Origin: an uncultured delta proteobacterium | GTDB lineage: Bacteria; Myxococcota_A; UBA9160; SZUA-336 | Length of the DNA stretch: 64,000 bases | NCBI GenBank assembly: GCA_963704165.1 | Contig: CAVPHD010000012.1 | Coordinates: forward strand, 64,001-128,000 | Direction of reading: 5' to 3' | Notes under the pieces: model-generated | Seen by the model: the letters and a program-made list of their open reading frames with translations, nothing else | Told to the model about the DNA's origin: nothing | Databases searched by the model: none | Made by a program: the position numbers and the translations under genes | Shown: one piece after another, positions 1 through 64,000 of the stretch | How the letters are laid out: every line of letters starts with the position of its first letter | How positions within the stretch are numbered: the first letter of the stretch is position 1

Positions 1-290
1 TTTTCCCAGTTGTTCGGCGACGTCGAGACGTCGCGGTACACCGCGGGGTGTGTGGAGCTGTCGTTGACCGGCCAGTGGAACCAGTTCTCGGGATTCGAGT
101 TGCCCCGGTCCTCCCGGTACTTGGTCGAGAGGACGATCTGGCGCATCGACCCCGAGGTGTCGAACTGGATCATCACGACGGGCGGCACGCGACGCAGGAG
201 GATGTCGAGATCTCCCTGCGCGCGCGCATCGAGCGCGCACGTGAGTGCCACGAAGAGCGCGATCGCTCGAGCGAGGTTTCGGATCGTCAT
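1..290 (-). CDS. pilY1: PilY1/PilC-type pilus tip adhesin, N-terminal part (runs off window start)
   Basis: Hand translation from ATG 290: MTIRNLARAIALFVALTCALDARAQGDLDILLRRVPPVVMIQFDTSGSM; signal peptide then vWA MIDAS-like DxSGS; ATGA overlap with pilX stop; absent from ORF track. Confidence 0.8.
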   Translation of the reverse strand, partial: MTIRNLARAIALFVALTCALDARAQGDLDILLRRVPPVVMIQFDTSGSMRQIVLSTKYREDRGNSNPENWFHWPVNDSSTHPAVYRDVSTSPNNWE

Positions 291-823
291 TGGTACTGTC
301 CTCCGCCGCCACCCTCATGAAGTCTGTATTGCGCCTGCAAATGAACCGTTCCGTTGCCGGCGTTCGTCGCGACGATGTCGGCGCGGACCGCAGCAAAGGA
401 CTGGGCGTTGCCGCTGCCGAGGTTCAGCATGAACCCGTCGGGAGCCTCGGCGGTCGCCCCGCTGCCGCCGCCGATCGCCTCGGCGACGGCGTTCTCGGGC
501 CGACCCGAGCGAACCGCGATCGGATTGCCGAACCCGTCGTTGACCAGGCCCGGGTCGTCGATCGTGAACGCCGGCGTCGTTCCGCCGTTGTAGTTCGCGA
601 GCAGATTGGCCTGCACGAGAGCAAGTCCCGCCTCGCCCGCGTAGAGCGTCGCGTCCTTCCGCCGGGAGCTTCCGCTCGCCGACGCCTCGTCCTGTGCGTG
701 CTGCAGCGCCGTGATTCCGAGCGCGCTCATCAGCAGCAGGAGGACGACGGCGACCAGGAGCGCGGCTCCGCGCTCGTCGCGCAGCGTCTCCGAGGCCGTT
801 CGAGTGACTCGCAGCGTGTTCAT
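287..823 (-). CDS. pilX: Type IV minor pilin PilX-like
   Basis: ERG/AALLVAVVLLLL prepilin N-terminus lacking Glu5, AGEAG motif, position in cluster. Confidence 0.8.
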   Translation of the reverse strand: MNTLRVTRTASETLRDERGAALLVAVVLLLLMSALGITALQHAQDEASASGSSRRKDATLYAGEAGLALVQANLLANYNGGTTPAFTIDDPGLVNDGFGNPIAVRSGRPENAVAEAIGGGSGATAEAPDGFMLNLGSGNAQSFAAVRADIVATNAGNGTVHLQAQYRLHEGGGGGQYQ

Positions 824-1860
824 CAGCTATCTCCAACGGCAACGAGGTTGCGCGGCAGAATGCTCGCGCTGAAGCTGCGGCGCCGGAATCGGTCCGGTGC
901 GACGGCGGCCAGGCGATTCGCGAGAGCGGGACGCCCTCCGACGATGCGACCGTGCGCGGAGTCGGCGGCCTCTTCCTGGTTCGTGCGCGCGAGCACCGAT
1001 ACGCGCACGCGGCGCACCGTCGACATGTCCGCCGGAATTGCGCCGGCGGGCGGATCCGGGTTGTTCAGCGTGTTGACCGGGAACTCGGTGTCGGCGTCCT
1101 GAACGCCGTTCGGCGTGCCGGCGTTGTCGAGCCAGTATTCGATCTGCATGTCCTCGATCGACGAGGCGAGCAAGAGGCCGTTCCGGCGCAGCTCGAGCGC
1201 GGCGGGATCGACCTCGTAGACCTGTGCGGGAACCGCGCGCAGCTGCGGACCGACACCGGACGTGATGTAGGCGGTCGCGTCGCCGAACTCGACGGTGTCG
1301 TCCGTGTCGTGATCCTCGAAGTAGATGACGTTGCCGACGATCCGGGTGATGCGCGCGCAGAAGGTCTCGGTTGGGGACGAGATGATGATCCCGCCGCCGT
1401 TGCCGCCACCCGCGACGGTCGGCGCGAGGAAGTCGATCACGGGCGCGCTGCCGTCGATGTCGAGACTCGAGACGGTCACCCGATCGGCCGAGAGCGCCGT
1501 CACCTGCGCGCCGTCGAAGGGCAGCGTCTTCGTGTCGAGCGGCGAGGGTGCGCCGGTGAAGTCGAAGTACGAAGCATCGGAGACGCAGAAACGGTCGGAC
1601 GCGTCGTCGCCACCGTCCACGCTCGAGACCGCCGTCCACTGGGGCACCATGAAACCACCCATGCGCGTGTCGAAGGAGACCAGGTCGAGCGTGAGGCGCG
1701 CCTGCTCCTGCACGTCCAGGGCGCGCTCGTTGCTCGAGTACACGCGCTTCTGGTTGCTGAACACGACCAGGAGCTGCGCGGTGATCAATCCAAAGACGGC
1801 CACCGAAACCATCAGCTCGATCAGGGAGAAACCCGCGGAGGAGCGAAGCTGGGCGCGCAT
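823..1860 (-). CDS. pilW: Type IV minor pilin PilW-like
   Basis: G/FSLIELMV cleavage site; C-terminal IEDMQIEY, VRVSVLART, PRN motifs. Confidence 0.85.
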   Translation of the reverse strand: MRAQLRSSAGFSLIELMVSVAVFGLITAQLLVVFSNQKRVYSSNERALDVQEQARLTLDLVSFDTRMGGFMVPQWTAVSSVDGGDDASDRFCVSDASYFDFTGAPSPLDTKTLPFDGAQVTALSADRVTVSSLDIDGSAPVIDFLAPTVAGGGNGGGIIISSPTETFCARITRIVGNVIYFEDHDTDDTVEFGDATAYITSGVGPQLRAVPAQVYEVDPAALELRRNGLLLASSIEDMQIEYWLDNAGTPNGVQDADTEFPVNTLNNPDPPAGAIPADMSTVRRVRVSVLARTNQEEAADSAHGRIVGGRPALANRLAAVAPDRFRRRSFSASILPRNLVAVGDS

Positions 1861-1861
1861 C

Positions 1862-2296
1862 TCAGTTCATCCTCTTCACGGAGTTGAGCTGGACCTGCCG
1901 CACTCCGCCCTGCGCGTTGTTCCAGGTCACGGTCACCGCAACCTGAGCGAGGCCCGCGGCCGGAACGTTCGGCGTCACCGTGACGCTGCGGTTGAAGCGC
2001 GTCAGGTCGTCGGGGTCGCTGCTCGCCTGGATCGGGTTGGCCGGGTCGTCCGTCGTCGCGGCGGCCTGAAGGAAGGCCGCGTTCAGTGGCAGCGCCTCGA
2101 TGTCGTCCATCTGCTCGCGCGCCAGGAACATCGCCTGCTGCAGGTTCTTGCTGCGCGACGAGACCTTGATGGCAGAGAGCTGTGCCACGGCGATCGAGAG
2201 CAGACCCACGCCGAGGATGACCATCGCGATCATCACCTCGAGAAGCGTGAAGCCCGACTCGGTTCGCGAATCGCTGTTTCGTCGATGAAGCTTCAT
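1862..2296 (-). CDS. pilV: Type IV minor pilin PilV-like
   Basis: G/FTLLEVMIAM; LAREQMDDI; start reassigned to ATG 2296. Confidence 0.8.
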   Translation of the reverse strand: MKLHRRNSDSRTESGFTLLEVMIAMVILGVGLLSIAVAQLSAIKVSSRSKNLQQAMFLAREQMDDIEALPLNAAFLQAAATTDDPANPIQASSDPDDLTRFNRSVTVTPNVPAAGLAQVAVTVTWNNAQGGVRQVQLNSVKRMN

Positions 2297-2298
2297 GG

Positions 2299-2973
2299 CT
2301 AGTGCCACTCCCCTCTTGCAACGTCGAGTCTTTGGAGCTTCACCGACCCGAGCGGCATGACGAGAACCGCGAGAACCACGTTGTCGTTGTCGGTGATGTA
2401 GATGCCGCCCGCTCCGGTGCCCCACTCGGCGGGTGTGTCGATCGCGACCGCGGCGCCCTGCGGCGAGAATGCGGCGACGGGGATGCCGAGCTCGGCGGAG
2501 TCGGGCAGCGTCGTGCCGTCCGCGAGCGAGCCGAGGTCGGCTCCCTGCTCCGTGCCCGTCTGATCTTCGGCGGGGATCGCGAGTGCGGAGTGCGGCGAGC
2601 TCGTGACCCCGTAGAACGAGACGCTGGGACTCAATCCACTGTCGGGGAAGATCGGCACGATCGTGTCGGCCGCGGTCACGCGGTTGTCGCCGTCGTCATC
2701 CGTGACGAAGGCCGCGATCTGTCCGGGCACGAACGGCGCGACCCCATTGGTCGGTTCCCCGAAGAGCAGGAACGTCATCCGACCGGTCGCGATCGCGCGG
2801 TCACGCGCGTTCGAGATCATTCCGCTGACGCTGACGGCCGCGCGCCGGGTGTCTTCCTTGCGCTTGTAGCTCGTCATCGCGGGCATCGCCATCGCGACCA
2901 CGATGCCCATGATCGCCACGACGACCATGAGCTCGATCAGCGTGAAGCCTTCTCGATCGCGAAATCTTTTCAT
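2299..2973 (-). CDS. fimU: FimU/FimT-family minor pilin
   Basis: MKRFRDREG/FTLIELMVVV, ARDRAI motif; GGAG-type SD upstream of ATG 2973. Confidence 0.8.
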   Translation of the reverse strand: MKRFRDREGFTLIELMVVVAIMGIVVAMAMPAMTSYKRKEDTRRAAVSVSGMISNARDRAIATGRMTFLLFGEPTNGVAPFVPGQIAAFVTDDDGDNRVTAADTIVPIFPDSGLSPSVSFYGVTSSPHSALAIPAEDQTGTEQGADLGSLADGTTLPDSAELGIPVAAFSPQGAAVAIDTPAEWGTGAGGIYITDNDNVVLAVLVMPLGSVKLQRLDVARGEWH

Positions 2974-3160
2974 GATCCTCGCCTCCGCGGGGAGAGAGGA
3001 GCAACGCTCGTGCCGCAGGCCGAGAGACGCGTAGCTGGCGCCTCGCGGTGGTTTCGGGGCCGCGGCGTCGGCAACGAATGCCGACCCGGAAAAGCTTGCG
3101 CGGCCACCGGGCTTCCTGCACAAATGGCGATCCGATCCCCGTCTTATTGAGGAGCTGCTC

Positions 3161-4769
3161 GTGCCGACCCCCATCTCCCCCGATCGAACCCGCAAGAGCC
3201 CTGGCCTCGCTCGAGGCGCCGCTCGCGCGCGCAATTGCGAGCGCACGCGCACGCGACATCGACGAGCAACAGGTCGGAATCGCTCGGCTCGCCGACATCG
3301 CGACGAAGCTCCGCGCCGCGCGGGATCTCGACACCTACGCCGCGACCGCGGGGCCACAGTTCCAGGAGCAGTCCGCGGTCTTCGCCGGACACGTCGCGAG
3401 CGAGGTCGAGCGGCTCGTGCAGGTCCACGGGCCCGAGCACGGCCTGACGAGCGCCGACCTGCCGGGTGAAGAGACCCAGGCCTTCGCACGGGAGGCGCAG
3501 TCCGAGGAGCGCGTCCGCGCGATCGGTCGCGCGGTCGCACAGCAGCGCGGACGGAACGACTGCCCGCTCGACGAAACGCTCGTTCTCGCAAGGGACGCGG
3601 CGCGCGCCTTCGCCGAGAGCGAGGTCGCGCCCCACGCCGAGCGCATCCACCGCAACGACGAGCTCGTGCCCGAGAGCTTCCTCGAGATGATGGCCGAGCT
3701 CGGCTACTTCGGACTCTCGGTGCCGGAGCAGTACGGCGGCGTCGAGATGGGCAACGTCGCGATGTGCATCACCACCGAGGAGCTCTCTCGCGCCTCGCTC
3801 GCGGCCGCGGGCTCGTTGATCACGCGGCCCGAGATCCTCGCCAAGGCCCTGCTCGCGGGTGGCACCGAGGCTCAGAAGAGCCACTGGCTGCCGAAGATCG
3901 CCGCCGGCGAACTGATGGTCGGCATCAGCGTGACCGAGCCCGACATCGGCAGCGACGTCGCGGGCGTGAAGTGCCGGGCCGAGCGTGCGACGCAGAACGG
4001 TGTCGCTGGTTGGACGATCACCGGTCCGAAGGCCTGGTGCACGTTCGCCGGACGCGCCGACATCCTGGCGCTGCTCGCGCGCACGGATCCCGACATGAAG
4101 AAGGGCGCGCGCGGGCTCACGCTCTTCATCGTGCCGAAGGAGCGCGCGCTCGGGCACGAGTTCGAGCTGCAGCAGCCCGGCGGCGGGCGTCTCGCGGGGA
4201 AGGCCGACGCCACTCCGGGCTATCGCGGCATGCACTCCTTCACGCTCAACTTCGAGCGCTGGTTCGTGCCCGCCGAGAACGCCGTCGGCGGCGAGGACGG
4301 GATCGGCAAGGGCTTCTTCCTGCAGATGGGTGGATTCGCCGCGGGTCGGCTTCAGACGGCGGGCCGCGCGTGCGGCGTCGCGCAGGCCGCGCTCGAGAAG
4401 ACCGCCGAGTACGTCATCGACCGCGCGCAGTTCGGCACACGGCTGATCGACTTCCAGCTCACGCAGTACAAGCTCGGTTGGATGGCCGCGCAGATCGCGG
4501 CCGCGCGCGCGATCACCTACGCCGCAGCCGCTGCGATGGACGAGGACGAGCGCAAGGCCGCGCCGTATGCCGCACAGGCCAAGTTGCTCGCCTGCGACGT
4601 CGCCGTCGCCGTCACCCAGGACGGCCAGCTTCTGCACGGCGGTTGGGGCTACGCGGAGGAGTATCCGATCAGCCGGTACGTCGTCGATGCGCAGGTGCTG
4701 CCGATCTTCGAGGGCGTGAAGCCGATCCTGCAGCTCAAGGTGATCGGGCGCGCGCTGCTCGGCAGCTGA
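3161..4769 (+). CDS. Acyl-CoA dehydrogenase with N-terminal extension; probable indel in C-run near 3180
   Basis: VTEPDIGSD, GPKAWCT, HGGWGY, IFEG motifs; SD GAGGAG precedes GTG 3161, which is out of frame with the body. Confidence 0.85.
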
Positions 4770-5067
4770 TGAAATCGGACCTCGATCAGATCGACATCGT
4801 GGTCGGAGACATGGAGGCGAGCCTCGCGTTCTACCGCGCGCTCGGCGTCGAGATTCCGGAGTCGGCGATCTGGCGGACCGCGAGCGGTGCGCGGACGTGG
4901 ACCTCATCCACGAACGGTTGACGCGTCTCGGCCATCCGAGCTCACAGGAGCCGTACGACGCCTTCTGGGGCTCTCGTTACGCGATCGTCCTGGATCCGGA
5001 CGGAAACCACGTCGGAATCATGAGCGATGCCGACCCGGCTCGGCGATCCGCTCCGCCCGACCTCTAG
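4769..5067 (+). pseudogene. VOC/glyoxalase family protein, internally deleted and frameshifted
   Basis: IDIVVGDMEASLAFYRALG in one frame, PYDAFWGSRYAIVLDPDGNHV in another; junction near 4890, middle segment missing. Confidence 0.75.
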
Positions 5068-5089
5068 TCGGATTCCGGGCGGGTCCGAC

Positions 5090-5937
5090 TCAGTCGCCCG
5101 GCGTCGCAGGCTTCGCGTCATCGAGCGTCGTGACACGGACGACGAGCAGCGATTCACTCGCGCCGGACTCGCGTGCCGCGCCACTCGGAAAATCCATCCC
5201 CGAGCTCGCCTCGGATCCGGAGACGCCGGCGATCGCCACCGATTCGCCGGGCCGGACGCGGACCCGGGTCGACGCGCTGGTCTCTCGGATCGACCCGTCG
5301 CGATCGAGCTCCCGGACGATCGGAGTGATCTCGACCTCGATCCCGTCCTCACCCACGCTGCGCGGGCGGACACGGAAGCCGCTTCGGACGGGCACGAAAC
5401 CGGTCGATTCGGTGGTGCGGGAGTACGGCCCGACCCGCTCGAAGGTTCGGGTCGTGACCGCGTGGTCGGCACCGGTCCAGATCTCGGCCGAATGGCCCTC
5501 CATCACCACCACGCTCGCCGCGATCCGCTCGTTCGAGCCCGTGCTTCCCGCGCCGGCGCGAAGGCGTACGCCCTCGGGTCCGACGACCCGGCCGATGCGG
5601 ACACCACCGGCCTCGACCCAGCCGGTGACGCTCGCCGATACCCGGTCGAGTGCCGCGCGGCTCGAGGTCTCCGACTCGACCCGGTATTGGCGCACGCCCT
5701 GATCGAGCTCGCGCAGCGCGGCGAGCGCCCGCGCGACCGATTCGGGGTCACCCGAGATCACGATCTTTCCCGAGTGGGGATCGGCGACGACGGCCCCCCC
5801 ACCCGCGAGCAGCGCCTGGACCAGCGGCGCGAGCTCCTCGGCGGGGCGATTCTTCGGCACGTAGATCTCGAAGCCGCCGGCGATGGCCGCGACGGCGAGG
5901 CTCGCGATCGCGACTCCGAGCAGGAGCGCCGACTTGA
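5090..5937 (-). CDS. Short secretin-like protein (NolW/N-domain plus reduced secretin domain); start uncertain
   Basis: Signal-like [71 protein letters not shown]. Confidence 0.65.
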
Positions 5938-5961
5938 CACCCCTGCGCTCGCCCGTACGAT
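5934..5961 (+). promoter_or_regulatory. Sigma70-type promoter of groES-groEL
   Basis: TTGACA (5934-5939), 16 bp, TACGAT (5956-5961). Confidence 0.65.
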
Positions 5962-6058
5962 GCGGCCCGCGCGCAGTCGCGTGATAGCTCGCCCGAAGGC
6001 GCGCGGACTCACCCCCAAACTCACCCCCAACCCCAACGACAGGGAGATCCGGGAAACC

Positions 6059-6352
6059 ATGGCAAGCAAGGTTCGTCCGCTTCACAACCGCATCATTGTG
6101 CAGCGCATCAAGGAAGAGGAGAAGACCGCGGGCGGGATCATCATTCCCGACACGGCCAAAGAGAAGCCGACCGAGGGCAAGGTGATCGCCGCCGGACCGG
6201 GCCGACGCGACGAGAAGGGCAACCTGGTCGCCATGGACGTGAAGAAGGGCGATCGCGTGCTGTTCTCGAAGTACTCGGGAAACGAAGTGAACCTCGATGG
6301 CGAGGAGCACCTGATCATCTCCGAGGACGATGTCCTCGCGATCCTGGAGTAG
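6059..6352 (+). CDS. groES: Co-chaperonin GroES
   Basis: [40 protein letters not shown]. Confidence 0.98.
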
Positions 6353-8035
<1,683 letters not shown>

Positions 8036-8038
8036 GCC

Positions 8039-8074
8039 AGCGCGGACGGTGCGGTTCTCCGCGCCGTCCGCGCT
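8039..8074. terminator. Hairpin between convergent groEL and purU
   Basis: AGCGCGGACGGTGCGG-TTCT-CCGCGCCGTCCGCGCT, 16 bp stem with one G-U; weak U tract. Confidence 0.65.
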
Positions 8075-8084
8075 TCGCTCGGGA

Positions 8085-8942
8085 TCAAAAGACCACCGTC
8101 CTCCGGCCGAGCGCGAGGATCCGGTCCTCGAGGTGCGCGATCACCGCGCGTGCCAGTACCACGCGCTCGACGTCGCGGCCCTTTCGCACGAGATCGCCGA
8201 TCGCGTCGTGATGCGAGACGGCGACCACGTCCTGCTCGATGATCGGCCCCTCGTCGAGCTCGGTCGTCGCGTAGTGCGCCGTGGCGCCGATGCGCTTCAC
8301 GCCGCGTTCCCATGCCTGGTGATACGGTCGCGCGCCACTGAACGCCGGCAGCGTGCTGTGGTGGATGTTGATGATGCGCTCCGGGAACGCCGACACGAAT
8401 CGCTCGGACAAGACCTGCATGTACCGCGCGAGCACGACCAGGTCGATCCTCTCGCGCAGGAGCAGCTCGATCTCGCGCTCCTCCTGGGCTTCCTTCGTCG
8501 CCTTGTCGATCGGGAAGAGCTGGTACGCGACACCGAACTGCGACGCGATTCCCGAGAGATCCGGGTGGTTCGAGATGATCAGTGCAATCTCGCAGCGGAG
8601 CTCGCCAAGACGGTGCCGGATCAAGAGATCGTAGAGGCAGTGCTCGAACTTCGAGACGAAGATCGCGACTCGCTTTGGCCGGTCGGAATAGGAGATCCGC
8701 CAGCGCATCTGGTAGCGGCCGCATTCGATCGCCAGTAGCGCCTCGAGCTGCTCACGCGAGATGTCGAGCTCGCTCGAATCGAAATGGATGCGCTGGCTGA
8801 AGATCCGCTCCTGCGGGTCGAGATGCTGCTGCGCCTCGAGGATGTTGGCGCCGTGGTCGTGAAGCAGCTGTGCCATCGCCGCGACCAGGCCTTTTCGGTC
8901 CGGGCAGCAGAGCAGAAGCGTCGCCGTGGGCGCTTTGCTCAT
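8085..8942 (-). CDS. purU: Formyltetrahydrofolate deformylase
   Basis: ACT domain CPDRKGLVA; LARYMQVLS, IINIHHSTLPAFSGARPY, LDEGPIIEQD. Confidence 0.95.
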   Translation of the reverse strand: MSKAPTATLLLCCPDRKGLVAAMAQLLHDHGANILEAQQHLDPQERIFSQRIHFDSSELDISREQLEALLAIECGRYQMRWRISYSDRPKRVAIFVSKFEHCLYDLLIRHRLGELRCEIALIISNHPDLSGIASQFGVAYQLFPIDKATKEAQEEREIELLLRERIDLVVLARYMQVLSERFVSAFPERIINIHHSTLPAFSGARPYHQAWERGVKRIGATAHYATTELDEGPIIEQDVVAVSHHDAIGDLVRKGRDVERVVLARAVIAHLEDRILALGRRTVVF

Positions 8943-9817
8943 TCCGCGTCCCTCGGGAACGACTGGCCGATCGCGATGCACGCCTGACGCGCCGTGCGTC
9001 CGCTGCGCGTGCCGCGCTCGAGCGCGAAGCGCAGCGCGAGCGATTCGAGCTCGGCGCGAGGCACTCGCCGGTCCAGCCCGAGCGCCCGCGCGTGAAGCTG
9101 AACGATCCGCAAATACGTCTCCTGGTCGAACGCGAAGAACGGCAGCATGAGTCCGAAGCGATCCGAGAGGGAGATCTTCTCTTCGGCCGTCTCTCCGGGG
9201 TGCAGGAGCCCGTCGACGTCCATCCGCGCCTCGGCGTTCTCGGACGAGCGCTCGGTCAGCAGGTGCCGGCGATTCGAAGTGGCGATGATCAACGCGTTCG
9301 CCGGACGAGCCTCGAGTCCGCCGTCGAGCTCCGCCTTGAGAAGCTTCCAGCTCGTGTCGCCCTCGTCGAACGAGAGATCGTCGCAGACCACTCCGAATCG
9401 CTCGGGCCTGCCGCGCAGGAGCTTCCAGAGCGACGGCAGCTCGAGGAGATCGTCACGCCGAACCTCGACGAGCCGGAACCCGCTCGAGGCGAACTCGGAG
9501 AGCAGGCCGCGAACCGCCGACGACTTGCCCGTGCCGCGTTCGCCGTAGAGCAACATGTCGAGCGCCGGCTCACCGCGCGTGAACGCCGCGACGTTGCTAC
9601 GCAGCTTCGCGATCGAACGCTCTACGCCGAGCAGCGCATCGAGCGGGTAGAGATCGGGATGCACGATCGGCGCGAGCGCGGAGCCGCGAAAGCGGAATGC
9701 GACCGCCTTCTCGGCGTCGCCGCTCGCGGGTGTTGCCTCGCCGCGAGAGAGCGCTTCTTCGAGCCGGCCGAGCACGCTCTCGATCCGGGGCAGAAGCGCA
9801 TCCCAGCTTCGCGTCAC
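8939..9817 (-). CDS. DUF815-family AAA+ ATPase
   Basis: LLYGERGTGKSS, CDDLSF, ATSNRRHL, EEKISLSDRFGL, RSGRTARQ. Confidence 0.9.
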   Translation of the reverse strand: MTRSWDALLPRIESVLGRLEEALSRGEATPASGDAEKAVAFRFRGSALAPIVHPDLYPLDALLGVERSIAKLRSNVAAFTRGEPALDMLLYGERGTGKSSAVRGLLSEFASSGFRLVEVRRDDLLELPSLWKLLRGRPERFGVVCDDLSFDEGDTSWKLLKAELDGGLEARPANALIIATSNRRHLLTERSSENAEARMDVDGLLHPGETAEEKISLSDRFGLMLPFFAFDQETYLRIVQLHARALGLDRRVPRAELESLALRFALERGTRSGRTARQACIAIGQSFPRDAE

Positions 9818-9845
9818 GTCCGCTCCGCCGAAATCACCATCGCGA

Positions 9846-10373
9846 TCAGAGCTTGAGACGGCTGCGCGTCCCACCACCGCGCGGCGCGATCAGACCGAGC
9901 AGGATTCCGACGAGGACGATGGCCGCCCCGGCCGTGAGCACCTTCCAGCGCGCGTTCGCGCTCGCGTTGGACGCATCGGCCTCGAGCACTCGATTGCGCT
10001 CGCGAAGCGCGGCGAGCTCCACGAGCTCCGCGGTCCGTGTCCCGAGCTCCTTGTCGAGCTCGGAAACGCGCGCTTCGGCCGTCGCCAACCTCTCTCGAAC
10101 GCGTGGAAGCTGGACGCTCGCCGGCTCCTCGTTCGAGACGTAGCCCTCGGGAACCCAACCCTCGAGGCCGCCGCTCCGCACCCGGACCCACTCACCGTCA
10201 CGGCCGAGTGTCTCCACGACCGCGCCAGCCGGCAGGATCTTCATGATCCGGAACTCGAGTCCCGGCCCGGCGCGCAGGTTGGCGCGCACCTCGCCATCGA
10301 CGAACTCCGCCACGGCGGAGCGCGAACCGAAGATCACGAGGGCAATCAGACAGAGCCAGCGAGCCACGCGCAT
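9846..10373 (-). CDS. Bacterial SH3 domain protein with coiled coil and C-terminal TM (YgiM-like)
   Basis: Signal peptide, LRAGPG..EWVRVR..GWV, coiled coil, TM, basic tail. Confidence 0.85.
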   Translation of the reverse strand: MRVARWLCLIALVIFGSRSAVAEFVDGEVRANLRAGPGLEFRIMKILPAGAVVETLGRDGEWVRVRSGGLEGWVPEGYVSNEEPASVQLPRVRERLATAEARVSELDKELGTRTAELVELAALRERNRVLEADASNASANARWKVLTAGAAIVLVGILLGLIAPRGGGTRSRLKL

Positions 10374-10403
10374 TCTCTACCACCTCATGCGGGCAGGTTC
10401 CAG

Positions 10404-11729
10404 CTAGAAGAAGACCCGCGAGAAGACGAGCGCGGCTGCGATGCCCGTGAAATCGGCCGCCAGACAGACGAATACGGTATGGCGGGCCGCCCGCACACCG
10501 ACGCTTCCGAAATACAGCGCCAGAACGTAGAACGTCGTCTCGGTGCTGCCGTTGATCACCGAGACGAGGTAGCCCACGAACGAATCCGGTCCGTATGCCG
10601 TCATCGTCTCCGTCATCACCGCCATCGCACCGCTCCCCGAGAGCGGACGGATCAGCGCCATGGGTAGCGCCTCGGCCGGAAATCCCAGCAGCGACGTGAC
10701 GGGGGACACGGCGGCGGTCAGGGCTCCGAGCGCGCCAGAGTGCCGGAACATGGCGACACCGACGAGGATCGCGACCAGGTACGGAATGATCATGATGGCG
10801 ATCTCGAAGCCCTCGCGTGCACCCGCGATGAACGAGTCGTATACCTTCACCCGGCGAGCGAAGCCGAAGAGCACGATCGCGGCCATCAGCGTCGGGAGCA
10901 GCCAGGTGTTGAGCGCCTGCTTCATCTGCTCGAGGCCGCTCGAATCGGGCGCGCCCGTCGCGAGCTGTCGCACGAGTGCGAAGCCGAGCAGGACGAAGAA
11001 CGCGGCGAGGAGGAGTCGGCGAACGGGCTCGCTCCGGGCGCGGACGTTCGCGGTCTGCTCCGCCTCCGCGATTCCGGCGATCGCCGAATCGGCGGCCTTC
11101 GGAACGGCCTCGCCCCCGGCAGTCGCGGCCGCCGCGCGCTCGACCGAGAACACCGCGCGACGCTGGATCAGCTTCGCCACCCCAATCGCAGCGAGCGTCG
11201 AGCAGGCGGTCGCGAGGACGCTGGGTATGACGATCCCGGCGGCGTTGGTCGAGCCGAGGCTCGCGCGGATCGCGATGACGCCGAGTGGTAGCACGGCGAC
11301 ACCGGATGTGTTGATCGCCAGGAAGAGCGCCATCGAGTCGGTCGCGACGCCCGGCCGCGGATTCAGCGTCTCGAGCTCGCGCATCGCCTTCAGCCCGAAT
11401 GGCGTGGCCGCGTTTCCTAGGCCGAGCACGTTCGCCGCAAGGTTCAGGATCATCGCGCCCATCGCCGGGTGCTCGGGCGACACGTCCGGAAAGAGCCGGC
11501 GCATGATCGGCGCGAGCGCCCGGGCGATCGAGGCCATGAAACCCGCGTCCCGAAGCACGCGCATGAAACCGAGCCAGAGCGCCATCGGCCCGATCAGTCC
11601 GAAAGCGACCACCATCACGGCGTTCTTCGCGGCGTCGAGCGCCGCTTGATTGGTCTCCGACATCGTCCCGGAGAAGGCCGCGACCAGGACCGCGGAGGCA
11701 ATCAACGCGATGAAGATCGCGTTCAGCAC
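10404..11729 (-). CDS. Fused SpmA/SpmB (nucleoside recognition/gate domain) membrane protein
   Basis: NVLGLGNAATPFGLKAM; LIRPLSGSGA; GSTETTFYVLALYFG; GTG 11729. Confidence 0.9.
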   Translation of the reverse strand: MLNAIFIALIASAVLVAAFSGTMSETNQAALDAAKNAVMVVAFGLIGPMALWLGFMRVLRDAGFMASIARALAPIMRRLFPDVSPEHPAMGAMILNLAANVLGLGNAATPFGLKAMRELETLNPRPGVATDSMALFLAINTSGVAVLPLGVIAIRASLGSTNAAGIVIPSVLATACSTLAAIGVAKLIQRRAVFSVERAAAATAGGEAVPKAADSAIAGIAEAEQTANVRARSEPVRRLLLAAFFVLLGFALVRQLATGAPDSSGLEQMKQALNTWLLPTLMAAIVLFGFARRVKVYDSFIAGAREGFEIAIMIIPYLVAILVGVAMFRHSGALGALTAAVSPVTSLLGFPAEALPMALIRPLSGSGAMAVMTETMTAYGPDSFVGYLVSVINGSTETTFYVLALYFGSVGVRAARHTVFVCLAADFTGIAAALVFSRVFF

Positions 11730-13820
11730 TAGCGGGGAAACGCGTCCGGGAGCCCACCATCGACCGGAAGAACCGCACCGGTGGTCGGCGTCTCCTGACG
11801 AGCGAAGAAGACCACCGCACGGCCGACATGCTCCGGTGTGACGCGCGCCTTCAGGAGATTGCGGTTCCGGTAGAACTCCTCGAGATCCCCGGGCTCGATC
11901 CCTCGCGCGGCCGCGCGGCCCGGACCCACCTCCCGCCACAGGCCCGAGGGATTCTCGGACTCGCCGAAGACCGCATCCGCGTTGACCATGTTCACGCGCA
12001 CGCCGATCCCGGCGCCCTCGAGCGCGGCGACGCGGCCGAGCTGGTGTGCTCCGGCCTTCGAAGCGCTGTAGGCGCCGAACTCGACGCCGGGCGCGAACAC
12101 GTTCTTGGTCGAGATCAGCACGATGTTCCCGCCGGTCGCCTGACGTCGGAGCTGGAAGAGCGACTCGCGCAGCGTGAGGAACGCGCCCTTCAGGTTCACG
12201 TCGACGGCCGCCTCGAAATCCTCGAGATCGAGATCCGCGAGCGCGCCGGCGCGCGCGATGCCCGCGTTCACGACCACGACGTCGACCCCGCCGAAGAGCT
12301 CCGCCGCGCGCAGGAACGCGTCGCGGACGTCGCCCTCGTCGGTCACGTCGCAGCACACGCTCTCGCAGCGATCACCGCCGATGCGCTCGCGCGCAGCGTC
12401 GAGACGGGGCTCGTCCTTGTCGACGAGCAGGACGTGCGCCCCGGCGCGCAGGAGTTCGCGCGCGACGCCCTCACCGATCGCACCGGCGCCGCCGGTGACC
12501 AGCGCGACCTGTCCTTCGAGCGCTGCGGAAGATGCGCGCCCGAGCTTCGCCTGCTCGAGGCTCCAGTATTCCATGTCGAAGAGCTCGCTCTCCGAGACAC
12601 CCTCGTAGCGGCCGATCGTCGTCGCCCAGATCTTCGTGCGCAGCGTGTGCTCGGCGATGTCGGCGACGATCCTCGCCTCGCTTCGCGTCCGACCGACGGC
12701 GACCAAGCCGATTCCGGGGAGCACCAGCACGCGCGGCGTCGGATCCAGCATCGTGCGTTCGACCCCCTTCGACGCGATGTTGCGATCGAAGTACTTCGCG
12801 TAGTCGCTCCGGTACGCCTCGATCGTCCTCGCGCAGGCGCGTGGAGAGTCCTTCGAGATTCGCGTACGGCGGTCGCTGGAGAAACAGATAGGGGCCCTTG
12901 GTGCGGATCACGTGATCGGGCGTGATCGGTGCGCTGGCCGCGAGCTCCGGGCCCTGCTCGGCGGCGGCGAAGTGCAGGATCTCGTCGGAGCTCCTGTGCT
13001 CGAGCACGAAGCGTCGGAACGGCTGCTCGAGGTCACCCGTGCGCACGGCAAGCGCGCCGCGCACGACCGACGCGATCTCCTTCCACTCGCGCATCGCCAC
13101 CACCGGACGCGCGTCGAGCGGCCGTCGGCCCTCCATCTGTTCGGCGAGGAATCCACGCGCGTGGCCGACCAACGCGATGTGACGCTCGTAGCTCGTCTTC
13201 GCGTCGGCACCGAACGTGACCAGGCCGTGCTTCTCGAGCACGAGCCCTTCCACGAGCGGATCCCGCTCGAAGATCTCGGCGGCGGATTTCGCGAGCGCGA
13301 AGCCCGGCATCGCCCAGGGAACCCAGCCGATCCGAGCGCCGAAGAGCGCGCGCACACGGGCTTCTCCGTCTGGCTGGTTCGTGAGCGCGAGGATCGCATC
13401 CGCGTGTGAATGGTCGATGAACATCGCGGGAAGAAAGGCGTGGAGCAGCGTCTCGATGCTCGGCGTCGGCGCCGTCGGATCCAGGAGCGCGCGCCGCTGC
13501 TGCGCGACCATGTCCTCGTCCGAGAGCGCATCGAGGACGCGGAGCGCGAGAAGCGGCTCGAGCAGAAGAGCGGGGAGCCCCTCGGGTTCGATCTCGGCGA
13601 GGTCCCAACCGGATCCCTTCACGCGGAGGACCGAGACCTCGCGTCCGAACAGGTCGCGCGCGGACGTCTTGACCGAAGTGTTTCCGCCGCCGTGCAGGAC
13701 CAGGTCCGGCTCGGCTCCGATCAGTCGCGACGTGTAGACACGCTCGCCAAGAGCATCGCCGTCCGCGGAGTAACGCTCGCGGTAGCGCGCGACCTCCGCT
13801 TCACTCCAGCGGCTCTCCAT
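11729..13820 (-). CDS. Bifunctional class II aldolase/short-chain dehydrogenase (RhaD-SDR type); frameshift near 12830
   Basis: HGGGNTSVK, PSIETLLH, DHSH, TPDHVIRTK; then YWSLEQAKL, TGGAGAIG, YSASK. Confidence 0.9.
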
Positions 13821-14000
13821 CGCGAGACAACCTAGCAGAGCGAGCTTGGGTTGCCCCCGCAGTCGCGCGCCGATACCCTGCGCGAGTCGGTTCCGAGTGC
13901 GCTCTGCCAAGAGCGATGGCTCGGCCCGGTCAAAGCCGTCGATGAGCGGACGGCGATCGGGGCGGGAGCTGGGTCTCGCGCGACATTCACGCGCTGCGAT

Positions 14001-14185
14001 GGGAGGTGGTCCAAAAGTGTTTCAATCAAGCACAGTGACGGCAGAGGTGGTTTCCATCTAGGTACGCCTAGAAACCTGGTGGCGGACCTGGCATGGCCCA
14101 GGAACCACCCGAACCCCGAGGGTCCGCTTGGTCACTGAGCGGGCTTCCGCCAAGGCGGACGCAGACACCTTCGGGGTTTTTCTCG
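14001..14185 (+). other. Structured leader/ncRNA candidate containing a 14 aa ORF (14017-14061)
   Basis: SD GGGAGGTG; GTG..TAG = MFQSSTVTAEVVSI; nested helices 14033-39/14131-37, 14046-55/14101-09, 14058-62/14067-71, 14002-08/14166-72; T run after CTTCGG. Confidence 0.4.
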
Positions 14186-14226
14186 GCCATTTTTCATCGG
14201 GACGCAGACGATTGGGGGCAGCTGAA

Positions 14227-15469
14227 GTGGAGTTCGAGAAGCGCTGCCGCGATCTGCTTCCGAGCCTCCGACGCGAGGCGCACGGCCTGCGTTTCCACGT
14301 CGCGACGATCGACGGTCCGGCGGTGATGTCGTCGTGGACCTCGGCACATCTCGCGCTGGCCCTGCGCCACGTCGATCCCGACGTCGCGCTCTCGGAGCTG
14401 CGCAGCCTGTACTCCGGCTGCCAGCGGGACGACGGCCTGCTCGCGGCCGAGCGCGTCGCCGGAGACGCCGAGCGCAGCGCACGCGCGGGCGAGGTCGGCC
14501 CGATCTTCGGCGAAGACCAGCGATCGCATCTGATCGCGCCGCCGGTCGCCGCGTTCGCCGTCGCGAGCCTGCGTGCTCGCGGGCGCGCCGGACGCTCGTG
14601 ATCTGCTCGAGTGCGCGACGCGCGAGCTCGACGCCATCTGGGGCGAACGACTTCCGCCCGACACGCCCCTGCCCGTGATCCTCCACCCTCTGGAGTCCGG
14701 AGTCCCGCGCTCGGCCCTCTTCGATCGCGATCGTGGACTCCGAGGACGACGACGAGTGGCGCGACGACAGCGCGACGCTGTTCCGCTCCGCCGCCGCGTG
14801 CCGGCTCGATCCCGAGTACGCGCTGCGCGCGGGTCATCCGTTCGTGATCGAGGACCCCGTCTTCTGTGGCTGGCTGCTGCTGGCGCTCGAGGAATCCTCG
14901 CGCGCGCTGGGAGAAGCTCGGCGACACCATGGCGTGTCAGAAGCTGCGCATCCGCGCCGGCATGATCGCGGACGGGATCCACTCCCGTCTCTGGTGGGAG
15001 GAGCAGGAGATCTACACCGGCTGGAACCGCGGCCGGCAGAGCGCGCTTCGGGCCGTGACCGCCGGGGGACTCGTGCCCGCGGCGACGCGCACGCTGATCG
15101 AGGAGGGTACGCCCCGCCGCGTCGTGGACCGCCACCTCCGCCCCGCCGCATCCGCGCTGTGGAGCTCACGCGGCGTCTTCCACGCTCCACCGAAACACGC
15201 CGAACGCGACGACCTCGACGGGCGCGGCGATCGGCCGGACGCCGCGTCGCCGATCGCGCACTTCTGGGCCCACCTCGTGCTCTCGCGCGCCGATCGGCCC
15301 GCAGAGGCGCGCATCGCCCGCGACCCAGCTCGAGGAGCTCGCCCTCGCGCGCGGGTTCCAGTGCGAATACGAGATCGGCCTCGACGAGCCCGAGACGGCG
15401 TCCCGGGACAGCTCCGCGTGCCCGTTGCTCGCCCTCGGAATGCGCGAACAGGAAGGGGGTCTGCTGTAG
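14227..15469 (+). CDS. MGH1/GH63-like glycoside hydrolase homolog, degenerate; about four frameshifts
   Basis: Stitched motifs SSWTSAHLALALRHVDP..ELRSLY..QRDDG, LIAPPV, ILHPLESG, FVIEDPVFCGWL, GFQCEY; shifts near 14580, 14725, 14910, 15320. Confidence 0.6.
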
Positions 15470-15485
15470 ACTGGAGCGCGACACC

Positions 15486-16094
15486 ATGGGCTTCTACGAA
15501 CGCTACGTCTTCCCGCGCGTCCTCGACTTCGCGATGCGAAGGATGGAGCCGCTGCGCGGCGGCGTGCTCGCGCCAGCGACGGGTGACGTGCTCGAGATCG
15601 GATTTGGCACCGGGCTGAACCTGGCGCATTACCCCGATTCCGTCCGATCCCTTTCCGCGGTCGATCCGATGGATGCACTGCCGGAGCGCGTCGCGGAGCG
15701 GATCGCGGCGTCGGCGTTCCCCGTCGAGCGACACCGCCTGCGCGCCGATGGCCGGCTGCCGTTCGACGCCGCGCGCTTCGACTGCGCCGCGATGACCTGG
15801 ACGCTGTGCACGATCCCCGATCCGATCGCGGCGTTGCGCGAGCTTCGCCGCGTGCTGAAGCCCGGTGGGACGCTGCTCTTCATCGAGCACGGCCGCAGCG
15901 ACGATCCGCGCGTCGCTCGGTTTCAAGATCGCTGGAATCCGATCCAGAAGGTGATCGGCGTCGGCTGCAATGCAAATCGCAAGATCGACGCGTTGATTCG
16001 CGAAGGCGGCTTCGAGTTCGAGAAGCTCGACCGTTTCAAGGCCGACGGTCCGCGCTTCCTCGCCGAGATGTACAGCGGGGTCGCTCGGAGCTGA
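15486..16094 (+). CDS. Class I SAM-dependent methyltransferase
   Basis: VLEIGFGTG, WTLCTIPD, LRRVLKPGG..FIEHG. Confidence 0.92.
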   Translation: MGFYERYVFPRVLDFAMRRMEPLRGGVLAPATGDVLEIGFGTGLNLAHYPDSVRSLSAVDPMDALPERVAERIAASAFPVERHRLRADGRLPFDAARFDCAAMTWTLCTIPDPIAALRELRRVLKPGGTLLFIEHGRSDDPRVARFQDRWNPIQKVIGVGCNANRKIDALIREGGFEFEKLDRFKADGPRFLAEMYSGVARS

Positions 16095-16099
16095 GTCGC

Positions 16100-16167
16100 T
16101 TGCGCCTGTGCCGGTCGCGGCGTAGGCTTCGTTCCAAATCAAGAACCGGCGTTCTGAATAATGGAAC
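16100..16167 (+). promoter_or_regulatory. Promoter and paired palindromic operators of the IclR gene
   Basis: TTGCGC-17 bp-TAGGCT (16100-16128); GTTCCAAATCAAGAAC and GTTCTGAATAATGGAAC. Confidence 0.55.
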
Positions 16168-16952
16168 GATCAGGCGACTTCAGCGGAACCATCGACAAGG
16201 CCCTCGAGCTGCTCTTCCACCTGCACGAGCAGCCCGCGGCGCGCGGCGTGTCGGAGCTCGGCCGCACGCTCTCGCTCCCGAAATCGACGGCGCATCGGCT
16301 GCTCACCTCGCTCTCGAAGCGCGGCCTGGTCGAGCGCGACGCGCTCGGCCGCTATCGGCCGGGCATCGCGCTCGTGGCGCTGGGGCTCGGCGTCCTCGAG
16401 CGCGAGCCGCTGGTGGAGGCGGCGCGCCCGGTTCTCGAGCGCAAAGCGGAGGCGCTCGGCGAAACGATCTTCCTGTCGGGCGCGCGGGCCGGCCGACTCT
16501 ACGTGCTCGACAAGCAGGAGGGCTCGGGCTTCCTGCGCGCCGCGCCGCGCGTCGGCAGCGAGATTCCAGCGCACGCGACCGCGATCGGAAAACTGTATCT
16601 CGCGTTCGCGCCCGACGATCTGCTTCGGACCGAAGCGAAGCTGCATCGCTTCACGCCCGAGACGCTGATCGATACGGCGGAGCTGGCGCGCGAGATCGAG
16701 CGCGTGCGCGCGAACGGCGTCGCCGAGATGCGCGACGAGTGGATTCCCGGGCTGGCCGGGGTGGCCGCACCGATCCGGCTCGGCGAGCGGCTCCTGGGCG
16801 CGATCGCGCTCGCGGCACCGAGCTCGCACTTCTCCGGTGCGAACGAGCGCCCCTTCCGAGACGGAGTGCTCGCGGCGGCCCTTGAGATCGAGACCCGCGT
16901 CGCGGGCGGCCGGGCTGAGGCTCGGCCCCGACGCGCAGGAGGTGACACATGA
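16161..16952 (+). CDS. IclR family transcriptional regulator
   Basis: HTH LPKSTAHRLL; PAHATAIGK; GVAAPI. Confidence 0.95.
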   Translation: MERSGDFSGTIDKALELLFHLHEQPAARGVSELGRTLSLPKSTAHRLLTSLSKRGLVERDALGRYRPGIALVALGLGVLEREPLVEAARPVLERKAEALGETIFLSGARAGRLYVLDKQEGSGFLRAAPRVGSEIPAHATAIGKLYLAFAPDDLLRTEAKLHRFTPETLIDTAELAREIERVRANGVAEMRDEWIPGLAGVAAPIRLGERLLGAIALAAPSSHFSGANERPFRDGVLAAALEIETRVAGGRAEARPRRAGGDT

Positions 16953-17821
16953 AGGTGTGGATCGACGGACGCGTGGTCGATGGCAGCGAAGCGCGCGTTC
17001 CGGTCACCGATCACGGACTGCTCTACGGCGACGGGATCTTCGAGGGCATCCGCCTCGCGGGCGGTCGCGTGTTTCGGCTCGACAGCCACCTGGCGCGGCT
17101 CCGGGATTCCGGCCGCGCGATCGGCCTCGAGCTTCCCGGCGGTGTCGCCGCCATCCGCGCCATCGTGCTCGAAACCGCGCGCGCCTGGGGTCGCCCCGAC
17201 GGTTACGTGCGACTGCTCGTCACGCGCGGCGACGGCGCCATGGGTGTGGATCCGACGCGCTGTCCGAGCCCGCGCGTGATCTGCATCGCCTGCGAGATCG
17301 AGCTGTACCCGGTGAGCCTGCTCGAATCCGGGATCTCGATGGTGACGGTGAGCACGAGAAAGCCGGGGCCGGACGTGCTCGATCCTCGCGTCAAGAGCCT
17401 CAACTACCTGAACAGCGTGCTCGCCAAACGCGAGGCTCGCCTGCGCGGCGCCGACGAAGCGCTGATCCTGAACTCCGCGGGGAGGGTGGCCGAGGCCGCG
17501 GTGGCGAACGTCTTCGCGTTCCGGCGCGGCAAGCTCTCTACTCCACCCGCGTCCGACGGTGCGCTCGAGGGGGTGACACGTGGCAGTGTTCTCGAGCTCG
17601 CCGCCGAGTTCGGCATTCCCGCGGAGGAGCGCAGCCTGACTCGAATGGACCTGCTCTCGGCCGACGAGGTCTTCGTGTCCGGGACAGGGGCACGGATCGT
17701 CGGCGTGCGCTCGCTCGACGGTGAGGAGATCGGAGTTCGAGCACCGGGGCCGGTCACGGAGAAGCTCGCCGCGGCCTTCGGCGAGTTGGCGCGGACCGAC
17801 GGGGTGGTCTTCCTCGACTAG
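16949..17821 (+). CDS. ilvE: Branched-chain amino acid aminotransferase (PLP class IV)
   Basis: DHGLLYGDGIFEGIR, KSLNYLN, LEGVTR, ADEVFVSGT. Confidence 0.9.
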   Translation: MKVWIDGRVVDGSEARVPVTDHGLLYGDGIFEGIRLAGGRVFRLDSHLARLRDSGRAIGLELPGGVAAIRAIVLETARAWGRPDGYVRLLVTRGDGAMGVDPTRCPSPRVICIACEIELYPVSLLESGISMVTVSTRKPGPDVLDPRVKSLNYLNSVLAKREARLRGADEALILNSAGRVAEAAVANVFAFRRGKLSTPPASDGALEGVTRGSVLELAAEFGIPAEERSLTRMDLLSADEVFVSGTGARIVGVRSLDGEEIGVRAPGPVTEKLAAAFGELARTDGVVFLD

Positions 17822-18501
17822 CGGGAGTCCGGGATCCGCGAGTGGTGTGCGATCTGCTCGTCGGAGTACGCGTACTCCGGGCCGACCACGCACGCCCGCC
17901 GGGCATCGCAGGCTCGAGCACAGGCCGGAAGCGTGAGTCGCACCTGGTAGCAGGCCGCCGAATCGACGCCGCTTGCGCCGACGACACCGCCGTGGCACGC
18001 GCCGACGCACGGAGCCGGGCAACCGTCGCAAGGTGAATACGGCTCGGGCACGCTCTGCGCGACGCTCTCGGACACGAGCAGCACCGCGCGAATTCCGATC
18101 CAAGGTCCGTAGCGGGGATGAATCAGGACGCCCACGCGACCGGGCGCGCCGAAGCCCGCGCTCTTCGCCAGCGCGACGAGCGGAAGGTACACACCATCGC
18201 GTCGGTCCGCGTAGAAGCCGATCGACGCTCCCGGATCGCAGAGCGACGCCGACTCGGCGAGCACGCGCCGCGTGTACGCGTCGAGCGGATCGTGCAGGAG
18301 CGCGCGCTCCGGCGAGCGCGTGAAGCGCTCCCAGAGCACGCGCCCCGCGTTCCCGACGACGAGCGCACCGCGTGCGCCCTTTGCGATCCGCGCGGAGCGC
18401 CACGGTTCCGGGACGAGCGCGTCGTACGCGGTGATCGAGAGCGTGCCGGTCAGCCCGAGTCCGGCGTCCGCGAGCCGAGCGACGGTTTCTTCGAGGCTCA
18501 A
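17818..18501 (-). CDS. CblC(MMACHC)/QueG-like protein with C-terminal Cys cluster
   Basis: VVGNAG..LW, DPLDAYT, LIHPRYGPWIGIRAVL, CxxCxxxCxxxC, CDARRAC; TTG start overlapping upstream stop. Confidence 0.6.
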   Translation of the reverse strand: MSLEETVARLADAGLGLTGTLSITAYDALVPEPWRSARIAKGARGALVVGNAGRVLWERFTRSPERALLHDPLDAYTRRVLAESASLCDPGASIGFYADRRDGVYLPLVALAKSAGFGAPGRVGVLIHPRYGPWIGIRAVLLVSESVAQSVPEPYSPCDGCPAPCVGACHGGVVGASGVDSAACYQVRLTLPACARACDARRACVVGPEYAYSDEQIAHHSRIPDSR

Positions 18502-19442
18502 GCCCCGCTCTCGAAACGTTGCCCGAGCGAGATCCCGACTCGTTTCGCGAATTCCGCGGCCGCCTCCTTCCCGGCGCCGGCTCGCACGCGCCCGACCCGC
18601 AGCACGCCGCCGCTTAGAGCGATCGCGAGCCCCTCCGCGTCGCACGCGACGACACTCCCCGCGGTCGGTCCCCCCGCATCGGGAAGGAGCGCGGAGTCGA
18701 AGAGCCGGACCGGTTCGCCCGCGAGGCGCAGGAACGCCCCGGGTTGGGGATCACAGCCGCGCACGAGCCGACCGATGACGTCTGCGGGCGCCTTCAGATC
18801 GATCGCGGCCACCGCGTCATCGACGAGCCCATGCGAGGTCGCGCGGGATTCGTCCTGCGTCCAGGGACGCGCACGGCCGCTCGCGATCAGCTCCACGGCC
18901 TCGACGAGTGCCTCGATCCCGAGAGGCTGGAGCTTCTCGAAGAAGAGCGATGAACTCGTCTCCGTGTCCGAGATCGTCACTCCGCCCCTTTGCACGACGA
19001 TCGGGCCGGTATCGACGCCGTCGTCCGGAACGAAGATCGATACGCCCGACTCGCGCTCGCCGAGAATGATCTGGTACTGCAGCGCCGCGCCTCCGCGGAA
19101 CCGCGGCAAGAGCGACGGGTGGAAGCACAGGCTCTTGTGCCGCGGCGCGTCGGTGATCTCGCGCGGCAGGAAGACCTGGACCGACGCGAGCAGATTCAAA
19201 TCGGCTTCGAGCGCACGGTACTCCGAGAGGGCCGCGGCGATCGGCTCTCCGTTCTTCTTGCGGAAGAATCGACGCCGCACGAGTGGGATACCGAGCTCGG
19301 CGGCGCGCTCGACGAGGACGTCGGGCCGGCCTGTGTCGGGCGGTGCGAAGACGGCGACGACATCGTGCCCCTTCGCACGCACGCGCTCGAGTGTTTCGCG
19401 GCCGAACGCCGCCTGTCCGAACAGCGCGATGCGAAGGCTCAT
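18498..19442 (-). CDS. Formyltransferase family protein (Fmt-like / 10-formyl-THF hydrolase-domain-like)
   Basis: FGQAAFG, CFHPSLLPRFRG, DDGVDTGP, RGCDPQPGAF. Confidence 0.85.
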   Translation of the reverse strand: MSLRIALFGQAAFGRETLERVRAKGHDVVAVFAPPDTGRPDVLVERAAELGIPLVRRRFFRKKNGEPIAAALSEYRALEADLNLLASVQVFLPREITDAPRHKSLCFHPSLLPRFRGGAALQYQIILGERESGVSIFVPDDGVDTGPIVVQRGGVTISDTETSSSLFFEKLQPLGIEALVEAVELIASGRARPWTQDESRATSHGLVDDAVAAIDLKAPADVIGRLVRGCDPQPGAFLRLAGEPVRLFDSALLPDAGGPTAGSVVACDAEGLAIALSGGVLRVGRVRAGAGKEAAAEFAKRVGISLGQRFESGA

Positions 19443-20080
19443 TCGGGCAGCCTATCACGCGGTCCGAGCGATCGGACCGGGCGCGCCGGGTGACCGATGG
19501 CGAGTACACCCGGCGGCAGATCTCGAGTCACGACGGATCGCGCACCGACGACGACGCCGTCACCGATCGTGACGCCCTGAAGGATCGTGACGTCCGAGGC
19601 GATCCAGACCCTCTCACCGATCGTCACCGGACTGCTGCGTTCCGGTGTGTGGATGTCGAGGTGGTGGAAGTCCGAGTCGAGCACGCGTGAGCCGAAGCCG
19701 ATCATCGAATCGTCACCCATGCGGATGCCGACGTTCGCGTGCAGCATCGCTCCATTCACCAAGCAGCGCGCTCCGAGCTCGATGCTCGCGCCCTCGGCCA
19801 CCGTCACGTAGTTCGGACCACATTCCGTGCGCAGCCAGACGCGTCGTCCGAGCGAGAGCGACCCGCCCGACTGAACCCAGACGTGGTTCGCACGACGGCG
19901 TTCCGTCGCGTAGCCATCACCGACCACGACGCGCGCCCCCGGCTCGATTCGCAGGTCCGTGAGGCGCAGATTCGGCGAGACGGACGCACCGAGCTCGAGT
20001 CTCTCGCCGAAACGCTGGCGCCAGATCGCGAAACGGAATCGGTCCCAGGCGTAGATCGCGCGCAGCAGCTCGGCTTGCAT
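19439..20080 (-). CDS. Hexapeptide-repeat (LbH) acyltransferase
   Basis: DSDFH..PVTIGERVWI..GVTIGDGVVVGARSVVT..GHPAR. Confidence 0.9.
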   Translation of the reverse strand: MQAELLRAIYAWDRFRFAIWRQRFGERLELGASVSPNLRLTDLRIEPGARVVVGDGYATERRRANHVWVQSGGSLSLGRRVWLRTECGPNYVTVAEGASIELGARCLVNGAMLHANVGIRMGDDSMIGFGSRVLDSDFHHLDIHTPERSSPVTIGERVWIASDVTILQGVTIGDGVVVGARSVVTRDLPPGVLAIGHPARPVRSLGPRDRLPE

Positions 20081-20160
20081 GGCGGCGGAGTCTACCACTG
20101 GAGCGTGGTGTCACTCGCGCGCTCCACTTCGGCCGCATGGGCGACCGATAAGCGCCTGCG

Positions 20161-23100
20161 GTGACCGACTCGAAAGACGCGCTCTTCGCCCTCGTCCTCG
20201 CCGAGCTCGAGCGAACGCTCGATCCACGCGAGCTCCGGCGTCGCGAGCGCGATGGGCTCGTCGAGCTCGCCCAGGATGCGGCGTACTTCGCCGAGCTGCG
20301 CGCGCCCGGGGAAGCGCGCGTGAGGGTCGCGTGTCCGGGAGGGTTTCGCGCTGGCCGGACCAGCGTCGAGATCCTCGCGTCCGATCAGCCTTTCATCGTC
20401 GATACCGTGCGGCTGGTGCTCCGGAAACGCGGACTGCGCGAGCTCGTCCTGTTGCATCCGCTGCTCGCGATCGAGCGCGACGTCGACGGCGGCATCGCGA
20501 GGGTGGGCCGGGACTCCGTCGATCGCACACGCGAGTCGTACGTCTACGCCGAAATCCACGCTCTCGAGGACGACGCAGGGCGTGCGAGTCTCGAATCCGA
20601 GCTCGAGAACGCGCTCGCCGACGCACGCAGGGTCGTCGGCGATCACGCGCCCATGCTCGCCAGCCTGCGCGAACACGCCGCGAGCATCGAGTCCTGCGCC
20701 GCCGCCCTCTCGGGAGGCGGGGATCGCGCGCGGAATCTCGCGGAGATCCTTCACTGGCTCGAGACCGAGGGTTTTCTCTTCATGGGGTATCGCCGCTACG
20801 CGGTGCACCGCGAAGTGGGAGGGTTCCGCGTCGCCCACGAGCCCTCGAGCGCGCTCGGCATCCTGACCGATGTGGACGACTCCCGCTTCGACGATCCCGC
20901 CGTGAGCGCGTCCGTGCCCCCGCTCGTCGCGTCGCGGCTCGAGGACGAACGCGTGATCTTCTTCGACAAGACACGCAGCGACTCGACGGTTCACCGTCGA
21001 GGGCGGCTCGACTCCGTATCGGTCAAGCTGCTCGACGAGCATGCGCGGGTCGTCGGCTTCGGACGGTTCGTCGGCATGCTCACGAACCGAGCGATGCGCA
21101 TGCGCCCCTCCGCGCTGGGGATTCTCGGAGCGCGGCGAGCGCGGGTCGTGGAATCGCTCGTGACCGAATCGGGCTCGCACACGCACAAGCTCGCGCTCGA
21201 GGCGTACGACTGCCTTCCCCTCGAGTTCCTGCTTCCAGCGGAGCATGACCAGGTGAGAAGGGTCGTCGCGAGCGTCGTTGCGGCGTCCGAAACGGGACAG
21301 ACCACGGTCGTGAGCGTGCCCGACCTCGAGAACCGGTCCTTCTTCGTCTCGGTCGTCCTTCCACGCCGGTCGTACGAGGAGCGCTTCCGAATCGAGATCG
21401 ATCGCCTCCTGGTGAACCGCCACGGCGCGAGCCGGATCGACCACCGGACCTCGTTCCTCGACGAGGATCTCGCACTCGTTCACTTCTTCTGCGCCTGCGA
21501 GTCCGATCTCGATCCGGGCGCGTTCGGCTCGCTCGAATTCGACGTGCGTGGCGTGGTCGAGCGCTGGCAGGATCGCTTCGAAGAGGCCATAGCGATCGCC
21601 CGGCCGAACGAACGAGCGTTCCAGCTCGCCGAGCGGTACGCGACGTCGTTTCCCGATTCGTATCGCGTCGTCACGTCGCCGGCCGAGGCCGTGCTCGACG
21701 TCGGCCATCTCGAGCGCCTGCGTAGCGGCGAGTCGAGCGTCGAGATCGGGCTCGACTTCGCCACCGCCTACGGCGACGCCCGCACCCACCGGCTCAAGCT
21801 GTATCTCTGCGAGCGACCGTACCTGACGGACATACTTCCGATCGTGCACCGGTTCGGCGTGCACGTCGTGGACGCGACGCTGACGGAGATCTCCATCCCG
21901 TCCCAACGGTCGCTGTGGGTGGTGTCGTTTCGGATCGAGCCGATCGAGGCCGACGGCGACCGGTCGGGCGCGGTCGAGGCGCGCGTGCTCGACGGACTGC
22001 GTGCGGTGCTCTCGGGGCGGGTCGGAAGCGACGAGTTGAATCGACTCGTGCTCGTGGCCGGTCTCGATTGGCGCACGGTCGACCTGCTTCGTGCCTATCT
22101 CGAGTACGCGAGGCAGATCGGACAGGCGCCGGCGTGGCTGCTCGCGTGCGAAGTGCTCGCACGACATCGCCACGCCGTGCGCGCGCTCGCCGAGCTGTTC
22201 CGTGCGCGCCTCGACCCGGATCTCGCATCGACGCGCGCGTCCGCGATCGCGCAGGCCACGCAGGCGCTCGCCGACGCCCGAAGCCCGATTCCCAGTGCCG
22301 CGGAGGATCGCGTCTTCGGCGTGCTCGAATCGCTGATCGCGGCGACGCTGCGGACGAGCTTCTTCGTCCCGTCGGGATTCGAGGCGAAGCACGAGATCGC
22401 CCTGAAGCTCGACTCACGTGCGATTCCCGGAATGCCCGCACCGGTGCCGCTCTGCGAGATCTTCGTCCATTCGATCGAGTTCGTCGGGATTCACCTGCGC
22501 GGCGGAAAGGTCGCTCGCGGCGGATTGCGCTGGAGCGATCGCTTGGGGGATCTCCGCACCGAGATTCTCGCGCTGTGGAAGACGCAGCGCGTGAAGAACG
22601 GGCTGATCGTTCCGGTGGGCGCCAAGGGTGGATTCGCATTGAAGCGCGGATCGCTCGATGCGAGCGCGGGGCGTGCCGAGGCCGACCGGATCTACCCGCG
22701 CTTCGTCGCCGCGTTGCTTCGTCTCACCGACGACGTGCGAGGTGAGCTCATCGTCGCTCCGGAGCGCGTGGTGCGACACGATGGCGACGATCCGTATCTC
22801 GTCGTCGCAGCCGACAAGGGCACGTCGCATCTATCCGACGTCGCGAATCGCGTCGCACAGGATGCGGGCTTCTGGCTCGGCGACGCCTTCGCCAGCGGCG
22901 GCAGCAACGGCTACGACCACAAGCGCTGTGCGATCACCGCTCGCGGCGCGTGGCTCTGCGCACATCGCCACTTCTCGGAGCTCGGCCGGGATCCGGAGCG
23001 CGAGGTCTTCACGGTCGCGGGAATCGGGGACATGTCGGGCGACGTCTTCGGCAATGGACTTCTGCTGATGCGCCGCGCGAAGCTCGTCGCCGCGTTCGAT

Positions 23101-24795
23101 CACCGTCACGTCTTCGTCGATCCGGATCCGGATCCGGAGCTCTCGTGGCGAGAGCGCAAGCGCCTCTTCGAGCTGCCGCGCTCTTCGTGGGCCGACTACG
23201 CGCGTGAACGGATCAGCGCGGGCGGCGGCGTCTTCGAGCGCGGCGCGAAGCGCATCGGTCTCTCGCCGCAGGCTCGGCGCGCGCTCGCGACGGATGCGGA
23301 GTTCCTGTCGGGTGAGGAGCTGATTCGCGCGACTCTGCGCGCACCCGTCGATCTGCTCTGGAACGGCGGGATCGGCACGTACGTGAAGGGCTCGTCCGAG
23401 GCTCACGACGACGCGGATGATCGCGCGAACGACGGGGTGCGGATCGACGCGCGCGAGCTCCGTGCGCGCATCGTCGTCGAAGGCGGCAATCTCGGGCTGA
23501 CGCAGGCTGCGCGCGTCGAGCTCGCGCGTGCGGGGGTTCGCATCGACACCGACGCGATCCACAATTCCGGTGGAGTCGATCTCTCCGATCACGAGGTCAA
23601 CTACAAGATCCTGCTCGCGGGGAGCGTAACCGATGGCTCGCTCGGCCTCCCAGAGCGGAACGCGGTCTTGCGCGCCTGTGTCGACGAGGCGGCGGAGGAC
23701 GTGCTCTCCCACAACGCGAGCCAGAGCCTGTGCCTGTCCCTGGACCTGCTTCGCGCGAGCGACGCTCCGGAGCGGATCGCCGACGCCGCGGCGTTCCTGG
23801 TGCGCCACGCGGAGCTCGACGCCGTGCTCGAGGGCCTGCCCGAGAGCGGTGCGCATCGCGCGCGCATCTCGACCGGCGGTGCGAGTGCGGCATGGACGCG
23901 CCCGGAGCTCGCGATCCTGCTCGCCTACACGAAGCTCCTCGCCAAGCGCTCGCTCGCGCGCTCGGACATGATCGACCAGCCCGAGCTCGCCGGACTCCTG
24001 CACGAATATTTCCCAACGCGCCTGCGCGCATCGTTCCGCTCCGCGATCGACGCTCACCGGCTTCGGCGCGAGATCAAGGCGCTCGTGCTCGCGAACAGGG
24101 CCATCGACCGCGCCGGGGTGACACTCGTTCCCGAGCTGGCGCGAACGCTCGCCGTCGACGTGAGCGACGTGCTCGGGGCCTGGTGGACGGCCGATCAGCT
24201 TCTCGGTGCCGAACCGATGCGCGTCTCGATCGCCTCGAAGTACGCGACCGAGGACGAGCGTCTTCGCGCGCGGCTTCGGCTCGAGGATTCGGTTCGCGAC
24301 GTCGCGGCATTGCGACTGGGCCTGGAACGCCGCGCGCTTCTTGCGCCCGACGAGCTCGATCGGTGCCGTGAAGGTCTGGCAGAGCTGCGCTCGCTGGTCG
24401 CTCCGGGACGAGACGATCTCGACGCGCTGCCGGTGCTCGTCCGGGCGCTGGGCGCGCTCGTCGCCTCGCAGAGAACGCAGGCTCCGCTCTCGCGCGCGCT
24501 CGAGCTCTGGACCGAGCTCGGGGATCGAACGCACGTCACCTGGCTGCTCGACAGGCTCGCGAGCATCGCGCAGCCCGATGCGTGGAGCCGGATCTGTGCC
24601 GCATCGATCGCTCTGGACGCGACGCGCGTGCTCTGCGAACTCTGCGAACGGGAGCTCACCAGCGAAGGCGGTGGACGCGCAGAGCTCGACGCTCAGGTCG
24701 GCGCGATCGCTCGTCTCGCGGCCGAGATCGAGGCTGGAGAGCGCAGTCTCTCGCCGCTGCTCGTGCTCTCGCAGCGAATCCGACGCCTGTGCTAG
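20161..24795 (+). CDS. gdhB: Large NAD-specific glutamate dehydrogenase
   Basis: ARGGLRWSDR, VKNGLIVPVGAKGGF, YLVVAADKGT, GIGDMSGDVFGNG, NSGGVDLSDHEVN. Confidence 0.95.
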   Translation: MTDSKDALFALVLAELERTLDPRELRRRERDGLVELAQDAAYFAELRAPGEARVRVACPGGFRAGRTSVEILASDQPFIVDTVRLVLRKRGLRELVLLHPLLAIERDVDGGIARVGRDSVDRTRESYVYAEIHALEDDAGRASLESELENALADARRVVGDHAPMLASLREHAASIESCAAALSGGGDRARNLAEILHWLETEGFLFMGYRRYAVHREVGGFRVAHEPSSALGILTDVDDSRFDDPAVSASVPPLVASRLEDERVIFFDKTRSDSTVHRRGRLDSVSVKLLDEHARVVGFGRFVGMLTNRAMRMRPSALGILGARRARVVESLVTESGSHTHKLALEAYDCLPLEFLLPAEHDQVRRVVASVVAASETGQTTVVSVPDLENRSFFVSVVLPRRSYEERFRIEIDRLLVNRHGASRIDHRTSFLDEDLALVHFFCACESDLDPGAFGSLEFDVRGVVERWQDRFEEAIAIARPNERAFQLAERYATSFPDSYRVVTSPAEAVLDVGHLERLRSGESSVEIGLDFATAYGDARTHRLKLYLCERPYLTDILPIVHRFGVHVVDATLTEISIPSQRSLWVVSFRIEPIEADGDRSGAVEARVLDGLRAVLSGRVGSDELNRLVLVAGLDWRTVDLLRAYLEYARQIGQAPAWLLACEVLARHRHAVRALAELFRARLDPDLASTRASAIAQATQALADARSPIPSAAEDRVFGVLESLIAATLRTSFFVPSGFEAKHEIALKLDSRAIPGMPAPVPLCEIFVHSIEFVGIHLRGGKVARGGLRWSDRLGDLRTEILALWKTQRVKNGLIVPVGAKGGFALKRGSLDASAGRAEADRIYPRFVAALLRLTDDVRGELIVAPERVVRHDGDDPYLVVAADKGTSHLSDVANRVAQDAGFWLGDAFASGGSNGYDHKRCAITARGAWLCAHRHFSELGRDPEREVFTVAGIGDMSGDVFGNGLLLMRRAKLVAAFDHRHVFVDPDPDPELSWRERKRLFELPRSSWADYARERISAGGGVFERGAKRIGLSPQARRALATDAEFLSGEELIRATLRAPVDLLWNGGIGTYVKGSSEAHDDADDRANDGVRIDARELRARIVVEGGNLGLTQAARVELARAGVRIDTDAIHNSGGVDLSDHEVNYKILLAGSVTDGSLGLPERNAVLRACVDEAAEDVLSHNASQSLCLSLDLLRASDAPERIADAAAFLVRHAELDAVLEGLPESGAHRARISTGGASAAWTRPELAILLAYTKLLAKRSLARSDMIDQPELAGLLHEYFPTRLRASFRSAIDAHRLRREIKALVLANRAIDRAGVTLVPELARTLAVDVSDVLGAWWTADQLLGAEPMRVSIASKYATEDERLRARLRLEDSVRDVAALRLGLERRALLAPDELDRCREGLAELRSLVAPGRDDLDALPVLVRALGALVASQRTQAPLSRALELWTELGDRTHVTWLLDRLASIAQPDAWSRICAASIALDATRVLCELCERELTSEGGGRAELDAQVGAIARLAAEIEAGERSLSPLLVLSQRIRRLC

Positions 24796-24805
24796 GGTTC
24801 GCCGC

Positions 24806-24895
24806 GGAGAGATGCCGGAGCGGTTGAACGGGGCGGTCTCGAAAACCGTTGTACCCTTACGGGTACCGGGGGTTCAAATCCCTCTCTCTCCGCCA
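24806..24895 (+). tRNA. tRNA-Ser (anticodon CGA)
   Basis: GGAGAGA/TCTCTCC acceptor stem, anticodon loop CTCGAAA, long variable arm, GGTTCAAATCC T arm, encoded CCA. Confidence 0.97.
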
Positions 24896-24916
24896 ACTTC
24901 TCCCCGCGCAGCCTGA

Positions 24917-25594
24917 ATGGAAAAGCTCGTCTACGTCCTGTTCGGAAGGGTGTCGGCAAGCCCCGCCGCGATCGCGCGTGAGCTGGGGACGTTCGGTGCG
25001 CAGCGCATCACCGTCAACGCGTCCGACGAACACGTGACCGCGAAGCTCGGCTCACGCATCACGCGCCTCGACCCCACACTCGGCGCCGTGGTTTCGTTCT
25101 GGGTCGAGGCGTGCCTCGATCGGAGCCCGATCGAGCGCGCGCTCGCGATCGCATCGGAACGGCTCGCCGGCTACTCGGTGCTCGAATCCGTCGCGCTCCC
25201 GAACCGCACGCACGTCGCGGCGGATTCGGAACGCACGCCGGGCATCAACATGATCGCGTGCATCGCGCCCAAGGCAGGGCAATCGTACGACGCCTGGCTC
25301 GAATACTGGCTCGAGGAACACCGGGGCGTCGCGCTCGAAGTGCAGGCCAGCTACGCGTACGTGCGCAACGTCGTCGTGCGTCCGCTCACGCCCGGCGCTC
25401 CACCCTGGAAGGGAATCGTCGAGGAGGGATTTCCGTCCGACGCCGTCGGCGATCCGATGGTCTGGTACAAGGCCGACGGTTCCCGGCAGAAGCTCGAGAC
25501 GAATCTCGCCCGCATGCTCGCGAGCTGTCGGCGGTTTCTCGACCTCGAGCAGGTCGAGTCCCACCCCTTCTCGGAGTACCGCTTCGGGCGCTGA
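24917..25594 (+). CDS. EthD-domain protein
   Basis: WLEYWLEEH..YVRNVVVRPLT..GIVEEGF. Confidence 0.75.
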   Translation: MEKLVYVLFGRVSASPAAIARELGTFGAQRITVNASDEHVTAKLGSRITRLDPTLGAVVSFWVEACLDRSPIERALAIASERLAGYSVLESVALPNRTHVAADSERTPGINMIACIAPKAGQSYDAWLEYWLEEHRGVALEVQASYAYVRNVVVRPLTPGAPPWKGIVEEGFPSDAVGDPMVWYKADGSRQKLETNLARMLASCRRFLDLEQVESHPFSEYRFGR

Positions 25595-25600
25595 CCGCTC

Positions 25601-27246
25601 CTACGCTTTCTCGCGCAGATCCGGCAGGCGGTATCCCTCCGCTTCGAGACGCGCGCGGATCGCCTTCTTGTCGAGCTTGCCCGTCGACGTCAGCGGAACC
25701 GAATCGACGAACAGCACGTCGTCGGGCAAGCTGCCACTTCGCGAAGCGCACCGGCGCAGTGCGCAGCGACTGCCTCGGGCGTGATCTCGGAACCGGCGCG
25801 GCGCACGACCAGCGCGACCGGGCGCTCGTCCCACTTCGGGTGCGGTTGCGCGACGACCGCGGCCTTGGCGACGCCGGGCAGTGCCGACGATGTGGTTCTC
25901 GAGATCGACCGACGAGATCCACTCGCCGCCGGACTTGATCAGATCCTTCGAGCGATCGGAGATGATCAGGTACTGCTCGGGATCGATCTTGGCGACGTCG
26001 CCGGTGACGAGCCAGCCGTCGTGGAACTTGTCGGGCTGCGGGTCGTTGAAGTACTCCGAGCAGATCCACGGGCCGCGGATCAGCAGCTTCCCGGCCGCGC
26101 GCCGTCGTGCGGCAGCGGCTTCCAGTCGTCGTCGACGATCTCGATCTCGAGCCCGGGCATCAGCAGGCCGGCCTTCGCGTTGTTCTCGAACTGGGCGTCG
26201 AGCGAGAGCTCGCGGTGCGTGCGCTTGGCGACGCGGCGCGAGAGCGTGCCGAGCGGATTGGTCTCGGTCATGCCCCAGCCCTGGATCATCTCGACGCCGA
26301 GGCGGTCCCAGAACCAGCGCATCAGCGAGACCGGCGGCGCAGAGCCGCCGCAGGTGAGCCGCTCGAGCTTCGACAGATCCCAGCGCTCGGGCTCGGCTTC
26401 GATCGCCGCGCGCGCGCCCTGCCAGATCGTCGGCACTCCCGCGGAGATCGTGACCTGCTCCGCGGCCATCAGGTCGAGCAGGGACTTCGGATCCATGAAC
26501 CGGTGCGGCATGACCTGCTTCGCGCCGAGCATCGTGGCGGCGAACGGCAAGCCCCAGCCCATGGCGTGGAACATGGGCACGATGCCGCAGACGCTGTCGG
26601 TCGCCGACAGCGCGATCGCGTCGGTCATCGACTGCGCCATCGTGTGCAGGTAGGTCGAGCGGTGCGTGTACATCACGCCCTTCGGATTGCCGGTGGTTCC
26701 GCTCGTGTAGCAGAGGCCCATCGGCGCGTTCTCGTCGAGCTCGGGCCAGCGGTATTCCGTCGGCGCGGAGCCGATGAATTCCTCGTAGTCGATCGCGTTC
26801 TCGAAGCTCGTCTCGAATCCGCCGGACTCGGTGCCGACGACGATCAGCTCGACGCTCGGCAGCTTTCCGCGCAGCGGCTCGAGCAGCGGCAGCAGGTCCG
26901 CATCGACGAGCAGGACGCGATCGGAGGCGTGATTGACGATGTACTCGAGCTCGCGCGGCGAGAGCCGGATGTTCAGCGTGTGCAGCACCGCTCCCATCGA
27001 GGGCAGCGCCTGGTACGTCTCGAGGTGACGGCGGCCGTTCCACATGAACGTCGCGACTCGGTCGCCGATCGAGATTCCACGCCGTCGCAGCGCGTTCGCG
27101 AGCTGGCACGCGCGCGCGCGGGTCTCGGCGTAGCTCTGTCGCTGCGTGCCCTTCGAGGTCGCGGTGACGATCTCTTCGTCGGGCGAGAGCCGTGCACCAC
27201 GATCGAGCAGGCGCGACAGGAGAAGAGGCGTGCGTTGCATCGTCAT
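25601..27246 (-). CDS. Fatty acid-CoA ligase (AlkK/DmdB-like); several frameshifts in 25700-26100
   Basis: YTSGTTGNPKG, QGWGMTET, TGD, DRSKDLIKSGGE, TSTGK. Confidence 0.9.
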
Positions 27247-27311
27247 GGCTGGATCAGCTCCTTCCGAAATCGCCGAAGATCTTCATTCTCGGCGCGGGGA
27301 AGGGGCCCTGT

Positions 27312-29009
27312 CTACTGGCGCCAGCGACCCTCGAAGCGCAGACGACCATCGATCTCGCTCAGGATCAGGCGCTGCTCGTCCTGGGTGCGAAAGCGACCGT
27401 TCGCATCGCGGAACGCGTAGCTGACGATCAGCCGCAGGTACACGCGGCCCTCTTGCGAGCGCTCTTCGTCGATCTCCGCCGCGACGAGTCGGAAGCCGTC
27501 TCGCGAGTCCGGTGTGCCGGCGAACTCCGCGGGCTCGTCGCGGAACCCGAGCGCTTCGAGCCGCGCAGGGTCTCCGCTCGCGAGCGCGGCGAGCCAATCG
27601 GTGAGAAAGCTCTCGACCGGCCTCGTGAGCTCGAAACCGCTGAAGCTCTGCGCCGCTCCATCGGCCTCCGGCGCGGGTGCCGCGGGGATGCTCGGCTCGG
27701 GAGGCGGTTCGAGCCTGGCGGGCGCCGGCGCGGGAATCGGGGTCGGCTCCGGTGCCGGCGCGATCTCGGCCTTCGCGACCGGCTTCTCCGCCCGCTTGGC
27801 GACCGGCTTCTCCACGGGCTTCGCAACCGGCTTCGCGACGGGCTTCACGGCTTCGGGCAGAGCCGGCTGCGCGGCGGGAGCAGGCGCAGGCGGTCGCACG
27901 CGGACGAGCGCCGGGCTCGGCTTCGGCGCGTGGCTCTCGGCGATCGAGCCGGTCTTCGCGGTGTAGGTCCAGAGCCCGAATCCCGCGAGGACGATCCCGA
28001 GTGTCACGAACACTCCGACGAGCAGCGAGAACGGGTCGAGCGCGCGGCGCGCTCGGACCGGCGTCATGCGCGGAATCTGGATCTGCTGATCGGCGGGCAG
28101 CTGGAAGACCGGCTCCGACACGGCGCTCGGTGCGGTCTCGGGCCCCGCGTCGTCGGCGGGACCCGGTGGATCCGCGACGACCTCTGCGATCTCGGTTGAG
28201 ATGTCCGCAAACGACATCTCGGATTCCGCGGAGGGTGCATCCGCGGGCGAATCGGGAACTGCTGCGACGACGACCGAAACGTTGTCCGCGCCACCGACCG
28301 CGTTCGCGGCTTCGACGAGCGCGAGCGCGGACTGCTCGGGCGTACCCGAAGCGAGCGCGAGCCCGAGCGCGCGTTCCTGAACGTACCCGTGCAGGCCGTC
28401 CGAGCAGAGCAGAAGCCGATCCCCGGGCCGAAGATCGACCTCGACGAGATCGACCGTCACGTCGGGCGCCTGACCGAGCGCGCGCATGAGCTCGTGGCGT
28501 CGGGGGTGCGTCTTCGCCGCCTCGCTCGTGATCACACCGAGGGAGATCCACTCGGTCATGAGCGAGTGGTCCCGCGTCAGCGATTCGAGCGCGCGATCGC
28601 GCAGCCGATAGCAGCGGCTGTCACCGACCCAGGCGAGCCAGACGCGACCGTCCGGCGCGAGCAGTGCCGCGACGACGGTCGTGCCCATTCCGCGAAGCTC
28701 GGAGTCGTCGAGTGCCCGCGTGTAGATCTCTTCGTTCGCAAGCTCGAGGCTGCGTCGAAGCCGCTGCTCGGGTGCGCCGTTCGGCTCGCGAAAGACGCGC
28801 TCGACGGACTCCAGGCAGATCCGACTCGCGGTCTGACCACCGCGATGTCCTCCCATTCCGTCGGCGACGATCAGAAGCCGCTCGCGCAGCTCGTTCTCGA
28901 GTACCGCGAGGGCGTCCTGATTCTCGGCGCGAACGCGTCCCGCGTCCGAGAGCGACGCAATCGCGGTCGTCTCGTACCCGGGCGCGCCGAGCGCGTCGAT
29001 GCCCTGCAT
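27312..29009 (-). CDS. PP2C (Stp1-type) phosphatase with TM, Pro-rich linker and C-terminal domain
   Basis: RAENQD, VADGMGG, VGDSR, LCSDGL, DN; TM LLVGVFVTLGIVLAGFGLW; KPVA repeats. Confidence 0.9.
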   Translation of the reverse strand: MQGIDALGAPGYETTAIASLSDAGRVRAENQDALAVLENELRERLLIVADGMGGHRGGQTASRICLESVERVFREPNGAPEQRLRRSLELANEEIYTRALDDSELRGMGTTVVAALLAPDGRVWLAWVGDSRCYRLRDRALESLTRDHSLMTEWISLGVITSEAAKTHPRRHELMRALGQAPDVTVDLVEVDLRPGDRLLLCSDGLHGYVQERALGLALASGTPEQSALALVEAANAVGGADNVSVVVAAVPDSPADAPSAESEMSFADISTEIAEVVADPPGPADDAGPETAPSAVSEPVFQLPADQQIQIPRMTPVRARRALDPFSLLVGVFVTLGIVLAGFGLWTYTAKTGSIAESHAPKPSPALVRVRPPAPAPAAQPALPEAVKPVAKPVAKPVEKPVAKRAEKPVAKAEIAPAPEPTPIPAPAPARLEPPPEPSIPAAPAPEADGAAQSFSGFELTRPVESFLTDWLAALASGDPARLEALGFRDEPAEFAGTPDSRDGFRLVAAEIDEERSQEGRVYLRLIVSYAFRDANGRFRTQDEQRLILSEIDGRLRFEGRWRQ

Positions 29010-29038
29010 GAGTCCCTTATCGACCGGCGCGCGCGGGT

Positions 29039-30412
29039 TTAGATGCGAATCGTCCGCCAATGGCCGGCACGGAAACGCATCACGAATGCAATGGACAGCA
29101 CGAGCACGTAGACGAGCTCGCCAACCCACGCCCCGAAGACGCCGCCCTGCATCCAGATGGCGGCGACGTACACGACTGGCAGCCGCAAGGCCCAGGCCAG
29201 CGTGGCCTGGACGGCGAATGGCCAGCGAGTATCGCCGGCTCCGCGGAGCGATCCACTCGCGACGATGCCGACCGCGTCGATCACCTGGAAGAAGGCACCG
29301 AGCAGGAGCAGCGGTCGCGCCAGCTCGAGCACATCCACGTCGCGCGAGAAGATCCCGAGAAGCGCCTCGGGGACAGCGACGAACAGCACCGCCACGAGCA
29401 GTGCGAGTCCGAGCGCGAGCATCTGTGCCGAGAAGTAGCTGCGCTGCGCGGCCTCGAGATCTCGCGCCCCGATGTAGCGTCCGACCAGCGTGCCCGAAGC
29501 GATCGCGATCGCGATCGCCTGCATGAACGACACCGAGAGCAGCTGCAACATCGCCTGACTCGCCGCCATCGAGACGTCACCCATCCGGGCGATGATCGAG
29601 CCGAAGATCGCGAACGTCGTCATGTCGAGCAGCCACTGGCCACCGATCGGCGCACTCGTGCGCAGGAATCGCAGCATCGCCTCGCGCTCCGGTCTACACG
29701 GCTGCGTGTGATAGCGAACTCGGAGAGTACGGCGCAGAGCCGCCGCGGCGAGGATCACGAGGATCGCCCAGCTGCCGGCCGAGATCGCGATGCCGGCGCC
29801 GGAGACACCGAGCTTCGGCATTCCAAGCTCGCCGAAGATCAGCCCGTACGCGAGCACCACGTTCACGGCGATCCCACCGAGCACGGCGTACAAAGGGGTG
29901 CGCGTATCGCCGATCCCGCGGAAGAAGCTCATGAAGACGAAATTCCCGACGACGGCCGGACCTCCCGGTAGGCGTGCGTATCCGTAGTCGATCGCGGCCG
30001 CCGCGAGTTCGGGCGACGGGCCGATCCACGTGATCAGGAGCGGGAGCAAGAATGCCACCGCGAACATCCAGAGCGTCATCGCGGGAACGAGAAGCCAGAT
30101 CGCCTGCCAGATCCACGGGCCGCAGCGCGTCTGCTCGTTCGCACCGTCGTGTCGAGACACGAACGCTTGAACGCCCTGCCCCGTTCCGGTGAACGGAACG
30201 AAGAGGGTCCAGATCCAGATTCCCGCGAACCCGATCGCACCGAGCTCGGTGGCGCCAAGCCGGCCGACCATCGCCGAGTCGATGAGCTGCATGATCGTCT
30301 CGGAGATCGACTGGACGACGACGGGGAAGGCGAGGAGCGCCACCTCACCGACACTCCCGTTGCGCGGAGTGATCACGGTTGTGTCGCTCGAAGTTTCTGC
30401 CTGTACTGACAT
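29039..30412 (-). CDS. MATE family efflux transporter
   Basis: IDSAMVGRLG, FRGIGDTRTP, LRGAGDTR; many TMs. Confidence 0.93.
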   Translation of the reverse strand: MSVQAETSSDTTVITPRNGSVGEVALLAFPVVVQSISETIMQLIDSAMVGRLGATELGAIGFAGIWIWTLFVPFTGTGQGVQAFVSRHDGANEQTRCGPWIWQAIWLLVPAMTLWMFAVAFLLPLLITWIGPSPELAAAAIDYGYARLPGGPAVVGNFVFMSFFRGIGDTRTPLYAVLGGIAVNVVLAYGLIFGELGMPKLGVSGAGIAISAGSWAILVILAAAALRRTLRVRYHTQPCRPEREAMLRFLRTSAPIGGQWLLDMTTFAIFGSIIARMGDVSMAASQAMLQLLSVSFMQAIAIAIASGTLVGRYIGARDLEAAQRSYFSAQMLALGLALLVAVLFVAVPEALLGIFSRDVDVLELARPLLLLGAFFQVIDAVGIVASGSLRGAGDTRWPFAVQATLAWALRLPVVYVAAIWMQGGVFGAWVGELVYVLVLSIAFVMRFRAGHWRTIRI

Positions 30413-30429
30413 GAGTGGAACCTGCCGGG

Positions 30430-30471
30430 AAAGCCGAAGGCCGCGGTCGCTCTCGCGTCCGCGGCCTTCGG
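30430..30471 (-). terminator. Terminator/attenuator-like hairpin just upstream of MATE
   Basis: Perfect 13 bp arms 30434-30446 and 30459-30471, inner CGC-GAGA-GCG loop on minus strand, followed by CTTT. Confidence 0.6.
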
Positions 30472-30495
30472 TGAGTCCCCCTATCCAGGGTCGAA

Positions 30496-30603
30496 TCAAT
30501 CTGAGGCGGGCGCGAGTGTCCTCTTTGCGTCGGTGCGGGCCAGTGGCGAGCGATTGCGCTCGACTGGCGCGCAGGGGCACGCGACGGCGTCGGTGTTCAT
30601 CAT
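30496..30603 (-). CDS. Small ORF, 35 aa, putative leader peptide
   Basis: MMNTDAVACPCAPVERNRSPLARTDAKRTLAPASD; SD AGGGAGGG; own promoter upstream. Confidence 0.45.
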   Translation of the reverse strand: MMNTDAVACPCAPVERNRSPLARTDAKRTLAPASD

Positions 30604-30635
30604 CGGTGTCCCTCCCTGCCTCGAATCGGTCGCCG

Positions 30636-30664
30636 AGGTTATCGCGGACCCCGCCGAGAAGCAA
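30636..30664 (-). promoter_or_regulatory. Sigma70-type promoter of the small ORF/MATE unit
   Basis: TTGCTT (30664-30659), 17 bp, TAACCT (30641-30636). Confidence 0.6.
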
Positions 30665-30708
30665 CGCTCTTCTACTTCCCGGACCGCCTTGCCGAAGCGA
30701 GAGGGGAC

Positions 30709-31779
30709 ATGGCCCCCGACCCTCTCTCGACGCCACGCGTGCAACGCTTCGCGCAATGGCTCCTCTGGGAGGAGCAGAGCAACTTCTCCGGCTTCCGAGC
30801 CACCACGAGATTCGTCGATCTCGATGTCGCGCGCATCGAGCGGCGCCTCGTCGATGTGCGCACGTCCGGCCCCGTCGCCCGCGTGCTGGCCGAACGAATC
30901 CTCTCCGGAGATCACGTGCTGTTCCCGAAGCACCCGCTGAATCGCGACCACGGCGTCGCCTTTCACGACGTGCCGGCCTCGGAGCGCTGGCGTGCGCGAT
31001 ACACGTCCTCGCGTACGCTCGTGATCTGGGACGAGGATGCCGCCTCGCTTCCGTTCGCCATCAAGCTCGCGACCGATCATCCCCACACGGAAGTACGTCA
31101 GCCCGAGAAGACGCTGCTTCGCGAAGAGGTGCGCGAATCTCTGCTCTTCGCGGAGCACGTGCGCGCGGTCGACTCGCGAATCGGTCCCGACCCCGAGCTG
31201 ATTCTGCTCACCGAATCGATCGGCATATCGGTTCCGGGTTCCGAGACGGGACTTCTGGTCCGAGATCTCGCTCCGCTCTTCGACGGGTACTTCTACCTGC
31301 CCGCGTTCAGCATTCCATTCGTCGGCGTTGCGATCGCGTCGGCCGCCGGCGAGTCCTTCGCGGGATTCTGGGGCGAGGCGTACGCCGAGCCGGTCGGACG
31401 CTCGAAGGCGAAGCTGCTCGCGCGCTACGGGCTTCAGTACCAGACACCGAATCCCCAGAACATCCTCGTTCAGCTCGACGCGCGACTGCGCCCGACCGGC
31501 ACGATCGTGCTTCGCGATCTGGCCGACACCGACTTCGTGACGAACTCGGCGGGCGCGAGCGGTGCGCCGTGGACGCACATGACCGCAAGGCTCGCGCCGG
31601 AGACGACGACCTCGTTCTGGGCCTTCGATCAGGCGCCCGACTCGCCCGCCGATCCCGAAACGCTCGCGTCCTGGTACCGCCGACACGATCGCGCGTACCT
31701 CGACGAGCTGCGCCGCCTCCGCCACCTGCCCGCGTGCGAGTCGCTCGATGCGCTCGCGAAGCTGCTCGCGCCCGTCTAG
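30709..31779 (+). CDS. IucA/IucC (NIS synthetase)-like protein, short and divergent
   Basis: FPKHPLN, YTSSRTL, AIKL, LLVRD, PNPQNILV, IVLRDL in NIS motif order; SD GAGGGG. Confidence 0.55.
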   Translation: MAPDPLSTPRVQRFAQWLLWEEQSNFSGFRATTRFVDLDVARIERRLVDVRTSGPVARVLAERILSGDHVLFPKHPLNRDHGVAFHDVPASERWRARYTSSRTLVIWDEDAASLPFAIKLATDHPHTEVRQPEKTLLREEVRESLLFAEHVRAVDSRIGPDPELILLTESIGISVPGSETGLLVRDLAPLFDGYFYLPAFSIPFVGVAIASAAGESFAGFWGEAYAEPVGRSKAKLLARYGLQYQTPNPQNILVQLDARLRPTGTIVLRDLADTDFVTNSAGASGAPWTHMTARLAPETTTSFWAFDQAPDSPADPETLASWYRRHDRAYLDELRRLRHLPACESLDALAKLLAPV

Positions 31780-31789
31780 CCTCGGGGTC

Positions 31790-33007
31790 TTGAGCGCACC
31801 CACGGTCACCGTCCGGCTCACGAACTCCGCCGAGCGTCTGGTGCGGATGGAACACCCGTGGCTGTACGCCGAGAGCATCCGATCGGCCTCGCGTCCGGGT
31901 GAAGCCGGCGACCTGGCGGTGATCTACGACCACAAGCGCGAGCTGCTCGCGCTGGGGCTCTGGGACCCGGAGTCGCCCATCCGGATCCGCGTCCTGCACC
32001 GCGGCAAGCCGCGACCGATCGATCGAGGTTTCTGGGCCGAGCGGTTGCGCAACGCGATGTCGATCCGCGCTCCGCTGCTCGAGCAGGACACGACGGGCTT
32101 CCGAGTCGTGAACGGCGAGAGCGATCTTCTTCCGGGGCTCGTCCTGGATCGCTACGAATCGACCCTCGTCTTGAAGCTCTACACCGCCGCATGGCTTCCG
32201 CACCTTCGCGAGGTGCGGGCCGCGATCGACGAGGTTCTGACACCGGATCGTGTCGTGCTCCGGGTCGCGCGTGCGATCGCGCGGTCCTGCGAGGAGCGGG
32301 CCGGGCTCGTGGACGGAGCCATCCTTTCGGGCGCGCCGCTCGACGCCCCGTTGGTCTTTCGCGAGAACGGACTGCGCTTCCGCTGCGATCCCGTGCGCGG
32401 ACAGAAGACGGGGTTCTTCCTCGACCAACGCGAGAACCGCTCGCGCGTCGGCGAGCTCTCGCGCGGGAAGCGCGTCCTGAACGCCTTTTCGTACACGGGG
32501 GGCTTCTCGCTCTACGCGGCCCGAGGCGGGGCGCCGAGCGTGATTTCGCTCGACTCGAGCGCCGCCGCACTCGACGAGGCGCGCGCGAACTTCGCGCTGA
32601 ACTCGGATCACGCCGGGCTTTCGCGCTCGACCCACGAGTGTGTCTGCGAGGACGCCTTCAGCGCGCTCTCGCGCTTTCACCGTGAACGGCGCCTCTTCGA
32701 GCTCGTGGTGATCGACCCGCCGGCATTCGCGAAGGCGAAGTCCGAGGTCGGCTCCGCGCTCTTCGCGTACGCGAAGCTCGCGGAGCTCGCCTGTCACGTG
32801 CTCGCGCCGGGGGGAGAACTCGTGATGGCGTCGTGCTCCGCGCGGGTCGACGCGGCCGCCCTCGCGAACTCGATCCGGTCGGGTGCTTCGCGCGCGGACC
32901 GGCGCCTCGACGAGTGGTTGCGCACCGCGCACGCGCTGGATCATCCGGTCGGCTTCAAGGAAGGTGCGTACCTGAAATGCATCTGGCTGCGCGATCCGCG
33001 CGCGTAG
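31790..33007 (+). CDS. RlmI/RlmK-family SAM-dependent rRNA methyltransferase
   Basis: HPWLY, ESDLLPGLVLDRY, GQKTGFFLDQRENR, VLNAFSYTGGFS, DPPAF, YLK. Confidence 0.9.
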   Translation: MSAPTVTVRLTNSAERLVRMEHPWLYAESIRSASRPGEAGDLAVIYDHKRELLALGLWDPESPIRIRVLHRGKPRPIDRGFWAERLRNAMSIRAPLLEQDTTGFRVVNGESDLLPGLVLDRYESTLVLKLYTAAWLPHLREVRAAIDEVLTPDRVVLRVARAIARSCEERAGLVDGAILSGAPLDAPLVFRENGLRFRCDPVRGQKTGFFLDQRENRSRVGELSRGKRVLNAFSYTGGFSLYAARGGAPSVISLDSSAAALDEARANFALNSDHAGLSRSTHECVCEDAFSALSRFHRERRLFELVVIDPPAFAKAKSEVGSALFAYAKLAELACHVLAPGGELVMASCSARVDAAALANSIRSGASRADRRLDEWLRTAHALDHPVGFKEGAYLKCIWLRDPRA

Positions 33008-33475
33008 CTACGCCTTCCAGATCGTCGGCGGTTTTCCGGTGGCCATCTCCGCGCCGGTCCAGAGCTCGATCCGCGACGGTGTCAGCTTCAGCACGCCGAA
33101 GCCCGGGTCGGTGACGCCTGCCTTCCAGAACAGGCTCGGGTCGTAGCCGACGGGCGCGGGCGTCTCCTTCAGGAGGTTCCAGATCCGCTGCTTGGTCGCT
33201 GCGTCGTCGACCCACTCCGCGCGACACTGCGCCATCACCGTGTCGTGCTCCGGGGTCCAGTACGCGAGCGCGACGTTCGGGTTTTTCGCCAGGTGCCGGG
33301 TCTTGAGCGTCTGCCTTCCCGTCGCGATCCAGCCGACCTTCCCCTCCCACACCGGGTGCAGGATGCGCGAGAACGGTCGCCCGGCAGTGTCGACGGTGGT
33401 CACCGTGCACCAGACGATCCTGCGTACGCGCTCGTCGAAAACCCGCGCGATGTCCTCGAACTTCTCGACGCTCAT
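33008..33475 (-). CDS. Pyridoxamine 5'-phosphate oxidase (split barrel) family protein
   Basis: WCTVTTVD..GRPFSRILHP..KTRHLAKNPNVALAYW. Confidence 0.85.
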   Translation of the reverse strand: MSVEKFEDIARVFDERVRRIVWCTVTTVDTAGRPFSRILHPVWEGKVGWIATGRQTLKTRHLAKNPNVALAYWTPEHDTVMAQCRAEWVDDAATKQRIWNLLKETPAPVGYDPSLFWKAGVTDPGFGVLKLTPSRIELWTGAEMATGKPPTIWKA

Positions 33476-33553
33476 TCGTGTCTCCCCTACTCGCGCCCTC
33501 GAGTCGATCCAGCGTATCAGATTCGGGTAAGCTGCTCGGACAGGAGGCACTCG

Positions 33554-34600
33554 ATGAAACTCGGCATCGGGATCGGCTACTCGGGCCCGCAGCTGCGAAT
33601 TCCCGTCGAACGGATCCAGCTCGCGGAGCGACTCGGTTACGACTCGGTCTGGACGGCGGAGGCGTACGGTTCCGACGCGATCACGCCGCTCGCGTTTCTC
33701 GCGGCGAAGACGTCGCGCATCCGTCTCGGCACGGGAATCATCCAGCTCGCCGCGCGCACACCGGCCGCGACCGCGATGGCGGCGGCGACGGTCGATCAGC
33801 TCGCGGGCGGAAACCGCTTCATCTGCGGAATCGGTGTCTCGGGTCCGCAGATCGTCGAAGGCTGGTACGGTCAGCCTTGGGGCAAGCCGAACACGCGAAT
33901 TCGCGACTACGTCGCGATCATGCGGAAGATCTTCGAGCGCAAGGCGCCCGTGTCCCATCCGGGAAAGGAGATCGCGCTGCCTTACACGGGACCCGGTGCG
34001 ATGGGCATCGGCAAGCCGCTGATGTCGATCCTGCACCCGAACCCGAAGATCCCGATCTGGCTCGGCACCGGCACCGAGGCCAACGTGAAGATGACCGCCG
34101 AAATCGCCGACGGCTGGCTTCCGCTCGGGCTCGTGCCCGGGAACTGGAAGCTCTATCGGGACTGGATCGAGGCCGGCTTTGCGCGCGCGGGGAACGGGAA
34201 GTCGTGGAAGGACTTCGAGATCCAGGCGGCGACGACCGTGATCGTGACCGATGACGTGCGCGCCGCGCTCGCGCGTATCAAGCCGAATGTCGCCCTCTAC
34301 GTCGGCGGCATGGGTCACAAGAGCATCAACTTCCACAACCGGATGATGGTCCGGCGCGGATACGCCGAAGCCGCGGCACGCATCCAGGAGCTCTACCTCG
34401 CCGGGCGCAAGACCGAAGCCGCCGATGCCGTGCCCGACGAGTTCGTCGACGACGGCGCGCTGGTCGGCCCGCCCGCACGCATCCGCGAGCGCTTCAAGGA
34501 GTGGACGCAGATCCCCGTCACCGGGATGACGATCAACGGAGACGCGCCCGGCACGCTCGAGTTGATGGCGGAGATCGCCGGCCTGCGCGCTCCGGACTGA
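33554..34600 (+). CDS. LLM-class probable F420-dependent oxidoreductase
   Basis: GYDSVWTAEAYGSDA, GVSGPQIVEGWYG, LYVGGMG; SD AGGAGG. Confidence 0.9.
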   Translation: MKLGIGIGYSGPQLRIPVERIQLAERLGYDSVWTAEAYGSDAITPLAFLAAKTSRIRLGTGIIQLAARTPAATAMAAATVDQLAGGNRFICGIGVSGPQIVEGWYGQPWGKPNTRIRDYVAIMRKIFERKAPVSHPGKEIALPYTGPGAMGIGKPLMSILHPNPKIPIWLGTGTEANVKMTAEIADGWLPLGLVPGNWKLYRDWIEAGFARAGNGKSWKDFEIQAATTVIVTDDVRAALARIKPNVALYVGGMGHKSINFHNRMMVRRGYAEAAARIQELYLAGRKTEAADAVPDEFVDDGALVGPPARIRERFKEWTQIPVTGMTINGDAPGTLELMAEIAGLRAPD

Positions 34601-34601
34601 T

Positions 34602-35261
34602 CTAGCGACCGAAGAGCTGCTTCAAGAGATCCGTGGCGCGGGCCGCCGGATCGGTGCGGATCTTCTTCTCCTCCTCGCCGACGACGGTGAAGAGGCCCTC
34701 GAGAGTCTCGTCGGTGACGTACCCGTCAAGGTCGAACCTCGGCGCCGAGCTGAACGGAATCGCCGACGTGTAGCGACCGATCAGCTCGTCGTAGAGCTTG
34801 GCGACACCGACGCTCTGCATCGCCTCGCTCACGATCGGGCCGAAGCGCGTGCGCAGCGGCTCCGAGGTCGTCTTCTCGAAGTACTCGGTCGCCGCGGTGT
34901 CGCCGCCCTTCACGATTCCGGTCGCGTCGGAGAAGCTCATCTGCGTGATCGCGTCGACGAAGACCGGAGTCGCCTCGCCGGTGGCCTTCTCCGCGGCGTG
35001 ATTCATCGCCACCTCGAGCTCGTCCACCTGCGCGCCCATGCCGATCCCGCGCAGCGCGCTCGCCACCGACGACAGCGCACCCGGAAGTCCGATGCGGATC
35101 TTCGGGTTCTCGAGGAAGCCGTTCGTCTGCGAGGTGCTTTGCACCGCGCGCTCGGTTGCGACGCGCAGCGCCTCCTTCAGGGCCGAGATCGTGGTCGATT
35201 CGTTGAGCGGCGAGGCGGTGATCGCCAGGAGCACGGTGAACGAGAGCGCGAGCGTCTTCAT
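34602..35261 (-). CDS. DUF4197 family exported protein
   Basis: ALKEAL, MNHAAEKA, AATEYF, EEEKKIRTDPAAR. Confidence 0.9.
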   Translation of the reverse strand: MKTLALSFTVLLAITASPLNESTTISALKEALRVATERAVQSTSQTNGFLENPKIRIGLPGALSSVASALRGIGMGAQVDELEVAMNHAAEKATGEATPVFVDAITQMSFSDATGIVKGGDTAATEYFEKTTSEPLRTRFGPIVSEAMQSVGVAKLYDELIGRYTSAIPFSSAPRFDLDGYVTDETLEGLFTVVGEEEKKIRTDPAARATDLLKQLFGR

Positions 35262-35280
35262 TGCCGGTATCCTACATGGT
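35262..35280. promoter_or_regulatory. Symmetric bidirectional -10 serving two leaderless genes
   Basis: TATCCT (+, 35268-73) and TAGGAT (-, 35274-69), each 7 nt from its start codon. Confidence 0.55.
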
Positions 35281-38156
35281 GTGAAGCTCCCCGACCGAGA
35301 AAGTTTCTCGCGAGCCCTGCGAAGACCGCGAACGCGGATTCTGATCGGCATCGTCGCTCTGCTCGTGATCGTGCGTGTCGCGTTGCCGTACGTGCTTCGC
35401 GCGGTGATCGTCTCGCAGACCGACGCGGCGCTCGTCGGCCGGATCGCCCTCGCCGACCTCGATCTGTCGCTGATCCGCGGTGGTGTCACGCTCCACGGGC
35501 TCGAAGTCCACGTCGACGAGCTGCCGTCGGATTCCGAGCCGCTCTTCGAGGCGAAGCGGATCTGGACCGAGATCAGCTGGCTGGCTCTCGTCACCAAGAC
35601 GATCGAGGTCGAGGAGTTCGAGCTCGACGGCTTCGCCGTTCGACTCGACCGGCTGAAGGAAGGCCTGCTCTTGCCTCGGCCCGTGCCCGGTGACGCGGTG
35701 GACGAGCCGGAGCCCGAGTCCAGCGAACCTTTCGACTGGTCTCTCGCCGCCGACGCCGTCGCTCTCCGCGACGGCGTGATCGCGCTCCGCGATCACACCG
35801 TCGGCCCCGAGCCCCATCGCTTCGAAGTCGCGGTGAGGGATTTGTCTGCGAGTCAGCTGGCGCTGCGCATCGATCCAACCGACCAGGCGCCCGGGCGCCT
35901 CGAGATCCAGGCGCGCATCGGCGAGGGTTCGATCGGTCTCGACTCTCGGGTCACGCAGCATCCCGACGGTACCGGCGCACACTCGACGATCACGCTCGTG
36001 AACCTGCCGATCGACAAGGTCCGCGTGTATCTGACGATCTTCGGCTGGAGCGATCTCTCGGGAAAGCTCGACGCGGTGATCGAGCACCGCTTCGAGCCGG
36101 GTGGCCACCACGTGGCCTCGGGCGTGGCCTCGCTGTCGGAGGTCGTCGTCCGGGTGCCCGCGCTCGATCGCCCCGCGCTCGCCTGGCGGAAGCTCTCGGT
36201 CAACCTCGAGAAGCTCGACGTCGTGAAGCAGAGCGCCGTCGTCTCGGACGTCGCGCTCGTCGGCGCGCGGGTCGTCGTCGATCCGAAGTCGGCGACGCCG
36301 GTACCGGTGATCGCGCCCGGCAAGGCGGTGAACGCGAAGGTCGCGAAGGAGCCCGCCCACGAGGTGGCGCCGGCCACGAAGCCATGGAGCTGGAACGTGC
36401 GCCGGGCGCGCCTCGAAGACGCGACCGTCGAATTGGAGGGCGGCGCGCAGCCGCTCCAGCTCGGTGTCGCTGCAGAGCTGCGCTCGATCTCGAGCGAGCC
36501 CGGAAGCCGCTGGCCGGTGAAGCTATCGGTCTCGCAAGCGGAAGGATCGCTGCAAGTCGATGGCGAGCTCGCCATCGATCCGTTCGCCTTCGATGGCAAG
36601 CTCGCGATCGCGGATCTCGCGATCGCGCCGATCGCGTCGCGGATCGATGCGCCGGGTGCGAACCTCTTGCGACAAGGGAACGCACGCGCGGACCTCTCGA
36701 TCGCGCTCTCGACCGACCTGCACCTCTCGGGATCGCTCGGCGTTTCCGGGCTCGAAGTCGTCGACCCGGAGAAGCCGAAGGAGTTCGGTGTCGCCTGGAA
36801 GGACTTCGAGCTCGGCATTCGCGACCTCTCGGTTCCCGGAGTGCTCGCAGAACGGGAGCTCGCCACGGCCGCGCGACCGATCGGCGTGAAGCTCGATCTC
36901 GTGAGGCTCGACGAACCGTCGTTCACGATCACGCGAACCGAGCGGGGAATTGCACTGCCATCGTTCGGCGGCACTGCCGAAGATCCGGTGCCGAAGACGG
37001 AGCCGACGGCCGAGGTCTCGATCGACGTCGGTCGGATCCGGATCGATCGCGCGCGTGCCCGGATCCACGATCGCAGCGTGAACCCGTACTTCAGCACGCG
37101 AATCGACCGCCTCGATCTGCGCGCGCGCGGCGTTCGCTGGCCCGGACCTCGCGTCGAGGATCTGACGCTGGCCTTGTCCGGCTTGAACGGCGCGAAGCTC
37201 GAAGCGCGGGGACACATCGTTCCCGGCAACTCGAAGCTCGATGCGAAGCTCGTGAAGCTCCCGCTCGCCCAGTTCAATCCGTACGTGACGCCGACGGGCT
37301 ACGGTCTTGCCGATGGCTCGCTCTCGCTCGACTCCACCGCGACGATCGCGAACGAGACGTACGACACGCGCACGGACCTCGTCGTCTCCCGGCTCGAGGT
37401 CGGTGGCTCCGAGGGCGAGGCGCTCTTCCAGCAGAGCTTCGGGATTCCGCTCTCCGTCGCGCTCGGCCTGCTGAAGGACCTGGACGGAAACATCACGCTC
37501 CGGGTTCCGCTTGCCGGTGATCGCGGCGGCGCGAGGATCGGGCTGGGCAGCATCGCAGGACAGGCGCTTCGCGCGGCCCTGATGGGAGCGCTCGCCTCGC
37601 CGCTGAAGCTGCTCGGCGCCGTCACTTCCGACGGCAAGGTCCAGAGACTTGCACCGGCCCCGATCCTCTTCACGGTCGGCAGCTACGGCCTCGCGCCGGA
37701 CGGTGCCACCCGGATCGAGGAGATCGCGAGCCTGCTCTCGGGATCGCCGGGGATCACGCTGACACTGACCGGAGTCACCTCCGAGACGGACCGCAGGATT
37801 CTGCGCGAGAGAGCGCTGCTCTCGGAACTCGAGGCGACCTCAGGCCTGCGCGCGCTCGGCCAGCTCGGAGAGATCGGCACGCGTCGATCCGTGCGACACG
37901 CACTGGCCGCGAAGCTCGCGAACGGGCCGATCCCCGCGCTCGAGCCCGAGCAGGACGCCTGGCTGGAAACGCACGTGGCCGAGCAAGAGATCGACTCGGC
38001 TTCGCTCGTCACGCTCGCCGCGACACGCGCCGCCTCGGTGAAGGGACTCCTTTCACGCGAGCACGGAATCGCCGAGAGCCGCCTCGCGATCGGCGCGCCG
38101 GTGACGGAGCCGTCGGCATCGCAGCCCGGCGTCGAGATCGCGCTCGGTGCTGCTGA
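35281..38156 (+). CDS. DUF748 (AsmA-like) repeat protein with OmpA-like C-terminus; in-frame stop missing
   Basis: N-terminal TM; IPLSVALGLLKDLDGNITLRVPLAGD, ASPLKLL, LAATRA; stops in the other two frames at 38154 and 38162. Confidence 0.8.
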
Positions 38157-38160
38157 AGCG

Positions 38161-38418
38161 CTAGCCGCCGCCGATCTGCGGCAGGAAGTGCACCTCGCTC
38201 TCCGGGCGCAATCGCTCGAGCAGTGCCTCGGCGCGCGGCAGGATCTCGCCGTCGATCGCGATCGCGATCGCGCCCGACTCGCCGATGCGGCTCGAGATCC
38301 CCGGAAACCTCGCGTCGAGCACACGCAAGAGCTCGCGCACGTCGCGCGCCTCGATCTCGATCGACTCGACGCCGCCGGCGAGTGGACGGAGCCCGGACGT
38401 GAAGAAGACGCGCGCCAA
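38161..38418 (-). CDS. MoaD/ThiS family sulfur carrier
   Basis: 85 aa, IAIDGE, ends PQIGGG. Confidence 0.85.
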   Translation of the reverse strand: MARVFFTSGLRPLAGGVESIEIEARDVRELLRVLDARFPGISSRIGESGAIAIAIDGEILPRAEALLERLRPESEVHFLPQIGGG

Positions 38419-38421
38419 GGC

Positions 38422-40698
38422 TCAGCCCGCGCGGTCGATGGCCTCGAGCAGGCGCGGCGGCGAGATCGGCAGCTCCGCGAGCTTCACGCCCGCCGCGCGC
38501 TGCACGGCGTTCGCCACCGCGGCGAGCGGCGGCACGATCGGCGTCTCGCCGACGCCGCGCACGCCGTAGGGGTGCGTGGGATTCGGAACCTCGACGATCA
38601 CCGTGTCGATCATCGGCAGGTCGCTCGCGACCGGCATGCGGTAGTCGAGGAAACTCGCGTTCTCCATCGCTCCGTTGCGATCGAAGACGTACTCCTCGTT
38701 CAGCGCCCAACCGATGCCCTGCGCGACGCCGCCCTGGAACTGCCCCTCGACGTAGCCCGGGTGCATCGCCTTGCCCGCGTCCTGCACCGCCGTGTAGCGC
38801 AGCACGGTGACCGCGCCGGTCTCGCGATCGACCTCGACGTCGCAGAGATGTGTCGCGAATCCGGGTCCGGCGCCGCGCGCCGTCAGGGCCGCATGGCCGA
38901 CGATCGGACCGCCGGTCTGCGCGGCCCGCGACGCGAGCTCCTTCAGGCTGAGCGGCGCATGCACACCCGGCGGCTCGCTTCGAGCCAACGCGTGGCCGTC
39001 CTCCCAGGCGACGGCATCGGGCTCGACTTCCCAGATGCGCGCGGCTCGCGCGCGAAGCTGTCGCACGACGTCGCGCGCAGCCTCGACCACCGCCATGCCG
39101 GTCGCGAAGGTGACTCGGCTTCCGCCGGTCGAGTCCGTGTAGCCGATGGCCTCGGTATCGACGACGGTCGGCCGCACCTGCTCGACCGGGATGCCGAGCT
39201 CCTCGGCCGCCATCAGCGCGAGCGACGTGCGCGAGCCGCCGATGTCCGGGCTGCCGGTGGCCACCACCGCCGATCCGTCCTCGTTGATCGAGATGTTCGC
39301 CGACGACGACATGCCGGCGTTGAACCAGAATCCGCACGCCACGCCGCGGCCCTGGTTCGCCGCGAGCGCCGCTTTGTAGTGCGGGTGGCTCTTCGCCGCG
39401 CGCAGCGTCTCGACGAAGCCGATCGCGCGGAACTTCGGACCGTACGTCGCCCGGACGCCCTCGTGAACCGCGTTCTCGAGCCGGAAGTCGATCGGGTCGA
39501 GACCGAGCTTCTGCGCGAGCTCGTCCATCACGACCTCGACGACGAGCGCCACCATCGGCGCGCCCGGCGCTCGGTAGGCCGCGACCTTCGGCTTGTTCAG
39601 CACGACGTCCCAGCCCTCGATCCGGAAGTTCTCGAGCGCGTAGGGCGCGAAGGCCGTCATCATCGCGGCGCCGACGGGCGATCCCTTGAAGGCTCCGGCT
39701 TCGTAGTACAGCGTCGCCTCGGCCGCCGTCAGCTTGCCGTCGCGCCTGGCGCCCATCTTGACGCGGATCTGTGTACCCGAACTCGGGCCGGTGGCGCGGA
39801 AGACCTCCTCGCGCGTCATCACCAACTTCACCGGCCGACCCGAAACGCGCGAGAGCAGAATCGCGAGCGGCTCGACGTAGACCGTGGTCTTGCCGCCGAA
39901 GCCCCCACCGATCTCCGTCGGAATCACCTTGATCATGTCCGTCGAGAGGCCGAGCACCTTCGCGCAGTAGGCGCGAACCATGAACGCGCCCTGCGTGCAG
40001 CACCAGACGACCGAGCGGCCGTCCTGTCCGGTGCGCGCGAGCACCGCGTGCGGCTCGATGTAGCCTTGGTGGACCATCGGCGTGCGGAACTCGCGCTCGA
40101 CCACGACGTCCGCCACCGCGAATCCCGCGTTCAGATCACCGCGCGCCAACTCCCGCCGCGAAGCGACGTTGGTCGGCCCCTGTGGCAGCGGCTCGTGCCC
40201 GGTCGCGCGCGCGTCCTCGTGCAGGATGGGTGCGTTCTTCGCGAGCGCCTCGTCGAGCGAGAGAACGGGGACGAGCACGTCGTAGTCCACGACGATGCGC
40301 TTGCACGCCTCTTCCGCGATGCGAAGGCTGGTCGCGGCGACGGCCGCGACCGCGTGCCCGTGATAGAGCACCTTGTCGCGCGCCATCACGTTCATCGCGA
40401 GATCGCGAAAATCGGTCGCGGTCTCGCCGCCCTCGGCCGTCTCGGACGAGACGTCGGGGAAATCCCGGCCGCTGATCACCGCGTGCACGCCGTCGAGTGC
40501 GAGCGCGGCCGAGACGTCGATGCGCCGGATCCTCGCGTGCGCGTGCGGGCTGCGCAGAACCTTGCCCCAGAGCATGCCCGGGAGCGCGTAGTCCGCGCCG
40601 AATTGCGCGCGGCCCGTCACCTTGTCGAGTCCGTCGTGCCGGATCGGCCGCGTTCCGACGTACTTCCACTTCTTCTCGCCCGGAGTCGCTTCGCTCAT
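38422..40698 (-). CDS. Xanthine dehydrogenase family molybdopterin-binding subunit
   Basis: LRSPHAHARI, GGGFGGK, AYRAPG, GGSR, GQFQGG, GVGE. Confidence 0.95.
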   Translation of the reverse strand: MSEATPGEKKWKYVGTRPIRHDGLDKVTGRAQFGADYALPGMLWGKVLRSPHAHARIRRIDVSAALALDGVHAVISGRDFPDVSSETAEGGETATDFRDLAMNVMARDKVLYHGHAVAAVAATSLRIAEEACKRIVVDYDVLVPVLSLDEALAKNAPILHEDARATGHEPLPQGPTNVASRRELARGDLNAGFAVADVVVEREFRTPMVHQGYIEPHAVLARTGQDGRSVVWCCTQGAFMVRAYCAKVLGLSTDMIKVIPTEIGGGFGGKTTVYVEPLAILLSRVSGRPVKLVMTREEVFRATGPSSGTQIRVKMGARRDGKLTAAEATLYYEAGAFKGSPVGAAMMTAFAPYALENFRIEGWDVVLNKPKVAAYRAPGAPMVALVVEVVMDELAQKLGLDPIDFRLENAVHEGVRATYGPKFRAIGFVETLRAAKSHPHYKAALAANQGRGVACGFWFNAGMSSSANISINEDGSAVVATGSPDIGGSRTSLALMAAEELGIPVEQVRPTVVDTEAIGYTDSTGGSRVTFATGMAVVEAARDVVRQLRARAARIWEVEPDAVAWEDGHALARSEPPGVHAPLSLKELASRAAQTGGPIVGHAALTARGAGPGFATHLCDVEVDRETGAVTVLRYTAVQDAGKAMHPGYVEGQFQGGVAQGIGWALNEEYVFDRNGAMENASFLDYRMPVASDLPMIDTVIVEVPNPTHPYGVRGVGETPIVPPLAAVANAVQRAAGVKLAELPISPPRLLEAIDRAG

Positions 40699-41174
40699 CG
40701 CGTCTCCCCGCGCAGGTCCGCGGCCGCGTCGAGCACGGCGCGGATGATCTTGTCGTAGCCGGTGCAACGGCAGAGATTGCCCGCCAGCCAGTAGCGCGTT
40801 TCCTCTTCGGTCGGATCGGGATTGCGTTCGAGCAACGCCTTTGCCGCGACGATGAAGCCCGGCGTGCAGACTCCGCACTGGAGCGCCGCGTGCTCGAGGA
40901 ACTTGCGCTGGAGAACGTGGATCTCGCTGCCCGTCGCGACGCCCTCGATCGTCTCGATGCTGCGGCCCTCGGCTTCGGGCGCCAGCACCAGGCACGCGCA
41001 GACCAGCCGACCGTCGAGCAGGATCGAGCAGGCGCCGCAATCACCGGTCGAGCAGCCCTCCTTCGTACCCGTGAGCTGCAGATCGTCGCGAAGCACTTCG
41101 AGCAGGCTGCGCTCGGCGGTGCAGAGGAACTCCGTCGGCTCGGCGTTCACGCGCGTCCGTACGTGGATCTTCAT
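40695..41174 (-). CDS. (2Fe-2S) subunit, CoxS/XdhA-like
   Basis: GCSTGDCGAC, QCGVCTPG, NLCRCTGY. Confidence 0.95.
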   Translation of the reverse strand: MKIHVRTRVNAEPTEFLCTAERSLLEVLRDDLQLTGTKEGCSTGDCGACSILLDGRLVCACLVLAPEAEGRSIETIEGVATGSEIHVLQRKFLEHAALQCGVCTPGFIVAAKALLERNPDPTEEETRYWLAGNLCRCTGYDKIIRAVLDAAADLRGETR

Positions 41175-42046
41175 GCGGGGCTCCCGACTTCGCGCGCGCG
41201 CGCGAACGCGGCGGCGGCGGCGCGCCGGGTCAGCACGCCCGAGATCCTGCGGCGGAACTCGACGGTGCCGCGCTTGTCGGCGATCGGCCGCGCGGTCGCC
41301 GAGGCAGCCTCGGCCGCGCGCGATAGAGCCGCATCGTCCCCGCTCGAACCGACGAGTGCCGCCGAAGCTTCGGGAACGAGGAGCACCGTCGGCGCGACGG
41401 CTCCGAGGGCGACACGCGCGTGTGTACAGACGCCGCGCGCATCGAGGCGGACCGAGACGCCCGCGCCGACCACCGCGATGTCCATCTCGGTGCGCGGAAT
41501 GAAGCGCAGATACGCATCGGCCGTGCGCGGAGCCGGGCGCGGAATCCGGAACCCGACCAGGATCTCGACGCGCTCGAGCACGTTCACGCCCGGCGCGGTG
41601 TTGAAGCTCTCGACCGGAACGCGCCGCTCTCCGCCGGGCCCGTGAATCACGCACTCGGCACCGACCACGCAGAGCGCCGGAACGGAGTCGGCCGCGGGCG
41701 ACGCGTTGCAGAGGTTCCCACCGACCGAGGCGCGCCCCTGGATCTGCGTCGAGCCGATCAGACCGATCGCCTCGAGCAGGCCCGGCCAGATTCGCGAGAG
41801 CTCCGGATGCTCGGTGATCTGCGCAGCGGGCACCGCCGCGCCGAGCCAGAGATCACCCTCGTCCAGGCGAAGGGTCGTGAGCTCGGGAATGCGCTTCACG
41901 TCGACGAACACGCCCGGCGTCGCGCGACCCGTGCGCATCTGCACGATCAGGTCGGTCCCACCCGCGAGCACCCGTGCGCCGGGCTCGCGCAGAAGCTCGG
42001 TCGCGCGCGACAGCGACGTCGGTGCCTCGTAGCGGATCTCGTCCAT
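41171..42046 (-). CDS. FAD-binding subunit, CoxM-like
   Basis: LAGGTDL, QIQGRASVGGNLCNASPAAD. Confidence 0.95.
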   Translation of the reverse strand: MDEIRYEAPTSLSRATELLREPGARVLAGGTDLIVQMRTGRATPGVFVDVKRIPELTTLRLDEGDLWLGAAVPAAQITEHPELSRIWPGLLEAIGLIGSTQIQGRASVGGNLCNASPAADSVPALCVVGAECVIHGPGGERRVPVESFNTAPGVNVLERVEILVGFRIPRPAPRTADAYLRFIPRTEMDIAVVGAGVSVRLDARGVCTHARVALGAVAPTVLLVPEASAALVGSSGDDAALSRAAEAASATARPIADKRGTVEFRRRISGVLTRRAAAAAFARAREVGSPA

Positions 42047-42061
42047 GGAACTCCCGTTCGA

Positions 42062-42997
42062 TCAGCGAATCGCGATCGGATTGATGATCGCCTGCACCGC
42101 GCCTGCGAACTTCGGCTGCCCGAGCACGAACAGGAACTCGTAGCCCTTGTCCGCCGCGAGCGCGCCGACGTTCATGTTCTCGAGGATGTAGATGCCGTTT
42201 CGCGCGAGCAGGATCTGGTGCACGGGAAACGCCTCTTCGGGATTCTCGAAGGGGATCGCCTCGACGGCCCAGCCGTCCGATCCGACCGCGACCACGCCGA
42301 GCGACGCGAGGTACTCCGCGCCACCCTTCCCGAGGCCCGGCTCCTTCTCGAGGAACGCCTTCGGGTCCTTCTCGGCCATCGACGCGAGCCAGCCCGTGTG
42401 AAGCAGAACCACGTCGCCCTTGCGAATCGGCGTGCCCTGCTTGGCGACGGCTGCCTCGATCTCGGTGCGATTGATCGCGAAGCCCGGCGCCAGATTCGCG
42501 CCCTCGAGCGCGACGATGTCGAGCAGCACGCCGCGCGTGACGATCGGCGGGATCTTGTCGGTCGAGAGCGCGAGCAACCCGTGCGGTCGCAGGAACTCCG
42601 ACTCCTTGTGACCGTTGTAGTAGACGTAGTCGATCCCGAGGTGTCCGAGCCCGTCGATCTGACTGCCGATGCCCATCCAGGTGGCGAGGAAATCGTCGTT
42701 CCCGGTCGCCTTGTTGGTGCCCAGCGGCGTTCCGAAGATGCTCGCCTCGGTGAAGATCTGGAAGTTGCGGGTGCCGTACGCCGGCGTCTCCGGACCGATC
42801 GTCACACCGAGCGCGTAGGTCTTGCCGGTCTTCACGAGCTTTGCGGCTTCGACCACGCCCGCGGCCGAGAGGTTGTTCGCCGCCCCGATGGTGTCGTCCT
42901 TGCCGTACTTCGACGGGTACCAGGGATCGGCGGCGAAAGCGGTGCTCGCGACCGCGGCGATGGCGATGCCTGCGATGGCTCCGAGCGCTCGACTCAT
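42062..42997 (-). CDS. Exported cyclase (kynurenine formamidase-like) family protein
   Basis: Signal peptide; GSQIDGLGH, TRGVLLD, VHQILL, ILEN. Confidence 0.88.
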   Translation of the reverse strand: MSRALGAIAGIAIAAVASTAFAADPWYPSKYGKDDTIGAANNLSAAGVVEAAKLVKTGKTYALGVTIGPETPAYGTRNFQIFTEASIFGTPLGTNKATGNDDFLATWMGIGSQIDGLGHLGIDYVYYNGHKESEFLRPHGLLALSTDKIPPIVTRGVLLDIVALEGANLAPGFAINRTEIEAAVAKQGTPIRKGDVVLLHTGWLASMAEKDPKAFLEKEPGLGKGGAEYLASLGVVAVGSDGWAVEAIPFENPEEAFPVHQILLARNGIYILENMNVGALAADKGYEFLFVLGQPKFAGAVQAIINPIAIR

Positions 42998-43093
42998 GTC
43001 GGATCTCCCTCTCTTCTGTGGTTCCGTGGCCGCCGAACCAGAATGCCACAGAAGCGTCGCGACAATCCGCTCGGGCACCGGTAGGCTGCGACC

Positions 43094-43489
43094 ATGAGCG
43101 AGCGCGAGATCCTCGAGTTGGCCGATCGCTTCTTCGCCGCCATCCCGAAGGGCGACGTCGGGACCGTGCGCGCGATCTACGCCCCGGACGCCGTCATCTG
43201 GCACAACGACGACCAGATCCCGCAGAGCGTCGAGCAGAACCTCCGCGTCTTGTCGTGGGTGGCGAAGAACATCTCGGGTCTGCGCTACGAAGAGATCCGC
43301 CGGCACGTGACGGCTTCGGGATTCGTTCAGCAGCACGTACTCCGGGGCATCGCCCCGAATGGAAAGCCGCTCGAGGTGCCCGCCTGCATCCTGTGTACCG
43401 TGAAGGACGGACGGATCACGCGCCTCGACGAGTATCTCGACTCGGCGCAGGTCGCGGTATTGCGAAGCGACTCAGGAGGTCCGAATTGA
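43094..43489 (+). CDS. SnoaL/NTF2 family protein
   Basis: YAPDAVIWHN, GFVQQH, DGRITRLDEYLD. Confidence 0.88.
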   Translation: MSEREILELADRFFAAIPKGDVGTVRAIYAPDAVIWHNDDQIPQSVEQNLRVLSWVAKNISGLRYEEIRRHVTASGFVQQHVLRGIAPNGKPLEVPACILCTVKDGRITRLDEYLDSAQVAVLRSDSGGPN

Positions 43490-43539
43490 TCCGGAAGCAC
43501 CCGCTCGGCGAGAAGCGAGACTGAGCTCGAAGCCGAACC

Positions 43540-44853
43540 ATGCGCAAGTCACTCGTTCTTCTCGCGATCGTCCCGACCCTCTCCTGTTCGGTCTTGAGCA
43601 ACGTCGGTCGGCAGGTGCAGTCGCTCGTTCCGGGCAACGGTGCCGTGACGCAGGCCGATCTGCGCGCCGCGCTCTTCGATTTCAGCGCAGGATTCGGCGT
43701 GCTCGTGACGGAGGCCGCGGACCGGATCGCGTCACAAACGACCTCGCCGAAGCTTCGCCGGCTCTCGCTGCTCTGGAAGATCCGAATGCCTCCGGCCGTG
43801 CAGCTCGCCGTGAGCGACACGAATCCGCGCACGGGCTACGTCGAGGCGCTCACCGTCGCGGTCGCGCAGCGTCAATACTTCGAGGACGGAGCGGGCAGCT
43901 CGCTCTTCGGGCCACAACAATCGATCGCTCTCGATGCGGCGAAGGAGATCGAGCGCAACGCGCTTCGGCTCGGCGAGTCGTTCCTGCCGCCGGCAAAGCT
44001 CACGGCTCTTCACGCGGACCTCGAGGAGCTGGCGAGAAAGCACCCGCTCCGCGGCGAGTTCCTGCGCGAGAGCATCCAAGCGGGCCTGCAGAAGGCCGAG
44101 ACCGGTGGCGCGTTCGACGACATCATCGGATTGCCGATGGCGCCGTTCCGCGCGATCGCCGGTGTCGAATCCGGCGCGCAGGCGATCCACGAATTCAACG
44201 CCACGGCGGCGCAGTTCACCGAGATCGTCGATCAGCTGCCGCAGCGCATGCGCTGGCAGATGGAGCTGCTCTCCTACGATCTTCAGGAGCAGGGCGGCGT
44301 GCTCGAGCAATCGCTCGGCTCGTTCAACCTGGTGGCGCAGAGCATGGACCGGCTCTCGCTCGCGGCGGAGAGTGCGCCGGAAGACGTGCGCGCTGCCGTC
44401 CACGAGGCCGCGGCAGAGATCGACCAGCGCAACGCGGCGCTGCGGCTCCTGCTCGCGGACTTCCGCGCAGCGCTCACCGAGACCGGCGCGACCGCGAAGG
44501 ACGTCTCCGGTCTGATGGATGCGCTCGAGCGCACGTCCGTGCAGGTGAACCAGGCCGGTGTCGCCTGGAGCGGGCTGGTCTCCGAGCTGAGTGCCCCGGA
44601 CCCGCCGCTGCCTCCGGGTGCGCCGCCGCCGAAGCCGTTCGACATCCTCGACTACGAGAAGACCGCGGTCGCGATCCAGACGACGGCCGCCGACTTGCGC
44701 GCGCTGATGGCCGAGATCGAGCGCACGGGCGATGGCGTCTCGTCGGCGGTCGCGGATCGCTTGCTCCGAAACGCGCTGATCCTGATCGTCGCCTTCTTCG
44801 CGGCTCTGCTCGGCTACCGGTGGCTCGCATCGCGGATCGCGCCAACGCGGTAG
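43540..44853 (+). CDS. Hypothetical helical lipoprotein with C-terminal TM
   Basis: Lipobox-like TLSC at residue 16; helical body; C-terminal ALILIVAFFAALLGYRW. Confidence 0.7.
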   Translation: MRKSLVLLAIVPTLSCSVLSNVGRQVQSLVPGNGAVTQADLRAALFDFSAGFGVLVTEAADRIASQTTSPKLRRLSLLWKIRMPPAVQLAVSDTNPRTGYVEALTVAVAQRQYFEDGAGSSLFGPQQSIALDAAKEIERNALRLGESFLPPAKLTALHADLEELARKHPLRGEFLRESIQAGLQKAETGGAFDDIIGLPMAPFRAIAGVESGAQAIHEFNATAAQFTEIVDQLPQRMRWQMELLSYDLQEQGGVLEQSLGSFNLVAQSMDRLSLAAESAPEDVRAAVHEAAAEIDQRNAALRLLLADFRAALTETGATAKDVSGLMDALERTSVQVNQAGVAWSGLVSELSAPDPPLPPGAPPPKPFDILDYEKTAVAIQTTAADLRALMAEIERTGDGVSSAVADRLLRNALILIVAFFAALLGYRWLASRIAPTR

Positions 44854-44888
44854 ACTCCGGGCTCCCCCGAAACCGCGAGGACACCCCC

Positions 44889-46290
44889 ATGGCCGACGCG
44901 ATTCGCTTCGAAGACCGCATGAGCGACAGCGACGCGCTGATGTGGAACATCGAGAAGGATCCGCTCTTGCGCTCGACGATCGCGGTCGTCTGGATGCTCG
45001 ATCGCTCGCCCGATCGCGCGCGCCTCGAAGCCAAGATCGAACGCGCAACCCGGACGATTCCGCGCCTGCGCCAGCACGTGGTCTCGAATCCGGCGTCGAT
45101 CGCGCCGCCGCGCTGGGAAGCCGATCCGAGCTTCGACCTCCGCTACCACCTGCGCTGGCTGCGCGCGCCCGGTGCAGGGGAGCTGCGCGACGTGCTCGAC
45201 TTCACCTCGCCGGTCGTCATGGCGGGCTTCGATCGGGCGCGACCGCTCTGGGAGCTCTACGTGCTCGACGGCATGAGCGGCGGCCGCGCGGCGCTCGTGA
45301 TGAAACTTCACCACTCGCTCTCGGACGGCGTCGGCCTGGTGCGCATGACGGAGGCGATGGTCGAACGCAAGCCCGAGCCCGGACGCGATCCCGGTCCGCT
45401 GCCGCCGCTCGCGGAATCCCGTCCCGATGACCCAGGGCGAGCGTTTCGTCGACGCGCTCGGTCACGAGTTCCGCCGTCAGCTCGGACGCGTGCAGCGCTC
45501 GATGCGCGCCGGGCGGGCGACGATGCTCGGGCTCGTGCGCGATCCCGCCGGACTCGTGCGCGGGACCGCGGAGTCGGCGGCCTCGGTCGGCCGACTGCTG
45601 CGTCCGGTCTCGGAGCCGCTCTCGCCGATCCTGCGCGGGCGCTCACTGAGTCTTCGGCTCGACACGCTCGCGCTCTCGACCGAGAAGCTCCGCGCCGCGG
45701 CCAAGCTCGTCGACGGCAAGTTGAACGACGCCTTCGTCGCGGGCGTCGCGGGCGGACTGCGGCTCTACCACGAGGCGCACAAGGCACCCGTCGAGAATCT
45801 GCGCATGACCATGCCGATCAACGTCCGCGAGGGCGAGAAGGCGAGGGTCGCGGGCAACCAGTTCGTGCCCGCGCGCTTCTCGGTGCCGGTCGGGATCCGC
45901 GAACCGCGCGAGCGCATGGCGGCGATCCGCGATCTCGTCGCGGGCCAGCGCGCGGAGCCGGCGCTCGCCATGATGGACGACGTCTCGGGCGTGCTGAACC
46001 GCCTGCCCACCGCCGTCACGACGTCGCTTTTCGGCTCGATGCTGAAGGGCGTCGACTTCGTGACCAGCAACGTGCCCGGTCCGCGCTTCGACGTGTACCT
46101 GTCGGGCGCGAAGCTCGAGTCGGTCTTCGGCTTCGGGCCGCTCACCGGCGCGGCGATCAACGTCACGCTCTTCAGCTACACCGATCGATCGCATCTGGGC
46201 ATCGCGAGCGATCCGGCTTCGGTGCCGGATCCGGACCTCCTGATCGCGTGCATGCAAAAGGGCTTCGACGAGGTGCTCACGGGCGTCTGC
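44889..46290 (+). CDS. Wax ester synthase/DGAT; frameshift near 45425, stop codon absent
   Basis: FDLRYH, RPLWE, catalytic HHSLSDG, SNVPGP. Confidence 0.88.
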
Positions 46291-46302
46291 AGGGGAGCTC
46301 GA

Positions 46303-47274
46303 ATGCCACGTCCCTTCCGGTTCGCGGTTCAGTCGTTCAGCGCGTCGTCGGCGAAGGAGTGGCGCGAGCGGGCGAGGAAGGCCGAGGCGATCGGTTATTC
46401 CGCGCTCCACCTCGCCGATCACATCCTCGGGCCGGGCCCGGCGATCGCGAGCACGAACCATCCGATCCAGGAGCTCGCCGCCGTGCCCGCGATGATGATG
46501 GCGGCCGAGGCGACGACACGGCTCCGTGTCGGCTGTCGCGTGTTCGGCGTCGATCACCGCCAGCCCGCGATGCTCGCGAAGGAGGCCGCGACGATCGACC
46601 TGCTCTCGGACGGTCGGCTCGAGCTCGGACTCGGCGCCGGCTGGCTCGCGGCCGAGTACGAGGCAATCGGAATCCGCTTCGACCCGGCACCGGTGCGCAT
46701 CGCGCGGCTCGCGGAGACCGTCGGCGCATTGAAGGCGCTCTTCTCCGGCGAGCAAGTTTCGTACGACGGAAACGACGTCCGCCTCCACGGCTTCGCGGGC
46801 CGACCGATCCCGGTGCAGAAGCCGCACCCTCCGATCATGATCGGAGGCGGCGGACGCCGCGTGCTCTCGCTCGCGGCGAGGCAGGCAGAGATCGTCTCGT
46901 TCAACTTCAACAATCGCGCGGGCGTGATCGGCTCCGACGGCGTCAAGAACTCCACGGCCGACGAAACCGCGCGAAAGGTCGCCTGGGTTCGCGACGCCGC
47001 GGGTGAGCGCTTCGACGCGCTCGAACTCGAGATCGGCGCCTACTTCACCTTCGTCGGCGATCGAGCCCGGGAGATCGCGGGCGGAATGGCCGGCGCGTTC
47101 GGGCTGACGGCCGACGAGATGATGCACCACCCGCACGCGCTCTTCGGCACTCCAGACGCGATCTGCGAAGAGCTCGAGCGACGGCGCGACGCGTACGGAA
47201 TCTCCTACGTCACCGTGCCCGACACCGCGCTCGACGCGTTCGCGCCCGTCGTCGCGAAGCTCACCGGGACGTGA
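46303..47274 (+). CDS. LLM-class probable F420-dependent oxidoreductase (MSMEG_2516-like)
   Basis: RPFRFAV, ADH, LSDGRLELGLGAGW, PPIMIGGGG; SD GGGGAG before ATG 46303. Confidence 0.88.
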   Translation: MPRPFRFAVQSFSASSAKEWRERARKAEAIGYSALHLADHILGPGPAIASTNHPIQELAAVPAMMMAAEATTRLRVGCRVFGVDHRQPAMLAKEAATIDLLSDGRLELGLGAGWLAAEYEAIGIRFDPAPVRIARLAETVGALKALFSGEQVSYDGNDVRLHGFAGRPIPVQKPHPPIMIGGGGRRVLSLAARQAEIVSFNFNNRAGVIGSDGVKNSTADETARKVAWVRDAAGERFDALELEIGAYFTFVGDRAREIAGGMAGAFGLTADEMMHHPHALFGTPDAICEELERRRDAYGISYVTVPDTALDAFAPVVAKLTGT

Positions 47275-48245
47275 GCGGCGGCGCGTCGGGACGCGAGAAC
47301 CGCACGACGAAGCGGAAGATCTCGTCCGCCGCGTCGACCACGTCGGTGTTCGGACCGACGACCCGCTCGGGCAGCACCGATCCGCCGCCGGGCCAACCGT
47401 GTCCCGGGCCCGGTGAGCTTCCAGAGCGCGACGTCGCTGCCGCTCGTGCAGGGCCCGAAGTCGATCCGGACCGCGGTGTGTCCGCCGGCGCTGCGCTTCT
47501 CGATCTCGCGGCCGGCGCCCGTGCAGCCGTCGCGCTCGCGCCAGCGCGCGAGTCCCGCATCGACCGGACGGTGCTCGATCCGCTGATTCGTGAGCGGATT
47601 TCGGGGTCCCGCCCCGCCCGCGTACACCGCACGCGGATCGTCGACGCTGTGCACGTGCAGGACCGCGACGGGGCCCGAAGGCGCGAACGCGAGGGTCATG
47701 TCGGCGCCGGCGACGGGCACGATCGCGGCGATGCGCGGCGCCGCCTCGGCCGCGAGCCGGTACGACATCATCGCGCCGTTCGAGTGCCCGGTCGCGTAGA
47801 CGCGCGTGCGATCGAGCTCGAGGTCGCGAGAGAGATCGGCCAGGATCGCGAGCACGAATCCCACGTCGTCGACGTTCCGCTCCATCGCTCGCGCGCAGCA
47901 CGCGCCCGCGTTCCACGTCAGCAGGCGGCGTTCGAATCGGCCCGAGCCGTTCGGGTAGACGAGCGCGAAGCCGAGCTCGTCGGCTCGAGCGTCGAGCCCC
48001 GCGTACTTCTGGAAGCCCGCGGCGTTGCCGCCGCCACCGTGGAAGGCGAGCAGCACGGGGAGCGGGGAGCGAGCGCGGAAGTCCGGCGGCAGGCGCAGGA
48101 TGAAGCTGCGTTCGAGACCCGCATGCGAGATCTCGAGCTCGTGGTTTCCCGACCGCGAGAACCGCGGGCCCGGCTGCACCGACGACGGCGCGCAGCCGAG
48201 AAAGAGCAGAGCGACGAGCAGCGAACCTGTGAGCGCGCGCGGCAA
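47261..48245 (-). CDS. PHB depolymerase/LpqC-type esterase lipoprotein; frameshift near 47405
   Basis: FLGC lipobox, FHGGGG, WNAGACC, GHSNG, GHGWPGG. Confidence 0.85.
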
Positions 48246-48249
48246 GGAT

Positions 48250-49050
48250 TCAGCGACCGCTGAACTTCGGCTCGCGCTTCTCGAGGAAGCTGCGGATTCC
48301 CTCCTGGAAATCCTGCGAGCGGAAGAGCAGAAGAAGCTGCATCAGCACGTGGTGCGTGTGGGACTCGAAGTCCTCGGTGAGCCCGTGCCGGAAGAGCCGC
48401 TTCATCGCCTTCACGCCGAGCGGCGCGTTCGCGGCGATCTTCTCGGCCCAGCGCTGCACCTCGTCCAGAAGCTGATCGTGCGGAACGACCTTGTTCACCA
48501 GTCCGAGCTCGAGCGCGCGTTCGGGTCCGATGTCGTCGGCGAGGAACGCGATCTCGCAGGCGCGCGCCCAGCCGACCAGGCGCGGCAGGTACCAGGTGCC
48601 GCCGCTCTCCGGCACGATGCCGCGCTTGGCGAACCCGGGCAGGAGCTTCGCGCGATCGCTCATCAGCCGGATGTCGCAACCGAGCGCCAGGTCGAGCCCG
48701 TAGCCGGCGGCCGGCCCGTTCAACGCGCAGAGGATCGGAACGTCTACACGATTCAGCGTCACCGTCGGGATCTCGCGCGTCGAGACGTGCATGGCTCCGC
48801 CCTGCGGCGAGAGGACGCCGGCTCCGCCGATCCCCTGCCCCGACGCCGCGTCCTTCATGTCGAGCCCGCTGCAGAAGCCGCGTCCGGAGCCCGTCACCAC
48901 GATCACGCGCATGTCCGCGTCGCGATCGACCTCGACCAGCGCCGCGCCGAGCGCGTCGAGCATCGGCATGCTGATCGCGTTCATTCGCTCCGGCCGGTTC
49001 AGCGTCAGCCAGGCCGTGTGCCCGCGCTTCTCGAAGAGCAGATCCGCCAT
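48250..49050 (-). CDS. Enoyl-CoA hydratase/isomerase family protein
   Basis: TLNRPERMNA, FCSGLD, NGPAAGYG, EKREPKF. Confidence 0.93.
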   Translation of the reverse strand: MADLLFEKRGHTAWLTLNRPERMNAISMPMLDALGAALVEVDRDADMRVIVVTGSGRGFCSGLDMKDAASGQGIGGAGVLSPQGGAMHVSTREIPTVTLNRVDVPILCALNGPAAGYGLDLALGCDIRLMSDRAKLLPGFAKRGIVPESGGTWYLPRLVGWARACEIAFLADDIGPERALELGLVNKVVPHDQLLDEVQRWAEKIAANAPLGVKAMKRLFRHGLTEDFESHTHHVLMQLLLLFRSQDFQEGIRSFLEKREPKFSGR

Positions 49051-49090
49051 CTCGTTCCTCCTCCAGCGGCGCGAGTATAAGCTGTTGGCG

Positions 49091-49768
49091 ATGAAGACCG
49101 TCGCCGCCCTCGCCGTGCTCTCGCTTCTCCTCGCGCCGAGCTGTCGGCGGCCCGATCCCAGCGCGGGTCCGCGGCTCAAGGCCGATCTCGCCGGGGCTTG
49201 GGTGCGCGATCAGCGCGACGCGCCGGGCGGCGTCGAGGGCTTCGACCTGCGGCCCGGCGGCGGCATCACGCTGATCGGAATCCTGTCGATGAACGCGATC
49301 GCCTGGACCGCCTCGCGAAACGAGCTCGTGATCTCGACGAACACGGACCGTTACGCGGAGCCGAACCCGGTCCGGCTCGAGATCGCATCGCTCGAGAACG
49401 ACGTCCTGACGCTTCGTGCGGATCCTCCGGACTATCTCGCAGGGGTCTGGCATCGGACCGACGCGCGCCGCATCTCGGGCGCGGTGACCTATCTCGAGCC
49501 GACGTCGCTGCCGCCGGACGCGCGCCTCGATTTGCGAGTTCTCCGAGCCGGCGAGCTACTCGCACGCACGCTGGTTTCACCGAAGGGTCCCGTTCCGATC
49601 GCGTTCGAGATCTCGTTCCTCCCGGCGCCGCCGGAGCGCGCGAGCGACGACTCGTTCGAGGCGAGCATCTTCACGAACGACGGCCCGCTCTTCACGACCC
49701 CGCGACCGATTCCGGTACCCGGCGGCGCGAGCGACATCGAGGTCGTCGTCCTGTCCGCGAATCGCTAG
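49091..49768 (+). CDS. Lipoprotein with lipocalin-like and YbaY-like domains
   Basis: LAPSC lipobox; LAGAW..EGFDL; ISGAVTYLE..LPPDA..VPIAFEI. Confidence 0.65.
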   Translation: MKTVAALAVLSLLLAPSCRRPDPSAGPRLKADLAGAWVRDQRDAPGGVEGFDLRPGGGITLIGILSMNAIAWTASRNELVISTNTDRYAEPNPVRLEIASLENDVLTLRADPPDYLAGVWHRTDARRISGAVTYLEPTSLPPDARLDLRVLRAGELLARTLVSPKGPVPIAFEISFLPAPPERASDDSFEASIFTNDGPLFTTPRPIPVPGGASDIEVVVLSANR

Positions 49769-49788
49769 CGGCTGCTATGCTCGCCCGC

Positions 49789-50179
49789 ATGAGCAAACGA
49801 CGGACGATCATCCCCAAGGGCATGGAGTTCTACTACGAGCAGTTCCAGTTCGCGCCGGCCGTTCGGGTGGGCAAGATGGTGTACTGCTCGGGTCAGATCG
49901 GCTGGGCCGGTCCCGGGCAGAAAGTCGTCGAGCGATCCGAAGGAGCAGTTCACGCACGCGTTCGAGAACCTGCGGCGGGTGCTCGAGGCGGCGGGGGCGG
50001 ACTTCGGCGACGTGGTCGAGATCACCACGTTCCACGTCGGCATGGAGCACCTGGCCGTCTTCGGCACCGTGAAGGCCGACTTCCTGAAGGAGCCGTTCCC
50101 GGCGTGGACGGCGATCGGCGTCTCGGAGCTCGCGATTCCCGGCGCGCTCGTCGAGATCCGCGCGACGGCACGGCTCTAG
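49789..50179 (+). CDS. RidA family protein; frameshift near 49932
   Basis: FAPAVRVG..YCSGQIG; FPAWTAIGV..VEI. Confidence 0.85.
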
Positions 50180-50184
50180 CGAAC

Positions 50185-52463
50185 CTACTGCCTCGACATC
50201 GCGACGCGGTCCTCGGCCGCAGGGTCGCGGTACGGCGCGCCTTCGGCCTCGATCACGACCTGCGCCACCAAGCCGTCCGGTACCGTGAAGCGGCCGGGGC
50301 ACGCGTCGGTGATGGGCGGGCCGGGCTGATACCCGACGGCGAACCCGCCCGATCCGTACGTGACCGGCGTCGTGCGCGCGATCGCTCCCTCGCCGACGGG
50401 TACGCCGTCGTAGAAGAGCGCGAGGTTGCCGCGGAACGGCCCGGTCGGATTGAACTCCGCGCGAGCGACGACCCGACCCGCGGGAAGCTCGACGCTGGCC
50501 GAGATGGTCGTGCTCTGCATGCCGAGCAGGTTGTAGACGAAGTGGAGCCGACGGCCTTTCAGATACAGTGAGTACCCGCCCGCGCTCCCGCCGTGCGCGA
50601 CGAGCGTCCCGTCGATGCTCGCGCCCGCCGGGACGTTCAGGTGCGCTTCGATGATGAACTTCCGATTGCGCAGGTTCGGCGCCACCGGCCCGGGCAGCCG
50701 GCCGATGCCCGCGTGGTACACGTAGCGATCGCGCCGGAAGCGCCGGTCGCCGAAGCGTCCGGGCTGGTTGTTGAGCGGCAGGACCTGGTTCCGCTCCGCC
50801 TCCTTCCACCAAAGATCCTTCAGCTCGGCGAGCTTCTCGGGTCGCGACGCCGCGAGGTCGCGGATCTCGGCGAAGTCCTCGGCGACGTTGTAGAGCTCCC
50901 AGACGTCCTCGTCGAAGGGCTTCGAGACGTCCGTGCCGTCGTACACGGCGATGCGCGCGGGATGGAAGACGACCGCCTTCCAGCCGTCGTGGTAGAGCGC
51001 GCGCGATCCGATCATCTCGTAGTACTGCGTGACGTGGCGCGACTTCGCGCTCGCGTCGGCCAGGGTGTGCGCGAAGCTCGTGCCGTGCATCGGGCTCTGG
51101 ACGACGCCGGCGATCTCCTTCGGCGGCTCGACGCCGAGCAGGTCGAGAATGCGTCGGCACGACGTCGACGACGTGCACGTACTGGTGACGCGTCTCGCCG
51201 CGGGCGGCCGAGCCGCGAAGGCCAGTGGACGATCAGCGGATCGCAGACGCCACCCTCGTGCGTGTCGCGCTTGAAGCGCTTGAGCGGCGTGTTGCCGGCC
51301 CACGCCCAACCCCACGGGTAGTGGTTGTGCGCGTGCGGTCCGCCGAGGTCGTCGATCCGGCGCAGGTTCTCCTCGAGGCTCTCGGGCACCATGTTGAAGA
51401 AGAACGCTTCGTTGAACGAACCCTTCGGTCCGCCCTCGGCGCTCGCGCCGTTGTCGCTCATCAGGATCACGAGCGTGTCGTCGAGCTCGCCGAGCTCGTC
51501 GATGAAGTCGACGAGGCGCCCGACTTGCGCGTCGGTGTGCGTCATGAAGCCCGCGTACACCTCCATCATGCGCGCGTACAGACGGCGCTCGTCCGCGGAG
51601 AGCGATTCCCACGACGGCACCCAGGCAGGTCGCGCGCGAGAGCTCGGTCCCCTTCGGCAGGAGCCCGCTCGCGACCTGACGCGCGAAGACCTGTTCGCGC
51701 CAGTGGTCCCAACCCGCGATCGAAGCGGCCGCGGTAGGGCTCGATGAACGAAGCCGGCGCCTGGTGCGGCGCGTGACACGCGCCCGGCGCGACGTAGAGC
51801 AGGAATGGCTTGCGTTCGTACGTCGCGCGCAGGTCCTTCACGTAGGAGATCGCGTGGTCGATCATGTCGTCGGTGAGGTGGTAGCCCTGCTCCGGCGTGC
51901 GCGGCGGATCGACCTGATGATTGTCGTGAACGAGCTCGGGGTGGTACTGGTCGGTCTCGCCGCCCATGAATCCGTAGAAGCGCTCGAAGCCCGCGACCGA
52001 GCGGCCACTTGTCGCGCGGGCTCCCCATCGTCGTCTCGGTCGTCGGCGCCAGGTGCCACTTGCCGACGGCGAAGGTCGCGTAGCTCTGCTCGCGCAGGAT
52101 CTCCGGCAGAAAGCCGTTCTCCTTCGGGATCACCGCATCGTAGCCGGGGAAGCCGCTCGAAAAGTCCGCGATGCGGCCCATGCCGTTGGCGTGGTGATTC
52201 CGCCCGGTCATCAGGCACGCGCGCGTCGGCGAGCAGAGCGACGTGGTGTGGAAGTTCGAGTAGCGCAGACCGCCGGCGGCGAGGCGATCGAACGTCGGCG
52301 TCGAGAGGTCGGATCCGTAGCAGCCGAGCTGCGCGTAGCCCACGTCGTCGAGCACGACGATCACGATGTTCGGCGCGCCTTCGGGCGACTTCGGTAGCTC
52401 AGGCCACCACGAAGTCGACTCCGCGAAGGTTCGACCGATCTTTCCCCCGAACGGCTTCGGCAT
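50185..52463 (-). CDS. Arylsulfatase; about five frameshifts in 51150-52000
   Basis: PNIVIVVLDDVG, LCSPTRACLMTGR (CxPxR), GKWH, SDNGAS. Confidence 0.9.
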
Positions 52464-52546
52464 CACGTCTCCCCAGGCGAATTCGTGCCGCGAAGTATCC
52501 CACAGATCGACGCCGCGGAGCCGCGATTCGGGGGTAGACTGCGAGG

Positions 52547-53275
52547 ATGATCGGCGAGCGCGAGGAACGGATCCCGCTGGACGGTGGCGCGTCGATGCGG
52601 GCCTTCCTCACCATCCCCGCTGGCACGCCACCGGACGGGGGCTGGCCGCTGGTCATCGCGATTCACGACGCGCTCGGTTTCTCGGACGACATCCGGCGCA
52701 TCGCCCGGCGCTTCGCGGACTCGGGCTACGCGGCGCTGGCGCCCGCGCTCTACGACGGTGCGGGCGCGCCACTTCTCTGTGTCGTGCGGACGTTTCGCGA
52801 CCTCTCGCGGAACCGCGGTCCGGCCTTCGATCGCCTCGAGACCGCGCGCCGCTTTGCCGCCGCGCTTCCCGAGATCGACGGCGCGCGGATCGCGGTGACG
52901 GGCTTCTGCATGGGCGGGGGCTTCGCGATCTTCTGGGCCGCGCGCGGGGGAATGCGCGTGTGCGCGCCGTACTACGGCGACACTCCCGCGCAGGCCGACG
53001 CGCTTCGCGACGTGTGTCCGGTGGTCGCCGGCTTCGGCGAGCTCGACACCCACTTCGCGACGGCCGGCCGACGACTCGAACGGCACCTGGAGTCGCTCGG
53101 GATTCCGCACGACGTCGAGATCTACCCCGGCGTCGGGCATTCCTACATGAACGACCACGGCATGCCGCTCGTCGCCGCGCTCTTGCGTCGCACGCCGATG
53201 CACGCGGCCTACGATCCCGACGCGGCCGAGGACTCCTGGCGGCGCATGCTCGCGTTCTTCGCCGAGCACCTCTGA
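52547..53275 (+). CDS. Dienelactone hydrolase family protein
   Basis: GFCMGG, GELD, GHSY. Confidence 0.92.
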   Translation: MIGEREERIPLDGGASMRAFLTIPAGTPPDGGWPLVIAIHDALGFSDDIRRIARRFADSGYAALAPALYDGAGAPLLCVVRTFRDLSRNRGPAFDRLETARRFAAALPEIDGARIAVTGFCMGGGFAIFWAARGGMRVCAPYYGDTPAQADALRDVCPVVAGFGELDTHFATAGRRLERHLESLGIPHDVEIYPGVGHSYMNDHGMPLVAALLRRTPMHAAYDPDAAEDSWRRMLAFFAEHL

Positions 53276-53287
53276 CACGGGCTTCGG

Positions 53288-54979
53288 TCAGAACTCCCCG
53301 ACCGTTTCGACCCACTCGAACGAGCCCTTTCGCACGTTCTCGAACGCGAGCTCGGGCAGGCTCCAGAAGGCCCCGAGCAGACCGGCGCGAAGGCGGGCGG
53401 AGCGATCGAAGGGAGCGGTGGCGACACCGTACAGCGTATATGCGGACGCCCAGGCGAGATTCGCGGCCCCGTAGAGCGGTCGGCGCCAGAACACGTCGTC
53501 GGTGAAGAACAGGAACGCGCCGTCCTCGAAACGCGGCGAGTAGATCGTCGAGCGGAGCGCCGTCGATTCGCGAATCCTCGTCAGCATTCCGGGTGACTCT
53601 CGAAGCACGCGCTCGAGCTCGCGCGCGCGGTGAGACGGAACCCGCTCGGTGCGCTCGATCTCGAGCCGTTCGCGTACGCGATCGAAGAAGACGAACGGGA
53701 TGAAGCCGAGCGTCTCGTCGGCCGGCACCCGACCCCCGAGCGCCTCGTCGGCCACGCGCGCGAGCAGGGTGATGCAGTTGCGCCGGACCAGGTCGTACCT
53801 CCAGCGCTCGCGGTCGCGGCGATCGGCGTTGGCGAGGCGCGTTCGCGCGGCGACGAGCGCGGTGTCGAGATTTCCTCCGAAGACAGGAGCTCCGACGGCG
53901 CGAGCACGGTCCGGTAGCACACGGCGCTCGAGATCGAGCCACGCCCCGTCCGCGACTCCTGACTCCGCACGCACGACGAGACCCACCGCGGCTTCGAGCA
54001 TGTTGTAGCTCGACTCGCCGGCGCGCCCGCTCACGAGCACCACGTCGCGTCCGCGCCGAAGAAGCTCGCCGGCGTACTCGGCGCGCCGCGCGAGCACGGG
54101 ATCGCTCGGCGACTCACGCGGCGTTTCGGACTCGCCGACGTGCCCGGCGAACGCATCGAGCAGAACGAGTCGATTCGAAGCGAGCGAGCGCCGGACCGCG
54201 ACGTAGCGAGCCTGCGCGAGCAGGAGCGCGTAGCCCCGATCCGGTCGCGAGGAGCGGAGCAGGTCGGCGACGCTGCGCTCGAGTCTCGATGCGAACGCCT
54301 CGAGGCTCGCACGTTCCGCGACGGAGAGCGGATCATCGAAGCGCTCGGGAACGCGCCCGATCGCCTCGGGCGCGAGCGAATATCCGCGATCGAGCGCGCG
54401 CAGCGCCTCGGCGAGCGCGAGTCGTTCGCGCAGGCCCTCGAGATCCCCCGCCGTCGCCACGACCGGTCGATTCGAGAGATCGCGATCCGCCGCTTCGAGC
54501 GCCGGGCGCGCGGCTTCGCGCAATCGCAGCGCCTCGGAATCCCCCGGGCGCGACGGGTCGAGGAGGCCCGCGGCGCGCAGGGGCGGAAGCGGCCGGCCGT
54601 CGGTCCAGGCTTCGAGCCAGGCGACGTCGGCCGCGAGCGTGTCTCGGCGCATCGCGGCGATGTCCTGCTCGACGTACTCCCGCGCGAAGCGATCGAGCAC
54701 ACGGTCGCGCGTCTCGGGCGGGACCTCGATCCGGGCGACCTCGAGCGGCCGGTTCTGGAGCCCGGCGTAGACGTAGGCGAAGTGGGACCAGTCGTCGCGC
54801 GCGATCCGGTAGCGACCGTCGCCGTCGGTCTGCACGTGGTAGACGGTGTCGCCCGAGACCAGCGCGGCGTGACCGCCGCTCGCGAACCCGACGTTCGCGC
54901 GCGCGTAGACGAAACCGATCTCCGCGGCCGAGGCGTCGATCGCGACGACGGCGAGGAACGCGACGATCGATGCCCGCAC
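53288..54979 (-). CDS. Exported hypothetical protein with permuted papain-like His/Cys motifs
   Basis: Signal peptide; SGGHAAL..VYH near N-terminus; YDLVRRNCIT; C-terminal SLPELAFENVRKG. Confidence 0.6.
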   Translation of the reverse strand: MRASIVAFLAVVAIDASAAEIGFVYARANVGFASGGHAALVSGDTVYHVQTDGDGRYRIARDDWSHFAYVYAGLQNRPLEVARIEVPPETRDRVLDRFAREYVEQDIAAMRRDTLAADVAWLEAWTDGRPLPPLRAAGLLDPSRPGDSEALRLREAARPALEAADRDLSNRPVVATAGDLEGLRERLALAEALRALDRGYSLAPEAIGRVPERFDDPLSVAERASLEAFASRLERSVADLLRSSRPDRGYALLLAQARYVAVRRSLASNRLVLLDAFAGHVGESETPRESPSDPVLARRAEYAGELLRRGRDVVLVSGRAGESSYNMLEAAVGLVVRAESGVADGAWLDLERRVLPDRARAVGAPVFGGNLDTALVAARTRLANADRRDRERWRYDLVRRNCITLLARVADEALGGRVPADETLGFIPFVFFDRVRERLEIERTERVPSHRARELERVLRESPGMLTRIRESTALRSTIYSPRFEDGAFLFFTDDVFWRRPLYGAANLAWASAYTLYGVATAPFDRSARLRAGLLGAFWSLPELAFENVRKGSFEWVETVGEF

Positions 54980-54984
54980 GCGCG

Positions 54985-55446
54985 TCAGCTTCCGGCGCTC
55001 CGCCAACCTTCGAGCACGAGCTTCGCGGCCGCGGTCTCGCTGCCGATCTCGGTGCAGAACGCGTTCATCTCCGCCTCCGATACGTTCGCCTCGCGCATCC
55101 CCTGGCCGATCGCGTACGGGGTCGCGGGCTCCGCCTCCCAATCGGCGATGCCGTGATTTCCGGCGATCCGCGTCACGCCGCGCAGGAAGTCGGCCCGTGT
55201 GCCGCCGCCGCGCACGAACGATGCCGCGTACTGGCGAAGGTCCTGGCGATAGCTCTCCTGCTCCGCCGCGTCGCCACCTCCGCTTCCGGACGACCTCGAG
55301 ATGCTGCTCAGGACCCCGACGATCGAGTGACCCGTGCCCGAGATCGAATCCGACGGGGACGTGAGGCTCCCCGAGATGACCTGACATGCGAACGCGGGCA
55401 GAATCGCGACGATGATTCCGACCCGAAGGGCACGCTCGATCGACAT
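54985..55446 (-). CDS. Putative Ser-rich lipoprotein
   Basis: AFAC lipobox, SISRSS, GIADWE..AIGQG. Confidence 0.7.
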   Translation of the reverse strand: MSIERALRVGIIVAILPAFACQVISGSLTSPSDSISGTGHSIVGVLSSISRSSGSGGGDAAEQESYRQDLRQYAASFVRGGGTRADFLRGVTRIAGNHGIADWEAEPATPYAIGQGMREANVSEAEMNAFCTEIGSETAAAKLVLEGWRSAGS

Positions 55447-55537
55447 GGCTCACGACTCCTCTTCCCGGTTCGACGGGAAAAGCCGATGGTACCGAATGGC
55501 AGGGAGGCGACCATCCGCACGATCTCCGACCGGGCCG

Positions 55538-56133
55538 TGATCCGCGCGCTCGCCATCGCCTACGCGATCTTCTGGATCGCGATGGCGATCGAACCGCTGG
55601 ACCGCGGCGACTGGCTGCTCGAGAACCTGCTGGTCTTCGCGTTCGTGCCGACCCTGATCCTGACGTACCGGCGCTTCGCCTTCTCGCGCACTTCGTACGT
55701 GCTGATCTTCTGCTTCCTCGTCATGCACACCTACGCCGCGCACTACACGTACTCGGAGACACCGCTCGGCTTCTGGCTTCAGGAGCTCTTCGACACCTCG
55801 CGCAATCACCTCGACCGGATCGTCCACTTCAGCTTCGGCTTGCTGATGACCCATCCGCTGCGCGAGATCGGCCTGCGTGTGCTCGGTCTGCGCAGCGGCT
55901 GGAGCTACGCGATTCCGCTGCTCGTCATGCTCGGCTTCGCGGGTGGCTACGAGGTCGTCGAATTCTGGGCCGCGCGAGCGGTCGATCCGGAGCTCGGGGT
56001 CGCGTTCCTCGGCACGCAGGGAGACGAGTGGGACGCGCAGAAGGACATGCGCCTCGCTCTCGTCGGGTCGGCGATCTCGCTCGCGCTCAGCGCCGCGGTC
56101 GGCGCGGCACGAGCGCGGGCACGCGCTTCATGA
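55538..56133 (+). CDS. DUF2238 (YjdF-like) membrane protein; start uncertain
   Basis: DWLLEN, HYTY, RNHLDRIVHF, GTQGDEWDAQKDM. Confidence 0.88.
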
Positions 56134-56962
56134 CTTCGGCGTAGCCGGGTCTCTGCGCGATGTGCCGACGGTCGAGCATGGGGATGCTGACGAAGAGGAA
56201 CATCGCGGTGATCGCGAGCGGACCGATCACGCTCCAGTACCAGTCGGGCGCGGCCGCGACACCGAAGAGCCAGAGGCCCCACCAGAACAGGATCTCGCCG
56301 AGATAGTTCGGGTGACGCATCCACGCCCAGAGCCCGCGTGCGCAGATCCCGCCCTGCTGCTTGGTGCGGTTGAACGCGCGGAGCTGCTCGTCGGCGATCG
56401 TCTCGAGCACGATCGCGGCGACGGTGACGACCGCGGCGATCACGTCGAGAAGTCCGAGCGGGCGGGCTCCGATCGCCAGCGCGGCGTAGAGCGGAAGGCA
56501 AGCGAGAAAGACCTGCAACGTCGGGAAGTAGTGGATGCCGGTCAGGCTGACGAGCCAGTACGGGGCGCTGCGGTTCTCGCGCAGCTCCCGGTAGCGCCAG
56601 TCCTCGTGGTGCAGTCCCGGCCAGCCGCGCGCCCAGTTCCAGGTGAGTCGGATTCCCCAGGCGAAGACCAGCACCAACACCAGGATCTGTCGCTCCGGGT
56701 CGGCGTGCGAGCCGGGAAGCGCGCTCGCCCAGTACAGTCCGATCACCGGCGGAACGGCGCTCCAGTAGGCGTCGTACAGGCTCGAGTTCGCGAGCGCCAT
56801 GCTGAAGACGAAGATCACGAGCGTCGCGACGAGATCGGCGACGAGAACGGTGAACACCGGCGAGTCACTGCCGAGTAGCGCGCCGGTCACGATCGCAGCA
56901 CCGAGCGCCACGAGGTAGGCGGCCCCGATGATCGCGAATGAGCGCGCTCTGTCGCTCGTCAT
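56087..56962 (-). CDS. DUF1295 (steroid 5-alpha reductase-like) membrane protein
   Basis: NSSLYDAYWS, EDWRY, GLWAWMRHPNYLGE. Confidence 0.9.
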   Translation of the reverse strand: MTSDRARSFAIIGAAYLVALGAAIVTGALLGSDSPVFTVLVADLVATLVIFVFSMALANSSLYDAYWSAVPPVIGLYWASALPGSHADPERQILVLVLVFAWGIRLTWNWARGWPGLHHEDWRYRELRENRSAPYWLVSLTGIHYFPTLQVFLACLPLYAALAIGARPLGLLDVIAAVVTVAAIVLETIADEQLRAFNRTKQQGGICARGLWAWMRHPNYLGEILFWWGLWLFGVAAAPDWYWSVIGPLAITAMFLFVSIPMLDRRHIAQRPGYAEVMKRVPALVPRRPRR

Positions 56963-56980
56963 CGTGCCATCATATCGCAC

Positions 56981-57571
56981 ATGAACCCCGAATCCCGAAT
57001 TCCCAGGCTGTCGATCGAGGAGGCGAAGCTCGAAGCCGAGAAGATCGGCCTGCCGGCGCAGATGGCGGAGCTCTCGGTCTTCCGCGTCTTGCTTCGCCAC
57101 CCCGACCTCGCCAAGGCGATCTTCGGATTGCTCGCCGGCCTGCTCTTCCGCGGAAAGCTCGATGCCCGCCTGCGCGAGTTCGTGATCATGCGCATCGGTT
57201 GGGTGACGGGATCCGAGTACGAGTGGACCCAACACTGGCGTGTGGCGACGCAGATCGGGATGAGCGAGGCCGAGCTGCTCGCGGTTCGCGATTGGCGGAA
57301 CGCCGGGAACCTCGGCCGGGCCGAGCGCGCGGTGCTCGCGGCCACCGACGAGACGCTCGAAGTCGGCGCGATCTCGACCGGGACCTGGCGCGAATGCGAG
57401 GCCACCCTCGGAGGTCCCGAGAACCTGCTCGAACTCGTGGCGGCGATCGGGAACTGGCGGCTCTTCTCGACGCTCCTGCGCTCGCTCGAGATCCCGCTCG
57501 AAGACGGCGTGATCGGCTGGCCGCCGGACGGGCTCGTGCCCACCGACCCGTCCGTCGCGCGCGATGTCTGA
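56981..57571 (+). CDS. Carboxymuconolactone decarboxylase/AhpD-like family protein
   Basis: LDARLREFVIMRIG..YEWTQH. Confidence 0.85.
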   Translation: MNPESRIPRLSIEEAKLEAEKIGLPAQMAELSVFRVLLRHPDLAKAIFGLLAGLLFRGKLDARLREFVIMRIGWVTGSEYEWTQHWRVATQIGMSEAELLAVRDWRNAGNLGRAERAVLAATDETLEVGAISTGTWRECEATLGGPENLLELVAAIGNWRLFSTLLRSLEIPLEDGVIGWPPDGLVPTDPSVARDV

Positions 57572-58133
57572 GCCGATTCTCGCCGACACGCACTTCGACA
57601 CCGTGCTCGTCGTCGGAGCGCACCCCGACGACGCCGAATACTTCGCCGGCGGAACGCTCGTCCGGCTCGCGGACTCGGGCGCGAGGATCGAGCTGGTCGT
57701 CTGCACCGACGGCGCGCTCGCGAACGACGAGACGCTTCGAGCCGAGCTCGCGCTGGCATTGCGCCGGATCCGTCCCGACCTGGTCCTGACGCACGATCCG
57801 CGGACGCTCTGGGCCGTGTATGGGGGCCGGGCGCATCCGGGTCACTCCGACCACCGCGCGGCGGGACAGGCCCTGCTCGATGCCCTGTATCCGCGCGCGG
57901 CCAGCCCGAACTTCTACCTGGAGCAGCTCGAGGCGCAGGGCGTGGAGCCCTGGTACCCGCGCGAGGTCTGGCTCTTCGACACGGCAGAACCGGACCTGCG
58001 CATCGACGTGTCGTCGAGCTTCGCGCGCAAGCTCGACGCGCTTCTCTACGGCGCACGCGCACTCGGGGAATCGGAGCCGTTCGCCCGGCTCGTGCTGCGC
58101 AAGCCGAAATCGCCCTGTGCGGACGCCCGCTGA
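57564..58133 (+). CDS. PIG-L family deacetylase, apparently internally deleted
   Basis: AHPDD and HSDH present; RxxE helix and C-terminal HxSQ absent. Confidence 0.75.
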   Translation: MSEPILADTHFDTVLVVGAHPDDAEYFAGGTLVRLADSGARIELVVCTDGALANDETLRAELALALRRIRPDLVLTHDPRTLWAVYGGRAHPGHSDHRAAGQALLDALYPRAASPNFYLEQLEAQGVEPWYPREVWLFDTAEPDLRIDVSSSFARKLDALLYGARALGESEPFARLVLRKPKSPCADAR

Positions 58134-58148
58134 TCCGAGAGGAGACCC

Positions 58149-59081
58149 GTGACGATCCCGACCGAAGCCGAGCTCCTGACCTGGTTCGAGACGCTCTCGA
58201 ACTGGCATCGCTTCGGCAAAGACGACGAGCGCGGCACGCTGAATCTGATCGACGACGCGAAGCGGCTCGAGGCTTCGCGTCTCGTGCGCGACGGGATCTC
58301 GATCTCGTGCGCGTGGGAGATCGATCCGCGCCCCGCGGCCGATCACGTCTTCGGCTCGCCCGAGCGAACGATGCGCGGAACCGGCGAGGATCTGCCCGCG
58401 GCACCGCGCTACGCGGGCGCGTCGGAACGGGTCGGCTTCGTCTTTCACGGCTACGCGATCACGCACCTCGACTCGCTCGCGCACTACTTCTGGGACGGGC
58501 GCATGTACGGCGGACGACCCGCGAGCGGGGTGACGAAGGCCGACGGCGCGACGACGAACGCGATCACGGCTGCGGCGTCGGGGATCACCACGCGCGGCGT
58601 TTTGCTCGACGTCGCGGCACTTCGCGGCGTGGACTGGCTCGAGCCGGGCGACGGCGTCCTTCCGGAGGAGCTCGAAGCCGCCGAGACACGCGCGGGCGTT
58701 CGCGCCGGCGCGGGGGATGCGGTTCTGCTGCGCACCGGTTACGGCCGGAAGAAACGCGAGCGCGGGCCCGACCGCGTACAAGAGGTCGGCCGCGCGGGCT
58801 GGCACGCGGCGTGTCTACCGTGGCTGCGCGAGCGCGACGTCGCGCTGATCGGCGCGGACACCGCGCAGGATGTACACCCCTGCGGCTACCCGAGCTTCCG
58901 CAGCCCGATCCACGCGATCGGCATCGTCGCGATGGGCCTCTGGCTGCTCGACAACTGCGACCTCGAGGCGCTCGCCAGCACCTGCGCTAGGCTCGGCCGC
59001 TCGGAGTTCATGCTGACGGTGAGCCCGCTCCGGCTCTCGGGTGCGACCGGAAGCCCCGTGAACCCGATCGCGCTACTTTGA
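58149..59081 (+). CDS. Cyclase family protein
   Basis: HGYAITHLDSLAH, TRGVLLD, WLLDN, TGSPVNP. Confidence 0.9.
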   Translation: MTIPTEAELLTWFETLSNWHRFGKDDERGTLNLIDDAKRLEASRLVRDGISISCAWEIDPRPAADHVFGSPERTMRGTGEDLPAAPRYAGASERVGFVFHGYAITHLDSLAHYFWDGRMYGGRPASGVTKADGATTNAITAAASGITTRGVLLDVAALRGVDWLEPGDGVLPEELEAAETRAGVRAGAGDAVLLRTGYGRKKRERGPDRVQEVGRAGWHAACLPWLRERDVALIGADTAQDVHPCGYPSFRSPIHAIGIVAMGLWLLDNCDLEALASTCARLGRSEFMLTVSPLRLSGATGSPVNPIALL

Positions 59082-59106
59082 TCCGCGCGACATCAGAGGA
59101 GCGGAG

Positions 59107-59940
59107 ATGAATTCGACAAGGACTCGGGGCGCGTCGGCGGCGCTCGTCATTGCGACCCTGGGACTGCTCGCAGCCGTCGGTCACGCTGCGGATCCGGCCC
59201 CCGCGCAGCCGCCAGCGGTGTCCGCAGAGGACGGCGAGATCGATGACGATGCCGTCGCGCTGCTGGAGCGACTCGGCGCGTTCCTCGCGGCGCAGCCGCG
59301 CTTCAGCTTCGAGGCCGAACTCGCCTACGAGGTCGTGCAGGCCGACGGGCAGAAACTCGAGTTCGGCTCGTTCCGTCGCTACACGGTCCGGCGTCCCGAG
59401 CACCTGCGCATCGACGAACGGCGCCGCAGCGGCGGCGCGCGCGAGCTGTACTTCGACGGCGATCTGCTCACGGTCTGGATCCCCGACGAGAAGGCGTACG
59501 CGCGGGCGAAGCTCACGAAGCGCCGCGACCTGGACGAGACGATCGATCTGGTGCGCGGCGCGCTCGACCTCCAGGTCCCGCTCGGCGATCTGCTGCGCAG
59601 CGCGCCGCTCGCTCGGATCAAGGAGACCATGATCACGGCCTACGTCGTCGGCCGGGAGAACTTGGGGGGAGTCGCCTGCGATCACGTCGCCTGGCGCAGC
59701 GACGAGATCGATGCCGAGGTCTGGATCGCAGTCGGCGAACGGCCGCTGCCTCAGCGCCTCGTCATCCAGTACCGGGTGCTCGACGGGCAGCCGCGCTTCT
59801 CCGCACAGTTCGCGAGCTGGTCGCTCGAGCCCGACGTGGCGGAGGCGACCTTCCGCTTCGCGCCGCCCAATGACGCCGAGCGAGTGCGGTTCTCGGTGCG
59901 CGGACGCGACGTGCAGCCGACGGAGGCAAACGAACCATGA
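59107..59940 (+). CDS. DUF2092 (LolA-like) periplasmic protein
   Basis: Signal peptide; DGQKLEF, VRRPEHL, FDG, PLGDLL, CDHVAWR, VWI..PLP. Confidence 0.8.
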   Translation: MNSTRTRGASAALVIATLGLLAAVGHAADPAPAQPPAVSAEDGEIDDDAVALLERLGAFLAAQPRFSFEAELAYEVVQADGQKLEFGSFRRYTVRRPEHLRIDERRRSGGARELYFDGDLLTVWIPDEKAYARAKLTKRRDLDETIDLVRGALDLQVPLGDLLRSAPLARIKETMITAYVVGRENLGGVACDHVAWRSDEIDAEVWIAVGERPLPQRLVIQYRVLDGQPRFSAQFASWSLEPDVAEATFRFAPPNDAERVRFSVRGRDVQPTEANEP

Positions 59941-60740
59941 AGAACCGATCGATCGCGCGGACCCTGGCAATGGCCTGCGTCGGCCTGTGGCTATGCCTTC
60001 TCGCCCAAGAGGTCGATGCGCAGCGGCGCGGCGGCGGGGGACGTGGCGGCGGGGGCGGGCGTTCGATCTCGCGCTCGGGCCCCGCGGCGGGAGGCGGCTT
60101 CGGCGCGCAGCGCTCGGCGCGGCCCTCGCAGCACCCGTCGTGGTCGCAGACGTCCGGCGCCGGAGCGCGCCCCTCCACACAGCCGAGCCCGTCGACGCGG
60201 CCGACCACGCCCGCGACGCCGACCACCCGGCCGACCACGCCAACCGCGCCGACGACGCGGCCGACCACGCCAAGTGACAAGCGGCCGAGCGACTCGCGGC
60301 CGAGCCAACGGCCTGGGGAGGGCGAGAATCGACCCGGCGACTCCGAGAACCGCGAGGACTGGCAGCAGCACATCGACGAGTCTCGCGAAGATCGCCAGAA
60401 GTACGCCAACAACGCGCGAAACGACTGGCAGGACTTCTACGAAGAGGGCGGGTACTACTACGGCGGGTATTACGGCGGGTACTACGGGTACCCACCCGTC
60501 GTGATCGTGCACTACGACGATCACGACGAGGACTGGGAGGCGGCGCTCGCCGGCTTCGCGCTCGGAACCGCGCTCACCTCGGCTTCGTTCAGCTCGATGC
60601 AGACGAGCACGCAGTGCTCGCTCTCCGAGGTCACCGTGAACGAGGTGAAGTACTTCAAGTGCGGATCGACCTGGTACAACCGGGTGATCGAGGGCACGGA
60701 AGTCCAATACGTGATCGTGGGCGCGCCGCCGGGCTACTGA
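59937..60740 (+). CDS. Secreted low-complexity protein (Gly/Arg, Pro/Thr repeats, acidic segment, YYGG repeats) with small Cys-containing C-terminal domain
   Basis: Signal peptide; TRPTTP repeats; YYGGYYGGYYGY; YFKCGSTWY..YVIVGAPPG. Confidence 0.8.
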   Translation: MKNRSIARTLAMACVGLWLCLLAQEVDAQRRGGGGRGGGGGRSISRSGPAAGGGFGAQRSARPSQHPSWSQTSGAGARPSTQPSPSTRPTTPATPTTRPTTPTAPTTRPTTPSDKRPSDSRPSQRPGEGENRPGDSENREDWQQHIDESREDRQKYANNARNDWQDFYEEGGYYYGGYYGGYYGYPPVVIVHYDDHDEDWEAALAGFALGTALTSASFSSMQTSTQCSLSEVTVNEVKYFKCGSTWYNRVIEGTEVQYVIVGAPPGY

Positions 60741-60752
60741 GTCGGCGCACGC

Positions 60753-61172
60753 GTGACGGCCCGATCGCTGCGCTGGCTGGCTCCGGCCCTGCTACTCGCC
60801 GTAGCCGCGAATCAGATCTGGCTGTCGTTCCGTGCCGACCTGACACCGTGGTGTGGCGGTGGCTTCGGGATGTTCTCGACCGTCGACGGCCGCTTCGCGC
60901 GCCACCTGCACGCCTTCGCGCTGAGCCCGTCGCTGCGGGTCGAGCTCGCGATTCCCGTCGAGCTTCGAGAGAGCGCGCTGGCCGCGGTCGCGCTGCCGAG
61001 TGAGTCGCGGCTGCGGGCGTTCGCCCGGGAGCTCGAGCCATACGCCGCTTCGGACTTCGAAGCGCCAGACACGATCCGGATCGAGGTCTTCACCCGACGC
61101 GTCGACCCCGGGACGCTCGCCCCACGCGGAGTGCTGCTTCGGGCTCTGGAGGTCCCGCTTGCGCGACCTTGA
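60753..61172 (+). CDS. SdpA-like/HTTM-partner membrane-anchored protein
   Basis: N-terminal TM then LTPWCGGGFGMFST; overlaps the next gene. Confidence 0.5.
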   Translation: MTARSLRWLAPALLLAVAANQIWLSFRADLTPWCGGGFGMFSTVDGRFARHLHAFALSPSLRVELAIPVELRESALAAVALPSESRLRAFARELEPYAASDFEAPDTIRIEVFTRRVDPGTLAPRGVLLRALEVPLARP

Positions 61173-61998
61173 CCCGGTCCTGCTCGCAGCACGGCTCTCG
61201 CTCGCGGATCTGGCGCTGCGCCCGATCGGGGTCGGCTGGTTGCGGCCCGGGCTGCTTGCGCTCGCCGTGCTCGGTCTGGTCCTGCCATCGCTGGCGAAGC
61301 ACCCCGGGTTCTGGCTCGCGCTCGCCGCGCTCACCGCATTTCGTGTCGTCTGGACCTGGCCGCTGGCCGACAACCACGCCTACCTGCTCGCGTACTGGTG
61401 TCTCGCGCTCGCGGTTTCCACGCGCGAAGTGGACCCGCGGCCGGCGCTCGCCTGGAGCGGTCGCATGCTCCTCGGCCTGGTCTTCGCGCTCGCGGTGCTC
61501 TGGAAGGCGATCTCGCCCGACTACCTCGACGGCCGGTTCTTCCGCGTGACGCTCGTGACCGACGAGCGGCTCGCATCGTACGCGGTCCTGATCGGCGGAC
61601 TCGACGGCGAGGAGCTGAGAGAGCGGCGTGAGCAGCTGACCCGGCACGTCGATGGCGCGCCGATCGCGGCAGCGCTTCTGCCGCTCGAGCCCGCACGATT
61701 CCGCGCGGCGGCGTGGCTCGCGACCTGGGGCGTGATCGCCATCGAGGCCCTGCTCGCGCTCGCCTTCCTCGGGTCACCCCGCCGCGCCCTCGCGCGAATT
61801 CGCGATCCACTCCTGCTCGCGTTCTGCTCGGTCACTTATCTTTTCGCGCCGGTGAGCGGCTTCGGCTGGTTGCTGATCGCGCTCGGCGTCGCGCAGACCG
61901 ACCCCGAGAGCTGGCGGACGCGCGCGTCGTACTTGGGGGTCTTCGGGCTGGTCTACCTCTACCGCGAGATCCCCTGGGCGCTGATCGGCGTGGGCTGA
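61159..61998 (+). CDS. HTTM-domain (SdpB/vitamin K-dependent carboxylase-like) membrane protein
   Basis: DNHAYL, RMLLGLVFALAVLWKAISPDYLDG, IAIEALL; TTG 61159. Confidence 0.6.
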   Translation: MRDLDPVLLAARLSLADLALRPIGVGWLRPGLLALAVLGLVLPSLAKHPGFWLALAALTAFRVVWTWPLADNHAYLLAYWCLALAVSTREVDPRPALAWSGRMLLGLVFALAVLWKAISPDYLDGRFFRVTLVTDERLASYAVLIGGLDGEELRERREQLTRHVDGAPIAAALLPLEPARFRAAAWLATWGVIAIEALLALAFLGSPRRALARIRDPLLLAFCSVTYLFAPVSGFGWLLIALGVAQTDPESWRTRASYLGVFGLVYLYREIPWALIGVG

Positions 61999-62024
61999 CG
62001 GGCGTCGCGCGGCGCGGCTCGCGC

Positions 62025-63047
62025 TCAGTGCTCGTCGTAGGCGTCGTGCCAGCGCTCGCGATCGAGGAATGCGCCGCGCTCCGCGGCGAGCAAGAGCGCG
62101 CGATCGATGTCGAAGACGTACGGCCCCGATCGCTCGACACGCAGTCGAGCCTCCTGACCGGGCTTCAAGCTGCGCTCGCGATCGCCGTCGAAGGCGAGGA
62201 CGCCAGGCCCGCGCAGGACGATCGTCTCACCGAGCGCGATCACGCGCGAGCCCTTCACGTTCACGCGTCGATACAGCCCGGCGGAAACCGGCGCGAGCAG
62301 CACGCGCCCGGGCGCACCCGGCGCCGCGGTCTGCACCAGCAGTCCGGAATCGTCGGCGGCGCCGACGGGGTGCAGGAGACCGCCGATCGGCGACATCCCG
62401 ATTCCCGCGGGCTCCGCACGCGCGAGAACCAGCGCGCGCAGCTTCTCGGGCTCGAACGGCATCAGGTTTCCGATGTGGTCGTCGACGAGAAACGCCGCGT
62501 CCACGAGCGCCATGTCGGGACGCTCGCCGTCGATCTCGATGCGCACGCACTTCGATCTTCGCGAGACTTCGTCGAGTGCGACGATGCCGGCCGCGACCAG
62601 TCCCGCGGCTGCGCCCGCGATGGTCGGCTCGACGAGTCGCGGGAAGACGTTGTTCGTGCCGGTCGAGAGCGGAACGAGCGGCGCGTCCGGCCAGACGCGC
62701 GCGATCGCGCGATTCGTGCCGTCACCTCCGAGCACGACGAGCGCAGCGCAGCCCGCTTTGCGCATGGCCTCGGCCGCGCGCACGGTGTCGTTCGCGTCGA
62801 GCCGGGCGTCGACGTCGATCACCTCGAGACTCGCGTCGATCTCGAGGTTCTCGATCGCCGAGGTCGAGACTCGAAACGGCTCCTTCATGACGAGCACGCG
62901 CTTCGCGCCGGCCGCGACCGCACCGATCACGATCCGCGCGACCTGGTTGCGTTTGCTCTGCGGTGTCGACGTGTCCGCGCGCGCCGCAATGCGGCGGACG
63001 TCCCGGCCCGAGAGTGGATTCGCGATGATCCCGATGGGGCGCGTCAT
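62025..63047 (-). CDS. NAD kinase/AcoX-like protein
   Basis: IIANPLSGRDVRR, LGGDGT, STGTNNVFP, AFDGDRE. Confidence 0.85.
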   Translation of the reverse strand: MTRPIGIIANPLSGRDVRRIAARADTSTPQSKRNQVARIVIGAVAAGAKRVLVMKEPFRVSTSAIENLEIDASLEVIDVDARLDANDTVRAAEAMRKAGCAALVVLGGDGTNRAIARVWPDAPLVPLSTGTNNVFPRLVEPTIAGAAAGLVAAGIVALDEVSRRSKCVRIEIDGERPDMALVDAAFLVDDHIGNLMPFEPEKLRALVLARAEPAGIGMSPIGGLLHPVGAADDSGLLVQTAAPGAPGRVLLAPVSAGLYRRVNVKGSRVIALGETIVLRGPGVLAFDGDRERSLKPGQEARLRVERSGPYVFDIDRALLLAAERGAFLDRERWHDAYDEH

Positions 63048-63123
63048 TTCAGGCGCGGAATCCTACCAGATCGATCGCTCCGCTCGCCGCGGTCGCGGCA
63101 TTCCTCCGCGTGCATCCCCGCGC

Positions 63124-64000
63124 TTAGTCCGGTTCGATGAGGCGCGAGATCGCGCGCCTAAGCTCCTCGCGCGTGAACGGTTTGGCGAGCACTCTCGCAC
63201 CGCCAGGGAGCGATGTCGCCCCCGTACTCGGGATCTCCGCGTACCCGGTCATCAGCACGACGTACAGATCGGGCCACCGCTCGCGCAGTCCGCGGGACAG
63301 CTCGAGCCCGGTCTGCCCGGGCATCATGTAGTCGCTGATCAGCACGTCGAACTTCGTCTGCGACCTCTCGACGAGTTCGAGCGCCTCTTCGGCGCTGGAC
63401 GCAGGCGTGACGACATGACCGAAGTTCCGGAGCATGATCGCGAGCAATCCGCGCACCGAAGCATCGTCCTCGACCAGAAGAACCGAGGCTCCCGGGCCGG
63501 CGGGTCCGGACCTCGGAACGGTGGGGCGCGCTGGGATCTCCGCCCGGGACTCCGAGGCGGGAAAGCTGGCTTCGACGCGCGTGCCCAGGCCCGGCGCGCT
63601 TTCGAGCGAGATCGATCCGCCGCTCTGCCGCACGATCCCGTAGACCATCGACAGCCCGATCCCGGTTCCTTCTCCCGGCGGCTTGGTCGTGAAGAACGGC
63701 TCGAACGCTCGCGCGCGGGTCGCCTCGTCCATCCCGTGACCCGTGTCCGACACGCATAAGTGTACGAGTCGACCGCTCGGATCGCATCGCGTCTCGATCC
63801 GCAGCGTACCGTGCTCCGGCATGGCATCGCGAGCGTTGAGTGTCAGGTTGAGCAGCATCTGATCGAGCTGCGCCGGGTCGATCTCGATCGCAGGCAGTGC
63901 GGGATCGAGCGTGAGCTCGATGCCGATTCTCTCCGGCAGCGACCCGCGCAGGATCGCCTCGAGTCCGCGAATCGCCGCGTTCAGATCGACGATGCCGGGC
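63124..64000 (-). CDS. Hybrid histidine kinase-receiver, C-terminal part (runs off window end)
   Basis: NLTLNARDAM, DTGHGM, FEPFFTTK, GTGIGL; receiver VEDD, SDYMMP, KPF. Confidence 0.93.
   Translation of the reverse strand, partial: PGIVDLNAAIRGLEAILRGSLPERIGIELTLDPALPAIEIDPAQLDQMLLNLTLNARDAMPEHGTLRIETRCDPSGRLVHLCVSDTGHGMDEATRARAFEPFFTTKPPGEGTGIGLSMVYGIVRQSGGSISLESAPGLGTRVEASFPASESRAEIPARPTVPRSGPAGPGASVLLVEDDASVRGLLAIMLRNFGHVVTPASSAEEALELVERSQTKFDVLISDYMMPGQTGLELSRGLRERWPDLYVVLMTGYAEIPSTGATSLPGGARVLAKPFTREELRRAISRLIEPD

Follow-up and report, generated by a model that had tools for sequence, protein, structure and literature searches.

Little is settled about what relatives of the vitamin K-dependent carboxylase (GGCX) do in bacteria: the sole carboxylating case that we found cited, MloH, acts on a small-molecule intermediate, and the chemistry of the SdpAB and linaridin enzymes is unclear. 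We know of no established bacterial Gla protein, and a limited literature search found nothing on one. A four-gene locus in an uncultured delta proteobacterium raises the question of whether a bacterium might encode a carboxylase of this type beside its own secreted protein substrate. The locus lies in a window of 64,000 nucleotides, the whole stretch of DNA analyzed. A first-pass annotation of the window had described four co-oriented genes with overlaps or a 12-bp gap, and all four open reading frames are present on the plus strand: genes A and B overlap by ATGA, 12 nt separate B from C, and C and D overlap by 14 nt, with TTG at 61159 as the most plausible start of D and GGAGG 6 nt 5′ of it. 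The motifs quoted there, DNHAYL, AVLWKAISPDYLDG, GFGMFS, and the acidic tract, were all found in the sequence. A promoter search at the cassette gave no sigma-70-like promoter, terminator-like matches were at about chance level with none at the cassette end, and no RNA holder was listed. Neither the cyclase and PIG-L-like genes upstream nor the NAD-kinase-like gene downstream belongs to the cassette: no more than 4-5 of 33 loci, all from close relatives, have them as neighbors. The genome of the window is 84% complete; menB is present in it, and neither VKOR nor the futalosine family PF02621 was found in this 84%.

Gene D (61159..61998) encodes a 279-aa multi-pass membrane protein whose family of 134 proteins conserves D71, N72, and H73 in 96, 99, and 98% of members, K116 in 98%, E196 in 95%, and F235 in 93%; R102 is also among the conserved residues. 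Judged by family conservation, the motifs in D and C are beyond chance. The structure model of D (pLDDT 94.2) is predicted to fold like the membrane domain of GGCX. Foldseek placed GGCX at rank 1 (probability 1.00, TMq 0.50, E 0.084), and VIA structure comparison with all 12 listed GGCX entries gave Z 12.1-13.3 and rmsd 3.8-4.2, the next unrelated fold reaching Z 8.6. Overlay on GGCX, a check that the first-pass annotation had proposed, aligned 208-218 residues with GGCX residues ~59-320. A wide fold search with the same model found GGCX at only Z 7.2, rank 16, and a PDB sequence search with D returned nothing. By hhalign, the D profile matched an alignment of bacterial GGCX-like proteins (E 3e-5) that itself matched human GGCX (E 4e-87), and D residues were mapped to human GGCX by this two-step route, with a numbering offset of 31. 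The mapping pairs R102 with R204, K116 with K218, Y/F122 with W223, E196 with D263, and F235 with F299; N72/H73 lie outside the hhalign alignment and are tentatively paired with N159/H160 from the motif and the structurally aligned fold range. Model and alignment together support a resemblance of D to GGCX in predicted fold and putative catalytic residues. The parallel drawn earlier with KxxxDWxxG holds for the conserved lysine but not in detail, the D motif, K-x4-D-[YF]-x2-G, being one residue longer than the K-x3-D-W-x2-G of GGCX, with Trp substituted. Likewise, of the description of D as HTTM/gamma-carboxylase-like, the second half survives, but Pfam HTTM (PF05090) matched 0/134 D-family members at E 0.1 and nothing anywhere in the genome. 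The NCBIfam SdpA/SdpB and DUF5819 models also matched 0/134, and D had one marginal plasmid match. Weak D-family matches to MauE (3/134), DoxX_3 (2/134), and LMF1 (1/134), with a best E of 0.002, together with the two Cys in the C-terminal repeat of many B proteins, could point to a role for D in folding or oxidizing B, as a redox membrane protein that is linked to quinone and resembles DoxX/MauE or lipase maturation factor, in place of carbanion formation; this seems highly improbable, given that the fold and five conserved positions of D match GGCX and that neither the D nor the C family has an invariant Cys.

The small partner encoded by gene C (60753..61172; 139 aa, GTG start) consists of an N-terminal helix, a conserved PW-x-GGGFGMF loop, and a small three-stranded alpha/beta domain, and Q21, W33, and G37-F41 each show conservation of 90% or more across 117 C proteins. 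The order of elements in its model (pLDDT 87.9), helix-loop-beta-beta-alpha-alpha-beta-beta, matches the corresponding region of GGCX. Against bacterial full-length GGCX-like proteins, the C profile matched weakly (probability 2.7%, E 0.017) along 101 columns where a match was expected, just after the GGCX region of D, with Q21 aligned to Q374, W33 to W390, and M40/F41 near M401/M402. Going by this weak match, C is probably the missing lumenal half of GGCX, comprising the last membrane helix, the M401/M402 loop, and clamp A; it is too short to accommodate clamp B. Fold searches with the C model returned no GGCX chain among the matches listed, none of which exceeded Z 4.6, a result still compatible with a relation, and the lack of a fused C-D form among the longer proteins is weak evidence. 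The earlier description of C as SdpA-like was not upheld, as 0/117 C proteins matched the NCBIfam SdpA/SdpB or DUF5819 models; Pfam HTTM likewise matched 0/117. No DUF5819 genes were detected in the 5 genomes examined, in a search whose positive control gave no signal either.

C adjoins D in 65/69 loci. The ABCD cassette occurs in 24/37 D-bearing genomes of one Myxococcota class, across ten family codes and with flanks that vary between genomes; these 24 comprise 22 of 170 class genomes with all four genes adjacent and 2 with B-C-D at a contig edge. B starts at the A stop or within one codon of it in 21/21 A+B loci checked, and at locus L026 the A+B and C+D pairs are both adjacent but divergent. 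Co-occurrence of the four genes across genomes, as first proposed, is therefore seen, but the two pairs also occur apart, the kind of independence that the first-pass annotation had held would count against its inference: C+D lack A+B in 13/37 D-bearing class genomes, in 9/9 Planctomycetota loci, and in other Myxococcota, and 23 class genomes have A+B but no match to D. No shared substrate-like neighbor was seen at the C+D loci without A+B, and B is therefore not a general substrate of the D family. N72, H73, K116, E196, and F235 are retained in 30/30 B-linked D proteins vs. 34-36 of 36 other D proteins. This distribution suits an alternative in which the same split C+D enzyme acts on a small molecule, a lipid, or a protein encoded elsewhere, and A and B serve the same envelope process, A for example carrying a lipid product and B binding it or docking on C, with B not covalently changed. 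Many genomes carry C+D by themselves, beside no neighbor that recurs, and yet with the same catalytic residues. In the DUF5819 model of a preprint the substrate channel was blocked and the opening was a different one (bioRxiv 10.64898/2026.08.19.745780), and the MloH substrate is a PKS-NRPS intermediate. We hold this alternative to be doubtful but a serious contender.

Gene A (59107..59940), present once in the genome, encodes a 277-aa protein that matches Pfam PF09865 (DUF2092) at E 9e-58 (195.6 bits against a cut-off of 21.2); its sequence and hydropathy indicate a Sec-type signal peptide, and a PDB sequence search with A returned nothing. DUF2092 has been linked to the LolA-like fold, an open beta-barrel, and is reported to retain the hydrophobic LolA-like cavity (PMC4520260), which is in keeping with the alternative just described. 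The papers that our literature searches turned up gave no function for DUF2092 or DUF6515, no coupling of the two, and no link to a GGCX-like pair. Gene B (59937..60740) encodes a secreted, DUF6515-like protein of 267 aa, the candidate substrate, which runs from a signal peptide through an RGG-rich and Pro/Thr/Arg-rich disordered part, acidic helical repeats, and a glycine-zipper-like stretch to one DUF6515-like beta repeat. B itself has no Pfam match; 6/16 of its relatives score above the DUF6515 (PF20125) cut-off and 2 more match weakly, and in the Atlas B stands at 0.93 to a cluster with 14% DUF6515. The acidic repeat tract (60342..60542, plus strand; residues ~136-202), recognized from sequence and from covariation with C/D linkage, has 11-residue repeats ending in DFYEE (residues 166-170), with Glu at positions 137, 140, 148, 151, 169, 170, 198, and 201 and a periodicity of 0.29 at lag 11 vs. 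0.12 ± 0.01 when shuffled. The Glu/Asp-rich tract reported earlier is present, but it is mixed-charge (7 Glu, 9 Asp, and 5 Arg/Lys in residues 136-200). The reported hydrophobic segment coincides with the glycine-zipper-like stretch but stays below the transmembrane threshold used, and the YYGG repeats exist but are confined to close relatives of the window; not being conserved, they were dropped as a modification target. Amphipathic-type repeats of 11 residues are a pattern of lipid-binding helices, and in this respect too the tract fits a B that is not covalently changed.

The case for B as a substrate comes from covariation of its acidic-aromatic motif, [ED][FYWH][YWAVL][ED][EDKN], which was drawn from linked rows after seeing the data. 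The motif is found in 26/27 B proteins linked to C/D vs. 6/43 unlinked ones, and with Glu in 23/27 vs. 3/43; of the 27 linked B, one is without the motif and three carry it with Asp as the only acidic residue. Three of the six unlinked B with the motif come from genomes that carry C/D elsewhere (G224, G653, and G306) and one lies at a contig edge, and the other two keep it with neither C nor D found in their genomes (G040 and G664). A narrower aromatic-aromatic-Glu pattern separates the groups less well (17/27 linked vs. 7/43 unlinked). Among held-out linked rows, the motif was present in 3/4, narrowly below the preset 80%, and a relaxed anchor was required for two rows; in held-out genomes, at least four Glu were present in the segment in 4/4 linked vs. 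0/7 clearly unlinked B. Where one genome holds both kinds of B, the linked B is richer in Glu in 6/7 cases, with one tie. These same-genome pairs and the Glu fraction of A itself (0.071 vs. 0.065, linked vs. unlinked, p 0.16) rule out general proteome acidity as the source of the signal. Glu and not Asp is enriched in linked B, Asp content (at least eight Asp) giving 1.1 pairs each way. The Glu-rich stretch of B tracks the presence of the enzyme across genomes, and the enzyme therefore likely modifies those glutamates; these data speak against a view in which A and B are unrelated passengers and B is quite improbable as a substrate. An enzyme that acts on something other than B does not by itself predict Glu-over-Asp enrichment in linked B, nor retention of the motif in unlinked B where linked-clade C/D sit elsewhere in the genome (G224 and G653).

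The proposal that B is the substrate of the pair gains from this covariation but is tempered by the many C+D loci without B and by the tree-corrected test, in which 3.4-4.2 of six independent pairs ran in the same direction and 0-0.3 in the opposite one (p 0.125-0.25, not significant). All B-linked D proteins fall in one subclade (2 changes on the tree), and shared ancestry therefore explains part of the motif-linkage pattern. On a purely historical account, a single event in an ancestor of the class placed C+D behind A+B, the genes were then inherited together, and the Glu motif of B is an ancestral trait decaying in some lineages for unrelated reasons. The single subclade, the survival of A+B and C+D each alone, and the nonsignificant pair tests are what one would see on that account; it nevertheless strikes us as improbable when ten family codes share the four-gene arrangement despite changing flanks, linkage survives rearrangement at L026, the A and D subtrees show matching groups, and linkage to C/D changes at least six times on the A tree with the motif almost never moving in the opposite direction.

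The reading that we tentatively prefer makes B the substrate of a split C+D enzyme whose likeliest reaction is gamma-carboxylation of Glu, with A as a partner. C and D would assemble in the inner membrane as one split, gene-order-swapped enzyme of the vitamin-K-carboxylase type that uses menaquinol, O2, and CO2 to form gamma-carboxylated Glu in the helical repeat tract of B, which would meet the enzyme after Sec export. K218 of GGCX deprotonates the quinol, N159/H160 hold the substrate carboxylate, and F299 stacks CO2 (PMC12647623), and K116, N72/H73, and F235 of D may act in the same ways, with the GMF loop of C completing the active site. The added carboxyls could give the 11-residue helix of B a calcium- or surface-binding face, and A, LolA-like, would be the likely periplasmic partner of B. 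A+B may represent an older envelope module joined by one D subfamily, other D subfamilies acting on substrates encoded elsewhere. The fullest version, in which bacteria would have in ABCD a system dedicated to protein gamma-carboxylation, with a minimal two-chain menaquinone-driven carboxylase and a secreted Gla protein that is exported or presented with a LolA-like partner and whose 11-residue helix turns into a calcium-binding face, is possible but a little more doubtful.

The same linkage and covariation would also be expected if B were the substrate of another chemistry, the quinol-derived base driving Asp carboxylation as in MloH, epimerization, hydroxylation, or processing as in SdpAB and the linaridin HTTM enzymes. 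SdpA/SdpB are required to process an adjacent-encoded secreted precursor (PMC6818787), an HTTM protein whose mechanism is unclear is encoded in linaridin clusters (PMC9927463), some linked B have Asp-only motifs, and the C loop has no conserved Tyr for Y395, which in GGCX binds Glu (PMC12647623). This last gap is not special to C, because bacterial full-length GGCX-like proteins also have no Tyr at that position. The differing chemistry of known bacterial relatives, with MloH acting on Asp and SdpAB in processing, also counts against the preferred reading. With Asp content not following linkage and F235, equivalent to the CO2-stacking F299, conserved in the D family, we consider another chemistry rather unlikely.

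Compared with human GGCX, D shares the predicted membrane-domain fold and the equivalents of R204, K218, D263, F299, and, tentatively and by motif, N159/H160, and the probable counterpart of C is the stretch comprising the Q374-M402 loop and clamp A. Unlike GGCX, C+D are two genes in swapped order totaling ~420 aa vs. 758, with 11-14% identity and too little length for clamp B or the C-terminal domain; Tyr/Phe replaces W223 in D, C has no conserved Y395, and no GGCX-type propeptide was seen in B. SdpB is of HTTM type and SdpA is DUF5819-like. Split GGCX-like pairs are already described in a preprint, which proposes that a DUF5819 + HTTM(-DCC1) pair rebuilds a split GGCX-like enzyme (bioRxiv 10.64898/2026.08.19.745780); the C/D family and the ABCD cassette were not found in our literature searches. 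As in that pair, a small membrane-anchored partner is encoded next to and upstream of the larger protein, but C has no DUF5819 match, D has neither an HTTM match nor a DCC1 domain, and in ABCD the pair is joined by a gene for a LolA-like protein and by one for a candidate substrate. The Bacillus subtilis sdpABC and yitPOM loci (PMC6818787) likewise set a small-then-large gene pair beside a signal-peptide-bearing secreted protein. In ABCD, however, the candidate precursor gene is upstream, there is no NCBIfam SdpA/SdpB/SdpC match, B is acidic, DUF6515-like, and without a long hydrophobic C-terminal peptide, and no immunity gene is among the recurring neighbors. MloH of malonomycin biosynthesis (Law et al. 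2018, as cited) is a comparable bacterial enzyme, GGCX-like and with an acidic residue as its carboxylation target; it differs in being fused and in acting on Asp of its intermediate, and no PKS/NRPS is among the recurring ABCD neighbors. Relative to these systems, ABCD pairs a very small two-chain candidate enzyme, which the HTTM model misses, with a specific candidate substrate whose Glu residues were chosen by covariation, and this makes the question of a bacterial gamma-carboxyglutamate protein experimentally testable. A is a clear member of DUF2092, and some relatives of B are members of DUF6515; if the preferred reading is true, the cassette would give both families their first functions, provide a compact CO2-attaching enzyme, and constitute a bacterial counterpart of blood-clotting-type protein carboxylation.

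Open reading frame (ORF) coordinates confirmed four genes where the first-pass annotation had placed them, all on the forward strand of the window: A (59107-59940), a DUF2092 gene (E 9e-58); B (59937-60740), encoding a secreted protein and candidate substrate; C (60753-61172), encoding a 139-aa partner; and D (61159-61998; best start TTG 61159), encoding a 279-aa membrane protein predicted to resemble vitamin K-dependent carboxylase (GGCX) in fold. B, C, and D gave no significant Pfam or NCBIfam match. The closest titled relative is an uncultured Myxococcales record (70% identity in D), and the G+C content of the four-gene stretch is that of the window. Elsewhere in the window, a PIG-L-like gene (57564-58133), flanked by a CMD-family and a cyclase-family gene, seems internally shortened, with a good match only to profile positions 1-39, and a sulfatase-like ORF (51012-52466, reverse strand) has an apparent frame change midway, possibly a frameshift or sequencing error.

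D belongs to a large family, with 1,243 representatives reaching E 0.001; its Atlas clusters, from Myxococcota, Acidobacteriota, and Verrucomicrobiota, are unnamed, with an HTTM lead only below 0.9. Pfam HTTM membership, previously suggested for D, was not borne out, as no HTTM match was found among 134 D-family proteins (D plus 133 near-full-length proteins out of the 150 best matches). Foldseek with the D structure model (pLDDT 94.2) placed GGCX at rank 1 (probability 1.00, TMq 0.50, E 0.084), and the proposed overlay on GGCX succeeded for all 12 listed entries, with Z of 12.1-13.3 over 208-218 aligned residues; the next protein in the realignment had Z 8.6, and a wide fold search gave GGCX just Z 7.2 at rank 16. 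Residues were mapped in two steps through an alignment of 19 bacterial full-length GGCX-like proteins, whose profile matched that of D over 111 columns (probability 72%, E 3e-5) and human GGCX with E 4e-87. R102, K116, Y/F122, E196, C223, T226, and F235 of D thereby correspond to R204, K218, W223, D263, H287, N290, and F299 of GGCX. According to PMC12647623, K218 is the base acting on the quinol, N159/H160/Y395 hold the Glu carboxylate, and F299 stacks CO2. N72 and H73 of D are 99% and 98% conserved and lie outside the columns covered by the profile alignment. Set beside these correspondences, a role for D as a redox helper appears highly improbable. HTTM-family genes occurred in 53 of 121 sampled phylum genomes (L093-L122), many of them full-length GGCX-like and several per genome.

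Among 170 genomes of one Myxococcota class (completeness at least 85%), D profile matches were detected in 41 (37 with E below 1e-40) and DUF2092 in 50. With gene arrangement judged from coordinates and checked regions, the anticipated co-occurrence of the four genes held in part: A-B-C-D stood together in 22 genomes and B-C-D at a contig edge in 2 more, whereas 13 had C-D without adjoining A-B. Another 23 DUF2092-bearing genomes had no D match, and 5 had both, apart. The cassette is found in ten family codes once less complete genomes are added, its flanking genes recur solely among close relatives, and at one locus (L026:4061-7224) C-D and A-B are divergently transcribed neighbors. Outside the class, neither A nor B was found beside C+D at nine Planctomycetota loci or at other-Myxococcota loci, and no recurring substrate-like neighbor of stand-alone C+D was seen. 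The linked D proteins fall into a single subclade, within which C+D-only members are nested. Because of this distribution and the single subclade, A-B and C-D are separable modules, stably joined in one lineage. A purely historical linkage seems quite unlikely. At two Planctomycetota loci (L142:3811-4089 and L146:7794-8090) a secreted protein of ~95 residues is encoded two genes upstream of C+D, and at L143 and L145 different small secreted ORFs lie immediately upstream; these are possible alternative substrates. L185 and L186 carry A-B-A-B tandem arrays with two distinct B types and without C/D.

B starts at the A stop position or within one codon of it at all 21 loci checked, 6 of 16 B relatives passed the DUF6515 cut-off, and the acidic repeat tract of B has a strong 11-residue periodicity (0.29 vs. 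0.12 ± 0.01). If B is a substrate, B beside C/D (linked) should differ from B without adjoining C/D (unlinked). In a first pass, leaving out 21 rows without anchor, a 73-residue segment preceding the C-terminal repeat held a median of 6 Glu in linked (n = 24) and 2 in unlinked B (n = 15), and of 11.5 and 9 Asp, respectively. An acidic-aromatic motif derived from the linked rows themselves, [ED][FYWH][YWAVL][ED][EDKN], was present in 23/23 linked vs. 4/31 unlinked B under a wider anchor that left out 4 rows. The rule was then fixed before new genomes were scored: the motif occurred in 3/4 linked B, below the preset 80% bar and with two linked rows needing a relaxed anchor, and in 0/7 clearly unlinked B. 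One more motif-positive B lay at the edge of its contig, and a row in which A and B are fused was set aside. At least 4 Glu were present in the segment in 4/4 linked vs. 0/7 unlinked B. Across whole mature B with no segment rule, omitting two duplicates and the fused row, the motif was found in 26/27 linked vs. 6/43 unlinked, a Glu-bearing motif in 23/27 vs. 3/43, and a narrower pattern in 17/27 vs. 7/43. Of the six motif-positive unlinked B, three belong to genomes that carry C/D at another place, one is the row from the contig edge, and two come from genomes where no C or D was found (G040, G664). The Glu fraction of A did not differ with linkage, and in same-genome comparisons linked B had more Glu than unlinked B in 6/7, with one tie. 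Kinship correction on the A tree left just 6 independent pairs, 3.4-4.2 as predicted and 0-0.3 opposite (p 0.125-0.25). The signal is consistent, short of statistical significance. It is rather doubtful that B is a partner of C+D that stays unmodified.

Several loci are of separate interest. An anecdotal contrast concerns L210:2119-3046 (G599) and L198: genome G599 has a frameshift, which may be an assembly error, close to the C-terminal third of D, and its unlinked B reads EFYQD, Gln replacing the motif's acidic residue, whereas in the sister genome G224 D is intact and the sequence is EFYDD. For L197 (G653:C12) and L173, one unlinked B with a very acidic, Trp-rich tract belongs to a genome that has C+D of the linked subclade on a different contig, an arrangement consistent with action in trans. 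At L216:1382-2818, A shares a single reading frame with the C-terminal part of B, by fusion or frameshift.

We tentatively propose that B is the substrate and that Glu gamma-carboxylation is the chemistry. Once exported by Sec, B would reach C+D at the periplasmic surface of the inner membrane; K116 would activate menaquinol, and oxygen would then give a strong base; a tract Glu would be held by N72/H73, and CO2 next to F235 would be added to it. Every chemical step here is carried over from GGCX; modification of B by other chemistry, by analogy with MloH, SdpAB, or linaridin enzymes, is an unlikely alternative to Glu gamma-carboxylation. menB is present in the genome, and the menB search across G000 also turned up ~40 enoyl-CoA hydratase-like matches. 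The role of A is the least supported part of the scheme, its basis being tight coupling to B and a LolA likeness taken from PMC4520260.

C adjoins D in 65/69 examined D loci (28/28, 12/15, 20/20, 2/3, and 3/3 by batch), a few of which are one gene present in two assemblies; the four exceptions are three contig ends and one locus among transposase-like ORFs, as judged by eye. The C model (pLDDT 87.9) runs from a helix through a conserved low-confidence loop into a beta-beta-alpha-alpha-beta-beta domain. Its profile falls, weakly (probability 2.7%, E 0.017), on the GGCX region after the HTTM domain (Q374, W390, M401/M402). The loop of C is 4 residues shorter than that of GGCX and has no conserved equivalent of Tyr395. 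A 2026 preprint (bioRxiv 10.64898/2026.08.19.745780) proposes, from modeling, that a DUF5819+HTTM pair is a split GGCX, and describes MloH as the fused form. C+D is therefore also likely a split GGCX-like enzyme. No description of the ABCD cassette was found in the open-access literature searched. Split GGCX-like pairs were thus already proposed in that preprint, and the ABCD cassette is of interest because it supplies a named candidate protein substrate, B.
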